Assembly (NCBI GenBank): GCA_963674595.2
Contig: CAXXFV010000008.1
Span: forward strand, 32,001 to 96,000
Direction of reading: 5' to 3'
DNA: 64,000 bases
DNA from: a bacterium
Lineage (GTDB): Bacteria; Zhuqueibacterota; Zhuqueibacteria; Residuimicrobiales; Krinioviventaceae
Positions 1 to 64,000 of this stretch are shown here, in pieces (the stretch's first letter is position 1; every line of letters starts with the position of its first letter). A program made the position numbers and the translations under genes. The notes beneath the pieces are model-generated. The model was given only the letters and a program-made list of their open reading frames with translations. It did not search any database and was not told the origin of the DNA.

Positions 1-1755
1 TTCGAAAACAATCATTGTTCGGGAGTTAAAGGGATTGGGATAGTTTTGCAATAGTTTGTAGGATTCCGGCTGGCAGGATTCTTTTTGGTGCTCTAAACCG
101 ACATTTGGATTGTTATAAACAATTCCGGCAACAATTGTGCTGATAACATAAAGATCTTTTAAACTGTTTGGTTCGATTGAATATAAATCGTCCGACCAAA
201 CAACCATGTCGGCATATTTGCCGGGTTCAATAGAGCCTTTAATATCTTCTTCAAAGGCGGCATAAGCTGATCCCATTGTATGCGCATATAGTGCTTCCTG
301 TACTGAAACAGCCTGGTCCGGGGCCAGGTACTGGCCCGTTTCTGACCTTCGAACACAGGCGCTCCAGAGGGTGTATTTTGGGGCGATATAGGGAATTGTC
401 GGGTAATCCGTACCGAGTGCGACCGGAATTCCTTTGTTGAGTAAAGAATGCATAGGCATAAAACGGCTTGCCCGTTCAGCACCCCAAAAACCGGTATAAA
501 ATTGGGCGCCGGCATAAATTGCTGACGGTTGAATAGAAACGACCACCCCTAGTTCTTTCATCCTGTTCATGGCTTCTTCCGTTGGGATCATACAGTGCTC
601 CAGTCTATGGCGGTGATCATAACGAAATGTGTCGTTTTGTGCTGCTTCAATGACATCCAGGGCAAGGTCTATGGCATGGTCGCCCATACAGTGGAAAGCA
701 ATTTGGTGACCGGCACGGTGTAGTTTTTTAACGGTGGCTTCAAGACTGTCCGGGTCCCAGGTGGGCAAGTCCCATGACGGACCGGGATGAGGCTCATAGG
801 TGTATGAAGTCGGCGGCTGACCGTCCAGTAAAAATTTATCGCCTCCCATACTCAACCAGGGACCCTGGTATAAAAACAGATTGTTAAGGCTGGTTTCTGC
901 GTCTTCCGGTCTTTCTATGGTAAACAGAATATATGCCCTTGCTTTTAAAGAGTCACGTGCCTGATAATAGCCTTGAACGCGTTTCATACTCCGTGTGTTG
1001 ACATCCTGATAGCTGGTGATGCCGGTAACAAGACAAAGCTCCTGGGCGAATATAACGTCTGCTGCCAACTGGTTTTCATCAAAAAGGGGGAGATAATAGC
1101 GGACCACGTCCATTGCCGGATGGTTCCACAGAATACCATTTGGAATGCCTGTTGTCGAGTCTCTTTCAATAATACCGCCTACCGGATCTTGTGTGCTTGA
1201 GTCAATGCCGGCAATTTCCAACGCTTTACTGTTTGCTGTTCCATAATGCCCACCCTGGCTGTTTAGAAACACCGGGTTATCGGGCGAAACCGTATCCAGA
1301 TCATATCGGGTCGGTAAACGCATATCTTCAAGTTTAAAAAAACCGTCTCCGATAATCCATTCTCCGGGAGCTGTTTCCTGAACACGTTCTGCAATGGCCG
1401 CCAGAACTTCTTCAATATTATTGACACTTGGCGGTCTCAGATTGACATAATCATTCTCGGTCTGGCCATAATACATCAGATGCAAATGTGAGTCGATCAT
1501 TCCGGGCGTTACTGTTTTACCATTTAAATTTCGTACATCCGTATCAGGGCCCTTATAAGCCATTATGTCCGTGTTTGTGCCGACATCAAGGATAAGGCTG
1601 TCTTTAACGGCCACGGCCTGGGCAATGGAATTTTCCGGGTCTACTGTTATTATTTTACCATTCCAGATAATTAAATCGGCATAGGTTGTTTGAGCTTTAC
1701 TTTGGTTTGAAAACAAAAACATACAGGCAAGTATCAGGATGAAAAATTTCTTCAT
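1..1755 (-). CDS. Secreted amidohydrolase-3 (YtcJ-like) with C-terminal secretion-type domain; runs off window edge
   Basis: Hand translation (not in ORF track): MKKFFILILACMFLFS signal peptide; PGMIDSHLH, FHCMGD, RLEHC, GTDYP and GSIEPGKYADMVV motifs; ends ...YKLLQNYPNPFNSRTMIVFE at the edge. Confidence 0.9.
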   Translation of the reverse strand, partial: MKKFFILILACMFLFSNQSKAQTTYADLIIWNGKIITVDPENSIAQAVAVKDSLILDVGTNTDIMAYKGPDTDVRNLNGKTVTPGMIDSHLHLMYYGQTENDYVNLRPPSVNNIEEVLAAIAERVQETAPGEWIIGDGFFKLEDMRLPTRYDLDTVSPDNPVFLNSQGGHYGTANSKALEIAGIDSSTQDPVGGIIERDSTTGIPNGILWNHPAMDVVRYYLPLFDENQLAADVIFAQELCLVTGITSYQDVNTRSMKRVQGYYQARDSLKARAYILFTIERPEDAETSLNNLFLYQGPWLSMGGDKFLLDGQPPTSYTYEPHPGPSWDLPTWDPDSLEATVKKLHRAGHQIAFHCMGDHAIDLALDVIEAAQNDTFRYDHRHRLEHCMIPTEEAMNRMKELGVVVSIQPSAIYAGAQFYTGFWGAERASRFMPMHSLLNKGIPVALGTDYPTIPYIAPKYTLWSACVRRSETGQYLAPDQAVSVQEALYAHTMGSAYAAFEEDIKGSIEPGKYADMVVWSDDLYSIEPNSLKDLYVISTIVAGIVYNNPNVGLEHQKESCQPESYKLLQNYPNPFNSRTMIVFE

Positions 1756-2121
1756 GGCAAATCCTTTCAAAGATTAATGTTTTAATATTTAAGGATATTA
1801 CAACTAGTTGAGAAATCGTATCCGTTTATTGGGTTTATTGAATGTACCGGAGCGTTCAGAGTCTGTTGGTGAGAGGTATGAAGATTTGTATGAGTGTCCT
1901 GTTCCGTCATAAAATGCTTTATATTTGAATGTAATGAATTTTGCAATTTTGTCAAATTAAAATGATATGAAACCAGTTTTTCATGCTGTTTTCCTTGTAT
2001 ATTATTATTTTTCACTTTTATATCATATTAAGAATGATTATAATAAATTATTCCAGGCAAATTTGATGCTGTTCTGCAAAACCTTGTATCCCTGTTCAAC
2101 CTGATTCAAAAAGGAGCTTTT

Positions 2122-4566
2122 ATGTATAAAAGAATATTTTCTTTATTCCTGCTGACATTTTTTACAGGTCAATTGACTCTTTTTTCACAAACTTTTCAGG
2201 AACATCCGCATCCTTTTTATTATACGGAAAAACGTATTGCAACCGCCAGAGAGAATATAAATAGGCATGAATGGGCTAAAACATTGTTTCAGGAAATGAA
2301 AGCTTTTGCCGATGAAGCGGCTGAAAAGAGCGATAAAGAACTGGGCAACTGGTTCTCCGAATATACGCCAATGGCCGAATGTGACTGTCCCTATTGTGGT
2401 CACGATTGGAATGATTATACATGGACATGGTCCAAAGAAGAGCCGGACCAGTTAAAGTGCAAATATTGTAAAAAAATTACTTCTTTACAACATTTCCCTG
2501 AAAATGATGTTATTTATATTTATGATTTAAAAGGGAATATTCATCCTCATCCTGTGTACCGCGACTCTACCGGGAAAAAATACCCTATTCGTGAGCTGTT
2601 ATTTTATCATAAAGAACGAATGGCTTATACATGGATCGAAAATTTGGGGATTGCCTATGCGGTTACCGGTAAAAAGATTTACGCTGAAAAAGCCCTTGTT
2701 TTACTCAAGCGTATGGCCGAGGTCTATCCCGGATTTGGTGTACACGACAACTTTAGATTTGAACGATATCCCTTTGGCTGGGCCGGGAAACTAAGAAACT
2801 GGCACTATACCGATGCCTATACCTTACAGGACTGTGCGGCAACTTATGATGCTATTTACCATAGCGGTGTATTAAAAGATAATGACAAGGAATTTGTTGA
2901 AACAAATTTATTTCAAGATGGTCTGGATTTTTTAACGTCTGTGAAACCGTCTCAGGGAATTTCAAACGATATTGCATTCCGATATGCCGGTGTGGCCATG
3001 CTTGGAAGAACGTTGGAAGACCATGATGCCATAGCATGGGTTTTGGACCCTAATGAAGGTTACCTCGCGTTTATAGATAAATTATTTTATGATGATGGTA
3101 CCTGGCTTGAACGGTCACTGGGGTATCATAAAATGGCTGCCAGGCCCTTACACGAAACCGTCGAGATTTTAAAAGGTTATTCGGACCCAAAATCTTATAA
3201 AAGCGCTGACCGGTTTGAAAATATCGATCTCACCGGGACCAAAAAGCTGGGAGCGATTTTCTCAATCAGTATGGAAATGCGGTATCCGGACGGTACGTTT
3301 CCGGTTATTAATGATAATAGAATGGGAGGGAAACCGGACCCTGTCCCTTTGGAAGCACTTTATAACTGGACCGGTAACATCAAGTGGCTTGAAAAAGCAA
3401 ATCAGGCCTATGAAGGTGACCTTTTACAAAAGGGTGATACCTATGCCCTGTTTAACCGCGATCCTGAAATAATTGAAAAAATTAAGAATGTAACCCCGGG
3501 AACCGGTATTCCTGATGTCAGCCGGCATTATCCGGGAATGGGTTTAACGATGCTGCGCCGTGGAACAGGAAAAGACCAAGCGGTTTTTACCATGCATTGT
3601 CATAAATATACCAGTCCGCATACCCATTATGATGCATTGAGCACAACATTGTTTGCTAATGGACGGGAAATGCTTTCCGATTTCGGCTATCCTTCCTTTA
3701 ACAGCGAATTTCGTATGACCTGGTATGTGAAAACTCTTTCTCATAATACACTGAGTGTGGATACCAACAATCAGTTAGCCCCCTACAGTGTACACAATTG
3801 GCTGTACCATGGAAACATGTTTTCCGCTTGTGAAGGAGAAGCCTGGGAAGCTTATCGTTTTACCTGTGAACCTTATTTTCGGCAAATAGCTCTGATTGAT
3901 GCTGACGAAAAAGGACATGTTTATGCTGTTGATATTTTCAGGGCAAAAGGCGGCAGCATTCATGATTGGGCCTTGCACGGTGAAGGTGACGAGTTTGAGA
4001 TAGAGTCATTAAAGTTGAAACCGGTTGACGGTCTCAATGGTTGTGAATATGCCTATAATCAATTAACAGATGTAAAAATGACACAATCCTTATCGCCCTG
4101 GAAAGCCAAATGGTCCTGGAAAGACGGCGCGGCGCTCAGTTGTTATTTCCCAAAAATTGTGGACTGTGAAATTTACCAGGCATTAACACCCGGTGAAAGA
4201 CTTAAAAGTATGCATGGCAGGAAAAAATACTCTATTTTTAATCGTCGCAAAGGCCAAGATTTACGCAGTGAATTTATCAGCATTTATGAACCGCATACAG
4301 GTGAACCGCTTGTTAATAAGGTTGAAAAGATTTTTGTGTCAAAGGATAAAGATTGGGCTATTGTATTAAAAGTTTATTTTAAAGATTCCATTCATTATAT
4401 ATTAAATTCCTATTTGGATGTTTCACCACAACAGGAACCTTTTGTTGACGGGAATGTGGAAATAAACTGGAAAAGCCGGTTTGGTGTGGTCAAAGTTAAA
4501 AATAACAAAATTGTGAAACAGGAATGGATCAAAGGTGACATGGAAGGTTTTCGTCACTATTTTTAA
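2122..4566 (+). CDS. Heparinase II/III-like (polysaccharide lyase-type) secreted protein
   Basis: Signal peptide; alginate-lyase-like N-half (DGTWLERSLGYH); heparinase II/III motifs HTHYDALS, SDFGY, SHNTLSVD; AGGAG RBS. Confidence 0.8.
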   Translation: MYKRIFSLFLLTFFTGQLTLFSQTFQEHPHPFYYTEKRIATARENINRHEWAKTLFQEMKAFADEAAEKSDKELGNWFSEYTPMAECDCPYCGHDWNDYTWTWSKEEPDQLKCKYCKKITSLQHFPENDVIYIYDLKGNIHPHPVYRDSTGKKYPIRELLFYHKERMAYTWIENLGIAYAVTGKKIYAEKALVLLKRMAEVYPGFGVHDNFRFERYPFGWAGKLRNWHYTDAYTLQDCAATYDAIYHSGVLKDNDKEFVETNLFQDGLDFLTSVKPSQGISNDIAFRYAGVAMLGRTLEDHDAIAWVLDPNEGYLAFIDKLFYDDGTWLERSLGYHKMAARPLHETVEILKGYSDPKSYKSADRFENIDLTGTKKLGAIFSISMEMRYPDGTFPVINDNRMGGKPDPVPLEALYNWTGNIKWLEKANQAYEGDLLQKGDTYALFNRDPEIIEKIKNVTPGTGIPDVSRHYPGMGLTMLRRGTGKDQAVFTMHCHKYTSPHTHYDALSTTLFANGREMLSDFGYPSFNSEFRMTWYVKTLSHNTLSVDTNNQLAPYSVHNWLYHGNMFSACEGEAWEAYRFTCEPYFRQIALIDADEKGHVYAVDIFRAKGGSIHDWALHGEGDEFEIESLKLKPVDGLNGCEYAYNQLTDVKMTQSLSPWKAKWSWKDGAALSCYFPKIVDCEIYQALTPGERLKSMHGRKKYSIFNRRKGQDLRSEFISIYEPHTGEPLVNKVEKIFVSKDKDWAIVLKVYFKDSIHYILNSYLDVSPQQEPFVDGNVEINWKSRFGVVKVKNNKIVKQEWIKGDMEGFRHYF

Positions 4567-4613
4567 GTTCGTTGTTTTGGATAATTTAAAAAAGAGTTAG
4601 TAAATAGTAATTT

Positions 4614-5012
4614 ATGGCTAAACCAAAAATAACATGGGAAATGACAAGCTGGGGGATTTATTCGGAATGGGACTCGAAATCCAAAGACCTTCCGAAAATT
4701 AAAAGCTTTGATGATAAAATCCCGGCAAAGGTGGGTGTGGAGTTTGGATATATCGTCAACATAAAAAAGGCAAAAGGTAAAAAATTATATTATTGCATTG
4801 ATCATCCCCGGGTATTGGATGAAAAGGGAATGGTCATGCCCCCATTTGAAGGCGAGGTTTATGTGAAAACCAATGACTGGGATTTTTTCCTGGGAGATAC
4901 AATTTGGGAACCGGTGTATGAAAAAGTGGGTCCCTGGCGGCTGACGCTTGAACTGGAAGGAACAATCATCGCCGATAAAACATTTGAGATTATAGCGGAT
5001 TTGCCGGAATAG
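4614..5012 (+). CDS. DUF3859-like protein
   Basis: GVEFGYIVNIKKAKG...IDHP...DWDFFLGDTIWEP pattern. Confidence 0.65.
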   Translation: MAKPKITWEMTSWGIYSEWDSKSKDLPKIKSFDDKIPAKVGVEFGYIVNIKKAKGKKLYYCIDHPRVLDEKGMVMPPFEGEVYVKTNDWDFFLGDTIWEPVYEKVGPWRLTLELEGTIIADKTFEIIADLPE

Positions 5013-5033
5013 ATAAATTACAGGATTTTTGAA

Positions 5034-5465
5034 TTGGCAAGAACAAATAAAAAACAACATACCAGGGGAAGCAGTGGGTATAATCGTAAAGTGTCGGATG
5101 ATTTTTTAGAAAAAAATAAAAACAAACCCGGTGTTGAAACAACAGCATCCGGGCTGCAATATCTGGTTTTGGATGAACAGCAGGGACCTGCGCCGACGAT
5201 TGAAGATACGGTTGTTGTTCAGCAACGGGTTACTTTAGTAGATGGTACTGTCCTTGATGATACCTATAAAAAACCGGACCCGGCCACATTTACAATGAAA
5301 GAGGCGATTGAAGGATATCGTGAAGGCCTTTTAATGATGTCTGTCGGTAGTCGTTACCGATTTTTTATTCCTTCTGAACTGGCCTGGGGAAAACGCGGCG
5401 CCGGAAGTAAAATCGGGCCGAACTCTGTTTTAATTATCGATGCGAGACTGGTAGAAATTGTCTGA
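5034..5465 (+). CDS. FKBP-type peptidyl-prolyl cis-trans isomerase
   Basis: TASGLQY, IEGYREGLLMMSVG, IPSELAWG, IGPNSVLI motifs. Confidence 0.9.
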   Translation: MARTNKKQHTRGSSGYNRKVSDDFLEKNKNKPGVETTASGLQYLVLDEQQGPAPTIEDTVVVQQRVTLVDGTVLDDTYKKPDPATFTMKEAIEGYREGLLMMSVGSRYRFFIPSELAWGKRGAGSKIGPNSVLIIDARLVEIV

Positions 5466-5510
5466 TTTCATGTTGGATAGAAAAATTAATTAAAAAAAGG
5501 AATCAATAAA

Positions 5511-6494
5511 ATGCGTCTTTTTATTTTAAAATTGAAATTATGTTTTTTGATTTGTTTTGCAAGCAATGTTGTATTCTCTGCGGCGCCGGATACGCTAAGC
5601 GTACTGCAATTAACTGATATTCATTTTTGCAATTTGACCGGTTATGATTCTGTATTTGCTGCATCAAGAGAGCATTATGGCAATGTGACGCCATCGTTAA
5701 CAACGTTTTTTAAAACAGTCCCCTGGACAACAAAGACAAATGCTGTTGTTATAACAGGTGATTTGATTGATTATTTTAGTGCTGAAACAATTCGCGGAAA
5801 TATGCTGGCCACCCAAATTGAGCAATTTACGGAATTGCTTCCTTTATGTCCTGTGCCGCTTTATTTGACCCTTGGGAACCATGATATTACCTGCTATTGG
5901 GTTGATGATGAAAATGAAAAAAAATCGTTTCAAATAAATTCGGATCGATCACGGGCAACATGGAGCCGCAATGTGTCTTGTTTTGCCAACGGGACCTATT
6001 ATTCAAAGACACTTGATGTTGGAAACACCAGTTATGTATTACTTTTTTTGGATAACGGATACAGTTTAAAAAACAATGCTGTTATTGAGCAAACGCAATT
6101 GGATTGGGTCAATTATCAGTTAAAAATGGCGGACGGAAAGCCGGTTGTTATTTTTATGCATAAATATTTGCCGATTCCGGATTATAACGGTGATGACCTT
6201 CGTTTTACCAAAAGACCGCGGATTATTATTGATGAGGATGTTTGTAACGAATATAATTTTATCCAAACACTAAATAATAATCCCAATATTATGGCACTCA
6301 TTGTCGGGCATGGTCATAAAAATGTATGGGAATACCTGCCGTTTCCTGCCGGACATAAAATTTTACAGGTTGAAACGGCTGCCTTTGGTCAGAATGCGGA
6401 CAATTGGCGATTATTATCATTTACTGAAAAGAATCTTGTCATTTCCAAAACCGGAACAACGTTACAGGAACATGTGCTGAATGTCCCTGAATAG
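5511..6494 (+). CDS. Secreted metallophosphoesterase (calcineurin-like)
   Basis: DIH, TGDLID, GNHD, GHGH motifs; signal peptide. Confidence 0.85.
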   Translation: MRLFILKLKLCFLICFASNVVFSAAPDTLSVLQLTDIHFCNLTGYDSVFAASREHYGNVTPSLTTFFKTVPWTTKTNAVVITGDLIDYFSAETIRGNMLATQIEQFTELLPLCPVPLYLTLGNHDITCYWVDDENEKKSFQINSDRSRATWSRNVSCFANGTYYSKTLDVGNTSYVLLFLDNGYSLKNNAVIEQTQLDWVNYQLKMADGKPVVIFMHKYLPIPDYNGDDLRFTKRPRIIIDEDVCNEYNFIQTLNNNPNIMALIVGHGHKNVWEYLPFPAGHKILQVETAAFGQNADNWRLLSFTEKNLVISKTGTTLQEHVLNVPE

Positions 6495-6673
6495 GAAAAA
6501 TCATTTTTTTAGCGTGTTTTTTTATATTTTATTGATTTTTACTTGACATCGATTTTTTTATTATTAAATTTAGTTAGGCAATATTCCATTTTTATGGAAC
6601 AACAGAAAACGGGGTCCTGTTGGTATTCTCTAAAAATGACAATAATTCGTTTAACCATTTGCAAGTGGGTATT

Positions 6674-7522
6674 ATGGAAAATGAATTTACGATTCGTAAA
6701 ATGGGGCGCAAGGATCTTGATGTCGCTGTAGAATGGGCCGCCCGGGAGGGCTGGAACCCGGGGCTCTACGATGCTGATTGTTTTTATAAATGTGATCCTA
6801 ATGGTTTTTTAATTGGTCTACTGTGTAACAAACCAATCGCTTGTATTTCTGTTGTAAAATATAACCAGACTTTTGGATTTTTGGGTTTTTATATTGTTCA
6901 TCCCGAATATCGCGGACAGGGTTATGGTTTGAAAATTTGGAATGCCGGCCTGGAGTATCTCGGCAATGTAAATATTGGTTTGGACGGTGTAGTTGCTCAA
7001 CAGGAAAATTATAAAAAATCAGGTTTTGATTTAGCATACAGAAATATAAGATACAGAGGTTTTCGTCAAAAAGAAAACGGACGATTTCATAATATCAAAC
7101 TTTTATCCAAATTGGATTTTGAAAAGATTGCTGATTATGACAACCACTTTTTCCCTGCTGAAAGAGGATTGTTTTTAAAAAGCTGGATTCAACAGCCGTT
7201 AAGCACAGCATTGGGATATGTGACCCATAACAAGCTTCGGGGATACGGTGTTATACGGCGATGCCGTGAAGGGTGTAAAATAGGTCCGTTGTTTGCTGAT
7301 ACACCGGAAATTGCAAACGAGATTTTTTTGGATTTGGTTGGATCTTTAAAACAATGTGAATCCTATTTTCTGGATATCCCGGAAATTAATCTGTATGCAC
7401 AAAATTTGGTCAAACAGTACAACATGGTCAAAGTTTTTGAAACAGCGCGAATGTATACCCGTGAAACCCCGGATATTTCGATAGAAAATGTTTATGGTGT
7501 TACAACTTTTGAATTGGGGTGA
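6674..7522 (+). CDS. GNAT family N-acetyltransferase (two-domain, YitH-like)
   Basis: EGWNPG, YRGQGYG, KIGPLFAD, C-terminal TTFELG; ATG at 6674 preferred over TTG 6620. Confidence 0.85.
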   Translation: MENEFTIRKMGRKDLDVAVEWAAREGWNPGLYDADCFYKCDPNGFLIGLLCNKPIACISVVKYNQTFGFLGFYIVHPEYRGQGYGLKIWNAGLEYLGNVNIGLDGVVAQQENYKKSGFDLAYRNIRYRGFRQKENGRFHNIKLLSKLDFEKIADYDNHFFPAERGLFLKSWIQQPLSTALGYVTHNKLRGYGVIRRCREGCKIGPLFADTPEIANEIFLDLVGSLKQCESYFLDIPEINLYAQNLVKQYNMVKVFETARMYTRETPDISIENVYGVTTFELG

Positions 7523-7541
7523 GGTAACGAGATTGGGGTAC

Positions 7542-9218
7542 TTAAAATATTTTTCTTCTGAATTTAAACGCGTCGATAACCGTTAAATTGGCTTCTTGTG
7601 AAAATGTGTGCACACCTTTAATGGATTTTTCCCAGTCCGGATTTACTAAAGTAATAATTTTTTCAGCATATTCTGTTTCTGATAGTGTTAGAATGTGGCT
7701 GATGTTAAATCCATATCCATAACGGTAAGAACAGTTTTGCGAGGGTCTGTAGAGTTTACCGTTCATTTTAAAAATTTTACCGGCAGGCCGGGCTTTTTTT
7801 GTGTCGGATATAATTGGATTCATGGGATGGGGCGTCCAGTTTTTCGTCAACAGTGTGTCTGCGAAAAACAAAAACAATTCGCTGTTGATGGAGCCGCCTT
7901 CGTTTTCGGCCATATTAACAAAGAGCCACCATTTTTCGTTGTGAAAAAACGGTGTGGCATCTACCGCATGAATGTTTTCCATTAAATTCATTTTAAATTC
8001 CCAGTTATTGGGAAATTCTTTACACTCATAAAGTTCAATTGTTTTGTTGGCGGACGAATCCGGGATCATATAGTATGTTTCATTACTTTGAAACACAAAA
8101 GGGTAGGAGAGATGATAGTCCTTTTCAAGCACCGGAACCGGTTTTGTGTGTTTGCCTTTGCTGTCAAATTCCATTACGGAAATGTGAGCTTTATTTAATT
8201 TGTACATGTTTTCTTCAATAAAGATGTAAAAACGATCATTATGTTTAACAACGTGCGGATCTGCCCAGAACCTGTCTTTTGGCGGAATGATTTTTTTAAA
8301 TTTTCTAAAATTTTTGCCATGTCCTGGTTTTGTATCATACATCAAATACCATTGTCCGATGTAAAAAATGTCCTGCCGGATTTTTTTAAAAATTTTACCA
8401 ATATAAGTAAATATTAATTTAAAAGCTTTGCCGTTCAATGGCTGTTTGTAAAGCGGCTTGGAGTAAAAATCAAATTCCGGTGTATATTTTTCTTCAACCT
8501 CGTTAAAGAATGTATCTTTTCCAATGTCATAAAGTCGTTTCATCTGGCGCGGTAAAAAGGAAGCAGATGTCCAAAAATATTCGTTTTTAGTCCGGGTCGG
8601 TGAAAAGTAACAGGGCAGTGACCAGGAACGATATAAAACATATCCGCCGTCCAGTTCTTCATTTAAAATTTGTAATATGGAACCTGTTTCCGGCCAGTTT
8701 TCCAATGCTTCCCAAAAGCCCGGGGGACCGCCTCTGTTCACAAAATTATCCCCGTGATGATAAGACCATACACCGTATTTAGGGCAGCTAAGGATTTCTC
8801 CACGTAAAATTCGGAACCCCATACGGATTAAAATATCCGGGTTCTGTTTTTTTACCTGGTCAATATCTGCCGGATTAAAATAGTCGGAAAATTTTTTTTG
8901 AACAGGCTCTACCTGAATGAGTTTTACGTTTTCTAATAATTGTCTCAGGTCCATTTCCGCTACGGCACTTGGCTGTGGACGAAAAATAAATTCATCTATT
9001 CTTCGTAATAAAAAATAAACAAGATTTTTTCGTTTGTCCCATACCTTGTGAAATTTGTTTTTATAAGGCTCTTTTGCCGTATTTAAAACAATAAATGTGA
9101 TGTCTGCAAAATCCGATGTGACAATCCGTTCAATCGCTCTATAAAACCAGGCTGATACCAGAAAAGAATCTAAAAGAATTCCAACAGCAAGTTTTTGTTT
9201 GTTAGCCTTTATGTCCAT
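7542..9218 (-). CDS. Formyltransferase-like domain plus glycoside-hydrolase-type beta-propeller (GINT1 N-terminal-like) protein
   Basis: GFRILRG..YGVWSYHHGD..RGGPPGFWE; FWADP, HLSYPFVF, RPAG, RPSQ motifs; ATG 9218 preferred. Confidence 0.7.
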   Translation of the reverse strand: MDIKANKQKLAVGILLDSFLVSAWFYRAIERIVTSDFADITFIVLNTAKEPYKNKFHKVWDKRKNLVYFLLRRIDEFIFRPQPSAVAEMDLRQLLENVKLIQVEPVQKKFSDYFNPADIDQVKKQNPDILIRMGFRILRGEILSCPKYGVWSYHHGDNFVNRGGPPGFWEALENWPETGSILQILNEELDGGYVLYRSWSLPCYFSPTRTKNEYFWTSASFLPRQMKRLYDIGKDTFFNEVEEKYTPEFDFYSKPLYKQPLNGKAFKLIFTYIGKIFKKIRQDIFYIGQWYLMYDTKPGHGKNFRKFKKIIPPKDRFWADPHVVKHNDRFYIFIEENMYKLNKAHISVMEFDSKGKHTKPVPVLEKDYHLSYPFVFQSNETYYMIPDSSANKTIELYECKEFPNNWEFKMNLMENIHAVDATPFFHNEKWWLFVNMAENEGGSINSELFLFFADTLLTKNWTPHPMNPIISDTKKARPAGKIFKMNGKLYRPSQNCSYRYGYGFNISHILTLSETEYAEKIITLVNPDWEKSIKGVHTFSQEANLTVIDAFKFRRKIF

Positions 9219-9401
9219 TTTATAAATGCCTGATAAATTATTTGAATTGGTGTGCAATTTTTGGTAACATAATAAATTACGGCATGAATGGCAATAGTTA
9301 TATAGAAAGCGTTCAAGATATTTTTCGATCAAGCCCTTGAATAATAAAATAAAAGAATGTACTTTACGAAATATAATATATTTCTGAAACGGAGATCCTT
9401 T

Positions 9402-11186
9402 ATGAATCCATTGTTTTTTAAACGCAGCTTGTCTATTGTCTGTGTTATTTATGCAATAGCCGCCACAAACCTGTTCGCTCAGAACACCTTTTATGTTGCG
9501 ACGGATGGTCGCGATGAAAATCCGGGAACGCTGGATAAACCTTTTGCTACAATTGAAAAAGCACGCGATAGGGTGAGGGAATGTAAAGATAATGATGAGG
9601 ATATCCTTGTATTTTTAAGAGGCGGAACATATCACCTGCAAAAGACATTGTTATTTGACCACCGGGACTCGGGACGGAACGGTCATTATGTCATTTATAA
9701 AGCTTATAAGGATGAACAACCGGTTTTAAGCGGCGGACGTTTAATTGGGGATTGGAAATCGTTCGGTGATGGCTTGTACCAGGCAACCGTTCATTCGGAT
9801 TTTCGTCAATTGTATGTGAACAACAAACGGGCGGTTCGGGCACGAACTCCGAATATCGATGATTATTATCGGTTGACCCTGTGGGACGAAAAAGACCGAC
9901 AGATTATTGTTAACAAAAATATGGTTCATTCCTGGAACAATTTTCAGGACGTTGAAATGATTGTTCACATGCATTGGGCTGAGGCGATTTTACCTCTGGA
10001 AGCTTATGAAACATCGGAATCCTATGCTTATATCTCGGTGCAGGAACCGGAGCGTGATCTTGTTTTTCGGCGTATGTATCCTATCAAGTCGGAAGGGGAA
10101 TCTTTTCACTTTGAAAATGCTCTGGAATTTCTCGACCAACCCGGTGAATGGTATCATGACAAAAAAACGGCAACACTCTATTATTATCCGCGATCGGATG
10201 AGGACATGTCTTTGGCGAAAGTCGTTGTTCCGGAATTGCAAACGCTCGTTTCAATTCAAGGGACTTTTGATAAACCGGTTAGCCATCTCGTTTTTCAGGG
10301 CATTACCTTTAAACACAGCGGATGGAACCTGCCTGAGGAAACCGGGATGCTTAACTCACAGGCCGGACATTATACGGTCCGGGTTGAACCGAACAATGTG
10401 CAGTATTTTATAAGACCGCCAGCTGCTGTTTATGTCGCGGCTGCTCATCACTTGAATTTTGAGCGAAATGTTTTTACACAATGTAGTTCCACGGCCCTTG
10501 ATTTACATTTTGGTACTTTTGATAATTTAATTCAGGGAAATATTTTTTATGAGCTTTCCGGCGGGGGAATTATGTATGCCAAGTTTTCCGGTCCGGATGT
10601 GCCGCATACCCATGTATATAACCCGGTTGATCAGCGGGAGATTTGCCGGAATGACACCATTCGCAATAACGTTGTGACTAAAATCGGACTTGACTATCCG
10701 GGTTGTTGCGGCATAGCCTGCGGCTTTCCTCAATCTATTGTCATTGAACATAATGAATTGTTTGACATGCCATATACCGGAATCAGTGTCGGCTGGAGCT
10801 GGGTAGATGCGGAAAATGTTATGCGGGACAACCAGATACGTTATAATCATATTTTTAATGTGTTACAATTGTTATGCGACGGCGGCGGGATTTATACCCT
10901 CTCCAGGCAGCCCAATAGCGTCATCAAAGAAAACTATATTCATAATATCTACCGGTTACAATGGGCTGTCGGATCAAGGAACAATGGCATATTTTTAGAC
11001 CAGGGATCCAGCGGCATTACCCTGGAACGAAATGTTTTTCAATCTATTCAGCAGGAAAACATCCGGCATAATATGACAGGAACCATTCATTATATTGAGA
11101 ATGAAACACATGATCCAAAAATAATTAAAAAAAGCGGGTTGACCAAAGAATATTCTGATTTAATGAAAGCATTGAAAAATAATTGA
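9402..11186 (+). CDS. Right-handed beta-helix glycoside hydrolase (GH141-like), secreted
   Basis: FYVATDGRDENPGTLDKPFATIEKAR, LRGGTY, LDQPGEWY, DGGGIYTL; GGAG RBS before ATG 9402. Confidence 0.75.
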   Translation: MNPLFFKRSLSIVCVIYAIAATNLFAQNTFYVATDGRDENPGTLDKPFATIEKARDRVRECKDNDEDILVFLRGGTYHLQKTLLFDHRDSGRNGHYVIYKAYKDEQPVLSGGRLIGDWKSFGDGLYQATVHSDFRQLYVNNKRAVRARTPNIDDYYRLTLWDEKDRQIIVNKNMVHSWNNFQDVEMIVHMHWAEAILPLEAYETSESYAYISVQEPERDLVFRRMYPIKSEGESFHFENALEFLDQPGEWYHDKKTATLYYYPRSDEDMSLAKVVVPELQTLVSIQGTFDKPVSHLVFQGITFKHSGWNLPEETGMLNSQAGHYTVRVEPNNVQYFIRPPAAVYVAAAHHLNFERNVFTQCSSTALDLHFGTFDNLIQGNIFYELSGGGIMYAKFSGPDVPHTHVYNPVDQREICRNDTIRNNVVTKIGLDYPGCCGIACGFPQSIVIEHNELFDMPYTGISVGWSWVDAENVMRDNQIRYNHIFNVLQLLCDGGGIYTLSRQPNSVIKENYIHNIYRLQWAVGSRNNGIFLDQGSSGITLERNVFQSIQQENIRHNMTGTIHYIENETHDPKIIKKSGLTKEYSDLMKALKNN

Positions 11187-11211
11187 ACTAAAAGTGTGAA
11201 GGAGTTGCAAA

Positions 11212-11673
11212 ATGAAGAACTTGATCTGTATTGTTGTTATGCTGATTTTGGCGGGCGCTGTTGTCTATTTGTATCTTCAGAATCAAAAACTGGTTTGTGA
11301 GTCGAAAAAGTCTGTTAATCTAAAACAAATCGTTATGACCGTTGATCTTAAAGATGATCCGAAAATAATTGACGAATACAAAACCCATCACAGTCCACAG
11401 GGTGTATGGCCGGAAGTCACCAATGCGGCGCAAGTCAGTGGATATGAAAGCATTCAGATTTATAATTTTGACAACCGGTTGGTTATGGTGCTTCGGTATC
11501 CTGAAAATGCGGACAAGGCTAAAATAGACAGTCTTTATGCGAGTTCGAGCGAAAAAATGTCGGAATGGGCAACGATTATGAACTGTTATATGAGTACGAT
11601 CAAAGGCGCACCTGAAGGTTCTCTGTGGGTAGCGATGCAGCCGATTTATAATTATGAACGGGAACATAAATAA
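11212..11673 (+). CDS. L-rhamnose mutarotase family protein with N-terminal membrane anchor
   Basis: DLKDDPKIIDEYK.HH...VWPEV motif. Confidence 0.75.
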   Translation: MKNLICIVVMLILAGAVVYLYLQNQKLVCESKKSVNLKQIVMTVDLKDDPKIIDEYKTHHSPQGVWPEVTNAAQVSGYESIQIYNFDNRLVMVLRYPENADKAKIDSLYASSSEKMSEWATIMNCYMSTIKGAPEGSLWVAMQPIYNYEREHK

Positions 11674-11676
11674 AAT

Positions 11677-12240
11677 TTGAATAATTTTGGCAGCAGTATG
11701 AGATTTTTTTTATCATTTATTATCGTCCTATTGGTTCAGACTGTTTCAATTGGCGATGAAGCTAACCGTGACAAACCAGTAAAAGCAGTCGAATCCGTAC
11801 AGCTTGAAAACTATATCGGACTATGGTGTGAAATTGCCAAAATTCCCAACCGGTTTCAAAAAAGTTGTTATAAAAACACAACCGCTTTTTATGAGTTAAG
11901 AAAAGACGGCAGGATAAATGTTATCAACTCTTGCGTTAAAAAGGATGGATCAGTGATTCAGGCAAAGGGAATTGCCCGGATTGCAGATCCATCCAATGCC
12001 AAACTTAAAGTCAGTTTTGTTAGATTTTTGGGGTTTTCGTTATTTTGGGGCGATTACTGGATTATCGGCCTTGATGAGGATTATCGTTATGCGGTGGTTG
12101 GTGTGCCGTCCCGAAAATACGGATGGATTTTATCCAGAACGCCGGTACTTGAGGATGAGGACCTTTTACATATAAATAATTTGTTGATCAACCAGGGGTA
12201 CAATCCGGATGATTTTATAAAAACGCGACATATTCAATAA
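11677..12240 (+). CDS. blc: Lipocalin (Blc family)
   Basis: YIGLWCEIAKIPNRFQ, GDYWII, GWILSRTP motifs. Confidence 0.85.
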   Translation: MNNFGSSMRFFLSFIIVLLVQTVSIGDEANRDKPVKAVESVQLENYIGLWCEIAKIPNRFQKSCYKNTTAFYELRKDGRINVINSCVKKDGSVIQAKGIARIADPSNAKLKVSFVRFLGFSLFWGDYWIIGLDEDYRYAVVGVPSRKYGWILSRTPVLEDEDLLHINNLLINQGYNPDDFIKTRHIQ

Positions 12241-12272
12241 ATTTTGAATATTGAAAAAAAAAGTTCTTGATT

Positions 12273-12292
12273 ATAAATGAATAATCATTTAT
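12273..12292. promoter_or_regulatory. Putative TetR operator 1 (ATAAATGA-ATAA-TCATTTAT)
   Basis: Perfect 8-4-8 palindrome just after a TTGATT -35-like hexamer upstream of tetR; repeated at 12894. Confidence 0.7.
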
Positions 12293-12300
12293 TTTTGAGT

Positions 12301-12873
12301 ATGAGATTAAGAGATGAAAATAAAATGGAAGCTGTTTTTAAGGCTTCCATTAAAACGATCAATGAAATTGGATTTGTTGCCAGTTCCGTGGCAAAAATTG
12401 CCAAAGAAGCCAGGGTGTCTCCGGCCACGATTTATATCTATTACAAGTGCAAAGAAGATTTGCTGGTTTCAATTTACACAACCCTCAAAAAAAAGTTGAG
12501 TCAGGCCATGCTGGTTGGTTTTGATCCGAATATGGCCATCAAAAAAGTATTACGAAAAGTATGGTTCAATGCCTTTGATTTTTTTGAAAAACATCCTGAT
12601 TATTTTATGTTTATGGAGCAGTTTTCCAATTCACCCTATATCGATAAAGTGGACCATGATGAACTGGAACAAAATTTTCAGCAGATCATTCAAATAATGC
12701 AAAGGGGAATCGATCAGGAGATTATTAAAGATGTTCCATTTGAATTGTTGATGACCTTTGCTTTTTATCCTGTTTTAACACTTTCAAATACGCGATTGTG
12801 TAAGGAGATACAATTAACAGATGAAAATAAAAGTCTGGCTTTTGATTTGGCATGGGACGCCATAAAATGTTAA
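12301..12873 (+). CDS. TetR/AcrR family transcriptional regulator
   Basis: HTH SVAKIAKEARVSPATIYIYYKCKEDL; ATG 12301 preferred because 12277 lies inside the operator. Confidence 0.9.
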   Translation: MRLRDENKMEAVFKASIKTINEIGFVASSVAKIAKEARVSPATIYIYYKCKEDLLVSIYTTLKKKLSQAMLVGFDPNMAIKKVLRKVWFNAFDFFEKHPDYFMFMEQFSNSPYIDKVDHDELEQNFQQIIQIMQRGIDQEIIKDVPFELLMTFAFYPVLTLSNTRLCKEIQLTDENKSLAFDLAWDAIKC

Positions 12874-12893
12874 AAAAAATTTACCCTTTTAAC

Positions 12894-12911
12894 TAAATGA
12901 ATGTTCATTTA
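12894..12911. promoter_or_regulatory. Putative TetR operator 2 (TAAATGAA-TG-TTCATTTA)
   Basis: Perfect 8-2-8 palindrome with the same arms as operator 1, immediately upstream of the MBL gene. Confidence 0.7.
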
Positions 12912-12924
12912 ATGAGGCATTGTT

Positions 12925-14031
12925 TTGAAAAAAATATTCATACTTATTACCGCTGTTTTTTTATTGATTGGAGTTTTATTTATGACGGTTCAGCATAACA
13001 TCTCTTCTGCTACCTATAGCAAAGATGATGAAAAATATATCAAAATCACTAAATCATCACATTATAAAGAGGGTCGTTTTTATAATGCTGTTAAAAGTGA
13101 TGATGAATCATTTGGAAATTTTTTAGGGGTTTTAAAAGAATGGATAAAAGATAAGGGCCAAAAATCGCCAAAACAGCCCTTGCCATATCGCCAAGTTGAT
13201 TTGAAGAGAATAAATTCGGCAGGGGACAATGAGTTGCTGGTGACATGGATGGGGCATTCGACTCTTTTAATCAATATCGGTGGCTACAAGATTTTAACAG
13301 ATCCGGTATTTGCAGAAAAAGTGACTTTTGTCGGCCCAAAACGTTTTAATAAAGAGATGCCGGTATCAATTCCTGAACTACCCGATATTGATGTGGTGAT
13401 TGTTTCTCATAACCATTACGACCACCTGAACGTTGAATCGATCCGGGCGTTAAAAGATAAAACGAAACAGTTTCTTGTGCCGTTGGGTGTTGGTGCGGAA
13501 CTGGAAAAGTGTGGTGTTGAACGAACAAAAATTATTGAAATGGACTGGTGGGATGAAACAAAACTTTTTGGTGACTTGACTATTGCCGCAACACCGGCGC
13601 AGCATTTTTCTTCCCGCAGTATGTTTGATCGTGACAAAACTTTATGGGCTTCGTGGGTCATTCATACGCCTCAGCACCGTGTGTTTTTCAGTGGTGATTC
13701 CGGATATTTTGATGATTTTAAAAAAATCGGCGAGATATACGGTCCCTTTGACATGACATTCATGGAATGCGGCGCCTATAACAAACGCTGGCACCATATT
13801 CACATGTTTCCGGAAGAGACGTTACGGGCCCATTTGGATGTCCGTGGGAATGTGCTGTTACCGGTTCATTGGGGTGCTTATAAACTGGCCCTGCATGACT
13901 GGTATGAACCTGTCAACAGATTGACAACAGCAGCAAAAGTTAAAGATGTAATTGTCGCCACACCGTTGATTGGCGAAACAATTACATTCCCGGATATCCC
14001 TACAAAATTTTGGTGGAATGAAATTTTATAG
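12925..14031 (+). CDS. MBL-fold metallo-hydrolase (RomA/NAPE-PLD-like)
   Basis: WMGHST, SHNHYDHL, PAQHFS, GDSGY, PVHWG motifs. Confidence 0.88.
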   Translation: MKKIFILITAVFLLIGVLFMTVQHNISSATYSKDDEKYIKITKSSHYKEGRFYNAVKSDDESFGNFLGVLKEWIKDKGQKSPKQPLPYRQVDLKRINSAGDNELLVTWMGHSTLLINIGGYKILTDPVFAEKVTFVGPKRFNKEMPVSIPELPDIDVVIVSHNHYDHLNVESIRALKDKTKQFLVPLGVGAELEKCGVERTKIIEMDWWDETKLFGDLTIAATPAQHFSSRSMFDRDKTLWASWVIHTPQHRVFFSGDSGYFDDFKKIGEIYGPFDMTFMECGAYNKRWHHIHMFPEETLRAHLDVRGNVLLPVHWGAYKLALHDWYEPVNRLTTAAKVKDVIVATPLIGETITFPDIPTKFWWNEIL

Positions 14032-14053
14032 ACGAATTTAAAACGGAGTAATT

Positions 14054-14956
14054 ATGAAAAAATGGAAAAGCTCAGATATAGGTGATCAAAATGGAAAAAT
14101 TGTAATAGTAACCGGTGCTAACAGTGGAATCGGGTTTGAGACGGCCCGCTGTTTGGCCTTGAATAATGCTGAGGTCATTATGGCATGCCGAAATGCGGAA
14201 AAGTGCAACCTTGCTGCCAAAGCGATCAAAGAAGAATACCCACAAGCCAAACTGTGTGTGATGCCTTTGGATTTGTCTGATCTGGCTTCCGTGAAACGAT
14301 TTGCACAACTGTTTCAGGAAAAGTATGATCAGTTACATATTTTAATAAACAATGCCGGTGTTATGGTACCGCCATATTCCAAAACCAAAGATGGATTTGA
14401 ACTTCAATTCGGTGTTAATCATCTCGGTCATTTTGCTTTAACAGCACAGTTGTTTCAGACGATTTCAAAAACAAAATCCTCAAGAATTGTCAATGTTTCC
14501 AGTATGGCCCATAAAAACGGTGGAATCAATTTTGATGATTTGCACTGGCAAACCAGAAAGTACAATGCCTGGAAGGCCTACGGTGACAGCAAAATTTCCA
14601 ATCTTTATTTTACCTATGAACTGGCACGAAAAATAAATCAATCCGGAACTGATGTGCTTTCGGTAGCCGCGCATCCGGGCTGGACGGCCACCAATTTACA
14701 AAGAAATTCAACTTTTTTTAACTTTTTAAATCCCTATTTTGCACAGAATATCCCACAGGGTGCTTTGCCGACATTGTATGCTGCAACTGTAGATAATGTA
14801 GAAAACGGTGATTTTTACGGGCCGGATGGTTTTATGGAAATGAAGGGACATCCCAAAAAGACAAAATCAAATAGATTATCTCAGGATAAAAATATTGCCA
14901 ATCGTCTATGGAAAGTTTCCGAAGAGTTGACGAATATATCTTTTAAAACAGCTTAG
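14054..14956 (+). CDS. SDR family oxidoreductase (retinol-dehydrogenase-like)
   Basis: TGANSGIG, NNAG, NHLGHF, YGDSK motifs. Confidence 0.9.
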   Translation: MKKWKSSDIGDQNGKIVIVTGANSGIGFETARCLALNNAEVIMACRNAEKCNLAAKAIKEEYPQAKLCVMPLDLSDLASVKRFAQLFQEKYDQLHILINNAGVMVPPYSKTKDGFELQFGVNHLGHFALTAQLFQTISKTKSSRIVNVSSMAHKNGGINFDDLHWQTRKYNAWKAYGDSKISNLYFTYELARKINQSGTDVLSVAAHPGWTATNLQRNSTFFNFLNPYFAQNIPQGALPTLYAATVDNVENGDFYGPDGFMEMKGHPKKTKSNRLSQDKNIANRLWKVSEELTNISFKTA

Positions 14957-14981
14957 AGGTGGCTGTTTCTTTATGGTGGGG

Positions 14982-15016
14982 AGTCCGGGTAATTTAAGAA
15001 TTACCCGGGCTTTTTT
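14982..15016 (+). terminator. Rho-independent terminator
   Basis: AGTCCGGGTAATT-TAAG-AATTACCCGGGCT followed by T-run, between convergent genes. Confidence 0.8.
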
Positions 15017-15043
15017 ATGTAAACATTTTTATAAATTCGGATT

Positions 15044-16132
15044 TTATTTGCTAAAACCTTTGTATTTAAACTCCTGCATGTCTTTCATGGCGCGTTTATA
15101 AAATTTACCCTGTGATTTGTCCTTTTTGCGTTTTTCCTCGTAACTCATTTCATAATGTTCATTTTCTTTTTTTAGCTTGAGATAGTTTTTATAATACCGC
15201 CTGGATATTTTTTCTTCTTTAACAGCTTCAATAACCGCGCATCCCGGTTCCGACGTATGGCTGCAGTCTTTAAATTTGCATTGGCGGGCATAATAGGCAA
15301 TTTCCGAAAATGTTAAATCAAGACCTTCTTTAACATCAAAATTACCCAGTTCACGCATTCCCGGTGTGTCGATAATCATACCGTGTTTTTCGGTCAATAT
15401 TAAGTGACGCCGGGTTGTGGTGTGTTTTCCTTTTCCGTCATCCAACCGCACTTCAGTCGTTTTATAAAAATCTCCGCCAAGGATACGGTTCAGCAGTGTT
15501 GTTTTGCCCACACCGGATGATCCGATGAAACAATAGGTTTTTTGCGGAAGCAACTGGGCCAAAACCTGGTCCATTCCCTGACCGGTCTGTGCGCTGTAAT
15601 ACAATATGGGAATGTTTCTAATATCAGACTTTATTTGTTCCAGTTTTTCGTTTATTTCGTTTTCTGAAAACAAATCACTTTTACTGAGTAAAATGAAGGG
15701 TTTTATACCTGCGTTTTTTATCATTACCAGGTAACGTTCGAGACGGTTTGTATTTAAATCATAATCCAATGACTGAATAATAAAAGCTGTGTCTATATTC
15801 GTCCCGATAATTTGATAGTCAACGTTATTTCCTGCTGTTTTTCTTTTAAGGCTATTCTTCCTGGGTAATAAATACTGTATAATGGCCAGGGTTTCATCGT
15901 CATACAATGATGCAAGCACCCAATCGCCGACAGCCGGAAAATCTTCTCGTTTTGTGTTTTCAAACATCATTCGTCCTATTACCTGGGCCTCAACTTCTGC
16001 CGTTTGGGTACGAATGAGATATCGCTCTTTATCTTCTGATATAACGCGAGCAATTACAAATCCCTGATTTATTTGTTCATGTTTAAAAAATGAAGGATCA
16101 AAACCAAGGGTTTCCAATGATGTTTTTGTCAT
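15044..16132 (-). CDS. rsgA: Ribosome small subunit-dependent GTPase A
   Basis: PAVGDWV, SKSDL, GSSGVGKTT, GKHTTT, DTPGMRE, CKFKDCSH..EPGC zinc finger. Confidence 0.93.
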   Translation of the reverse strand: MTKTSLETLGFDPSFFKHEQINQGFVIARVISEDKERYLIRTQTAEVEAQVIGRMMFENTKREDFPAVGDWVLASLYDDETLAIIQYLLPRKNSLKRKTAGNNVDYQIIGTNIDTAFIIQSLDYDLNTNRLERYLVMIKNAGIKPFILLSKSDLFSENEINEKLEQIKSDIRNIPILYYSAQTGQGMDQVLAQLLPQKTYCFIGSSGVGKTTLLNRILGGDFYKTTEVRLDDGKGKHTTTRRHLILTEKHGMIIDTPGMRELGNFDVKEGLDLTFSEIAYYARQCKFKDCSHTSEPGCAVIEAVKEEKISRRYYKNYLKLKKENEHYEMSYEEKRKKDKSQGKFYKRAMKDMQEFKYKGFSK

Positions 16133-16503
16133 GATTATTCTCGTGTTTCTATTCAATATCTATGGGGAAGACATTTAAAAAACAACCCGTGGAGGGATAA
16201 AAAGTGTTGTTATATGGTTGGAACATGATTTGTTGTTATTTTTCGGATAATTTCCAAGTTACGTTTTAATTTGGTTGCAAAGGAACATGGATCAAAAGTT
16301 CGCCATGCAATGTCGTTTACATTTTGTTGTTTTAATAGAGTTTAGGCGTTTATTAATTTACAATATTACTTGAGTACAAAAGTTATTTTCTTGAATAACT
16401 ATTTCGAATTTAAATTGGTTAATGACGGCAAATGTACGAATTTTTTTTTTAAATGCAAATAATTTGAATTTAAAAGTGTAATTATATGAGATAACATGTT
16501 TTC

Positions 16504-18066
16504 CTATGCTGATTTGTTAAAATGAACATTTAACCGATTAAATGCAAACAAGGCCAATACCAGAAAGAAAGCGTAAAAGATACTGATTTTTGCTGGCCAA
16601 ATTGAAAGAGCGCCGATAAAAGCCGTTATTGTCATCAGGTCAACCATTCGATTTGATAGCTGTCTTGATGATATCCGTTGTTTGTTTTCGGATTTTATTG
16701 TTTGATATTTTTTTAAAACAGTTGTGATTATTAAAATAATTGCCACCGGTGCGAACAGGATAATACGCGCTGCCGGCCAGGCGTATTGGTCTACGGCTTT
16801 TGCGTCATAAAGTCCAAAAACAATACCGGCCCGTTCTGAACCGCCGTGAAACAGCAAAAATACCAGTAAAAAGGCGCTGTAGATCAGTGAAATTTTCCAA
16901 CGCTGCTCTTTTGATTTATTAGCGTCCAACGAGTTTTGTATTGGCGGACCCGTCACTAATATTGCAATAAAATAAAAAGCAGATAAAAAGATGACGGTCC
17001 AAATAAAGTATTCAAATCCGGCAAAAAAGATAAATACCGCACCCGCCAGCGCTGGGAAAATTGTCTCCAGCCATGATGTGTTGCTGATTATATGATCCGG
17101 TGGTGATTGTTTGGCCTTTTTTTGATCCTGCTCTTTGTCTGTTTGCCGGACCGCCCACAGCCATGCAATGGTGTATAACAGTCCCAGGTTAAATCCGGCG
17201 TTTAACTCCCACATTTTCCACCAGTCGATAAATTGGGGAGCCGTGCTGTAACCAAGGCACCATGTTGTGCTTTGCATAAATCCGATGCCGAAACCGAGTC
17301 CCAACAGCAAGCCCACGAACAATGTTTTTTGGTCTTTTTGCAAAACGGCCGTAACCAATGCCGCCAGCCACCACAATACCACGCAAAAATTTTGTGTGTT
17401 TGTATAAACCGTGCGACTGAGGTGTTTGCCAAGTTCGCCGGAATAAAGCCCCAAATCCGCATGGGGAAAGAGGAGTCCCGGACAGTATCGGGCACATTGT
17501 GTTCCCAGCCATTCAACAAAGGGCCAGGCAAACAGAAACACCAGTAACACAGCGACCAACAACGAACGGATTATCCAGTATCCTTTTGGTACTTTATCGC
17601 CCAGTACCCAGCCCAGGATAATAGCGCCGGGTGCGGCCCAACCGATGCCGCAGTAAAACAGCCATAAATAACCGTATGCCGGATTAATGCTCAAGATATC
17701 ATTGCCTGCGTAAAACATGCCCCGAATCCAGGACACATACTGACCATAGCCCAATTCACCGCCAAGGGCAAGACCCAGTCCCAGCCACAGAACAATGCCC
17801 CGTGCGTCAATGCCTTTACGATAACACAGGTAATACCAGATCATGCCCCAGGTCAGTCCCGGAACTATGGTGCCGTCAACGCCACCCCAGCCGGCCGTAC
17901 CGCGAATGGCCCAGGTAATGGCACCCATACTGCCGAATAATAAAATAGACAAGAGTGTTTCCCGCCAATCCAGTGAGTTCCCCTGATTTTTCATATTTCG
18001 GTATTCAAAATATCTTTTTTCATCCAAAACAGTCATCATAACAGGGCCTTTCTTTGGGTTGTTCAA
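16504..18066 (-). CDS. Multi-pass membrane protein of unknown function
   Basis: 520 aa ORF with many hydrophobic helices; true start may be ATG 17994. Confidence 0.7.
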   Translation of the reverse strand: MNNPKKGPVMMTVLDEKRYFEYRNMKNQGNSLDWRETLLSILLFGSMGAITWAIRGTAGWGGVDGTIVPGLTWGMIWYYLCYRKGIDARGIVLWLGLGLALGGELGYGQYVSWIRGMFYAGNDILSINPAYGYLWLFYCGIGWAAPGAIILGWVLGDKVPKGYWIIRSLLVAVLLVFLFAWPFVEWLGTQCARYCPGLLFPHADLGLYSGELGKHLSRTVYTNTQNFCVVLWWLAALVTAVLQKDQKTLFVGLLLGLGFGIGFMQSTTWCLGYSTAPQFIDWWKMWELNAGFNLGLLYTIAWLWAVRQTDKEQDQKKAKQSPPDHIISNTSWLETIFPALAGAVFIFFAGFEYFIWTVIFLSAFYFIAILVTGPPIQNSLDANKSKEQRWKISLIYSAFLLVFLLFHGGSERAGIVFGLYDAKAVDQYAWPAARIILFAPVAIILIITTVLKKYQTIKSENKQRISSRQLSNRMVDLMTITAFIGALSIWPAKISIFYAFFLVLALFAFNRLNVHFNKSA

Positions 18067-18115
18067 GGCTGTGGGAGGGGTTTTTATGATGGTTTAGAAT
18101 AACACATTGATTTTA

Positions 18116-19120
18116 TTATAAATTTTTGTCCAAAAACCATAAAAGTGCAGGGAGGTCAATGACATGTCCTTCCCCATGCACATCCAGCATCAGGTTTTCA
18201 GGACGGTTATAGTCCCAGTAAATTGTTTGGATTTCTCTTAATGCTTCCCGTGCAATAGGAACATAAAACTGTGATAGGGGTTCTTTTTGCCCGTTTTGGC
18301 ACTGCAACGGACGGGGAGCGATTAATGAATAAATATCAGCAAAATCCACCAAATGACGCAAACCGGGAAACTTCCAGCACATGCAATGGTTTTGTTCCAG
18401 GTGGCCCATTTTGGTAAGGAATCCCGCACTCACAGTGGTTTGAATTCTGGTGTCCATTGCTCCGAGCCACATGGCCATTTCACCGCCGAGTGACAATCCG
18501 GCGCAGCCTATGCGGTTTTTCTCCACCATGTCGAGTGATTCCAGATAATCCACACAACGTATCAGGTCCCACAGACGTTCTCCCATCAGCAGCATATTAT
18601 TTTCGTATACCTTATGTTGGCTTACAGTTGTAGTTATCGTCACATAACCGTTGCAAGCCAGTTCGTGCGCAAATCTTTTATAGGGAGATTCGTCATCATA
18701 TACACTGCCAAGTTTTCCGCCATGTCCGTGGATACAAACCACAGCCGGAAACACCTTGCCGCTTGCTTTGGGCACTGTTATGATGGTCCGGATTCGTCGC
18801 CTGGGAGTAGTGTTTATGTCAACCTGTTTTAATATATAGTCGCCTTTATCTTCAGAAAGTATCACCTTTGGATTCAGGGCTATGTCTCTTTTATCCGCAA
18901 GCAAGTCTTCAAGTTTTAATGATTTGAAAAGCTGATTCCGAACCTCTTCCTGCCAGACGATTGCCGATCCCATTGGACGGCTGATATACTGCATCACACG
19001 CAATGCATCCTCCTGCGCCGGTAAGCCGCTGATGAAACATAATAAAATTACAAATGACACCTGTATCGTTTTAATTTTATTAAAACAATTTGAATTGAGA
19101 AATTTTATAAAGTAGTTCAT
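18116..19120 (-). CDS. Alpha/beta hydrolase (dienelactone hydrolase / Abhydrolase_7-like)
   Basis: CIHGHG, GCAGLSLGG nucleophile elbow, C-terminal GH; ATG 19120 preferred. Confidence 0.85.
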   Translation of the reverse strand: MNYFIKFLNSNCFNKIKTIQVSFVILLCFISGLPAQEDALRVMQYISRPMGSAIVWQEEVRNQLFKSLKLEDLLADKRDIALNPKVILSEDKGDYILKQVDINTTPRRRIRTIITVPKASGKVFPAVVCIHGHGGKLGSVYDDESPYKRFAHELACNGYVTITTTVSQHKVYENNMLLMGERLWDLIRCVDYLESLDMVEKNRIGCAGLSLGGEMAMWLGAMDTRIQTTVSAGFLTKMGHLEQNHCMCWKFPGLRHLVDFADIYSLIAPRPLQCQNGQKEPLSQFYVPIAREALREIQTIYWDYNRPENLMLDVHGEGHVIDLPALLWFLDKNL

Positions 19121-19257
19121 GAGGATATCCAATTTTAAAATCAATGACTTGGTTGTCAGGGTGTGTCTACTGGAAGTTAAGATTTTAATTTCTTTATCAA
19201 ATGGTGTCGACTTGTAAGCAATCAAGTATTCATTATATCTAATAATAAATCCCGCGA

Positions 19258-19383
19258 CTAGAAATGGAACCTCAACCGATTGTGTTTCAGAGAATGTCGT
19301 AAACTCCCAACCGTGCTGAAAAACAATCTGTTATGGCTGATAAATGAATAATACAAATTATATAAAAATCGCGCAAGTTTTTT
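19258..19383 (-). repeat. Promoter+leader module copy 1
   Basis: Aligns with 20915-21040 and 22068-22181; minus strand TTGCGC-17bp-TATTAT then TTTTTCAG..CGGTT..CTGAAACACAATCGGTTGA. Confidence 0.9.
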
Positions 19384-19417
19384 AATGTAAAAATGAAATA
19401 TTTTTTTTAGTGTATTT

Positions 19418-20005
19418 TTACAACCGTGCATTTAAACAATCCGATTGCCAGTTTAACGGATTGTTTTCAATGTATTCGTAAATTCGATTGAAATCCTTTT
19501 GATCGCGTATGATGTGTTCATAATAATTTCGCTGCCATAATTTTTTTTCAAACGGTATCCAGGCCGATTGGTTTACCCCGTGGACGTATTCAAGGGTGGT
19601 GATGGATTTAAATGCCTGAACAATACGACCGATTGTATTCGGTAATGTCCCGTAGGGGCGATCCTTGTGATCGCCTGTACAAGATTCGGGGTGAATATGT
19701 GATTCCGGGTGAATACAAGATTCGGGGCGAATACAAGATTCGCCCCGACCGTGTATTGAAATGATGCCGTGGACATGGTTTGGCATGACGATAAATATTT
19801 CTGTATTTATGTGATTGAATCGTTTGGGCAATTGTTGCCAAATGTTTCGAACCATCATTCCTGAATCGTTCATAATCATTTTTTCATTAACAACGTTGCC
19901 CAACAAACATTTTTTGTTTTGGATGCAAATTGTTATAAAATACGCCCCTGGCTGAGAATAATCATATCCTTTTAATCTGATGGAATGCCGGTTCTTTGTA
20001 TTCAT
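19418..20005 (-). mobile_element. REP-associated tyrosine transposase (RAYT, Y1/HUH)
   Basis: RHSIRLKGYDYSQPGAYFITIC, VMPNHVHGII (HUH), WQRNYYEHIIR, YIENNP; REP palindromes inside and upstream. Confidence 0.92.
19652..19749. repeat. REP doublet with 18-bp tandem units inside the RAYT ORF
   Basis: GTAGGGGCGATCCTTGTGATCGCC ... GGGGCGAATACAAGATTCGCCCCGAC; encodes ESCIRP-ESCIHP-ESHIHP-ESC. Confidence 0.85.
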
Positions 20006-20029
20006 TTTTTAATTCTCAATTATTATATC

Positions 20030-20155
20030 GTAGATGCAATTCTGTGTGATTTTCGTGCTGCATAGAAACATACCAAGTGCGGACACGGAGATGTGTCTTT
20101 AAAGGGCAGACATAGATATCTGCCTTTAGCGGGCAGACACAGGGTCTGCCCCTAC
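20030..20155. repeat. REPIN/BIME-like REP cluster upstream of RAYT
   Basis: GGGCAGACACAGGGTCTGCCCCTAC (20131-20155), degenerate copies at 20104 and 20077 (27-bp period), opposed degenerate GTAG-REP at 20030. Confidence 0.8.
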
Positions 20156-20241
20156 GAATTTTTTGGATTCTGATTTGAAACCAGGTTATCCAGGTGTAAC
20201 TGCCGTGTGTAACAGCCATATTCTTACACCATAATAATATT

Positions 20242-20779
20242 AAACCGAGAGTATTTAAAATATCCGTTCGTCAGATCACAAATAGCAATATGATTTGTGA
20301 ATATCAAATATGAACGCTATGGTTCCAAATTTGCGCTGGCGTAGGTATAACAACTTTTTGCGTCAATTTCTAATTTTATTCGATACGTACCACTGCTTAA
20401 TTCGATACCGCTTTCGCTTGTATGGGTATTCGTATCTTCAAGGTGAAGATATGCATAGGTCCCTCCGCCGCTTTTTTGGAGCCATGCCTGACTTGTTGTT
20501 CCGTTGGCACTACTTTTCCAGAGATTCATGGTGTATTCTTTTCCATCCGGGACCGTTTCCCAACTTGAATATACCGTCACACATTCATTATCTCCACTTC
20601 CATAAACCTCTATCAAGCTTTCAGCAACAACAATAGCAGCTACTAAAAGGACCGTAAGGACTAAAATAACACCTGTTTTTTTTATGCTCATTTTAATACT
20701 CCTTGGTTTAATTTGTACTAAATTTTAGCATTCCGCATCCCTTAACAATCGGTTTAATTATTAGAAATACTCTCGGTTT
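20242..20779. repeat. Segment bounded by perfect 15-bp inverted repeats AAACCGAGAGTATTT / AAATACTCTCGGTTT
   Basis: IRs at 20242-20256 and 20765-20779. Confidence 0.85.
20317..20691 (-). CDS. Small secreted hypothetical protein (124 aa, beta-rich, 2 Cys)
   Basis: AAGGAG RBS; signal peptide MSIKKTGVILVLTVLLVAAIVVA. Confidence 0.75.
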   Translation of the reverse strand: MSIKKTGVILVLTVLLVAAIVVAESLIEVYGSGDNECVTVYSSWETVPDGKEYTMNLWKSSANGTTSQAWLQKSGGGTYAYLHLEDTNTHTSESGIELSSGTYRIKLEIDAKSCYTYASANLEP

Positions 20780-20914
20780 TAACTGTTTAACATTTTTGGT
20801 TGTATCTTTTTCGACAAGCAGACATACCTCACCCTGTAAAACAATTTTGACAGTAAAATAACAGGAATTTGATTTTCGCCTCCACGTAATCTTTCCTTGT
20901 ATACTTGCCCATGT

Positions 20915-21040
20915 TTAAAAGTGGAACATCAACCGATTGTGTTTCAGAAAATCCCGCAAAATGCCAACCGTACTGAAAAACAATCTGTTATGGCTGATAA
21001 ATAAATAATACAAATTATATAAAAACCGTGCAAGGTTTTT
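20915..21040 (-). repeat. Promoter+leader module copy 2
   Basis: TTGCAC-17bp-TATTAT; near-identical to copy 1. Confidence 0.9.
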
Positions 21041-21187
21041 TACAAGAAGGGTTGTAAATTTCAAGGTGTGTGTATTGAATACAAGTTAACAGGTGAGCGC
21101 TGGAAAGCCTGTGAGAGCGTTTTGTTGAAGGACAATATTTTATGAAATCCGTTATTTAAGCATATTATAAAACTAGTGTTAATCTGA

Positions 21188-21892
21188 TTATCTTTCTGAA
21201 AAGATTTTTTTATACATTTTATAATGATCTGTTTCTTTGTATTCGGTTAGTTTAACCGAATTATCATCGAAACTAAAAATCCTGGCATTTTCATATGTCA
21301 ACAAAATAGGAGAGTGGGTCGCAATAACAAACTGGGCATGCCCTTGCAGAGTGTTTTTTTGAATAATTTCCAGTAATGCAAGCTGACTTTTTGGTGACAA
21401 CGCTGTTTCCGGTTCATCGAGAAAATATATGCCTTTTATCTTGTAACGAGACTCAAAGTATGACATCATGGATTGACCATGGGATTGTGTAATAAGGGAT
21501 TTTCCTCCGAAATATTGTAGCTGCCTGGGATCAGCGGCTGCCCAACCATCGACAATTTTTCTAAAGTCATTAAAAATTTCTGAACCAAAGTATGCGCCGG
21601 GCACCTCTCCATTTACCCACTTGACGGAAATATACCTGAATAATTGTTTTTCGTAGTGATTACCCTGAAAACGGACACTTTCATCCCGGCTCCATATATG
21701 AACGTTACAGGCGAGGGCTATGGCTTCCAGTAACGTAGACTTGCCTGTTCCGTTCTCTCCTACGAAAAAAGTTACCGGTGACTCGAATGTCAATTGTTTG
21801 GTGCGATTAAAAATCGGCAAAGAAAAGGGGTAATAATTATCGCATGGGTATTTTTCATGATGCAGTGTTACACTGGAAATATGATTATTCAT
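21188..21892 (-). CDS. Predicted ABC-type ATPase (COG3910-like)
   Basis: GENGTGKST, QSHGQS, LDEPETALSP, ATHSPIL motifs. Confidence 0.88.
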   Translation of the reverse strand: MNNHISSVTLHHEKYPCDNYYPFSLPIFNRTKQLTFESPVTFFVGENGTGKSTLLEAIALACNVHIWSRDESVRFQGNHYEKQLFRYISVKWVNGEVPGAYFGSEIFNDFRKIVDGWAAADPRQLQYFGGKSLITQSHGQSMMSYFESRYKIKGIYFLDEPETALSPKSQLALLEIIQKNTLQGHAQFVIATHSPILLTYENARIFSFDDNSVKLTEYKETDHYKMYKKIFSER

Positions 21893-22067
21893 TTTACTTG
21901 TTAACCTTTTTAGGGTGAATATGTTTTCTTTTTGATCGCCCGGGAATTTGTTCATTCGGACGGATTAATGAGTCCAACTCTCAATTTTATAATGTTCCAT
22001 TTAACGATGATGGTTTATATCTGTTAAGGCCGGACCTTTATTTTCCACCCCTGGAGGTCGGCTCCTC

Positions 22068-22181
22068 TGGACGATCAACCGATAGTGTTTCAGAGAATTT
22101 TCAAGTTTTTAACCGCTCTGAAAAAGTTTTAAGATAATGAATGAATAATACAAATTATATAAAAACAGCGCAAGGTTTTTA
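22068..22181 (-). repeat. Promoter+leader module copy 3 (more diverged)
   Basis: TTGCGC-17bp-TATTAT; TTTTTCAGAGCGGTT..CTCTGAAACACTATCGGTTGA. Confidence 0.85.
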
Positions 22182-22259
22182 TGGAAAATAATTGTATTTA
22201 TTTAAGCCCGGGATGTTCGTAAAAATTATCAGATATTGCAGTAATAGTAAAAATGTTTG

Positions 22260-22302
22260 AATGCAAAAAAGGATGGTGGCAGACACCATCCTTTTTTGCA
22301 TT
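22260..22302 (-). terminator. Rho-independent (bidirectional-type) terminator
   Basis: AATGCAAAAAAGGATGGTG-GCAGA-CACCATCCTTTTTTGCATT perfect 19-bp stem just after the stop at 22315. Confidence 0.85.
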
Positions 22303-22314
22303 ATTGGTTTGAAA

Positions 22315-24600
22315 TTATTTCACTAGCATAATTTTTTTTACATCGATAAACTCACATGCCGTTATTTTGTAAAGGTACAAACCACTTGGGCATATTGTTC
22401 CCTGTTCGGTGCGGCTGTCCCAAACTATGGAATAGGAGCCGGCCTGTTGGGTTTTACTTACCAGCGTTTTTATTTTTTGGCCTTTAAGATTAAATATTTC
22501 AAGTGTGACATCGGACTTTTTCGGAATGCTGTATTGAATTGTTGTTTCCGGATTAAAGGGATTGGGATAGTTTTGGGAAAGTTTGTATTGGGTCGGTAGT
22601 GTTTTCGGTGACTGTTTTGGGGCGACATCCGTTACGTTATAAGTATAAGAACCCACGTAAAAGTTGTCAAACTCGACCTCATTTTGCGTGTTAACTGAAT
22701 TGATGACAAATACACCAACACGACCGAGATAAAGGGTTTCTGTTTTTATTTCGCCCAGATAACCACCATTGCAGTAAAATTTGACAATGCTGTCCCGTGC
22801 AGCAACCTCAAGGATATTACATTGTTCCAGTCCCTGTTTAATAAAATCTGATGAGCCGGTAAGCATGGGGTATGCCCAGCTTTGGCCATCAAACATATCA
22901 ACATAAAAAGATCCGTTTGTTGAAACGTTAAAATAATAGGTCATGTCAGACTGGGGATCGTTTTTGAAGGCAATTCCGAACGGATCTGCCGTACCGTTTG
23001 TTTTTGTGCATTGAACATGCATGTTTAAGTTGAAAAAATTTTCATTAAGAAATGCATGTGATAAAAAGTCAGACTGGGGATTATAGTTCAGTTTATTATC
23101 ATTTACAGACCAGGCATTTGCGTCAGCCGGTGAGGATACCCAGTTTGACGGTAGTGTTGCACTTTGCTGGTTAAAGTGATAAAAATAATCTTTTGGGCTG
23201 GTTTTAACGATTAATACATCCGTATCCTGACCGCTATGCTCATTATTTCGATCAGGGAAATTTACGTTTGCAGCGGGAGCGTCTCCAAAGATATAAATAT
23301 TCATATCCTCATCGACATAAATGTCTGCAAAATGATTTCCTATAAGTGGCAGAACGCAGTCTTCTGTAATAAACCATTGATGCGTTCCCAGGTCTGCGTC
23401 AAAAAATTGTATAGCGAAAAAACTGGGTGTGCTTTTCGCAATTGTAATAATTTTACGGCACGGCAGCAATTTGGGACGGTCAACACAACCACCCCATTGA
23501 TTGGAATAAGAGTTCCAGTCAATATCGCCACTGTTTTCGTCAATTTTAGTCAGGTAACCATCTCCGCCATCAAAATTGTACGGCTCAATAATATCACCTT
23601 CCATGTTTTCTGAATACGTCCAACCAGATACCCATAGGTTTCCCAGATTGTCACCGATAATGCTGTTAGCATGATCGTTGTTTGAACCGCCGATATAAAG
23701 TGACCAGATGACATGTAAATCTGAATCCATTTTACATGCAAAAGCGTCGTAATAATCACCGTTTCCACCATGCCACTGATTTACCGCATTGGGTAAATCA
23801 TACGTTGTACCTGCATATTGCCAGTCAATATCTCCTGCCAGGAAAATATCCCCTTCACCATTGATAAAAATATCACTTGCCTTAACAGCTCCCTGTGATC
23901 CGCAATACCAGACAGATTTGACCACATTTCCGTCCGTTGTTAGTTTTGAAACAAAGGTATCCTGAGCGCCGGTAAATTCGTTTTCGACTTTTAAAAGTTG
24001 ATAATTATAGGAATAGCCGGTAACATAAATATAACCATCATACATACGCAAAGCATTCCCCTGTGAACCGTAGGAGCCGTTGGTGAGAAAGCGTGTCCAT
24101 TCAATTGAGCCGGACGTAGCGCTTAAACAGGATACATACGCTCCATAACCCCATCCTGGATTCAGTACTCCGGGAATATCATTTGCGTCGGATTTCCCGG
24201 TGACATAGATATTTTCCCCTTCAGGATCAATTGTAATACCGTTAACGGTGCTATAATTTGTTCCACCGATATAGGTAGTCCAGAGAATAGAGCCGTTTTC
24301 ATCTACTTTCGCTGCGAAACCGCAGGTATTATCCCACGGATGCGAATTGGTCCTGTTTGGCAGGTTTGCTGTTCTGGTTTCCCCAACGAGATAAAAATTG
24401 CCTTCTGCATCGGTATCTGTTTGGTTAATTATATCATATCCTCCCCAAAAGACATCGCTGCCGCCAATAAATGTTGACCAGTGTAATTGTAGTGAATCAA
24501 TGGCAAAAGAGGGTGTTGTGCAGAACAGAAAACAGGCAAAGGTAATAAATATTATCACCTGACTGTTGAATTTAAAAAGTTTTGAAAAATTGAGAATCAA
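22315..24600 (-). CDS. Secreted SBBP-repeat beta-propeller protein with lectin-like module and C-terminal secretion (T9SS type A/FlgD-like) domain
   Basis: Repeated WSTFIGG/WTTYIGG/WSLYIGG, GNFYLVG; LSQNYPNPFNPETTIQY...SGLYLYKI...KKIMLVK; GAGGAGG RBS with TTG start. Confidence 0.85.
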   Translation of the reverse strand: MILNFSKLFKFNSQVIIFITFACFLFCTTPSFAIDSLQLHWSTFIGGSDVFWGGYDIINQTDTDAEGNFYLVGETRTANLPNRTNSHPWDNTCGFAAKVDENGSILWTTYIGGTNYSTVNGITIDPEGENIYVTGKSDANDIPGVLNPGWGYGAYVSCLSATSGSIEWTRFLTNGSYGSQGNALRMYDGYIYVTGYSYNYQLLKVENEFTGAQDTFVSKLTTDGNVVKSVWYCGSQGAVKASDIFINGEGDIFLAGDIDWQYAGTTYDLPNAVNQWHGGNGDYYDAFACKMDSDLHVIWSLYIGGSNNDHANSIIGDNLGNLWVSGWTYSENMEGDIIEPYNFDGGDGYLTKIDENSGDIDWNSYSNQWGGCVDRPKLLPCRKIITIAKSTPSFFAIQFFDADLGTHQWFITEDCVLPLIGNHFADIYVDEDMNIYIFGDAPAANVNFPDRNNEHSGQDTDVLIVKTSPKDYFYHFNQQSATLPSNWVSSPADANAWSVNDNKLNYNPQSDFLSHAFLNENFFNLNMHVQCTKTNGTADPFGIAFKNDPQSDMTYYFNVSTNGSFYVDMFDGQSWAYPMLTGSSDFIKQGLEQCNILEVAARDSIVKFYCNGGYLGEIKTETLYLGRVGVFVINSVNTQNEVEFDNFYVGSYTYNVTDVAPKQSPKTLPTQYKLSQNYPNPFNPETTIQYSIPKKSDVTLEIFNLKGQKIKTLVSKTQQAGSYSIVWDSRTEQGTICPSGLYLYKITACEFIDVKKIMLVK

Positions 24601-24837
24601 GTTACACCTCCTCAGCTTGTTGTTACAGTATTTTTTTAATTACCGTAAAACTTTCAGCCGATTTACATATCGGAGGAAGTGGAATGATGTAAGATTAGAA
24701 TAATAATACCGGATCGGCTGAATGATGTGCAGGCTTTTAAAAGATAACCTTTATTAATAATACATTAACTTGATAAAAAAGGCAAGAACTAAATTGAAAT
24801 TGATGTGGGTTGTTGTTTTCGTTTTATTTTGTGGTTC

Positions 24838-25121
24838 AAACAATCCGAATGCCAATTTGACGGATTGTTTTAAATGAATTCATAAAATCGATTTTTATCA
24901 TTTGGGTCGGGTAAGATGGTTTCATAATAATTTCGTAGATATCCAGGGCGAATACAAGATTCGCCCCTATGGGGAATTATCATATACTTATAATCTGGTG
25001 TAATATCGGTTCTATTTATTCATTTTTATAATGCTTGAATTATTATATCGTAGGTGCAATCCTGTGTGATTTCCATGCAACATAGAAACATAATAAGGGC
25101 AGACGTAAGGTCTGTTCCTAC
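24838..25121 (-). pseudogene. Internally deleted, degenerate RAYT copy with REPs (MITE-like remnant)
   Basis: 24838-24935 aligns to RAYT 3' end (from 19434); ~24975-25092 aligns to RAYT 5' end and upstream region (~19960-20072); REPs at 24946-24970 and 25097-25121. Confidence 0.85.
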
Positions 25122-26212
25122 TATGGCCGCCAAGCTGGTGGTGAACCTTCCATGATAGTAGGATAGCATCCCTTACCGGCTGTGTCTGCAATTAATATTC
25201 TTTTGCGATGATTTTTTAATATGGTTTTAAAGGAAATGTACTTGCCGTCGTGGGAAATATGCGGCATCGGCACATAAACACCGTAGTTTATACTTTCACA
25301 GATTTTGATCAAGTCTGTTCCGTCTGCCGCCATGGTGTAAAATTTAAAATTACCGGGATCTACCATTAAACCCCGCATGGAAATTACTTTCATATCCGGC
25401 ACACCACATAAATAGACAATCCTTTTGTCGTCATTTGCCCAATACAGTTTGTAAACAGCGTCTTTGGCTTTGTGGATATTGTTAACTTTAAAAGATTCCA
25501 TGTCTAAAATAAATATATCCTTGCCTGCACTGATTGCCGCTTTTTTGGAATTTCGTGAAAGTGCAAATGCTTCAACATTTTCAAGTTTTTGGATATTTTT
25601 TGAGGAATTTTTTTCAAGAATAGCAATTTTATTATTTCCCTGTTTATCAATTAAATAAAGTTGAGAATCATCAGCATATAAAATTTGCTGTTTTGATGGC
25701 AGACAAATGAATTTTATTTTTTTCCCTTTAAGGATTTGTGTTTTGTTACCGATTATCTCGATGAGATGAACACCCTTGCGATCAGAAACGATTAGCTCTT
25801 CATTGTTTATCCATTGTGGTGCTATTATATCGTTAAAATAGTTCTCATCACTCACATATAAATTATAGTCAAACTCACCCAGTTCGATTTGTTGATTTGT
25901 CGTTATATCATAACAACATAATAAAGACGGCTTTGTTGCTGTTAAAAAGGCTATTTTCCTTCCCTCTGGTGACCACGTCGAGATCAATGGTTTATTGTTC
26001 GTGTAAAACACTTCTTTGGATGTACTGTCGGACAATGTTGTCAGATAAAAGTGATTGTCCTGAAAATTCAGCAATTCATAATCGTTGGCAAGAGCCTCTT
26101 CAAAGATTGTTTGGTTAAAATATTTACTGCTTGAAACACAAGCGGTAATTATTAAGAATATCGTAAATAGAAAGAGAAAGAGGTTTTTTGATTTTAGCAT
26201 TTTACTTTCCAT
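25121..26212 (-). CDS. Lipoprotein with TolB-like beta-propeller
   Basis: Lipobox ITAC; WSPEGRKIAF, ISHDGKYISF, terminal PAWRP. Confidence 0.75.
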   Translation of the reverse strand: MESKMLKSKNLFLFLFTIFLIITACVSSSKYFNQTIFEEALANDYELLNFQDNHFYLTTLSDSTSKEVFYTNNKPLISTWSPEGRKIAFLTATKPSLLCCYDITTNQQIELGEFDYNLYVSDENYFNDIIAPQWINNEELIVSDRKGVHLIEIIGNKTQILKGKKIKFICLPSKQQILYADDSQLYLIDKQGNNKIAILEKNSSKNIQKLENVEAFALSRNSKKAAISAGKDIFILDMESFKVNNIHKAKDAVYKLYWANDDKRIVYLCGVPDMKVISMRGLMVDPGNFKFYTMAADGTDLIKICESINYGVYVPMPHISHDGKYISFKTILKNHRKRILIADTAGKGCYPTIMEGSPPAWRP

Positions 26213-26232
26213 GTTTAATTAAAAATTTAATA

Positions 26233-27252
26233 TTATTCAACAATCACTTCCACACTGATGATATTTTCATCAAAATCACCGAGATATTGTTTTAAGGTTC
26301 TGCCATAGTTAAAAGCCAGGAATATTGGGAGTTTTTTAGACAATTTTTGCGGGGTTTTAAAGCCCATACCATAGGTAAATCCGGTATAATTGTCTTCTTT
26401 GTTTTCCAGTTTAAAATTATAACCCATTCTGCCATACATGTATGAGAAAAATTGTAATTCAAGACCGGTGCCGAGACGGTTCCAATCGTATGAATAATAT
26501 GTTTTTTCTGCTAAAGTTTTTTGATATTCAACCGTCCCCAGTAGCCCCAAATTCAGTTCACTGAAATCTTTGATATAATAAAGACCGCAACGAAAGAGTT
26601 GCATAGGTTTTGATAAAATATAGGGTCCTTTTTTTAAATCACCTCCTAAATTTGTTATCGATAAACCCAGTCCCCAAATTTCTTTTTCGGCTGTTTTGTG
26701 CCTGCATTGTATGCCGACATCAAACCATAAAATGTTTTCTTTGTTCGGATCCAGTTTTTCTTCATAGTATTTTGCATTTGTGCCTATTGACAATGAATTT
26801 TTACCTTTTACTATTAATCCGGATGCAGAAAATGAATAGATCTTAATTCCGGATTCATACTTGAATATTTTGGGACTATGTTCTGTTGTATAGCTGTGTT
26901 CTCCCAAATTCAAATAAAGATAGTTAACGGCAACAAAAAGGTTTTTATTTATTCGTAGTGCCAGTCCCAGATTTTCCTGGTTATAGCGGCCTTTTTTATC
27001 ATCAATTCCGTATTTTATTTTTGGATAATGCGAATAGCTTATCATCGCTTTTTTCATAAACGACAAACCTGCCGGATTTGTGTATATGGAAAACAACCCT
27101 TCACTATAGGCCGTTCCGGTCAGGCCCAGAGCTGTTCCGCGTGCATCGCTTGGTCTGAATGTATAGGGGATTTCCAGGATGTTACTCTGTGAAAAAAGAT
27201 ATGATATGTTGAGCAAAGACAACAATGTCAAAATTAGCATTTTTTTATTCAT
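26233..27252 (-). CDS. PorV/PorQ-like outer-membrane beta-barrel protein
   Basis: Signal peptide; RPSDARGTALG..YTNPAGL; WFDVG, GLSITNLG, GRMGY motifs. Confidence 0.75.
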   Translation of the reverse strand: MNKKMLILTLLSLLNISYLFSQSNILEIPYTFRPSDARGTALGLTGTAYSEGLFSIYTNPAGLSFMKKAMISYSHYPKIKYGIDDKKGRYNQENLGLALRINKNLFVAVNYLYLNLGEHSYTTEHSPKIFKYESGIKIYSFSASGLIVKGKNSLSIGTNAKYYEEKLDPNKENILWFDVGIQCRHKTAEKEIWGLGLSITNLGGDLKKGPYILSKPMQLFRCGLYYIKDFSELNLGLLGTVEYQKTLAEKTYYSYDWNRLGTGLELQFFSYMYGRMGYNFKLENKEDNYTGFTYGMGFKTPQKLSKKLPIFLAFNYGRTLKQYLGDFDENIISVEVIVE

Positions 27253-27340
27253 GATTTACCTTTCCATGTTATAACTAAATCCATACAAGGGAAAACTGAT
27301 GTTAACTGAAAACATGTCATTTTTTTGATTGATGAATCAA

Positions 27341-28345
27341 TCATTCCAGTTTAATTTCAATACTGAATACATTTTGATTAAAAGAATGATAATTCTTGAG
27401 CCCTTTGCTATAATTTAACGCAATGTAAATAGGAATTGAGTCGGAAAGTTTTTTGGGTGTTATAAAGCCTATACCATAGGTGAAACCTTGCTGCTTATTG
27501 TCAACGTTTTCCAAATTTATATTATAACCGATTCGGCTGAATAAGTGATTAAAAAACCGCATTTCAAGTCCCGTGCCGATACGTGACCAGCGATATTGAG
27601 GAGCGTCTTCATCTCTCAGGCTTTTTTGGTATTCAACGGTCCCTAGTAGTCCAACAGGAGAGTTTTGGATTTGTTCTTTAAGGATTGAACAACCGATACG
27701 TAATAATTCCAAGGGTTCGAGAATTACGTAATCATTGTCTTTTAAATCATTTCCCAGGTTTGTTATGGATATTCCAAGTCCGAATGTTTCCTTTTTAGCT
27801 GTTTCATGTCTATACTGAATACCGATGTCAAACCAGTATACATCAACTTGATATGAATCAATTTTTTCATCATAGTATTTGGCGTTCAATCCAATGGATA
27901 ACGTGTGTTTTTCGTTTTTTATCATTAAACCTGATGCCGATAGGGAATACATTTTAAAAAAGGAGTGTTCCTTTTTGGAATTGTAAGAGCTGTACTCACC
28001 ATAGTTGAGGCAAAAATAGTTATAAGCGAGAAACAGCCTTTTAAAAAGTTGAAAACCGATACCTGCGTTGTCCTGATTATACCGGCCTTTGTCATTAACG
28101 TTGTATTTTGTTGAAGGGTAACGGGAATAGCAAATATTTGTTTTCCCTATAAATGATAAACCTGCCGGATTCGTATAAATAGAAAACATTCCTTCACTAT
28201 AGGCTGAACCTGTTAAACCCAGAGCTGTTCCCCGAACATCATTCGGTCGGATCGTATGCGGAAAATCAAGAACAGCTCCCTGTGGAAATAAATAATTTAC
28301 ATTGAATAAAATCAGAGTTATAAGATACAGCATTTTTTTATTCAT
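27341..28345 (-). CDS. PorV/PorQ-like outer-membrane beta-barrel protein (tandem paralog)
   Basis: RPNDVRGTALG..YTNPAGL; co-linear with 26233-27252. Confidence 0.75.
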   Translation of the reverse strand: MNKKMLYLITLILFNVNYLFPQGAVLDFPHTIRPNDVRGTALGLTGSAYSEGMFSIYTNPAGLSFIGKTNICYSRYPSTKYNVNDKGRYNQDNAGIGFQLFKRLFLAYNYFCLNYGEYSSYNSKKEHSFFKMYSLSASGLMIKNEKHTLSIGLNAKYYDEKIDSYQVDVYWFDIGIQYRHETAKKETFGLGISITNLGNDLKDNDYVILEPLELLRIGCSILKEQIQNSPVGLLGTVEYQKSLRDEDAPQYRWSRIGTGLEMRFFNHLFSRIGYNINLENVDNKQQGFTYGIGFITPKKLSDSIPIYIALNYSKGLKNYHSFNQNVFSIEIKLE

Positions 28346-28635
28346 TGTTGTCCCTTTCCGATTCGATGTTAAAAAATATAGCCGTCCCTGGAATTGTTAC
28401 ACTAGAAGAAAGTTATTTATTTTTACGGTCATTTTCAGAGATAAATTTCCCTGTGAAAAAGCATCTCTTAAAAGTGGTATTTTGAAAAAAATGAAAATCC
28501 AAAAATAAAAAAAGCATATCTTTTGTGGAATAACAAATAATATGCTTTAAAAATCTATCATTTAATGAACCCTTGTTTTAAAATATGTTTATATTAATTT
28601 AAATGTTTTTATAAAAGTTGCAAGTGAAATAATTA

Positions 28636-29079
28636 CTAGTTTGAAATGCAATATCCTTTAATAATGTTGTTTTGAAAAATTTTTTCTGAACGTTTACCAA
28701 AATAATTAAAGAATATTAAAGCAGAAATGTCTTCATTAACCCAGCTTTTCCCATCCCACGCCTGAACAATAACTTTATAAACGGAATTTCCGGCATGTTT
28801 TTCTAAAATTCTCATATTTTTGCTTAAAAGGTCTCGTAACATGCCGAAAAGGAATGTACTGTTTTCGCTGTTAAACAATAGTGATGAATGATGGTGATCT
28901 CCTGCACAGTAATATATTTCATTCTTGTTAATTCCCCAAAAGACATCGAATCCCATACTGTCTTTTTTGTAAATTTTAACGCCTAAAATTTTATTATTAG
29001 ATATCCATTGATAATCCAATTGAGGATGATAATCAAGAAATTCTTTTGTCATTTGTTCAAAGATACTTGTTGTTTCCAT
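28636..29079 (-). CDS. Hypothetical protein
   Basis: Open frame, ATG 29079 preferred; no recognised motif. Confidence 0.55.
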   Translation of the reverse strand: METTSIFEQMTKEFLDYHPQLDYQWISNNKILGVKIYKKDSMGFDVFWGINKNEIYYCAGDHHHSSLLFNSENSTFLFGMLRDLLSKNMRILEKHAGNSVYKVIVQAWDGKSWVNEDISALIFFNYFGKRSEKIFQNNIIKGYCISN

Positions 29080-29108
29080 CTTATTTAACCTTTGGTGTGG
29101 CGCTGCTG

Positions 29109-29540
29109 TCAAATGTTTTGAGGAAACCTTTTCCCCATGCTTATTCGTTGTTCTGTTTGATAACCGTTTGCAAGATAGAATTTTTCTACCTCTGCATTAT
29201 CTTGCATGACTTGAAGGTTCACTTTCATACATCCCAGGTTTATTAGTTCCTGTTCCGCAAAAGCCAATAACTGCGAACCGATTCCCTGTTTTCGATAGGC
29301 AGGCAGGACGGCAACAGCATATATCCAGCCGCGATGTCCATCGTATCCTGCCATAATTGTCCCGATTACCTTTTGGTCGTCCACAGCGACAAAAAATAAT
29401 CCGTCATTAGTTTCAAGTTTTTTGTCTATAACCAGTCCCGGTTCGTTATGACTGGTTGCATATCCAAAAATCTCTTTCCAAACTGCCATAACCTGAAACC
29501 TGTGTACTGTGTTATTAAATACTTTTATTTCATATTTCAT
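29109..29540 (-). CDS. GNAT acetyltransferase (YpeA-like)
   Basis: MAGYDGHRGWIY, RKQGIG, KVNLQV, RISMGKR motifs. Confidence 0.88.
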   Translation of the reverse strand: MKYEIKVFNNTVHRFQVMAVWKEIFGYATSHNEPGLVIDKKLETNDGLFFVAVDDQKVIGTIMAGYDGHRGWIYAVAVLPAYRKQGIGSQLLAFAEQELINLGCMKVNLQVMQDNAEVEKFYLANGYQTEQRISMGKRFPQNI

Positions 29541-29756
29541 GAGTAGATTCTCCGTCTTGCAAGTATATAAATTAATATTTTGAAACTCTGAATTATAACA
29601 TCTGGTTTTGTAAAGGTGGTCCTTAAATTAATTTAATCGGTTTAATCCAAATAACAAGGATTAAAATTTGCTGCAATTAAATGAATTTAATGGGTTGAAT
29701 TTGTGCCAAATTTCATATACCTTGAAGCAGGTTGTTTGACCAATTTTAAGGCATCT

Positions 29757-31117
29757 ATGGATTTAAAAACGAATTAAAATTATTAGTCATGAAAAAGATT
29801 TGCATCTGCAAAAGCGGATCGAGAATTTATCGGTAAAATATAAAGTACGTGTTGAAACAACTTTTTCATTTAAAGAGTTTGCAGAGACAATAAATATCGG
29901 AAAATATACGGTGTTGATACTCACGAATGAAACTGTTGAGGAAAATTCTAAAAAATTATTTGGGCTGTTACAAACTATTTCACAAAAAAGTCCGAAAATT
30001 CAGATACTTTTATTTGTTAAGGAGAAAAATATTGCCATTGCCGTAGAAGCGTTTAAGGCAGGAACATTTCAATATGTAAAACTACCGGTTCGCGATGAAG
30101 AATTAAAACTGGTTATTGAAAACGGCTATAGAACGTCAGCCACAAATTGTTGAGGAAGAACTTGTCAGCACCAGGGGGAAGGTCAGGTTTGGTGATATTA
30201 TCGGAAGCTCTGCTTCTATGCTGGAAGTTTATGATCACATTTCCCAGGCTGCACAGACTGATATACCCGTCCTAATATTGGGTGAAACCGGTACCGGTAA
30301 AGATTTGGTGGCTTCTACCATTCACAAAATGAGTGCCAGGGCCGGGCAGCCTTATCTTGCCGTTAACCTGGGTGCGCTTCCTTCCGAATTAGTCGGCAGT
30401 GAACTGTTTGGCCATGAAAAAGGTGCATTTACCGGTGCGGTGCAGCAACATAATGGTGTTTTTGAGCAAGGTGATAAAGGCACTGTTTTTCTTGATGAAA
30501 TTGACACGATGGATGAAAAAGTCCAGGTAAGTTTGTTACGCCTCCTTGAACAAAAAAAGTTTAAAAGACTTGGCGGAACGCACAATATTAACAGCAAGGC
30601 ACGGCTTGTTGCTGCAACAAATGAAAATATCGACAACCTGGTTGAATCGGGTGCTTTTCGTAATGATTTATTTTATCGGCTGGATGTATTTCGAATTGCT
30701 TTACCACCTTTGCGGGAAAGAAAAAGTGATATTCCATTGCTGGTTGATGAAATGTTGTTGAAATATTCAAAAACCTATAAAAAATCCATCTCATCGATCA
30801 GTCCGGATGCCATTGAAGCATTATTAAGCTTTGATTGGCCCGGAAATGTAAGAGAATTAAAAAATGTCATCCAGCGCGCTGTAATTTTTTGTAATGAAGA
30901 AGAGCTTCAAGTTGAACATTTACCACCACGATTTCACAATCAAGTTTATGAAACAAAATCAATATCAATTCCTCTTGGTATGTCATTGGATAATGTAGAA
31001 CGGGAAATGGTTTTGCACGCTCTGGCGGCAACAAATAATAATAGGACAGAAGCTGCCAAGCTCCTGGGGATAAGTCGACGTGCTCTTTATAATAAATTAA
31101 ATAAACACAATCTTTAA
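29757..31117 (+). CDS. Sigma54-dependent Fis-family activator with receiver-like N-terminus (two apparent +1 frameshifts, ~29767 and ~30120)
   Basis: GETGTGKD, ELFGHEKGAFTGA, FLDEI, WPGNVREL, C-terminal HTH; removing one A from each A-run gives one ORF MDLKRIKII...VIETAIERQ... Confidence 0.85.
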
Positions 31118-31119
31118 TG

Positions 31120-31272
31120 TGTGATTGTTCGGTACACTTGATTTTTCATTAAAAGGTTACTTTAAGCCTAATTGTCTGTTTTTAACGGATAGTATTTTGG
31201 GAGGTCATTTGTGTGTACCAAATGTTTACAATTCCCTCATTTTTCTTCTGTTAGGTGTACTGATTTTGCACA
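31120..31272. promoter_or_regulatory. Three TGT-N11-ACA enhancer-like palindromes
   Basis: 31120-31136 (rc TGTACCGAACAATCACA), 31214-31230 TGTACCAAATGTTTACA, 31256-31272 TGTACTGATTTTGCACA. Confidence 0.65.
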
Positions 31273-31356
31273 CATTCTATTTTGAAAATAATTAACGGTT
31301 TTAAGCTGATTTTTTAAATTTAATGTTATTAGTATGTTACGATTTTATGTCAATTC

Positions 31357-31372
31357 TGGCATTATAGTTGTA
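31357..31372 (+). promoter_or_regulatory. Putative sigma54 -24/-12 promoter
   Basis: TGGCATTATAGTTGTA (GG-N10-GT variant of GG-N10-GC), downstream of a bEBP gene and enhancer-like sites. Confidence 0.6.
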
Positions 31373-31518
31373 TTAACAAGTAATAATAGTGTGTATGGAG
31401 ATGATTGAATATATTGAGTGATGTTTTTCCCGGGTCAGGTTTTATTTAGTGATTTTTTGTTTTTGTTCAAGATAAAACTGTATAATTTGCAATTTTTTTA
31501 ACGATAAAATTTTTAAGA

Positions 31519-31893
31519 ATGCAAAATAACAAACATGTACTCATTCTTACAGATAATGAAGACAATGAAATTGTTCGATTGCTGTTAAAGTGCAGAGTAG
31601 TACCCATAACGCAAAGATCAATTTTATCTTCTTTGGATATATTGCGCCATGTCGACATTTATGCAATTATTATTGATATTGAGCTGCACAGTGTTGATGT
31701 AATAGAGTTCGTATTAAATGCCAGAGACATTACCAATGTACCAATTTTTGTATTGGACCCATATTATAAAAAAGAAAAATGGAGTGTTGTAGAAAAAATC
31801 GGGGAAATTAATTTCAGTAAAAGTATCATTTTACTTAAAACTGAGATTGAGAATTTGTTCAAGATTAATAAAAATATACAGGAGAATAAATGA
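31519..31893 (+). CDS. Stand-alone receiver-like domain protein
   Basis: VLILTDNED...AIIIDIEL...VPIFVL, CheY-like pattern; overlaps ablA start (ATGA). Confidence 0.55.
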
Positions 31894-33224
31894 CGATTTA
31901 TAATAACCATCAACAGGATATTGCGAAACGAATTCAAGAAAAAGTGCCCAAATCGATGTGGAAAGACTGGAAATGGCAGATGAAACATTGTGTTAAGGAT
32001 ATTGATAAATTTGAAAAATTACTGGGCATTAAATTTAGTGAAAAAGAAAGTCACGAACTTGATGAAACAATCAATACGTTTCCATTATCTGTAACACCTT
32101 ATTATATTTCATTAATAAACAATAATGATTATAAAAATGATCCTATTTATAAACAGGCTTTTCCCTCATCTTGTGAACTAAATATATCAGAATATGATAT
32201 GGCCGATCCTCTCTCTGAGGACAAGGACAGTCCGGCGCCAGGGATCACTCATCGCTACCCGGATCGGGTGCTTTTTACAGTCAGCAACATGTGTTCCATG
32301 TATTGTCGGCATTGCACACGCAAGCGCAAAGTAGGCGACGTGGACTTTATTCCCAACAAGGGAATGATTAAAGCAGGAATCAGCTATATAAAAAAAACAC
32401 CGCAGGTTCGTGATGTATTATTGTCCGGTGGTGATCCGTTCATGTTGTCTGATGAATATCTTGATTGGATCCTGACCGAAATTCGCGCCATTCCGCATAT
32501 TGAAGTTATTCGTATCGGAACACGAATGCCGGTTGTATTACCCTATCGTGTAACAGATGATTTGGTAAAAATGTTGAAAAAACATCATCCCGTTTGGATC
32601 AATACACATTTTAATCATCCTCGCGAAATTACAGCTTCATCAAAAGAAGCTTTGGCAAAACTTGCAGACGCCGGTATTCCGCTGGGAAACCAGACCGTTT
32701 TGCTTGCCGGTGTTAATGATTGTCCCAGAATAATGCGAGCTCTGGTACATCAACTGGTCCAAAATCGTGTCAGGCCCTATTATATGTACCAGTGTGATTT
32801 ATCGGAGGGGCTTTCACATTTTCGAACACCGGTTGGAAAAGGAATTGAAATTATTGAAAGTTTAATCGGTCATACCAGTGGGTTTGCTGTTCCTACCTAT
32901 GTCATTGATGCTCCCGGAGGGGGAGGGAAAATACCGATTATGCCGAATTATATTGTTTCCTGGTCTACGAATAAGGTTGTATTGCGAAATTATGAAGGTG
33001 TTATTACCACCTATAAAGAACCGGATAGTTACGAGCCTGTTTTTTGTGACCGTAATTGTGAAAGATGTGATTTGCAATTGGACCTTAGAGGTTCTGATGA
33101 ATACAATGCAACCGGTATCTCTGAACTGTTGTCTGATGCTGATGATACGATTTCTCTGGTCCCTGAGAATAATGAACGAATTGAACGACGGAATACGAAC
33201 GAAAACGGTAATGGTGAATACTAA
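31890..33224 (+). CDS. ablA: Lysine 2,3-aminomutase
   Basis: [21 protein letters not shown] radical SAM motif, [17 protein letters not shown]; operonic with beta-lysine acetyltransferase. Confidence 0.93.
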
Positions 33225-34642
33225 TGCATTTTATTGATTATCTTATTTTTTTGGTATATTTTTTATTAATATTATATATCGGTTTTTATTTTTATCGAAA
33301 AAACCAAAATAAAGAAGACTATTATGTGGGTGGACGAAATATTCCCGCGAGTCATGTGGGTTTATCTATTGTAGCGACAGATGTGGGCGGTGGTTTTTCC
33401 ATAGGTCTCGGCGGACTCGGGTTTGTTATGGGACTTGCCGGTAGCTGGTTGCTTTTTACCGGACTTGTCGGCGCCTGGCTGGCTGCTGTTTTAATTATTC
33501 CACGAATAAAAAAGATAGATGCCAAACATGGCATGTTGACTTTTCCGGATTTCCTGAGACATAGTTACGGAGAAAAGGTCGCTCTTGTGGCTTCATTGAT
33601 TTCCGGAATAGGATATTTGGGTTTTACCGGTGCACAAATACTGGCCGGCGCTAAATTAGCCGCCGGGACAGTATTTTCAGATATTCATTTTATGGATCCG
33701 TTGCATCTGGCATTGTTTGTTATGGCCGGTATTGTGCTGGTTTATACTGTGCTTGGCGGCATTAAAGCCGTAATTTATACCGATACGGTTCAGTGGATTG
33801 TCCTCTTGAGCGGCCTCATGTTTTTTGGTGTTCCTTATACGTTGGTCCATGTCGGCGGCTGGGGAGCATTACAAAGTAATTTGTCTGCTGAATATTTCAG
33901 CCTCGGAAATATTAAAACTGTACAATTTATCAACTGGTTTTTTACCATCGTTCCGATTTGGTTTATTGCCATGACGCTTTATCAGCGAATTTTTTCCTGT
34001 AAAAACGAAAAAGAAGCAAAAAAAGCATTCTACATTGCAGGCGTGTTCGAGTATCCGGTTATGGCGTTTTTAGGCGTTTTTCTGGGTATGGCGGCACGGG
34101 TCTTTTTCCCCGGTGCGGAACCGGAAATGGCTATGCCCATGCTGCTCAAAAATGTTTTACCGCTTGGGCTCACCGGAATTGTTATTGCCGCTTATTTTTC
34201 TGCCATCATGTCTACGGCTGATAGTTGTTTGATCGCTTCATCTGGGAATTTTGTTAATGACATTATAGAAAGGTTTATTTTTAAAAATCGCTCGGATCAG
34301 TTTATAATAAAACTTTCTCAGATAGTCACTCTCATTATTGGCGCGTTGACCCTGATTATTGCCAGTTCTTTCAGCACGGTTTTGGAGATTATCCTTCATG
34401 CCTATTCTTTTATGGTTGCCGGTTTGTTTATTCCAACACTGGGAGCCTACTTTTGGAAAAAAAGTCATCCAACAGCAGCGTTAGCGGCCATGATTATCGG
34501 CGGATCCAGTACGCTGTTTTTGATATTTGCCAAGGTTAACATTATATGGGAGCTGGATGCCAGTGTGATTGGTATCGCTGTTTCTGCTGTGATATTTACA
34601 AGTATTTCTCTTATAAAAAATAAAAGGTTGTCTAATGTGTGA
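33224..34642 (+). CDS. Sodium:solute symporter family protein
   Basis: [33 protein letters not shown]; many TM helices. Confidence 0.9.
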
Positions 34643-35484
34643 TGTTGTGGAGAAACTCGGAAAATCAGTTATTCAGCATGGTAAAAGTAATGATAGAATT
34701 TATTTAATGAAACTGGATAAAAGTAATTATCCGACAATTATCAAAGATATGAATGCCATAGCCGGGAAAAATGAATATACAAAAATATTTGCCAAAGTGC
34801 CTGAATGGGCTGTAGAAGGATTTTTAGAGGCAGGCTTTATAAAAGAAGCGGATATTCCCGGTTTTTATGATGGTGTAACAAATGTTTACTTTTGTTCCAT
34901 GTTTATTGATTATGCGAGAGCCTTTTTAGATAGTGAGGCAAAATCCACAGTAATGCAGAACATTAAACTGGCCTTGTCTAAACAGAACAAGCCGTTGCGG
35001 ATTCAGAAAAACCATTCTTTTAATATAAAAATACTGACGGAAGATGATATTGCAAATTTGACCGAGCTCTATTCCAAAGTTTTTAAATCCTATCCTTTTC
35101 CAATTTTTGATAATGATTATATTAAAAAAACGATGCAGGAAAATATAGTTTATTTTGGGTGTTTACCTGGGAAATAAATTGATTTCCGCATCATCTGCTG
35201 AAATGGATGTCTCTGCGAAAAATGCTGAAATGACGGATTTTGCTACAGACCCGGATTATGCCGGAAATAATCTTTCATTGCACCTGCTTCGTGAAATGGA
35301 AGCAGAGATGCGTAAAAGAAAAATGAAAACGCTCTATACCATTGCACGGTCTTTTTCCGCTGCGATGAATATTACATTTGCAAAACTGGATTATAAATAC
35401 ACCGGAACATTGGTCAACAATACTAATATTTTTGGAAAGATTGAAAGTATGAACATATGGTATAAATCTTTACAAGAGCTTTAA
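34635..35484 (+). CDS. ablB: Beta-lysine N-acetyltransferase (apparent +1 frameshift at ~35158)
   Basis: [59 protein letters not shown] split across two ORFs. Confidence 0.88.
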
Positions 35485-36800
35485 ACTTTCAATACATTCT
35501 TTTCCGGATTTTATCATATCATGTAAATGTGTATAACGAAATTGGGCATTTCTGCCGATATGGGTGGCATTGAACGGTCTTAAAAATTCAAATATCTTTG
35601 CCAGCTTTTCCTGGTGGACTGTGGTTTAATACAGGGTAAGCATTGTAAACATACTGTGCCCGGGATTCTATAATATCTTTATCATCAATCCAGCCGATTT
35701 GTTTCAGCTTTGTGATGACGGTTTCTGTTATATCCTTTTCGTTAATGTATTTTTTGTCTCTATCAGACCAGGGGATTTCTGTTACTAGTGATGTTTTTCC
35801 CGGTGGGGACATGTATCGGCTTCTGTTTTTCGGTTCAAATACCCGTGTAAAGGGAAATTCCGGTTCCGGAAAATAAATCGTTCCATGTTTTGTTACTGAA
35901 TTTTTATTAATAAAAAGAATTACCAGTGAAAGGTTTTGAAAAAATAATTCGTCAGCCGCATGGACTATTTCATCCGGTACCTGTGGAAACATTATTTTTA
36001 CAAATGTGGAAATAGGGAGGGTGTTTATAACAAAATCCAGTCCAACTTTTTCTTTGTTATTTATTTCAATAGCATTGATTTTTCCATCTGTATGAAAAAT
36101 TTTTGTAACTCTTGAATTGAGCCTAATATTCTCGTTACCACAAAATTCAGCTAACCTGTCTGTAATCATACCGTTTCCATATTTGGGATAATAAAAGGAA
36201 CCGTCCAGGTGTTTTGTTTTGGTTTTGCCGCCGAATATGGTTTCTGTTAAAAATGCCTGTAAACTCAGGCCTTTGAGCCGTTTTCCTGAAACATCTGGTG
36301 CCAGTTGCCGGCAGGGAATTCCCCAAAGTTTTTCTGAATAATTTAATAAAAACTGTTCGGCTATCACCGGACCATATTTATAATTGGCGTATTTTTCAAA
36401 ATTTTCAAAACTCTTTTTTTGAAACAGTCTTGAGAGAAAAAGTGAATATGCTGCTTTACCAATTTTTACAGGACCCAGATTTTTTAACAGGTTTAATGGG
36501 GAAAGCGGAAAGTCGATTAGCTGATTTTTTGAATAAATCTGGCTTGGAATGGTGATTTGCTGTAAATCTTTTCCCAGCAACGTTTTTATCTGATCTGTAA
36601 TCGCCTTAATTTTGTCGTGAAAACGGTGTGCACCAACATCATAGAAAAATTCACCATGCTGTACGGTTTTACACATACCGCCTATTTTACCTTCAGCCTC
36701 ATAAATAGTAAAAGGTATTTGATGAATTTTTGCATAATACCCTGCAGTAAGACCATGCCGGTCCCCCTCCGAGTATCGAAATGTGTTCTTGTCGGTTCAA
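35470..36800 (-). CDS. FAD-dependent oxidoreductase (HemY / UDP-galactopyranose mutase-like); apparent frameshifts at ~36755 and ~35626
   Basis: N-terminal ILGGGPAGL..E..IGGMC in the adjacent frame; DVGAHRFH, FYYPKYG; C-terminal IGRNAQFRY in the adjacent frame. Confidence 0.75.
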
Positions 36801-36854
36801 TAGTAATCCTGTGGTTGTTATTTTTTACAATCCAATATTACATTACCATCGATC

Positions 36855-38217
36855 TCAATTGTTTACATCATTGACCTCATTATTTTGAAAGATTCTGGGA
36901 TAAGGATTTTTATTTTTTATTTTACAGTAAGCAAATTTATATTTTTTACCCGGATTCGGATAAGGTACTTCATCCACATGAAAGATTTTTATTTCAACAT
37001 CCTGACCGAGTTTTTCTTTATATTTTTGAATTAATCTTTTATCGTTTTCACTATTATATTTTTCCATTGGTACAATAAATATATGTACAAGGTTTTTGTT
37101 TTTCCTGTATGAGTTGGGATTTTTTGATATCATTTGCTACTTGAATGGGAAAATGTGGTCCGGAAACCCATTTTCCATTACTTGTTAGAATAAATTCGTT
37201 AATTCGACCTGTTAGATGTTCAATAAGTGGCAGTGTCCTGCCGCAGGTGCATGTTTTATCTGAAGCTATGGCATAATCCAGCGTATCATATCGAAGTAAC
37301 GGAAACGCTTTGTTATGAAGCCCTGTCGCAACGATTCGGCCTTCTTCACCTGGTTGTGCCGGTGTTCCATCTTCCTTGATGATTTCCACAATGCCGTACT
37401 CGGGAGCAATATGATAACCGCCATGTGGGCATTGACAGATGAGAGCAATATGTTCAATTGATCCATAATTATCACACAGAGGTTTACCTGTCCAGGTTTC
37501 GATAAACCGGCGTTGATAGTCCAAAATATTTACTGAAACGCTAATAACAGCTTGTGGTTTAACGTCATCAATTCCGGCATTGTTTAGGAGCCTGCATAAA
37601 TAGTCAATGGATTGCGGATAGCCTCGCCAGAGTTTGATTTTGTATTTTCGTAATAAATCTGCATAATAATCTATATTTTCAGCGTTGATATAATCAGATG
37701 AAAGTTCCAAAGATTTGCATTTCCAATTCCATTTAAATTTTTTCTCATCTTGAAAAACAACGCTGCGAATATCCAATATGCCATCACCAAGTTTATACCC
37801 GCTCCAGGAAAAGTGACGGTACTGGCATAACAACTCTAAAATGTTTGAACCTTTATCCCAATATACATTCATCGGTGCGCCTGTTGTGCCTGAGGTACGT
37901 ATTTTGAGTGGTTTGTATTTATTAAAATCAGTTGCCTTGAATTGCTGTGCATTCTCTAAAAGAACATACCTGTCGATAATCGGTAGACGCGTCAGATCAT
38001 TTAACGACTGAAAGTCAGCTCTTTTTAATCCGATTTTATGAAAAAGTTGTTGATAATAAGGTACTTTATTAAAACAATGATCCAGGATATCGGAAAAAAG
38101 TTTCCATTGGAGTTTTTCCAGAATTTCCGGTTTTTGAAATTGAGTTTTCCAGAGAAGGTGTCGCCAGTAGAGTAAACGATGAGGATATAAAAAATCAGAA
38201 AAGTTAAATTTTATCAT
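36855..38217 (-). CDS. Phenylacetate-CoA ligase family (CapK-like) protein; apparent frameshift at ~37100
   Basis: RTSGTTG, YGSIE, PLLRYDTLD, GRINE; C-terminus continues in the 36855-37133 frame. Confidence 0.8.
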
Positions 38218-38363
38218 AATAACAATCCTGTTTTAGTAAAAATTTTTTAAGACAAAACAGAGATGATAATTATGCTTTATTGTTCGTTGACTGTTATTAT
38301 CGTTATTTGCTGGAAAATTTTAGCCTGAAAATATCAACAAAATAAAAATTGTTATAAAATGAA

Positions 38364-38675
38364 TTAAGTCAGTTTTTTTATAATGATTGCCAATTTTTTT
38401 CTTGTGGTTACGTTTTTAAAATGTTTTAAAATTAACAGGCTTGTTACAATAATTCCAATGCCGCCCAACAGACCGGGAACAAATACATAAAAAACAACCC
38501 GGTTGTTAAGATTGTTTACCGTTAGGATGATTGCAGATGTAAAAAGTATCATTCCCAACAAACTAAAAATACTCGTGTATAGAAACAAGTATTTGGGGGG
38601 CTGACTGATTCTTTCGGATTTTTTTATAAATTCCTTCAGGAATTGATTTTCATGACTTGTTAATTGATTTGCCAT
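38364..38675 (-). CDS. Small two-TM membrane protein
   Basis: AGGAGG RBS; two hydrophobic segments. Confidence 0.6.
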   Translation of the reverse strand: MANQLTSHENQFLKEFIKKSERISQPPKYLFLYTSIFSLLGMILFTSAIILTVNNLNNRVVFYVFVPGLLGGIGIIVTSLLILKHFKNVTTRKKLAIIIKKLT

Positions 38676-38702
38676 TTCTAATCCTCCTGATAAAATGGTT
38701 AT

Positions 38703-40295
38703 TTATTGAGGCGATGATTTTATGTGTGACTGATACCATTCGTACCGGTCATTTCTGATCCACATTTGGTGATAATCGAAAAAGGTCAGGTGGTAGTTGG
38801 AGGTCAAAAAATTTGCCAGTTGAGAAGCTTGATCCGTGTTTATTATTTTATTTTTTTCCAATTGACAGACAATACCAATATCTTCCGGTTTGTTCATAAT
38901 AATTGCCGGGTTGCCGGTAATTATTTTTTTCTACTACATTTTTACCAAGCCTGGCCCGGATTTCCGGGTAAGACAACCAGAATCGGTATTCCCAGCCGTT
39001 TGTTATGTCAAGAGCGTCAAAGTTGGTTACGGGATGCAATGCCGGATGGCATATAATCGTTTCTTTCTGAGCAATGGTTTTCAATTGTTTAATCAGGTTG
39101 TTCAATTTGATAAAGTTTTTTGACTTTAATTCAAATTGAATACGATGCAGTCCCGGCCATATCAGCAGGCCAATGATTACTAGAAGGAATATATTTTTTT
39201 TGCCGGCAAGCCATCGATTTGAAACAATAAGCAGTGCACCAGCCGCCACAACACAAGATACCAGCACAAACATTTGTTCATAATATTCGTAATGGCGTTG
39301 GGAGGGTTTTAAATAAACCAATGCTGAGACAATTAAAAATGTGCAAAGAATTCTCCCTGATTGTTTTATTTTTTGATCTGGTGATGTTATTAAAAAATAA
39401 ATCCCTGTTAGTGTAAATATGAGCAGCAAAAAATTAAAATTTATACCGATTGTTTTTGGTATCAGTCCTTCTCTTAAATTGAATTGAAACACCCATTCAA
39501 AAAAGGGCTGAACTAACTGATGAGCGTTTAACCAAATCACCAAGGGTGTTAAACCTGCGAGTATTCCTGCCAGATAAATAAAATTACGGGGTAGAAAATA
39601 AAGGAATTTTTTATAATCAACCACACTCATTAAGGGTAGGGCAGCGATAAGCGGTAAATATTTGGGAGAGAAAGAAAGTGAGATGCCGAAACACAGGCCT
39701 GCTGCAAAACAGGCCCAAAATTTTTGGTGTTTTGTAAGCAAAAAATAAAATGCAGCCAGGTTAAAAATATTACAAAAAACATCCGGGCGAAAGAGGAACA
39801 TTTCATGGGAAATGCAAATACTCATAACAAATATCAGCATATAAAGCACAACTTTTTTCCCCTGCCAGATATATTTTGTTATGAGTGTTAAAAAAAATAT
39901 GGATACCAGCGTACATCCCGTTGCAATGATCCTTATCATAACACAAAGGTTTTCTGTAAACAGGCTGCTTTTATATAATGGCGCCAGTAAAATCCACAGG
40001 GCCGGGCTGTGGTGCTGAAAAAAATCGATAAAAAGATCAAGCCCTTTGAACATTAACCAGGTTGCATGGGCATGTTCTATTTCATCATGGTCAGGGGGCT
40101 TTACCAAATATCATTCCGATGATAAAAATTACAGCAAAAAAGCCCCATAGATGAGTTGATAACAAAGCTTAAATATTGTTTTTTACCATAACGCTGCCAT
40201 AACCATCCGATGAAAAAACACAGCCCAATAAATAGAATGGTCATAAACAGGGCATTTGGAAAAGTTAACTCATAACGCAATGATAGTTTAAACAT
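38703..40295 (-). CDS. GT-C fold membrane glycosyltransferase (ArnT/PMT-like); apparent frameshifts at ~40166, ~40107, ~38927
   Basis: DHDEIEH, DFFQHHSP, FRPD motifs; many TM helices; three track ORFs join into one. Confidence 0.65.
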
Positions 40296-40392
40296 TTTTT
40301 TCTCTGAAAATAGTTTTAGCCAACACTGCTTTAGTAAAATATATATTTATTTCTGCTAATCAAAATAGTTTTTGATATTTATTTTTATTTAC

Positions 40393-41760
40393 TTACCCGG
40401 CCTGATTAGCAAGTTCTTTGCGATGTTCCAGCTCTTCCCGAATTTTATTACATGTTTTTTTGTCCAGTTTGTACCATGCTACAACAAGAATCAGCATTAG
40501 ATAGCCGATAATGGGGACCAATGTAAAAATAGTTACAATACCCTGTATGGCCCTGGGCGTTTGGCTTATTGCTTCACCCAAATAGCCATAATAGGCCAGC
40601 AACCAGCCCAAAACCGCACCGCCGACTGCCATTCCTAATTTTAGTGAAAAGAGCACACCGGAAAAAACAAGACCGGTAATTCTTCGTTCTGTTTTATACT
40701 CTCCATAATCCACTGTATCGGCCATCATAGCCCATAAAATAGGCACAGCCATTTGAGAAAAGAATTGAACAACAGAGAACAAAACAAAAATGAGTAAAAT
40801 TTGGTCCTTTTCTACAAAAAAGAGGGCAGCGGAAAAAATAACGACCAGAATGTGGATTAAAATATAGGATTTTACTTTGGAAAGCCGTTTTTCCAAAGGG
40901 GTGGCAAACATGGTTCCGAGCATTGCGGCAACCATACCTGTTGTTAAAAACCAACTGGTTAAATCCGCACGTCCGGCAAACCATTTCAGGTAATAAATGG
41001 CCGTACTGATACGAATGACCTGAGCAATAAGAAGGACAAAGTTTAACAGGGCCACAATGATAAACTGGTCATTTGAAAACAGAATTTTAATATCCTCTTT
41101 TAAGGATGTTTTTTTCGCAGAAACCTGAACAACCCGTTCTTTTGAAGAATAAAATGAAATTAAAAACATAAAAATGGCCAGAGTTCCCAACACGACCATT
41201 GCCAGTTGAAAACCTTTTTGCTGGCTGCCTCCGCCAAGCCAGTCTGCCAGCTTCATTGTTGTTGAAGCGACAAGCACACCACCACCGGTCGCCAGAAAAA
41301 AACGGTAACTGTTTAACGATACTCGTTCATTCGTGTCCGGTGTAATAACCCCGCCCAGGGAACAATAGGGGATGTTGATGGCTGTATAGATTATCATTAA
41401 CAGGGAATAGGTGATATAGGCATAAATTAATCTGCCCGTTGCGCCAAACGGAGGGGTGGTAAAAGTAATTACAGTTATGACTGCAAACGGAACACAAAGC
41501 CATAACAAGTAGGGTCTGAATTTGCCCCAGCGTGTATTTGTTCGGTCCGACAGGGCGCCCATCATCGGATCAGTAACGGCATCAACAATTCTTACCACCA
41601 GAAAAAGTGTTCCCATAGCAGCGGCACTGATTCCAAAAATATCTGTATAGAAAAAGGCCATAAACATCATGACGGATTGAAAAACAATATTACTGGCCGT
41701 GTCTCCGAGTCCGTAACCGATTTTTTCAAGCGCTGAAACTTTACCATAGTCGTTCTTCAT
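40393..41760 (-). CDS. Glycoside-pentoside-hexuronide (GPH) MFS transporter
   Basis: EKIGYGLGD, DAVTDPMMG..SDRTNTRWGKFRPY, ADTVDYGE motifs. Confidence 0.92.
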   Translation of the reverse strand: MKNDYGKVSALEKIGYGLGDTASNIVFQSVMMFMAFFYTDIFGISAAAMGTLFLVVRIVDAVTDPMMGALSDRTNTRWGKFRPYLLWLCVPFAVITVITFTTPPFGATGRLIYAYITYSLLMIIYTAINIPYCSLGGVITPDTNERVSLNSYRFFLATGGGVLVASTTMKLADWLGGGSQQKGFQLAMVVLGTLAIFMFLISFYSSKERVVQVSAKKTSLKEDIKILFSNDQFIIVALLNFVLLIAQVIRISTAIYYLKWFAGRADLTSWFLTTGMVAAMLGTMFATPLEKRLSKVKSYILIHILVVIFSAALFFVEKDQILLIFVLFSVVQFFSQMAVPILWAMMADTVDYGEYKTERRITGLVFSGVLFSLKLGMAVGGAVLGWLLAYYGYLGEAISQTPRAIQGIVTIFTLVPIIGYLMLILVVAWYKLDKKTCNKIREELEHRKELANQAG

Positions 41761-41849
41761 TTTTTCCTCGTTCTGTGTGAAAGGTGAATTCCCGGTTTTG
41801 TGTTAGATTGAGAATTGATTATTATTTTAATTTCGGTATAGTCCGTTTG

Positions 41850-44585
41850 TTAGTTTTTAACTTTAAATTTATATGTACCGGATTGTATCGAAAAAATTAC
41901 ATAATTATTTTCAGTATTGATATACTTGATGCCATAACTGGTTTTTGCCGGTTTTCCGCTTTCGAATACCTGGTCCGGATCAGCGGCGGGTATATAAACA
42001 TCGGCGGTTGCGTTTACAGGAACTGAGACATTTAATGTCAAACCGGATTCCTTTTTTTTCCAACCGGAGCTGATCGTCCCTTGAATGGTTTGGATGGAAG
42101 CCCAGGCATATTCAAGCGTTTCCGGAATGTATGGTTTGATCATCACTTTGCTAAAGCCCGGGTAAGATTCAAGCGGGACAATCCCTGTCAGTGTTTTATA
42201 AAAAAAGGCATCGATGCTGCCGGTCATAACATGGTTATGGGACTGCTTTAACGTCCAGAATTCGCACATGGTTGTGTATTTGGCTACCATATCGCTCCAA
42301 CTGGGGTAACCTGTCTGCGTCGCCAATAGCCAGGCAACATCCGCCCGATTGTTTCGGCTCAGGGCGTCAATCATATATTTTGAACCCAAAACACCTGTTG
42401 TCAGGTGACCCTTGTTTGTTTCGACAATGTCCTGAACAAGGTTGTTGAGAACATTTTGTTTATGTTCTGGTGGAACAAGTTTCAGAAATAACGGAAAAGC
42501 ATTTGCCATCTGGCTGCCGTCGTTATACTGATTTGATTCCTCATTAAAGAATTTTTTATTAAATGCATTTTTTATATTTTGGGCCAGTTTTTCAAACTTT
42601 TGTTGTTTATCTTTTTTATCCAGAACGGCTGCCATTTTTGACAGGATAACAGAATTCCAGTAATAAAAGGCTGTAGGAACCGATTCCGGTTCTCCTTCTT
42701 TCCAGCCATTTACCAAACTTCCCCAATCGCCAATCCATCCCGGTTTTAAAATGTAATCGGTTGCAATACTGTCAAGAAATTGCATATAACGGTCCATTGT
42801 ATCAAAATGATCTGCGAGGATTTGTGTATCTCCATAGTAGATGTAATATAGCCAGGTAAGGACGATATAGGTACTGCTCCATTCAACACCTTCATCCCAG
42901 ATATAAGGGCGGGGTGATATAATGGGTATATCTCCTGTTTTTTCGTCCTGGTTTTCTCTAATCCCGCTTAACCAGTTTTTGTAAAATAAAGGCATATCAA
43001 AGTTAAACATGGCTTCTTCGGCAGTCACCTGAGCGTCTCCAAACCAGCCGAGACGTTCATCACGCTGGGGGCAGTCCATGGGATAGCCGAGCATATTGCT
43101 TTTCTGTGACCAGATGGTTGCTTTATGGATTTTATTTACGGTTTCATTGCCGCATTCAAAATCCCCGGTCTGTTCACAATCAGTGTGAACGACGCACCCG
43201 GTGACGTTTTCAATTATCGGGCATTCGGGTGCACCGGTTATTTCAACATACCTGAAGCCAAAATAGGTAAACCGTGATTCATAAATTTCAGGAGCATCTC
43301 CCTTCAGGATGTATATTGCTGTTGCCTTTGCATGTTCGTTACTGGTTGTGTTTATTGTGTTGTCATCATTAATATCTTCCGCAAATCGCAATTTTACCTT
43401 TGTGCCTTTTTTCCCGTCAAAAATTACTCTAACCCAACCGGTAAAATTCTGCCCCATATCATAAACATAAACTCCCTCTGATGGTTGATGCTTTTTTACC
43501 GGTTTAATATGACCGATAACTTTAATAGCCGGCATTGTATGGGAAATCATTTTGCCGTGAGGTGCCTTTACAGTTTTAACCGGAAGCCATTCGTTATCAT
43601 CGAATTCCGGTTTCGCCCAGTTTGGCTGTTCCAAATTAGCATCATAAATTTCACCATCATAAATGCAATTAAACGTGACAGGGCCATTGGAGTATTTCCA
43701 CTGCTCATTAGTGGTGAAAATTTGTGTTTCCCCGTTTTGATATTCAACGTGCAGTTGCAGTATGGCTCGTTTTGAGCCGAACCATTGCATGCGATATGGC
43801 CGCCACCATTTTTTATAGGGATTAAACCAGCCATTGCCGAGATGAATCCCCAGAGCATTTGCACCATTTTTTAACTGGTGAGTCACATCATAGGTATCAT
43901 AAAGGATTTGTTTATTGTAATTTGTTTTGGCCGGGGCAAGAACATGGTCTCCAATTTTTTCACCGTTAATATACAATTCATAAAATCCAAGACCGGTAAC
44001 AAAAACCCGGGCCCGTTTAATATCATTAAGACAATTAATTTCACGACGTAAAAGTACTGAACCGCCGTCATAAATCACTGTGTCGGCAAACTCGTATTGC
44101 TCTTTTAAACTTTGATAAAAACCCTGATCCGATAGTGCTTCTGCTACAGGGTCAGCGGCGATCCAATTTGCTGACCAGACAGTATCTGATAAAAATGCTG
44201 TTGAAAATTCGGCAACATCGCTTTCAATTAACTGATTATCCTTGTCCCAAATTTTAACTTTCCAAAAATATTGACTGTTGTTGTTAAGCGGTTTTCCGTT
44301 ATATTCAATGTGTGAAGATTGAGAGGATGATTTTTTCCCGGAATTCCATAAAATTTGATTTTCGTTATTTAAATTATTTTTTGACCGGCTGACCAATACC
44401 TGGTAAGCAGTTTGTCGTTGTCCTCTCGTATCAGATTTAGTTACCCAACTGAAATGCGGATGTTGACAGTCAATATTGACCGGGTTTTTAGAATATTCAC
44501 ATTTTAATAAAAGTTCGATGTTTTTATACGTATGGCAGGATAGAAGAAAAATGATAAAAATCGGCAAGAAAATTATGTTCTTCAT
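41850..44585 (-). CDS. Alpha-L-rhamnosidase (GH78), lipoprotein
   Basis: DMGQNFTGW, FTYFGFRY, DCPQRDERLGWFGD, SHNHVM; lipobox LLSC; ATG 44585 with GAGG RBS. Confidence 0.92.
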   Translation of the reverse strand: MKNIIFLPIFIIFLLSCHTYKNIELLLKCEYSKNPVNIDCQHPHFSWVTKSDTRGQRQTAYQVLVSRSKNNLNNENQILWNSGKKSSSQSSHIEYNGKPLNNNSQYFWKVKIWDKDNQLIESDVAEFSTAFLSDTVWSANWIAADPVAEALSDQGFYQSLKEQYEFADTVIYDGGSVLLRREINCLNDIKRARVFVTGLGFYELYINGEKIGDHVLAPAKTNYNKQILYDTYDVTHQLKNGANALGIHLGNGWFNPYKKWWRPYRMQWFGSKRAILQLHVEYQNGETQIFTTNEQWKYSNGPVTFNCIYDGEIYDANLEQPNWAKPEFDDNEWLPVKTVKAPHGKMISHTMPAIKVIGHIKPVKKHQPSEGVYVYDMGQNFTGWVRVIFDGKKGTKVKLRFAEDINDDNTINTTSNEHAKATAIYILKGDAPEIYESRFTYFGFRYVEITGAPECPIIENVTGCVVHTDCEQTGDFECGNETVNKIHKATIWSQKSNMLGYPMDCPQRDERLGWFGDAQVTAEEAMFNFDMPLFYKNWLSGIRENQDEKTGDIPIISPRPYIWDEGVEWSSTYIVLTWLYYIYYGDTQILADHFDTMDRYMQFLDSIATDYILKPGWIGDWGSLVNGWKEGEPESVPTAFYYWNSVILSKMAAVLDKKDKQQKFEKLAQNIKNAFNKKFFNEESNQYNDGSQMANAFPLFLKLVPPEHKQNVLNNLVQDIVETNKGHLTTGVLGSKYMIDALSRNNRADVAWLLATQTGYPSWSDMVAKYTTMCEFWTLKQSHNHVMTGSIDAFFYKTLTGIVPLESYPGFSKVMIKPYIPETLEYAWASIQTIQGTISSGWKKKESGLTLNVSVPVNATADVYIPAADPDQVFESGKPAKTSYGIKYINTENNYVIFSIQSGTYKFKVKN

Positions 44586-44911
44586 TTTTCCCTCTTTATA
44601 AAAGAACTTGAGTGTTTGAATATTAAAACATATCGTACAAAATTGTAATGATAAAATCAAGCAAAATGAATGGATCAATGGATTAATGTTATAAAAATCA
44701 AAATTTTACATGATATGTTTTTATATCTCAATAATCAGTTCATAGTATGCTTATTTTGAAAAAAAATGAATTATTTTCAAAAAACTGATGCATTAGACAA
44801 TTTTTTTTCTTATACTTAGATTGATGTACTATTTTTGGCTGATACCAGAACGTCTGATAACGGATTTAATAAGAACATTTATAATAATGTTGTATGAATT
44901 CTGAATAGAGG

Positions 44912-46072
44912 TTGGAGCAAATAATGACTGTACCATTTTACGGAGCAGAAGATTTGCTTGAGGAAACGCCAGGCTATCCTTATAGAATTTCACGGCATAA
45001 AACGATCATTGCGATGGCCGGAGGAAAGGGAGGGGTTGGGAAAACAGTTACGACTGCTTCGATTGGTATTGCCCTGGCAGAAGCCGGAAAAAGTACGGTT
45101 GTTGTTGATGCTGATTTTGGCGGTGCAAACTTGCACCAATCTTTGGGATTTATGAATCCGCATATTTCCGTTTTAGATTTTTTTACCCGCCAGGAAAATG
45201 ATCTTAACAAGTTATTGTTAAATACTTCAATTCCTTACCTGCGTATTTTAGCCGGTGCGCCTGGTGCTGTTGGTCTTGCTAATTTACCTTTCTGGATAAA
45301 ACTTAAACTCTTTAGACATATAAATCGGATTAATGCTGAATTTATCGTTTTGGATATTGGGGCTGGTGCTGCGTTTAATCAACTCGATTATTTTAATTAT
45401 GCAAATTTGGGTCTGGTCGTTATCACGCCGGAACCTTTTGCCATTCAGGATGGATTTAATTTCCTTAAAGTTGCCTTGTTAAGAAAATTATATCGCAAAT
45501 TTCGTAAAGTCGACGAGATCCGTGCTATATTTAAAAAACTTTTGAAAACTGATATTCGTTTATACCCGATTTCCATCAAAGCATTAACAGAAGAAATATC
45601 TCATTTAAACGGTTCCATCCTTTATGAATGGGTGAGAACAATAAAATCGTTTAAACCTGCTGTTGTAATCAATATGGTCGAAGATAAAAAAGATCAGGTT
45701 GAATGTCTTGCTTTGCAGGTTGCCGCAAAAGAAATTTTAGACATTGATTTAAATACTTTTTGTTTTGTTCATTATGACGATAACTATCGAAAAGGCGCCA
45801 AGTTAATGCGCCCGGATTTATTAATGGCAAATGACGGTTTAGCAGCCAATGATATTCGGGTGAGCGTGAAACATTATCTGGATGAGGACGTTAGTGCGCT
45901 GGAAAAGCATATCCCAAATTCATTTTGGAGTTCTTTACAGTCCCAGGATGATATGGAAAATGAAGATATTATCTGCTCCATAAAATGTACACTATGGGGC
46001 CGGTGTAGTGCACAAAACGGAGGGTATCCCTGCCGAATTAAGGTCATTGGGTTTGCCAACCAAAAAAAATAA
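44912..46072 (+). CDS. MinD/FlhG-family P-loop ATPase with C-terminal Cys cluster
   Basis: GGKGGVGKT, DADFGGANL, LDIGAG; C-terminal CSIKC..C..C. Confidence 0.8.
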   Translation: MEQIMTVPFYGAEDLLEETPGYPYRISRHKTIIAMAGGKGGVGKTVTTASIGIALAEAGKSTVVVDADFGGANLHQSLGFMNPHISVLDFFTRQENDLNKLLLNTSIPYLRILAGAPGAVGLANLPFWIKLKLFRHINRINAEFIVLDIGAGAAFNQLDYFNYANLGLVVITPEPFAIQDGFNFLKVALLRKLYRKFRKVDEIRAIFKKLLKTDIRLYPISIKALTEEISHLNGSILYEWVRTIKSFKPAVVINMVEDKKDQVECLALQVAAKEILDIDLNTFCFVHYDDNYRKGAKLMRPDLLMANDGLAANDIRVSVKHYLDEDVSALEKHIPNSFWSSLQSQDDMENEDIICSIKCTLWGRCSAQNGGYPCRIKVIGFANQKK

Positions 46073-46073
46073 T

Positions 46074-46637
46074 TTAATCAGCATGAGAATAGGGGATGTT
46101 CTTACAATGCTCCTCGTAACGGGCCAATACATACAGCACGTCCGAAAGCCTGTTAATATAAGGTAAAATAATCGGATTTTTAATTTCATCGTTTTCATAT
46201 AATCTGACGATGTTTCGTTCTGCTCTGCGAACAACCGCTCGGGCAACGTCAAGAATTGCTGAGACCTCATCCTGTCCGTACAATACAAATTTTTTGGGTA
46301 AATCAAGTTTTGGTTCGATTTCCTGATGATTTTGTTCCAGGATTTTTAAATGATCTTGTTTTATTTTTTCTTTTAATAAAGATAACGATTCCGGCGGGCA
46401 GGCCAGTTCAGAGTTAATTAAATAGATATGCTTTTGTATTGTTAATAGAAGGCCTTGTGTTGTTTTGATATTTGTTTTAACTCTGGCAAGACCTATAAAC
46501 GCATGCGCTTCATCCAGTGTGCCGTATGCTTCCGGCCGGCTATCGGATTTTTTTATTTGCTTTTGGTCCAATAATCTTGTACGGCCGGAATCTCCGGATT
46601 TTGTTGTAATAGAATTTTTTTTATTCTGATCATTCAT
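46074..46637 (-). CDS. Cob(I)alamin adenosyltransferase (PduO type)
   Basis: TKSGDSGRT, EAYGTLDE, RAVVRRAER, NRLSD motifs. Confidence 0.92.
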   Translation of the reverse strand: MNDQNKKNSITTKSGDSGRTRLLDQKQIKKSDSRPEAYGTLDEAHAFIGLARVKTNIKTTQGLLLTIQKHIYLINSELACPPESLSLLKEKIKQDHLKILEQNHQEIEPKLDLPKKFVLYGQDEVSAILDVARAVVRRAERNIVRLYENDEIKNPIILPYINRLSDVLYVLARYEEHCKNIPYSHAD

Positions 46638-46643
46638 ATCAAA

Positions 46644-48431
46644 CTATTTCTCAATAATTAAATGGTCTGCAATATTGCCTTCATCGTTATAACTTTTGTA
46701 AATGAGTTTGTTCCCGCTGACAAGAATATCAAGAATTTGAAAGGTAGATGTATTTGTAAATCCATTTTCAATATAATCATAATCACCCTGTTTATACATT
46801 TTAGTGCCTGAAACAGATACAACATATACTGTACCTTCCTTTGTCGATTCCACTCTTTTGTTATCTTTCATCGGGTATGTTCTTAAATAAGCGTGATCGT
46901 GTCCCTGCAGGACCATGTCGACATGATGCTTGTCAAAAATTGGTAACCAGGCAGAACGATGTTCCGGGTTGTCCCGGTTGTTGCTGGAAGAATAGATTGG
47001 ATGGTGAAACATGACAAATTTCCAGGTTGCTTTGCTGTCTGTTAAGGTCTGGTCCAGCCACTGGGCTTGCGAGGCGGGATCTAAATTGCTGTCCAATGAA
47101 ATAAATAAGGCATTGCTATATTCAAAACTGTAAACACGTTCTTTTTCAATAGGCTTTGGCGCGTTTTCAGGCAGGTGTAATAGTTGTAAATAGAGTGACG
47201 GATGCCCGCCCTGGCATTCATGGTTTCCGATGGCCGGCATCAGGCTCGCCGATGCAAAGTTTTGGTCGGCATTTGAAAACAGTGCATCCCAATCGTCTCT
47301 TTGAGCGCCTCTGTTTACCAGGTCTCCGGCCATTAGGATAAATGAAACATCCGGCCGCATACGATAGGCTGTTTTCATCAGAGAACCCCAGCGTTCCAGA
47401 CCATTTTGTGCATCGCCCATATATAAAAATGAAAAGGGTTGAGTCCGGTCCGGGGCCGTCGTAAATTCGTATAAACTGCTTTTGTAGGACCCTGTCTCGT
47501 CTGAGATGGAATAAACATAGGTGGTATTTGGTTCGAGGTTTTCAAGAGTTACAAAATGCCTGTAAATTGCCTTGTCGTTAAATACAGTATTTGTTGAAAT
47601 TTTTTCTATCGTCGAATTTGCTTTTTGTGGTTTTTCCGGATTGAAATTATAAAAAAGACTTTTCTTTTGATAATACAGATATCCGGAAGTAATTGTTGTG
47701 TCCGTACGCCAGCTTACAGTTTGAGTTGTACGCGGGTCTTTAGTCCAGCTTAAAATGATATGGTCCGGTTGTTTCTGACTTGGGTACTCTGTTACCGTAT
47801 AAATATTGGTTAGCCTGGCCGCATCCTTGTTTGCATATATTGTTTGAAAGATATAGCTGTCGTTTAAAATTTCAGGAAACGAATCCAGGAGAGTGGCACG
47901 GTCAACATATATACTGGTATTTTTTTCTGTTTTAGCTAGTTTATGTTGCCCGGGATAGATTTTATCAACTTTAAAAATTTTATCGGATTTAATAAATACG
48001 GCATAATGGCGGCCGCCGCCCCTGACGGAATTAATACCCAGATTTATCCGTCCTTTATTAAATTTTTTTTCCCATAAATTATACTCACCATCATTTGTTT
48101 TTATTTTTTCCCCGGTTAAGCGAAATCCTGTTTTTTGAAGCCAGAATGGAGTTTGGTTACGATAATTAACGGCAATATAAACAGTAATATTTTGATTTGC
48201 TGAAAATGTAATATATTCTGTTGATAATAGTTCTAATTCCTGATCTGTGAGGTATGTATGAATGTTATCCGAAGATAGTTTATTAATGGTTTCAATGGAA
48301 ACTGTTTGGCTCAGACGTTTCAGGATATCAGCGGTTATATCATGTATCGAACCTGTATTATTTACATGTCCGTTTGCAAAAACAACATATAAAAACAGAA
48401 CCAGTGGTGCTATAATAATACTTTTTTTCAT
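46644..48431 (-). CDS. Secreted purple-acid-phosphatase-like metallophosphoesterase
   Basis: Fn3-like PAP N-domain; GDAQ, GDLV, GNHE, GHDH motifs. Confidence 0.85.
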   Translation of the reverse strand: MKKSIIIAPLVLFLYVVFANGHVNNTGSIHDITADILKRLSQTVSIETINKLSSDNIHTYLTDQELELLSTEYITFSANQNITVYIAVNYRNQTPFWLQKTGFRLTGEKIKTNDGEYNLWEKKFNKGRINLGINSVRGGGRHYAVFIKSDKIFKVDKIYPGQHKLAKTEKNTSIYVDRATLLDSFPEILNDSYIFQTIYANKDAARLTNIYTVTEYPSQKQPDHIILSWTKDPRTTQTVSWRTDTTITSGYLYYQKKSLFYNFNPEKPQKANSTIEKISTNTVFNDKAIYRHFVTLENLEPNTTYVYSISDETGSYKSSLYEFTTAPDRTQPFSFLYMGDAQNGLERWGSLMKTAYRMRPDVSFILMAGDLVNRGAQRDDWDALFSNADQNFASASLMPAIGNHECQGGHPSLYLQLLHLPENAPKPIEKERVYSFEYSNALFISLDSNLDPASQAQWLDQTLTDSKATWKFVMFHHPIYSSSNNRDNPEHRSAWLPIFDKHHVDMVLQGHDHAYLRTYPMKDNKRVESTKEGTVYVVSVSGTKMYKQGDYDYIENGFTNTSTFQILDILVSGNKLIYKSYNDEGNIADHLIIEK

Positions 48432-48504
48432 TTACGCTCCTTTTAATAATTGTCTTTTCAAACAATTCCTTACCCTGTGATATTCCTCAAAAAGAGTGGT
48501 GGTT

Positions 48505-50769
48505 TTATTCAAGATTATTGAGGGCTTGCAGCCTTTTTTCTGCATTAGCCTTGTATTCTAATGAACCTTTATGAGAAGGGTCAATTTGCAGGGCTTTATT
48601 CCATTCATAAATTGCCAGTTCATATTTTTCTTCGGTATATAATTTTAAGCCTCTGTTAAAATAATCATCTACCTGGTCGTTTAAAAACATCCTGCACCTT
48701 TTGTCAAGAATTAATGTTTCTTCATTATGTGGGTCTATTTCAAGGGCTTTGTCAAAGTATTCCAATGCTTCGAGATACCGGCCGCTCAAAAAGTCAGATT
48801 TGCCTTTTTCAATAAATTGTTCCAGGTTATAACGTTGCGACGTTTGTTCTTTAAGAAGAATCGCTTCATTAAATTTCGGGTCCAATACAAGTGCGGAATC
48901 CAGGGCTGCCAGCGCATATTCCCACTGTTGTTGTTGAATAAATTCTTTGGCTCTGATTATATATTGATCAGTTTTCGAATTCGTTTGCTGGGTTATCTGG
49001 GAAATATATTTACCGGCTTTGGGATGGTGATGTTGAATCTTTAATACATTACGAAAGTGTTGCTCGGCTTTTACATAATCCTCATCCTTGAGAGCTTTTT
49101 CGCCTTGAGCTAAATGATAGCTGATTATTTTTGATAATCGTGCATTTATATTGTCTATTTTGTTTGAGGCAGATTCATTTTTCGGATTGAGACTGAGAAT
49201 TTTTTGGTATCTTGATTTTGCTTTGATTAATGCATTTTGATTTTCATAAAATTGTGCTTCTTTTTCAAGTGTTTCTATTTGGTCATTTGTTTTTGCACTT
49301 TCATCTTGGATTTTTTTAAGGTATTCCTGCGAATCGGTATAATTAGCATCAAACTTTAATGATTGAAGAAATTCCTCTTCAGCTCTTTTATAATTTCGCT
49401 GACTGTAAAAACCAAGTCCTGTGTAAAAATGATTTTCTGCATATTTTTTGTTTATTTCGTCAATCTTTTTTAAATAGGATTTTGTTTTATAGTGGTCCGG
49501 ACGAACAAGCATTATAGATTCAAATATTTCCTGTGCTTCTGCGTATGATTCTTTATTAAAGTAATCAACAGCAATATTGAACCACTTGTCGATGTGCTGT
49601 TCCAGTTTTGGACGGTTCTGAATAAATGCTTCTGTCGCTTTTTCATGATTTGGATTTATTTTTAAAATTCTGAGATAAAGAGCTGCCGCTTTAATATACC
49701 ATGATTTTTCTTCATAACTTTTTGCAATTAAAAGCAAAGAGTCAATTTTATTGTTTTCATTTTTAATATATTGTGAAAGTGAATTTTCAAGGTTAGCAGC
49801 CTGCATATAGCCGGGATCATAAGCAACAGCTTTTTTGGCATTTTTTAATGCTGCCCGATGATCATTGTCTTTTAAATATTTTTTTGCTTCATTAAATTCC
49901 TTTTGTGCTAAAATATCAGGACTTGGACCGATGCGAAAAATTGTTGACACTGCTATTTTTTCTATATTTGTATCATAGCTCAAGTCAAAACCAATATTTT
50001 GCCATTTTGTTTGAATACCAAAGGTGAAATTTCGGGATTCAAAATCTTTAAAGCCTCCTGCTATTTCAAGACCTTTCAAGAGTGGAAATTCAAATCCGAG
50101 GTGGTCTGTGTCAACATTCCGATGAAAATGATGGGCGTAAAAAACTTTGGGCCCCTTGTTAAACAACGCATAGGACCCGCCGACTCTTATTTGGTGGTCG
50201 TAATCATTTACGATAAAAGGAATATTTTGTACACTCACACCAATGGTGAGTTTGTTGGCTAAAAGCGGTGAGTCGAAAATATTTTTATGATTGTTGTCAG
50301 CATCGAATAAAAATCTTTCCGGTTTGAATATGAAACCAAATCCTGCTGTTGTCCAGCTTTCGCGGTCAATTGAAAGTGCGGAAATAGAGGCCCCGAACGA
50401 GAAATACCTGTTTAGCTTTCGTCCCCATCCAATGCTGCCAAATTCAACGGCATTGTCCATTTTACTTGTTCGGGCTATATTTACGGCAAATGTACCGTGT
50501 AACGGATTAAAAAAAGCATATCCGGTATAATTTAATTGAAAAGCCTCATGGATGGCCGTAGTTATTTGATGTTGACGAATATAACCGAGAGCCGCCGGAT
50601 TCCAGTAAAGAGCAGTTGGGTCATATATTTCAGTAACGCCTGATTTCCCTAAACTGGAAGATAACGCGCCGGGTGAAAAGTCAAGCAATTGCTGCTGGCT
50701 ATAAAGTAAATGTTGTGTGTAAAGTATTGTGATAACTAAAAGTATGCACTTAATTCGAGCATTTTTCAC
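48505..50769 (-). CDS. PorV-like beta-barrel fused to a long TPR array
   Basis: N-terminal SPGALSSSLG..ALYWNPAAL; C-terminal half of tandem TPR-like helices. Confidence 0.7.
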   Translation of the reverse strand: MKNARIKCILLVITILYTQHLLYSQQQLLDFSPGALSSSLGKSGVTEIYDPTALYWNPAALGYIRQHQITTAIHEAFQLNYTGYAFFNPLHGTFAVNIARTSKMDNAVEFGSIGWGRKLNRYFSFGASISALSIDRESWTTAGFGFIFKPERFLFDADNNHKNIFDSPLLANKLTIGVSVQNIPFIVNDYDHQIRVGGSYALFNKGPKVFYAHHFHRNVDTDHLGFEFPLLKGLEIAGGFKDFESRNFTFGIQTKWQNIGFDLSYDTNIEKIAVSTIFRIGPSPDILAQKEFNEAKKYLKDNDHRAALKNAKKAVAYDPGYMQAANLENSLSQYIKNENNKIDSLLLIAKSYEEKSWYIKAAALYLRILKINPNHEKATEAFIQNRPKLEQHIDKWFNIAVDYFNKESYAEAQEIFESIMLVRPDHYKTKSYLKKIDEINKKYAENHFYTGLGFYSQRNYKRAEEEFLQSLKFDANYTDSQEYLKKIQDESAKTNDQIETLEKEAQFYENQNALIKAKSRYQKILSLNPKNESASNKIDNINARLSKIISYHLAQGEKALKDEDYVKAEQHFRNVLKIQHHHPKAGKYISQITQQTNSKTDQYIIRAKEFIQQQQWEYALAALDSALVLDPKFNEAILLKEQTSQRYNLEQFIEKGKSDFLSGRYLEALEYFDKALEIDPHNEETLILDKRCRMFLNDQVDDYFNRGLKLYTEEKYELAIYEWNKALQIDPSHKGSLEYKANAEKRLQALNNLE

Positions 50770-50789
50770 GTTAATCGTTTTCCTTATCC

Positions 50790-52316
50790 TTACAATAAAA
50801 CAGAATGATCATAATCGATACGAAAAATTTCCACAGGTTGACTTTTGCCTTTGACAGTAACCGGATTTAATGTGATTGTCGGGTACGTGCCTTCAAGGTG
50901 TTTAAACATTTCAGTTGGTGCTAAAATTTCGCCGGCCTCTGCAATGGAACAAAGGCGCGATGCCAGATTTACAACATCACCAATTACTGTGTAATCCAAC
51001 CTGGACTGCGAGCCCATATTTCCCATAACAGCCGAACCAATATTCAAACCGCAGCCTACAGTAAAAACAATTTCTCCTTTTTTGAAACGTTTTTTATTCA
51101 GATCTCTAATGGCACGCTGAACTTCTATTGCCGCTTGTACGGCATTGTCCGCTTGCTTTTCACCGAGAAAAATCGCCATAACCTGATCACCCATAAATTT
51201 ATCGACAATACCTTTTTTTTCTTCAATAATACGTGATTGAAGATCAAGGTATATATTCACTAATTTTACTATTTCTTCCGGTTTTGATTTTTCCGTTAAC
51301 GCTGTAAAGTTTCGAACATCTGAAAATAACAGTGTAACTTGTCGCTGCTCGCCTGTCGGCGAAAGGTCCATACGGGAACGGTGACGAATCATTTCGACTG
51401 TTAATTTTGAAACAAATTTTTGCATGTGCAATTTTTCCCTCAGGTGGCCAACCATGCTGTTAAATTCGTTTGCCAACTGTCCCAATTCATCATTGGAAAG
51501 CACCGGAATTTCTGATTTTAAATTTCCCGTTGAAACTTTTTTTACGCCAATTGTCAGAACGTCAATTTGTCTTGTCATTCGTTGTGCGACATAAAATATA
51601 GCAATAATTGCTATAATAATTATTAAAAATGTTGCATAGATAATGGACTGGGTGACTCTTTGAATAGGTTTTACAATAATATCTCTAGAGAACCCAAGAG
51701 TCACAGTGCCCAAAAATATTTTCTTACCGTTTTCCCGTTTAATGATGATGGGGTGTATATACTCTATAATTTTTTCTTTACTGCGTTTCATTGTAGTTTT
51801 GAGATTGGAAAACAATACGCTGTCTTTTTCAGAAATTTTTTGATTTATCTGATCAATCGTTGTATGAGCGATGATAGTACCTTCTCTGTCTGTAACTCCC
51901 GTATATAAAAGGCCGGCAATATCTTCTTTCATTATACCAAGAACCGTTTCACGAATATGCCCCAGTGTTTGTGTGTGGCTTTTATCATTTGTCGTGCTTT
52001 GATAAAGTAAAAGGTCGTTTTTTATTGTTTCTGAAACGTGGCGTAATGAAAGATTACAGGTCTGGTCAAGCCTTTCCTGTAAAATTGTTTTTCCATTTTG
52101 AATGATGAGAAATCCAAAAACAGACATTAACAGAGTAAATAACAGCCCAATAATGATGATAAGTTTGATTCTTATTTGCAGTGAAGTGAAAAACCAGCGA
52201 AAATATTTATAAGCCCCGCGAAACCACAATAATTGATAAGCTGTCTTTTTTTGTAATAATTTTAAAAAAGATAAAATTGTATTATTTAGTCTTTGTACGA
52301 TAATTTTAAAAGTCAT
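50790..52316 (-). CDS. Membrane adenylate cyclase (class III) with HAMP domain
   Basis: Two TMs; DELGQLANEFNSM; FSDVRNFT, DKFMGD, DYTVIGDVVNLASRL. Confidence 0.9.
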   Translation of the reverse strand: MTFKIIVQRLNNTILSFLKLLQKKTAYQLLWFRGAYKYFRWFFTSLQIRIKLIIIIGLLFTLLMSVFGFLIIQNGKTILQERLDQTCNLSLRHVSETIKNDLLLYQSTTNDKSHTQTLGHIRETVLGIMKEDIAGLLYTGVTDREGTIIAHTTIDQINQKISEKDSVLFSNLKTTMKRSKEKIIEYIHPIIIKRENGKKIFLGTVTLGFSRDIIVKPIQRVTQSIIYATFLIIIIAIIAIFYVAQRMTRQIDVLTIGVKKVSTGNLKSEIPVLSNDELGQLANEFNSMVGHLREKLHMQKFVSKLTVEMIRHRSRMDLSPTGEQRQVTLLFSDVRNFTALTEKSKPEEIVKLVNIYLDLQSRIIEEKKGIVDKFMGDQVMAIFLGEKQADNAVQAAIEVQRAIRDLNKKRFKKGEIVFTVGCGLNIGSAVMGNMGSQSRLDYTVIGDVVNLASRLCSIAEAGEILAPTEMFKHLEGTYPTITLNPVTVKGKSQPVEIFRIDYDHSVLL

Positions 52317-52384
52317 GGATGCTTCTTTGTTGCTTTATGTTGATTATATGAATTGCTTTCAAACGATGCATTTTAAATAAAACT

Positions 52385-52654
52385 TTATTCTACAACGATA
52401 ACCTCTTCAACGGTTATTGTCGGTTTTTTGCCGGCATTTTTTATCGTTGTGTTTCCGGCTTTTTTGTTCAGATAGTATGACATGAGTGCCAGTAGAATGA
52501 CCAATATAACCAGTCGGAATGTTGAGCCTTTTTTCGTATGTTTGTTTTTTCGCAACTGTTTAAAACGAATTCGCTTTTCATCCTCGTCTTGCGGTGTGTA
52601 AAACTTGGGTCGATAATTAAATTGTCTTGGTTTATTTATATTTTTAAAAAACAT
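52385..52654 (-). CDS. Small single-TM hypothetical protein
   Basis: AGGAG RBS; KPRQFNYRPKFY motif then TM. Confidence 0.6.
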   Translation of the reverse strand: MFFKNINKPRQFNYRPKFYTPQDEDEKRIRFKQLRKNKHTKKGSTFRLVILVILLALMSYYLNKKAGNTTIKNAGKKPTITVEEVIVVE

Positions 52655-52707
52655 GTTTTCTCCTGAAAAATGGATGAATAAATGCATTTATTAATAAAAC
52701 ACAAGAT

Positions 52708-54189
52708 TCACCGTCTAAAATTCGTTAAATTTTCACAAATTTTTTCATGTAAAGATTTGGTAAAATCACCTGAACAGGAATAATTATTAGTCAATATGGA
52801 AAAAGTAAAAAGTTCATTATCTCGTGTTCTGGTATAGCCTGACAATGCTTTAACATGGCCCATAGAGCCTGTTTTGGCAATTGTTTTGTTTGCTGAATTT
52901 GTATTTTTAAAACGGGACTCCAATGTCCCGTCTGTTCCCGCAATTGGAAGACTTTTCATAAATATATCTGCATATACACTTTTTTGCATAAAAGATAATA
53001 GAGTTGTTATAGCTTTTGGTGAAACAAAATTTTTTCTGGATAAACCTGAACCGTCCACAAGAACAAGCTGGTTTTTGTCAATTCCCATTTTTTCACATTC
53101 CTGCCGGATAATTTCAATGCCTGCTTTTGCATTTCCTTGTCCATGAATAATGGCCGCCAGGTTTCGCAGTAAAAGTTCTGCATATAAATTATTACTTTTT
53201 TTGTTGATTATAAAAATGATTTCCGCCAAAGTAGGGGAGTACCATTCACCAAGTATGTTTTCATTTTCATATTTATAATTTTCAAGGCTGTCAATATCGA
53301 TACAGTTTTTGTTTGTTGTAATGTTGTTTGTATTTAAAAAAGATTGAAACAGCGTTGCCGTATAAAGTGCCGGATTATCAATTGTTACGGTGTCATCATA
53401 TTTTTCATCGGAAAACGGTAAACAACCGGAACATTCGATAATATTACTTTGTTCTATTCTTTCAAGATTAATATCGGTTTCAAGGCAGGTGTCTGAACGG
53501 ATGATGTGATTTTTAATTGTGACATAATCTGTTTTTGGGAAAATGGAAATTTCTGTTCTCGAAGCGGATTGTAAACAGGGTGATATTAAAATTTTTACAA
53601 TATTGTCAAAAGATGACAAGGCACTGATTTGGGCAGAAAAGTCATAGGATTGATCATCCCATGCCCAGGCATAACCCAGCTTATGGTCTGTATAATATCG
53701 GTCATCACCTATAATTCGGCCGTTTATCGATGTAATGCCTTTATCCCGAATTTTTGATAAAAAATACATAAAAGCCGTATCCGGATTGAGTTGGACCAAT
53801 GAACTGCCAATTGTCGGGTCGCCGAATCCTTTTAATATAATATCTCCGTTTAGTGTCCCCTGCGAATCTATTTCTCCTGTATAAGATAAACGGGTTGGAA
53901 ATCGATAATCGGGACCCAGTTTTTCGAGCGCTACGGCTGTTGTGAAAAGTTTTGTGTTTGAAGCGGGAATAAAATTTTTGTTTTCGTTATAGGCAAAAAT
54001 AGTTTCTCCCCTATCAATAGATTTTACGGAAATGCCAAAGATTGCCGAGGATAAACCGGGATCGGAAATAATTAAATCTATTTCCTGAGACAATGCCTGT
54101 ATCGGTGATTTTTTAGATGGATGAACCAGATATTGGGTGCAGGAAATAAACTGAAAAATTAATAAAGTTGTAAATAGGTATTTTTTCAT
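52708..54189 (-). CDS. dacB: D-alanyl-D-alanine carboxypeptidase/endopeptidase (PBP4)
   Basis: PASNTK (SxxK), SNN, DGSGLSR, KTG motifs. Confidence 0.92.
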   Translation of the reverse strand: MKKYLFTTLLIFQFISCTQYLVHPSKKSPIQALSQEIDLIISDPGLSSAIFGISVKSIDRGETIFAYNENKNFIPASNTKLFTTAVALEKLGPDYRFPTRLSYTGEIDSQGTLNGDIILKGFGDPTIGSSLVQLNPDTAFMYFLSKIRDKGITSINGRIIGDDRYYTDHKLGYAWAWDDQSYDFSAQISALSSFDNIVKILISPCLQSASRTEISIFPKTDYVTIKNHIIRSDTCLETDINLERIEQSNIIECSGCLPFSDEKYDDTVTIDNPALYTATLFQSFLNTNNITTNKNCIDIDSLENYKYENENILGEWYSPTLAEIIFIINKKSNNLYAELLLRNLAAIIHGQGNAKAGIEIIRQECEKMGIDKNQLVLVDGSGLSRKNFVSPKAITTLLSFMQKSVYADIFMKSLPIAGTDGTLESRFKNTNSANKTIAKTGSMGHVKALSGYTRTRDNELFTFSILTNNYSCSGDFTKSLHEKICENLTNFRR

Positions 54190-54336
54190 AGTCGTTTTTA
54201 AATTTTAAAAAATTAATCAAAATTGCGACAATAATCAAGAGCTTTAAATCACTCGATATGCATCTTAATAATCGGTTGATTTTCATTATGATAATATCTA
54301 ACTTTATTGTTGAATTTTTAATGTACAAGAAACGGA

Positions 54337-55140
54337 GTGATTATTTTGAATACTATTGGTGAAAAGTTTGAACGGCTTGTAGAAATTATGGCTATTTTAC
54401 GAAGTGAAAACGGATGTCCGTGGGACAGGGAACAAACCCATAAATCACTGAGGCAACATTTGCTTGAAGAGGCTTATGAAGTTATCGAAACTCTTGATGA
54501 AGAGAATTGGGAAGAGTTGCCTGTTGAATTGGGTGATTTACTGCTTCAGGTTATCTTTCATGCACAAATTGCCGATGAAGTGAATTCTTTTAATATTGGT
54601 GATGTAATTGATGCCATTAATAATAAATTGGAAAGAAGGCATCCACATGTTTTTGGTGATGTTGTTATCCGAACGGCTGAGGAACAGGTCGTTCATTGGG
54701 AAAATTCCAAAATAAAAAAAGAGGGTAAAAAGTCCGCTATTGATGGTGTTCCCAAGCAGTTGCCGGCCCTGGTACGTTCCTATCGAATGCAAAATAAAGC
54801 GGCCACAGTTGGATTTGATTGGGAAAAGATCGAATCTGTTTGGGACAAAGTAGATGAAGAAATGTCTGAATTAAAACAGGCAATTGATACCGGAAATAAA
54901 AATGATATTGAAGATGAACTGGGTGATTTGTTATTTTCTCTGGTAAATGTTTCCCGGTTTTTGCATGTCAATCCGGAGGATGCTCTGCGGCATACCATTG
55001 AAAAGTTTGACAGACGCTTTCGTCAGGTAGAATACGAGTTTAAATCAAACGGCAAATCTATAACCGATGCTTCTCTGGAAGAGATGGACAACGTGTGGGA
55101 AACAATAAAGCAGCAGGAAAAAAACTATTCAGAAAAATAG
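54337..55140 (+). CDS. mazG: Nucleoside triphosphate pyrophosphohydrolase
   Basis: GCPWDREQT, EEAYE, ELGDLL twice, RRHPHVFG. Confidence 0.93.
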   Translation: MIILNTIGEKFERLVEIMAILRSENGCPWDREQTHKSLRQHLLEEAYEVIETLDEENWEELPVELGDLLLQVIFHAQIADEVNSFNIGDVIDAINNKLERRHPHVFGDVVIRTAEEQVVHWENSKIKKEGKKSAIDGVPKQLPALVRSYRMQNKAATVGFDWEKIESVWDKVDEEMSELKQAIDTGNKNDIEDELGDLLFSLVNVSRFLHVNPEDALRHTIEKFDRRFRQVEYEFKSNGKSITDASLEEMDNVWETIKQQEKNYSEK

Positions 55141-55607
55141 GGTTTTAACAAATCCCAACTTTCATATAAACCCTGAGAGTTTACTTTTGTATGGCCGGTG
55201 ACAGGCATAAAGTTTGTGTCTCCGCTCCAACGCGGAACAATATGAAAATGTAAATGATCATCAATCCCTGCGCCGGCTATTTTACCCAAATTCATACCGA
55301 TATTTAATCCTTCACAATTGACAGCCTCTTTTAAAATTGCAGCACATTTGGTAACCAAATTCATCATTTCTAAACGTTCTGGATCTGTTAAAAGAGAGAG
55401 GTCAGAAAGATGTCTATAGGGAACGACCATAAGGTGACAATTGTTATAGGGATAGTAATTCATTATTACAAAATTATATTCACCTTTAAATAAAATCAGA
55501 TTTTCTCTTTCTTTTTCAGAAAGGTTTGGTTTTTCGCAAAAAATACATCCCTGCTGTTTTTCTGAAAGAATGTATTCCATTCGCCAGGGAGCCCAAAGTT
55601 TTTCCAT
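55125..55607 (-). CDS. HIT domain protein (Ap4A phosphorylase-like)
   Basis: LWAPWRMEY, CIFC, YPYN, HLHFHIVPRW. Confidence 0.9.
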   Translation of the reverse strand: MEKLWAPWRMEYILSEKQQGCIFCEKPNLSEKERENLILFKGEYNFVIMNYYPYNNCHLMVVPYRHLSDLSLLTDPERLEMMNLVTKCAAILKEAVNCEGLNIGMNLGKIAGAGIDDHLHFHIVPRWSGDTNFMPVTGHTKVNSQGLYESWDLLKPYFSE

Positions 55608-55625
55608 AATATTGTGTCCTGAATT

Positions 55626-55660
55626 AAAAAAAGCGCAATCTAAAAACAAATAGATTGCGC
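55626..55660 (-). terminator. Terminator after EF-G gene
   Basis: GCGCAATCTA/TAGATTGCGC stem with T-run on the minus strand. Confidence 0.7.
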
Positions 55661-55684
55661 CCTGTTATATAAATATTTTAAAAG

Positions 55685-57754
55685 TTATTCTTCTTTTGAT
55701 TCCGCAATGACTTTTGCTTCAGCATCTTTTGGAACAGGATCGTAATGTGATAATGTTCGTTTATGTGTAGCTCGTCCCTGTGTTATAGAGCGAAGTTGTG
55801 TTGCATAGTTGTGAAGTTCTGCCAAAGGAACCAGGGCCTTAACGACCTGAAAGCGTCCTTCTGCTTCCATACCCTGAATTTTACCTCTTCGGCTGGACAA
55901 GTCACCCATTACGTCACCCATGTACTCTTCCGGACATTTGATAGCAACTTCATAAATGGGTTCCAATAGAATTGGTTTTGCGTTTTTCATTGCCAGTTTA
56001 AACACTTCCCGTCCGGCAATTTGGAAAGCAATATCTTTAGAATCTACTGGGTGTTCTTTACCGTCATAGACAACAGCTTTAACGTCTACAATTTTATATC
56101 CTGCAATAGCACCTTCGGTTAAAATCTGCTGGATTCCTTTTTCAATTGAAGGAATAAAAACAGAAGAAATGGCGCCTCCAACAACGGCACTTTCAAATTG
56201 AAAACCGCCACCACGCGGCATGGGTTCAATTCGCATCCAAACTTCACCAAATTGACCGGCCCCACCGGACTGTTTTTTATGTCTGTATTTTTCGTCGGCT
56301 TTGCCGGTAATTGTTTCACGATATGGAATTTTGGGTTTCTTTTGTTCAACTTCAACTCCATAACGTTCTTTAAGCCTGTTAATTACGATTAACAGATGCA
56401 TCTCACCTTGTCCGGAAATGATTGTCTGATGAAGTTCCGGATCAACCCTTACAAAAAAGCTGGGATCAATTTCGTGTAAGGTATGCAGACCGTTACCAAT
56501 TTTATCCTCATCACCTTTTGCTTTTGGTTCTACGGCCATATCTACAACCGGTTCAGGGAATTCTATCGGAGCAAAAACAACGGGTTGTTTTTTAGATGCA
56601 AGAGTATTCGCTGTATGTGTATTTTTTAATTTTACCAAAGCGCCGATATCACCGGCTTTTAATGTGGCTATTTCAGTCCTGTTTTTACCGTTTAATACAT
56701 ACATCTGACCGATTTTTTCACTAGAGTCGTTTGAAGTGTTTAGTACTTCATCTCCAGGTTTAATTGAACCAGAGTTGATTCGTACAAGTGAAAGTTCACC
56801 AACGTGCATTTCAGAAATTGTTTTGAAAACAAGCGCTGAAAAGGGTTCATTCTCGTCAATTTTTACCTGAACTTGTTCATCTTTTATTGTGGCCGGGATA
56901 GTGCCAATATCTATAGGAGATGGGCCGTATTCTGCAATAAAATCCATTAATGATTGAACACCCATGTTCTTTGCCGCAGATCCGCAAAGTATTGGATAAA
57001 GTGAACGGGATAATATACCGGCTCTCAATCCTTTTACAATATCGCCTTCTGAAAGTTCACCTTCTTCAAAATATTTTTCAAGTATTTCATCATCACATTC
57101 GGCGATTTTTTCGATCAATGCATTTCTGAGTTCTTCTGCACGATCTTTAAGGTCTGCAGGAATATCTCCTTGTGTGTATGAACCGCTGCTATCACCTTTA
57201 AAGGTCAGCTTTTTCATGCGTAAAACATCAATGATGCTGTCAAATCCTTCACCTTCATTCACCGGGAATTGTACAAGAATACTGTTATTTCCAAAAGTCT
57301 CTATAATTTGCTCGGATGTCTCATTAAATTTGGAATGTTCCCTGTCAAGCAGGTTAACGTAAAACATGCGAGGTGTGCTATATTCTTCCAAAATTTCCCA
57401 GGCTATATCAGCTCCTACTTCGATACCGTGTTGAGAATTGATTAAAACAATAGCCAAATCAGTTACTTTTAATCCGCAGCGGACTTCACCAATAAAGTCA
57501 AGATAACCCGGCATGTCAATAATATTAAATTTTTTCTTATTCCATTCTAAATGTGACAATGCGGCACTGATGGAGATTTTTCGTTCAATTTCGTCTGCTC
57601 TAAAGTCTGAGGTTGTAGAGCCATCATCTATAGTACCAAGTCTATTGGTCTCACCTGCTGAAAATAACATTGCTTCAGCAAGTGTAGTTTTGCCTGTGGA
57701 TTGATGTGATACGAGGCCGATATTTCGGATATCGGTAGGAGCATATTCTTTCAC
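55685..57754 (-). CDS. fusA: Elongation factor G (stand-alone EF-G2-like paralog)
   Basis: IRNIGLVSHQSTGKTT, DMPGYLDF, KKQSGGAGQFG, LLEPIY; not in an str operon; divergent G1. Confidence 0.88.
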   Translation of the reverse strand: MKEYAPTDIRNIGLVSHQSTGKTTLAEAMLFSAGETNRLGTIDDGSTTSDFRADEIERKISISAALSHLEWNKKKFNIIDMPGYLDFIGEVRCGLKVTDLAIVLINSQHGIEVGADIAWEILEEYSTPRMFYVNLLDREHSKFNETSEQIIETFGNNSILVQFPVNEGEGFDSIIDVLRMKKLTFKGDSSGSYTQGDIPADLKDRAEELRNALIEKIAECDDEILEKYFEEGELSEGDIVKGLRAGILSRSLYPILCGSAAKNMGVQSLMDFIAEYGPSPIDIGTIPATIKDEQVQVKIDENEPFSALVFKTISEMHVGELSLVRINSGSIKPGDEVLNTSNDSSEKIGQMYVLNGKNRTEIATLKAGDIGALVKLKNTHTANTLASKKQPVVFAPIEFPEPVVDMAVEPKAKGDEDKIGNGLHTLHEIDPSFFVRVDPELHQTIISGQGEMHLLIVINRLKERYGVEVEQKKPKIPYRETITGKADEKYRHKKQSGGAGQFGEVWMRIEPMPRGGGFQFESAVVGGAISSVFIPSIEKGIQQILTEGAIAGYKIVDVKAVVYDGKEHPVDSKDIAFQIAGREVFKLAMKNAKPILLEPIYEVAIKCPEEYMGDVMGDLSSRRGKIQGMEAEGRFQVVKALVPLAELHNYATQLRSITQGRATHKRTLSHYDPVPKDAEAKVIAESKEE

Positions 57755-57834
57755 TTTGTTCCTCCTAAATGAACTAGAATGTTAGAGTAAAAATATCTAA
57801 AAAATTAACAATTATCCTTTATGTTTTGCTGCGT

Positions 57835-59370
57835 TTAATTCGGTGTTGATCTATTTTTTTCCTGTTCACGCATTCTTAATACTCTTTTTAAAACTCGTCC
57901 TGTCGGACTTTTGGGTATTTCTTTTGAAAATTCAAAGTGTTTAGGTATTTTATAAACCGGTAACCTGTTTCTGCAAAAAGTATCCAGTTCTTCACTTGTA
58001 CATGATAAAGATTCTTTTAATACAACAAAGGCCTTTACTTCAGATCCCTGGATTTTGTCAGGCACTCCAATAACTGCTGTTTCATAAACACTTGTATGTT
58101 CTAACAGGATTTTTTCTATTTCTTCAGGGAATATATGAAATCCGCCTTTAACAATAATATCTTCTTTACGCTGCTGTATATGGAGATAATAATCTTCGTC
58201 CAAATATCCGATATCACCTGTAAAGAGCCAATCATTAACAAGTTTTTTTGTTGTTTCCTGCGGCTTGTTATAATATTGTTTCATAAGTCCGGGACCTTTT
58301 ACCCATATTTCGCCGCTTTCAGTTTGACGAACTTCGATCCCTTCATTGTTACGAATTTCAATTTCAACTCCAATTATCGGCAGGCCGACAGAACCAAATT
58401 TGCGGTCTCTGTCGACTCGGTTACACGCCACTAACGGACCGGCTTCGGAAAGTCCATAAGCTTCTAATATGGTAGCCGGATATTTTTTTTCAAAATCTTC
58501 AATAACCTGCGGGTCCAGTTTTCCGCCGTAACTTATGCAGAATTTTAAAGAGTTGACATCATCTTGAGAAACATCGTAATCTGCCAGGTCTTTAAACATG
58601 CTGGGTGCGGCCGCAAAAAATGAAGTATTGTTTTCTTTGATTGTTTGAACAACAATGTCCGGGGAATATTTCGGCAGCAAACTAATTGATGCACCTGCCA
58701 CAAAAGATGCACCCATTAACATAGTATGGCCTAACGGGTGGAACAATGGCAGTGCCGCAATTATATTTTCATTTTTAGATATTCGAAACATTTCACGGTA
58801 GGTAATAACATTGTTGGCAAGAGCAGCGTGAGTAAGCTCTGCACCTAGAGGAGCATCTGATATGCCTGATGTATAATTGATTACAGCCAGGTCGTCATCA
58901 GATATTTCAATTTGATGTTGCAGCGGTTGAGATTGGGCGATAAGTTGAGTGAGAGCTATACTATCTTTTGGAATATTATTCCCAAGAAAAACGAGTTTTG
59001 GCTTGGATTCCATACTTTCCAGTGCGGATAGTATTTGTGTCTGAAATCCAATCCAGGATATTAAAACTTTTGCACCGCTATCGATAAGGTGATGTTTGAT
59101 TTCATCCGGTTCAAACATTATATTGATAGGGACTACGACAGCACCTATTTCCAGAATGCCATAATACACAATGCAAAAATGAGGAACATTGGGCAGCATT
59201 AAAGCCACCCGGTCTCCTTTCTCGATTCCAAGGTTTTGAAGACCTTTGGCTAATCTTTTTACGGCTTCATAAAGCCGTCCATATTCAATCTTGGTCTCAT
59301 TAAATACAATTGCGATATGGTCTGTATATTGTTCTGCCGTCTTATTCAGATATGATACCAGTGTCGGCAA
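57835..59370 (-). CDS. Long-chain fatty acid-CoA ligase-like AMP-binding protein
   Basis: LPLFH, YGLSE, GEIWVKGP, TGDIG; divergent P-loop. Confidence 0.8.
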   Translation of the reverse strand: MPTLVSYLNKTAEQYTDHIAIVFNETKIEYGRLYEAVKRLAKGLQNLGIEKGDRVALMLPNVPHFCIVYYGILEIGAVVVPINIMFEPDEIKHHLIDSGAKVLISWIGFQTQILSALESMESKPKLVFLGNNIPKDSIALTQLIAQSQPLQHQIEISDDDLAVINYTSGISDAPLGAELTHAALANNVITYREMFRISKNENIIAALPLFHPLGHTMLMGASFVAGASISLLPKYSPDIVVQTIKENNTSFFAAAPSMFKDLADYDVSQDDVNSLKFCISYGGKLDPQVIEDFEKKYPATILEAYGLSEAGPLVACNRVDRDRKFGSVGLPIIGVEIEIRNNEGIEVRQTESGEIWVKGPGLMKQYYNKPQETTKKLVNDWLFTGDIGYLDEDYYLHIQQRKEDIIVKGGFHIFPEEIEKILLEHTSVYETAVIGVPDKIQGSEVKAFVVLKESLSCTSEELDTFCRNRLPVYKIPKHFEFSKEIPKSPTGRVLKRVLRMREQEKNRSTPN

Positions 59371-59615
59371 TATTTATTCCTTTAATAATTGTCAGAATTT
59401 ACCAATTCTTGCAACTAACTTTAATAGACGGTTTTTCAAAAAAGTAAATTAAGATACCGCTAAACAAGGAAAATGTCAAGAATATTTTAAAATCAGTGCT
59501 TTAGTTAGCTTACAAGCCTTCTTTGTGTTTATATTAATTACTTGAATTTCATTCCTTAAAGTGTTATTATATCCCTGTATATTGTTGGTTTATATTCTAT
59601 TTTGGCTTGTTTTAT

Positions 59616-61166
59616 ATGAAAAAAATTTTTACTAAAAAGTATATCATTTATGCTTCTGTTTTCATTTTAGTTTGTTTTTTGTTTCTAGCCCGAAAGGCTT
59701 TTCTCAACGCCGCGCAGGTTTCCTATAATAAATGGATGGTGTTGACAATGGTTATTGACAAAATACAACGATATTATGTTGATGAAAAAAATCCTGACAG
59801 TCTGTTTGATAATGCTATACAGGGAATTTTGGCAGGTCTGGATCCCCATTCCGTTTATTTGTCTCCGGAAAAGTACAAGGAGTGGGTGAAAAAATATGAA
59901 GGGTATGTTGGAATTGGGGTGAAATATAATATTTTAGATGGCAAACCTGTGGTGGTTTCTGTTTTTGATGATGGTCCGGCAGATATTGCCGGTATTCGGG
60001 TTGGTGACAATATAGTAACGATTCAGGGTGTAAAAACAGAGAATAAAAAAAGTGAACAGATAAAAGATTTGCTGCTTGGACCTGTTAAATCTTCTGTATT
60101 TATACAGGTTAAGAGGCACAATAATGAAGGTTTATTGGAATTTAATGTTCCACGAGAAAATATTACGGTTAGCAGTATTCCCTGTGCATTTTTACTTGAT
60201 GCCGGGACCGGTTATATTAAAATAGACCATTTCAGCCATGCAACCCCTACTGAACTTGATGTGGCTGTTGCCGGACTTGCAGAGCAGGGTATGAAACAAT
60301 TAATGCTGGACCTTCGGGATAATTCCGGAGGTGTGTTCTCTGCCGGTATTGAAGTAGCCGACCGTTTTTTACAAGGCGGAAAGATCATTGTGTTTACCAA
60401 AGGCCGTGATGTCAAAAGTAATGAGCAATTTATATCTACTTTTGAAAAAACATTACCACAATTTCCGCTTGTTATTTTAGTAAATGAGGCCACAGCAAGT
60501 GATGCGGAAATTGTTGCCGGAGCTATTCAAGACTGGGACCGCGGTATCATTGCAGGGCAACAAACTTTTGGCAAGGCGCTTGTACAATCTGAATATGCTT
60601 TTCAGGATGGCTCTGCTTTATTGCTTACTACAGCCAGATATTATACGCCGCTTGGACGTCTTATACAACGGGAATATTATAATGATAAATCAGCCTCTAA
60701 AAATGATAAATTAAAAAAAGCTGAATTTATAACGCCAAAAGGCCGGGTTTTAAAAAGTAATGGCGGGATTAAACCTGATTATCTGTTACCTTTAGCTGAT
60801 TTTGAAATGTCGCATTCTCTTGCCTCTCTATTAATTAATGATGAAAACTCTATTAAGGGATTTATTGATAAAGTTGTCGAAAGTAATCGTATTCAACCTG
60901 ATGAAAGTGTGGCAGATTTTATCTCTCGTTTTCAAGTTTCGGATTCACTTTTTAACGAGTTTATAAATTTAAAAGAAAACAAGTCAAGCGTTATATCAGC
61001 TAAAGATCTGGATAAAAATAAAGATTTTTTAAAATTTTCAATTAAACGCCATGTTGTAACAAGAATTTGCGGAGAAGAAGGCCGATATATTTTTAATGCT
61101 TTAAATGATGATCAAATCAAAAAGGCTGTAAAATATTTTAATAATGCACAACAGTTGTTAAATTAA
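59616..61166 (+). CDS. S41 carboxyl-terminal protease with PDZ domain
   Basis: LDPHSVY, GIGV, LDLRDNSGG, TASDAEI, TFGKALVQ, TTARYYTP. Confidence 0.9.
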   Translation: MKKIFTKKYIIYASVFILVCFLFLARKAFLNAAQVSYNKWMVLTMVIDKIQRYYVDEKNPDSLFDNAIQGILAGLDPHSVYLSPEKYKEWVKKYEGYVGIGVKYNILDGKPVVVSVFDDGPADIAGIRVGDNIVTIQGVKTENKKSEQIKDLLLGPVKSSVFIQVKRHNNEGLLEFNVPRENITVSSIPCAFLLDAGTGYIKIDHFSHATPTELDVAVAGLAEQGMKQLMLDLRDNSGGVFSAGIEVADRFLQGGKIIVFTKGRDVKSNEQFISTFEKTLPQFPLVILVNEATASDAEIVAGAIQDWDRGIIAGQQTFGKALVQSEYAFQDGSALLLTTARYYTPLGRLIQREYYNDKSASKNDKLKKAEFITPKGRVLKSNGGIKPDYLLPLADFEMSHSLASLLINDENSIKGFIDKVVESNRIQPDESVADFISRFQVSDSLFNEFINLKENKSSVISAKDLDKNKDFLKFSIKRHVVTRICGEEGRYIFNALNDDQIKKAVKYFNNAQQLLN

Positions 61167-61263
61167 ATATCCAATAATTATAATGATGAAAAATAACTTG
61201 ATTCTCAAGTCCCGAAATTGTAATTTTTGTGATTCTAAAAAACATTGATTTGGAGAATATAAA

Positions 61264-62715
61264 TTGGAAAAATTACTATTTGAACAAAGTTCCCAGGGTC
61301 GTAGTGGAACTTCCCTTCCTGGAATAGATGTTCCTCAGAAAAATATTAATGAACTGATTCCGGAAAAATACCAAAGAAGTTGTATGGCGGATTTGCCTGA
61401 AATAAGTGAACCCGAGGTCGTTCGACATTTTGTCAATCTGTCTTCCCTGAACCATCATGTGGATAAAGGATTTTATCCCCTTGGTTCCTGCACAATGAAA
61501 TATAATCCAAAAATAAATGAGGAAACAGCCTCACTTGCCGGTTTTCAAAATATTCATCCGATGCAGTCACCAAAAAGTGCACAGGGTGCCCTCAAATTAT
61601 TATTTGAACTGGGTCAATATTTGTGTGAAATAGCCGGTTTGGCCGGTGTTACGTTACAACCGGCTGCCGGTGCTCATGGTGAACTAACCGGATTAATGGT
61701 GGCCCGGGCTTATCACCAGGCAAAAGGACGTCCGCGAAAATATATCCTTTTCCCGGATTCTGCACACGGCACAAACCCTGCCAGCGCTTCAATTGCCGGT
61801 TTTGAATGCAAACAGATAAAGTCTGATGAGCGCGGACTTGTTGATATTGAACAGCTTCGCCAGGCGTTAAACGAAGATACGGCTGCTTTTATGCTCACCA
61901 ACCCAAATACGTTGGGAATTTTTGAAAAACAGGTTGCTGAAATTGCTAAAATGGTACATGATGCCGGTGCTTTACTGTATATGGATGGCGCCAATATGAA
62001 TGCCTTGCTCGGTATAGTAAGACCCGGTGATTTGGGTTTTGATATTGTTCATTATAATTTACATAAGACTTTTTCTACGCCGCACGGAGGCGGAGGACCC
62101 GGTTCCGGGCCTATCGGCGTTTCTGAAAAGCTCGTTGACTTTTTACCTCGTCCCAAAGTTCTAAGTGGAGACCAGGAATATAGCTGGAACAAATCTGATG
62201 AACAATCCATAGGTAAAATAAGTACTTTTTATGGTAATTTTGGCGTTATGGTTAAAGCCTACACCTATATTCGCATGCTTGGTGCCAAGGGTTTGCGAAA
62301 TGTTAGTGAGGGCGCAATAATGAATGCAAATTATTTGCTGAGTCTGTTAAAAGAGTATTATGATTTACCCTATCAATGCCGCCCCATGCATGAATTTGTC
62401 CTTTCAGGTGACCGCCAGAAAAAGTATGGTGTAAAAACCTTGGATATTGCAAAACGTTTGCTGGATTTTGGCGTTCACGCGCCAACTGTATATTTCCCGC
62501 TTATCGTGTCAGAGGCGCTTATGATAGAGCCGACTGAAACAGAGTCTATTGAAACGCTGGAAAGTTTTGCAAAAGTTATGATTCAAATTGCAAAAGAAGC
62601 GGAATCCAATCCGGATATTTTAAAAAGTGCACCAACAACCACCCCGGTTACCCGGCTTGAGGAAGCGTTGGCTGCAAGAGAGTTAAATATTCGTTTTCAC
62701 ACTGAAAAAGAATAG
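61264..62715 (+). CDS. gcvPB: Glycine dehydrogenase (decarboxylating) subunit 2
   Basis: [46 protein letters not shown]. Confidence 0.95.
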
Positions 62716-62751
62716 AATTATTACTATTCTTTTAAACCTTTTTCGTGGAGT

Positions 62752-63726
62752 GTGAATTTGGAGAAATTGTTAAATAAAATCAGTACAAACCAAAAGGCAA
62801 AAATATTAGTAGTTGATGACATTCCTGTTAATATTCAATTATTAAAATCTTATTTGAATATTGCAGGTTATGAAATCTTTGATGCAAACAACGGGCATGA
62901 TGCCATAAAAATGGTTGAAAAGATTGAACCGGATTTGGTACTGTTGGATGTTATGATGCCAAAATTAAACGGTTTTGAGACATGCCGGTTATTAAAAAAG
63001 AGTGAAAAAACACGTCCCATTCCAATTATTATCGTGACAGCCTTGAATGAACTGGAGGATAAAATTAAAGGAATTGAGGCAGGTGCGGATGATTTTATTA
63101 CCAAACCGTTTAACAAGCTGGAACTATTGGCCCGTGTAAAATCACTCTTACGAATAAAAAATTTATACGATCAGTTACAGGATAAAGTAAAACAGTTGGA
63201 ACAAGCCAAGGAACGTTTACGGGAACTTGCTGTTACTGACGGACTTACCGGCTTGTACAACTATCGATATTTTAAAGAATATTTTACCCAGGAAATTCGG
63301 CGTGTTCTCAGACATAAAAAAATCGTATCGTTAATGATGCTCGATATTGATTTTTTTAAACAATATAATGACACACACGGCCATTTAGCCGGTGATGAGG
63401 TATTACGAACATTGGCAAAATTAATGATCGACAATCTTCGCAGTATTGATGTTGCGGCCAGGTACGGAGGTGAAGAGTTTGCACTTGTTTTGCCGGAAAC
63501 TGATAAAAAAGCTGCGCGGATCGTAGCCGATAAAATTAAAAGACTTGTACAAGAGTATAAATTCCAAAATGAAGAAACACAACCTAACGGATCGATTACC
63601 GTAAGTATTGGTGTTGCATCATTTCCTGAAGATGGTGAGAAAATGGATAATCTCATTAATATTGCCGACCAGCGTCTTTATCGTGCAAAGGCTGATGGCC
63701 GCAATAGAGTTGTGGACGAAGGGTAA
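62752..63726 (+). CDS. Response regulator-diguanylate cyclase (REC-GGDEF)
   Basis: LVVDD, LLDVMMP, KPF; DGLTGLYN, RSID I-site, YGGEEF. Confidence 0.93.
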   Translation: MNLEKLLNKISTNQKAKILVVDDIPVNIQLLKSYLNIAGYEIFDANNGHDAIKMVEKIEPDLVLLDVMMPKLNGFETCRLLKKSEKTRPIPIIIVTALNELEDKIKGIEAGADDFITKPFNKLELLARVKSLLRIKNLYDQLQDKVKQLEQAKERLRELAVTDGLTGLYNYRYFKEYFTQEIRRVLRHKKIVSLMMLDIDFFKQYNDTHGHLAGDEVLRTLAKLMIDNLRSIDVAARYGGEEFALVLPETDKKAARIVADKIKRLVQEYKFQNEETQPNGSITVSIGVASFPEDGEKMDNLINIADQRLYRAKADGRNRVVDEG

Positions 63727-63734
63727 TTGTATTT

Positions 63735-64000
63735 ATGACCGAATGGATAAAACAACAAGTTAATAGCAGATTATTTCGAAAATTGTTTTTTGCTACATTG
63801 GCTGCGACAATGATTCCAATGTTTATTATGATTCTTCTTGGTATTCAAAGCGGCTATATGTTTGCAGAAAATAATCCGATTATCATTTTGGCCCAAATTG
63901 TTAGCATTGTTTTACTTGCTTTAATCCTAACGGTTATTGTTTCTTTTTATATTTCAAGATATGTTACGACGCCAATTTCCGAATTTACCAAAAGTGCAAC
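63735..64000 (+). CDS. HAMP-containing membrane sensor, truncated by window end
   Basis: MTEWIKQQVNSRLFRKLF..., two TMs, then ISRYVTTPISEFTKSA. Confidence 0.65.
   Translation, partial: MTEWIKQQVNSRLFRKLFFATLAATMIPMFIMILLGIQSGYMFAENNPIIILAQIVSIVLLALILTVIVSFYISRYVTTPISEFTKSA

What the first reader, a model, noticed from the sequence alone, without database searches (positions are those of the whole stretch)
19258..22181. Three copies of a ~120 bp promoter+leader module, each in front of an unrelated gene
Seen: 19258-19383, 20915-21040 and 22068-22181 align. Each has a minus-strand sigma70-type promoter with exact 17-bp spacing and extended -10 (TTGCRC-N15-TG-TATTAT). About 25 nt downstream is a conserved block TTTTTCAGnnCGGTT-(variable)-CTGAAACACWATCGGTTGA. 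The TTTCAG/CTGAAA pairing is kept in all three and extends to TTTCAGAG/CTCTGAAA in copy 3. Downstream genes are unrelated (alpha/beta hydrolase, secreted 124-aa protein, ATPase), and homology stops abruptly. Inference: a portable expression unit, either an unnamed cis-regulatory RNA/sRNA or a fixed boundary of gene cassettes. It matches no riboswitch I recognise.
Basis: partly seen in the sequence, partly recalled or inferred. Interest (0 to 1): 0.75.

Follow-up and report, generated by a model that had tools for sequence, protein, structure and literature searches.

The report
Triplicated promoter-hairpin before unrelated genes
A little-known bacterium carries three copies of a 120-letter promoter-plus-RNA-hairpin unit, each in front of a different accessory gene, most likely a reusable switch that helps new genes get expressed, an idea already known from other bacteria and viruses.

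Summary
The repeat is real: three same-strand copies, 107/120 (c1-c2) and 90/120 (c3) identical, with unrelated flanks and no further copy in the window. Each holds TTGCRC-17-TATTAT, which fits this genome's own promoter style. The 'extended -10' is not the TGn type. In c1 and c2 a 70-nt hairpin starts at the predicted +1 (z about -3.8), with 0/45 substitutions in the arms against 7/25 in the loop. c3 keeps only the inner stem. The copies look mosaic: promoters are equidistant, while c3's RNA part is far more diverged (p=2e-4). No Rfam match. An 18-base arm motif gave only 18 chance hits in 185,579 GTDB genomes. Three sequences cannot show covariation. The host looks KSB1/Calditrichota-like, with no close sequenced relative. 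Best reading: a portable promoter and leader copied by recombination between copies in an accessory-gene hotspot, working like 'putative mobile promoters' or phage PeSL cassettes but meeting neither definition. Not attC; the end-of-transposon reading found no support. Live rivals: paralogous small RNAs, a dif-like recombination core, a small-ORF remnant. Transcription and mobility are untested.

The parts
19258..19383 (-). Module copy c1: A-tract, -35 TTGCGC (19376-19371), 17-nt spacer, -10 TATTAT (19353-19348), predicted +1 at 19341, hairpin 19341-19272, short conserved tail
   Evidence: MFE -24.4 kcal/mol, z -3.75, 0 of 200 shuffles as good
20915..21040 (-). Module copy c2: -35 TTGCAC (21033-21028), -10 (21010-21005), predicted +1 at 20998, hairpin 20998-20928 closing on the first nucleotide
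   Evidence: z -3.84; outer-helix pair probabilities 0.84-0.99
22067..22180 (-). Module copy c3: -35 TTGCGC (22173-22168), -10 (22150-22145), predicted +1 at 22138; outer 5' arm replaced and 5 nt shorter, 8-bp inner stem kept, 3' arm 18/19 identical
   Evidence: (z -0.98)
19347..19368 (-). 22-nt block invariant in all three copies (also 21004-21025 and 22144-22165); covers most of the spacer and the -10 and contains an ATAA-N6-TTAT palindromic core
   Evidence: the run alone is only borderline within the promoter block (p 0.051)
19291..19315 (-). 25-nt variable loop of c1 holding the invariant CGGTT (24-25 nt in the other copies)
   Evidence: 7 of 25 positions differ between c1 and c2, against 0 of 45 in the arms
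18116..19120 (-). Alpha/beta hydrolase gene behind c1 (ATG at 19120; the longest ORF starts with TTG at 19225); most codon-atypical of 32 genes tested
   Evidence: z -4.1
20317..20691 (-). 124-aa ORFan behind c2
   Evidence: only its own cluster among 12 candidates scored in the 5.8-billion set (lengths 68-217 only); Atlas best score 0.89, unnamed
21188..21892 (-). AAA_21-type ATPase gene behind c3 (234 aa; homologues are mostly 234 aa, which fixes the start)
   Evidence: 82% to unnamed proteins, 78% to a Bacteroidota MAG, 69-71% to Desulfosarcina
19418..20155 (-). REP-associated (Y1) tyrosine transposase gene 19418-20005 with two REP-like hairpins at about 20101-20155, lying between the ORFan and c1; neighbour, not shown to be part of the module
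   Evidence: NF047646 58 bits, below its cut-off of 80; hairpins read, REP label recalled
22260..22302 (.). Two-way terminator-like hairpin about 80 nt upstream of c3, ending the 761-aa gene
24642..24791 (-). Unproven fourth, diverged copy: TTGCCT-17-TATTAT (24785-24757) then a 10-bp inverted repeat (24722-24713 / 24662-24653) resembling the outer helix, in the leader of the 761-aa FlgD-domain gene
   Evidence: for; against: no covariance-model hit at E<=10, no profile hit, leader scores below average among 44 promoter-like sites

Best explanation
The 120-bp unit is a housekeeping-sigma promoter fused to a 5'-terminal RNA hairpin, present as three direct repeats in an accessory-gene hotspot. 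SHOWN: the repeat, its sharp ends, its fit to the host's promoter style, the foldability of c1 and c2 from the predicted +1, uneven conservation, and mosaic relationships between copies. INFERRED: RNA polymerase starts at 19341, 20998 and 22138 and, meeting no intrinsic terminator, reads 220-310 nt into the next gene; the hairpin on the first nucleotides most plausibly protects or processes the 5' end and does not sense a ligand. INFERRED, weaker: the copies arose and were reshuffled by recombination between repeats, so that a segment 'module + whatever follows' (1140 bp with the ATPase; 1657 bp with the ORFan and later the transposase) could be added or lost at a resident copy and arrive with its own promoter. 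No dedicated recombinase is needed. It works like a reused mobile promoter or a phage PeSL linker.
For: Promoter-like sites of the same form lie before housekeeping genes of the window (59542, 59479, 61198, 54238, 24785). The hairpin base coincides with a +1 predicted independently from the -10. c1-c2 differences: 0/45 in arms, 7/25 in loop, Fisher p 4e-4; 4/42 in the promoter. Variable columns cluster over the three-way alignment (longest run p 0.005). Copy-specific changes are 2/2/2 in the promoter but 2/2/21 in the RNA part, p 2.4e-4, as expected of a chimeric c3 or of conversion between c1 and c2. Five of the 7 most codon-atypical of 32 genes lie at 16.5-26.2 kb. One passenger is an ORFan; the ATPase is closer to its nearest homologue (82%) than the housekeeping MazG is (74%) and its named relatives span phyla. 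No terminator-like site in the three leaders. Repeated promoter-stem-loop units beside ORFans are shown to recombine into mini-circles in T4-like phages (PMC2839356).
Against: No transcript data. The sigma-70 scan did not list these three promoters, since they score 8 of 12 against its cut-off of 9. The c1 and c3 leaders contain other promoter-like sites (19210, 19159, 21919), so those genes may not need the module. c3 does not fold better than shuffles. Covariation is not above control. Only three copies in 64 kb and none found elsewhere, so there is no empty site and no second context to show mobility. The 137-223 nt between module and start codon are unrelated between copies, unlike PeSLs, which end in a ribosome-binding site and start codon. 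Only the hydrolase's codon signal is strong (z -4.1); the ORFan's is ordinary (z -0.1). Uneven substitution could also come from loop-biased mutation or gene conversion without selection.
Confidence: 0.45

Rival explanations
1. Three paralogous small-RNA genes of about 75-85 nt, each with its own promoter; the protein genes between them are incidental insertions.
For: Conservation begins at the promoter and stops about 10 nt after the hairpin, far from the next start codon. The 3' arm stays 18/19 identical in c3 although its pairing partner is gone, as for a sequence read by a protein or a target RNA.
Against: No U-tract terminator follows any copy, though the genome has such terminators. No Rfam match, no covariation, no homologue.
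Confidence: 0.15
2. The invariant block is the core of a dif-like tyrosine-recombinase site (11+6+11 bp) and the 80 bp beside it are accessory sequence; repeated site-specific integration of small circles built a cassette array, and the promoter is incidental or overlapping.
For: ATAA-N6-TTAT core; one 11-bp arm is wholly invariant and its outer edge is exactly the edge of the invariant block, while the other arm varies in its outer part, the pattern described for dif sites (PMC6449649). Five complementary pairs at positions 7-12/17-22 (read from the sequence) pass the palindrome rule of PMC3025954. Its XerD-like arm fits best among the 15 such cores in the window (5 of 7 outer positions against at most 4). 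The inferred breakpoint of c3 can lie in this block.
Against: The arm reads TTATA, not the TTATG of all three seed dif sites and of nearly all sites tabulated in PMC10132070. Six other places in the window match a loose dif pattern with 2 or fewer mismatches, and 59 matches at up to 3 mismatches equal chance (mean 50.9). No GC-skew reversal here. dif modules are flanked by inverted sites; these are direct. No integrase or resolvase among 54 ORFs scanned.
Confidence: 0.13
3. The unit encodes a small peptide, or is the 3' remnant of a lost gene: a 41-codon minus-strand frame ending at the stop where c1-c2 homology ends.
For: Of 15 c1-c2 differences 10 are at third positions and 9 codons change silently (stop included); p 0.006 for the best of six frames, 0.00025 when shuffled within segments.
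Against: The boundary was chosen after the fact: without the last three codons p is 0.11 (0.03 within segments). No shared start codon or ribosome-binding site; c3 has an in-frame stop and keeps the DNA block in a shifted frame. No silent change in the 22 codons of the arms and invariant block. No hit among 1.84 billion representative proteins, in Pfam or NCBIfam, on plasmids or beyond E 7 in phages; Atlas best score 0.76.
Confidence: 0.1
4. Leftovers of a tandem triplication of a promoter and its original gene; the genes were later lost or replaced and the copies now decay neutrally.
For: All copies lie within 3 kb on one strand; tandem paralogues occur nearby (two PorV-family genes); c3 is partly degraded.
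Against: Substitutions are strongly uneven, all three promoters are intact, and no shared gene remnant follows the tail.
Confidence: 0.1
5. The unit is the right end of the neighbouring REP-associated Y1 transposase element, carrying an outward promoter; c2 and c3 are solo ends.
For: c1 starts 35 nt after the transposase stop; the candidate c4 lies a similar distance after a decayed second transposase copy; the c1 loop and 3' arm align with the gene's 3' end.
Against: That alignment ranks only 8th among real window tiles. The best covariance-model score around 5 related plasmid transposases is E 0.24, though these are only 30-39% identical. c1 is far closer to c2, which has no transposase beside it. 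c4 is unproven. The module lacks the GTAG-footed hairpin seen at 20101-20155 (REP feature recalled).
Confidence: 0.06

Closest known systems
Putative mobile promoters (PMPs; Nijveen, Matus-Garcia and van Passel 2012, PMC3575422)
   Same: Homologous upstream non-coding sequence of about 100 bp before non-paralogous genes of one genome; function and route of movement unknown; mostly no Rfam match.
   Different: PMPs were defined in the window -150 to -50 from the start codon; these modules lie further upstream and the literal test gives at most 25/50 identity. Most PMP families are pairs; here three copies stand in tandem before consecutive transcription units.
PeSLs of T4-like phages (PMC2839356, PMC4122927)
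   Same: About 100-bp repeated unit with an AT-rich stretch, sigma70-like -35/-10 and a stem-loop, in direct orientation between variable genes and ORFans; chimeric copies expected from exchange between them.
   Different: PeSLs are phage elements present about 50 times per genome; their stem-loop lies at or before the start site and terminates upstream transcription; they end in a Shine-Dalgarno sequence and ATG. Here the hairpin is inside the predicted transcript, has no U-tract, and 137-223 unrelated nt follow. Circles have not been shown.
dif/pdif sites and dif modules (PMC6449649, PMC3025954, PMC10132070)
   Same: 11+6+11 layout with palindromic inner ATAA/TTAT, one invariant arm, sites bracketing single accessory genes.
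   Different: XerD-like arm lacks the G of TTATG; sites are direct, not inverted; 90 bp of further conserved sequence; no terminus signal.
Integron attC arrays (PMC5027507)
   Same: Imperfect 70-nt inverted repeat between unrelated genes on one strand; an AAC and a GTT can pair in c1.
   Different: No RYYYAAC/GTTRRRY boxes, no extrahelical bases, the would-be central spacer is paired, c3 lacks the 5' half, a 42-nt promoter block is co-conserved, and no integrase lies in the window.

Membership tests
Putative mobile promoter (PMP) | >=80% identity over >=50 nt within -150..-50 of the start codons | tested here: not met
   Best 50-nt identity 20-25/50 for both start-codon choices; the module lies further upstream. 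Outside that window c1-c2 is 107/120.
Putative mobile promoter (PMP) | Adjacent coding sequences not paralogous | tested here: met
   Hydrolase, ORFan and ATPase share no family
PeSL | sigma70-like promoter with AT-rich upstream region | tested here: met
   Sequence match only; activity untested
PeSL | Stem-loop at or upstream of the start site acting as terminator | tested here: not met
   Hairpin spans +1 to +70 with no U-tract; PeSL positions
PeSL | Shine-Dalgarno and start codon at the 3' end of the unit | tested here: not met
   137-223 unrelated nt lie between tail and start codon
PeSL | Recombination between copies gives mini-circles and empty sites | not testable with these tools
   Mosaic pattern is compatible; no reads or sister genomes available
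dif/pdif site | 28 bp, 11+6+11, more than four complementary pairs at positions 7-12/17-22 | tested here: met
   Five pairs, read from the sequence; rule. Such cores are common: 15 in the window
dif/pdif site | XerD arm beginning TTATG | tested here: not met
   TTATA or TTATT by orientation
dif/pdif site | At the replication terminus, or in inverted pairs around a module | tested here: not met
   Skew mostly positive on both sides; all copies direct
dif/pdif site | Bound and recombined by XerC/XerD | not testable with these tools
   Needs biochemistry
attC | RYYYAAC and GTTRRRY boxes | tested here: not met
   c1/c2 read CCATAAC; 3' boxes read GTTGAGG, GTTGATG, GTTGATC; c3 has no AAC in register (definition)
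attC | Extrahelical bases and unpaired central spacer | tested here: not met
   c1 folds symmetrically with the spacer paired
attC | Score against the IntegronFinder attC model | not testable with these tools
   That model is not on hand
Rfam riboswitch or sRNA family | Match at gathering score | tested here: not met
   0 matches in the window; none of 10 weak matches at E<=10 in 18900-22500 overlaps a module
Structured ncRNA (new) | Covariation across homologues | tested here: inconclusive
   3 sequences; 1 of 19 pairs with a two-sided change, 181 of 500 shuffles as high
Protein-coding gene or gene end | Homologues and a conserved open frame | tested here: not met
   0 hits; stop in c3; synonymous bias boundary-dependent

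The most novel reading that the evidence does not exclude
The module is a chromosomal, integrase-free cassette linker of a KSB1-like lineage: a promoter overlapping a Xer-like core, joined to a transcribed structured RNA, that lets single-gene circles integrate in tandem and be expressed at once. It would be a cellular counterpart of phage PeSLs and a route to integron-like arrays without an integron.
Probability: 0.15. Interest if true: 0.78.

Novelty: new variant of a known kind. Interest (0 to 1): 0.42.

Why it matters
How horizontally acquired genes get a working promoter is an open question. Over 4,000 families of reused promoters are catalogued with no known route of movement (PMC3575422), and recombination through repeated promoter units has been shown for phage PeSLs (PMC2839356). 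A tandem chromosomal case with three small, adjacent, mosaic copies gives a direct test by inverse PCR or read mapping. As it stands it is one locus in one genome with no homologue found, so its reach is limited until more copies turn up.

Tried and rejected
Rfam at both thresholds: nothing on the modules. tRNA/tmRNA: none. blastn of c1 against plasmids and phages: only 24-33 nt chance pieces. The single GTDB scan used an exact 18-base arm motif: 18 loci, about the 17 I estimated for chance; none carries the rest of the module and none scores with the covariance model at E<=1. That scan cannot see relatives with one changed base, and it did not return this window's own copies, so the species seems absent from the collection. 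Further copies in the window: none by profile or covariance model. Small-ORF reading: tempting codon pattern, no homologues, broken in c3. Likeness to the transposase's 3' end: passed a shuffle null but not a real-sequence null. Fourth copy at 24.7 kb: found with hand-picked motifs; best of 44 promoter-like sites under one of three scorings only, leader below average under all three; left unproven. A 15-bp inverted repeat around the ORFan as element ends: window-wide p 0.21 (the first shuffle count was inflated by self-palindromes) and not among the top 30 arm-profile hits. An alternative 5'-end/loop pairing: formed only in the 36-45 nt intermediates of c1, probability 0 at full length, unfavourable in c3. 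Chromosome terminus: no skew switch. Literature: no paper holds the 19-nt arm; a KSB1 search listed 15 unrelated papers; the primary PMP paper is not held. The look-up of exact protein clusters could not be made, and metagenome and viral contig collections stayed unchecked, so copies in this organism's other contigs or in unbinned relatives are unknown.
Full report
OBSERVATION. The three copies exist as described, all on the minus strand, 1657 and about 1140 bp apart. They are 107/120 (c1-c2) and 90/120 (either with c3) identical. The block patterns match 3 times against 0 in 100 shuffles. A profile and a covariance model built from them find no further copy in the 64 kb: the best outside hits are E 0.23 and E 1.5. 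Two hundred bases on either side share nothing that survives inspection.

HOST AND SETTING. The housekeeping MazG has no homologue above 74% identity, and most of its named relatives are candidate division KSB1 or Calditrichaeota MAGs at 60-69%. The host is therefore probably a KSB1-like bacterium with no close sequenced relative (inference). The minus-strand order is: 761-aa FlgD-domain gene, two-way terminator, c3, ATPase, c2, 124-aa ORFan, REP-like hairpins and a Y1 transposase, c1, alpha/beta hydrolase. The ORFan matches only itself (lengths 68-217 searched). The ATPase's nearest homologue is 82% identical, and named ones are Bacteroidota and Desulfosarcina (only the 8000 best candidates were scored). 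Five of the 7 most codon-atypical of 32 genes lie at 16.5-26.2 kb, though only the hydrolase is a strong outlier. A decayed second transposase lies at 24835-25104. Of 54 ORFs scanned against Pfam, none is an integrase or resolvase; the Y1 transposase is the only mobility gene.

ANATOMY. Each copy has an A-tract, TTGCRC, 17 nt and TATTAT. The generic scan omits them because they score 8 of 12, but sites of the same form precede several housekeeping genes, often with TG abutting the -10. So the promoter is plausible, and the 'extended -10' label is wrong in the TGn sense (recalled definition). Taking +1 seven bases after the -10, c2 folds into a hairpin that closes on its first nucleotide, and c1 into the same inner helices with a shifted outer register. 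Both beat all 200 shuffles (z -3.75, -3.84); the plus strand folds less well (z -1.0, -2.1); c3 is ordinary (z -0.98) and keeps only an 8-bp inner stem. Between c1 and c2 the arms carry 0 of 45 differences, the loop 7 of 25 (p 4e-4), the promoter 4 of 42 and the tail 4 of 14. Copy-specific changes are 2/2/2 in the promoter but 2/2/21 in the RNA part (p 2.4e-4). That means a chimeric c3, conversion between c1 and c2, or relaxed constraint on c3's RNA. c3 keeps 18 of 19 bases of the 3' arm without its partner, so pairing alone does not explain that arm. Covariation cannot be shown: 1 of 19 pairs, matched by 181 of 500 shuffles. The module ends far from the start codons, with predicted leaders of 221, 307 and 246 nt, and no terminator-like site lies in them.

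RELATIVES. Rfam gives nothing. Plasmid and phage collections give only short chance pieces. One exact scan of 185,579 GTDB genomes with an 18-base arm motif gave 18 loci, at the level I estimated for chance, and none carries the rest of the module. This is a weak negative, since one changed base hides a relative. Metagenome and viral contigs stayed unchecked.

MECHANISM. I read the unit as a promoter with a 5'-terminal hairpin that drives whichever gene follows, copied and reshuffled by recombination between the direct repeats (confidence 0.45). The repeat, folding, uneven conservation and mosaicism are shown; transcription, the hairpin's role and mobility are inferred. Against it: the c1 and c3 leaders hold other promoter-like sites, c3's hairpin is weak, and there is no empty site or second context.

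RIVALS. Paralogous small RNAs (0.15) explain why conservation stops after the hairpin, but lack terminators. A dif-like core (0.13) fits the edge of the invariant block and is the best XerD-like arm among 15 cores in the window, but lacks the TTATG seen, loose matches are at chance level, the sites are direct, and skew does not reverse. A small ORF (0.10) has 9 silent changes among 15 (p 0.006), falling to p 0.11 without the last three codons, with no homologue in 1.84 billion proteins and a stop in c3. Neutral leftovers (0.10) fit the clustering but not the uneven substitutions. A transposon end (0.06) failed a real-sequence null and a search around 5 distant relatives. attC fails on boxes, extrahelical bases and spacer.

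A FOURTH COPY? The leader of the 761-aa gene has a similar promoter and a perfect 10-bp stem resembling the outer helix. The motifs were picked after seeing it, and model-based tests do not support it. I give it about one chance in four.

KNOWN SYSTEMS. It works like the putative mobile promoters of PMC3575422 (read: part 1 of 2, the whole main text) but fails their positional rule. It resembles phage PeSLs (PMC2839356: passages and sections 15 and 16; PMC4122927: part 1 of 3) but differs in hairpin position, terminator role and 3' end. For dif and attC I saw passages only: PMC6449649, PMC3025954, PMC10132070, PMC5027507. The primary PMP paper was not held; no supplements were read, and the PMP family lists there could hold a relative. 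No paper in the library contains the 19-nt arm; searches found no description of such a unit in this lineage.

VERDICT. A real, apparently constrained, lineage-restricted repeat: a new variant of promoter reuse, not a member of any family tested. Interest 0.42. The boldest reading left open, an integrase-free cassette linker with its own structured RNA, has probability about 0.15 and would merit 0.78.

Noticed in passing
window 24642-24791 (-): Promoter-like site and 10-bp inverted repeat resembling the module's outer helix, before the 761-aa FlgD-domain gene and just after a decayed transposase; possible distant fourth copy, not supported by models.
   Followed up: yes
window 20242-20256 and 20765-20779: Exact 15-bp inverted repeat bracketing the 124-aa ORFan, 61 nt after its stop and 74 nt before its start; the only such pair 50-1000 nt apart in the window (p 0.21). 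Possibly ends of a small insertion cassette or operator sites.
   Followed up: partly
window 24835-25104 (-): Decayed second copy of the REP-associated transposase, 82-85% identical in four segments to 19431-20084 and lacking much of the middle.
   Followed up: partly
window 19678-19757: 18-bp tandem repeats and a REP-like hairpin inside the transposase reading frame, giving repeated 'C-I-x-P-E-S' peptides.
   Followed up: no
window 19436-19468 and 24838-24870: Both transposase copies end in the same 10-bp hairpin, 50-60 nt before a promoter-like site.
   Followed up: partly
window 9282-9322 (-): Best non-module hit of the promoter-block profile (19.8 bits against about 51 for the copies), between two divergent glycoside-related genes; no hairpin follows. 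May be a shared operator or house style.
   Followed up: partly
window 20194-20231: Further hairpin-like stretch between the ORFan's left inverted repeat and the REP-like pair.
   Followed up: no
window 26233-28345 (-): Two tandem PorV/PorQ-family genes (below the NCBIfam cut-off) near a gene with FlgD and Por-secretion-tail domains.
   Followed up: no
window 20317-20691 (-): ORFan with a hydrophobic N-terminus; Atlas look-alikes unnamed (0.88-0.89) and a weak phage head-spike-fibre domain match (E 0.003, below cut-off).
   Followed up: partly
window 16504-18066 (-): 520-aa membrane-like protein with no Pfam or NCBIfam match, directly after the hydrolase and possibly co-transcribed from c1.
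   Followed up: no
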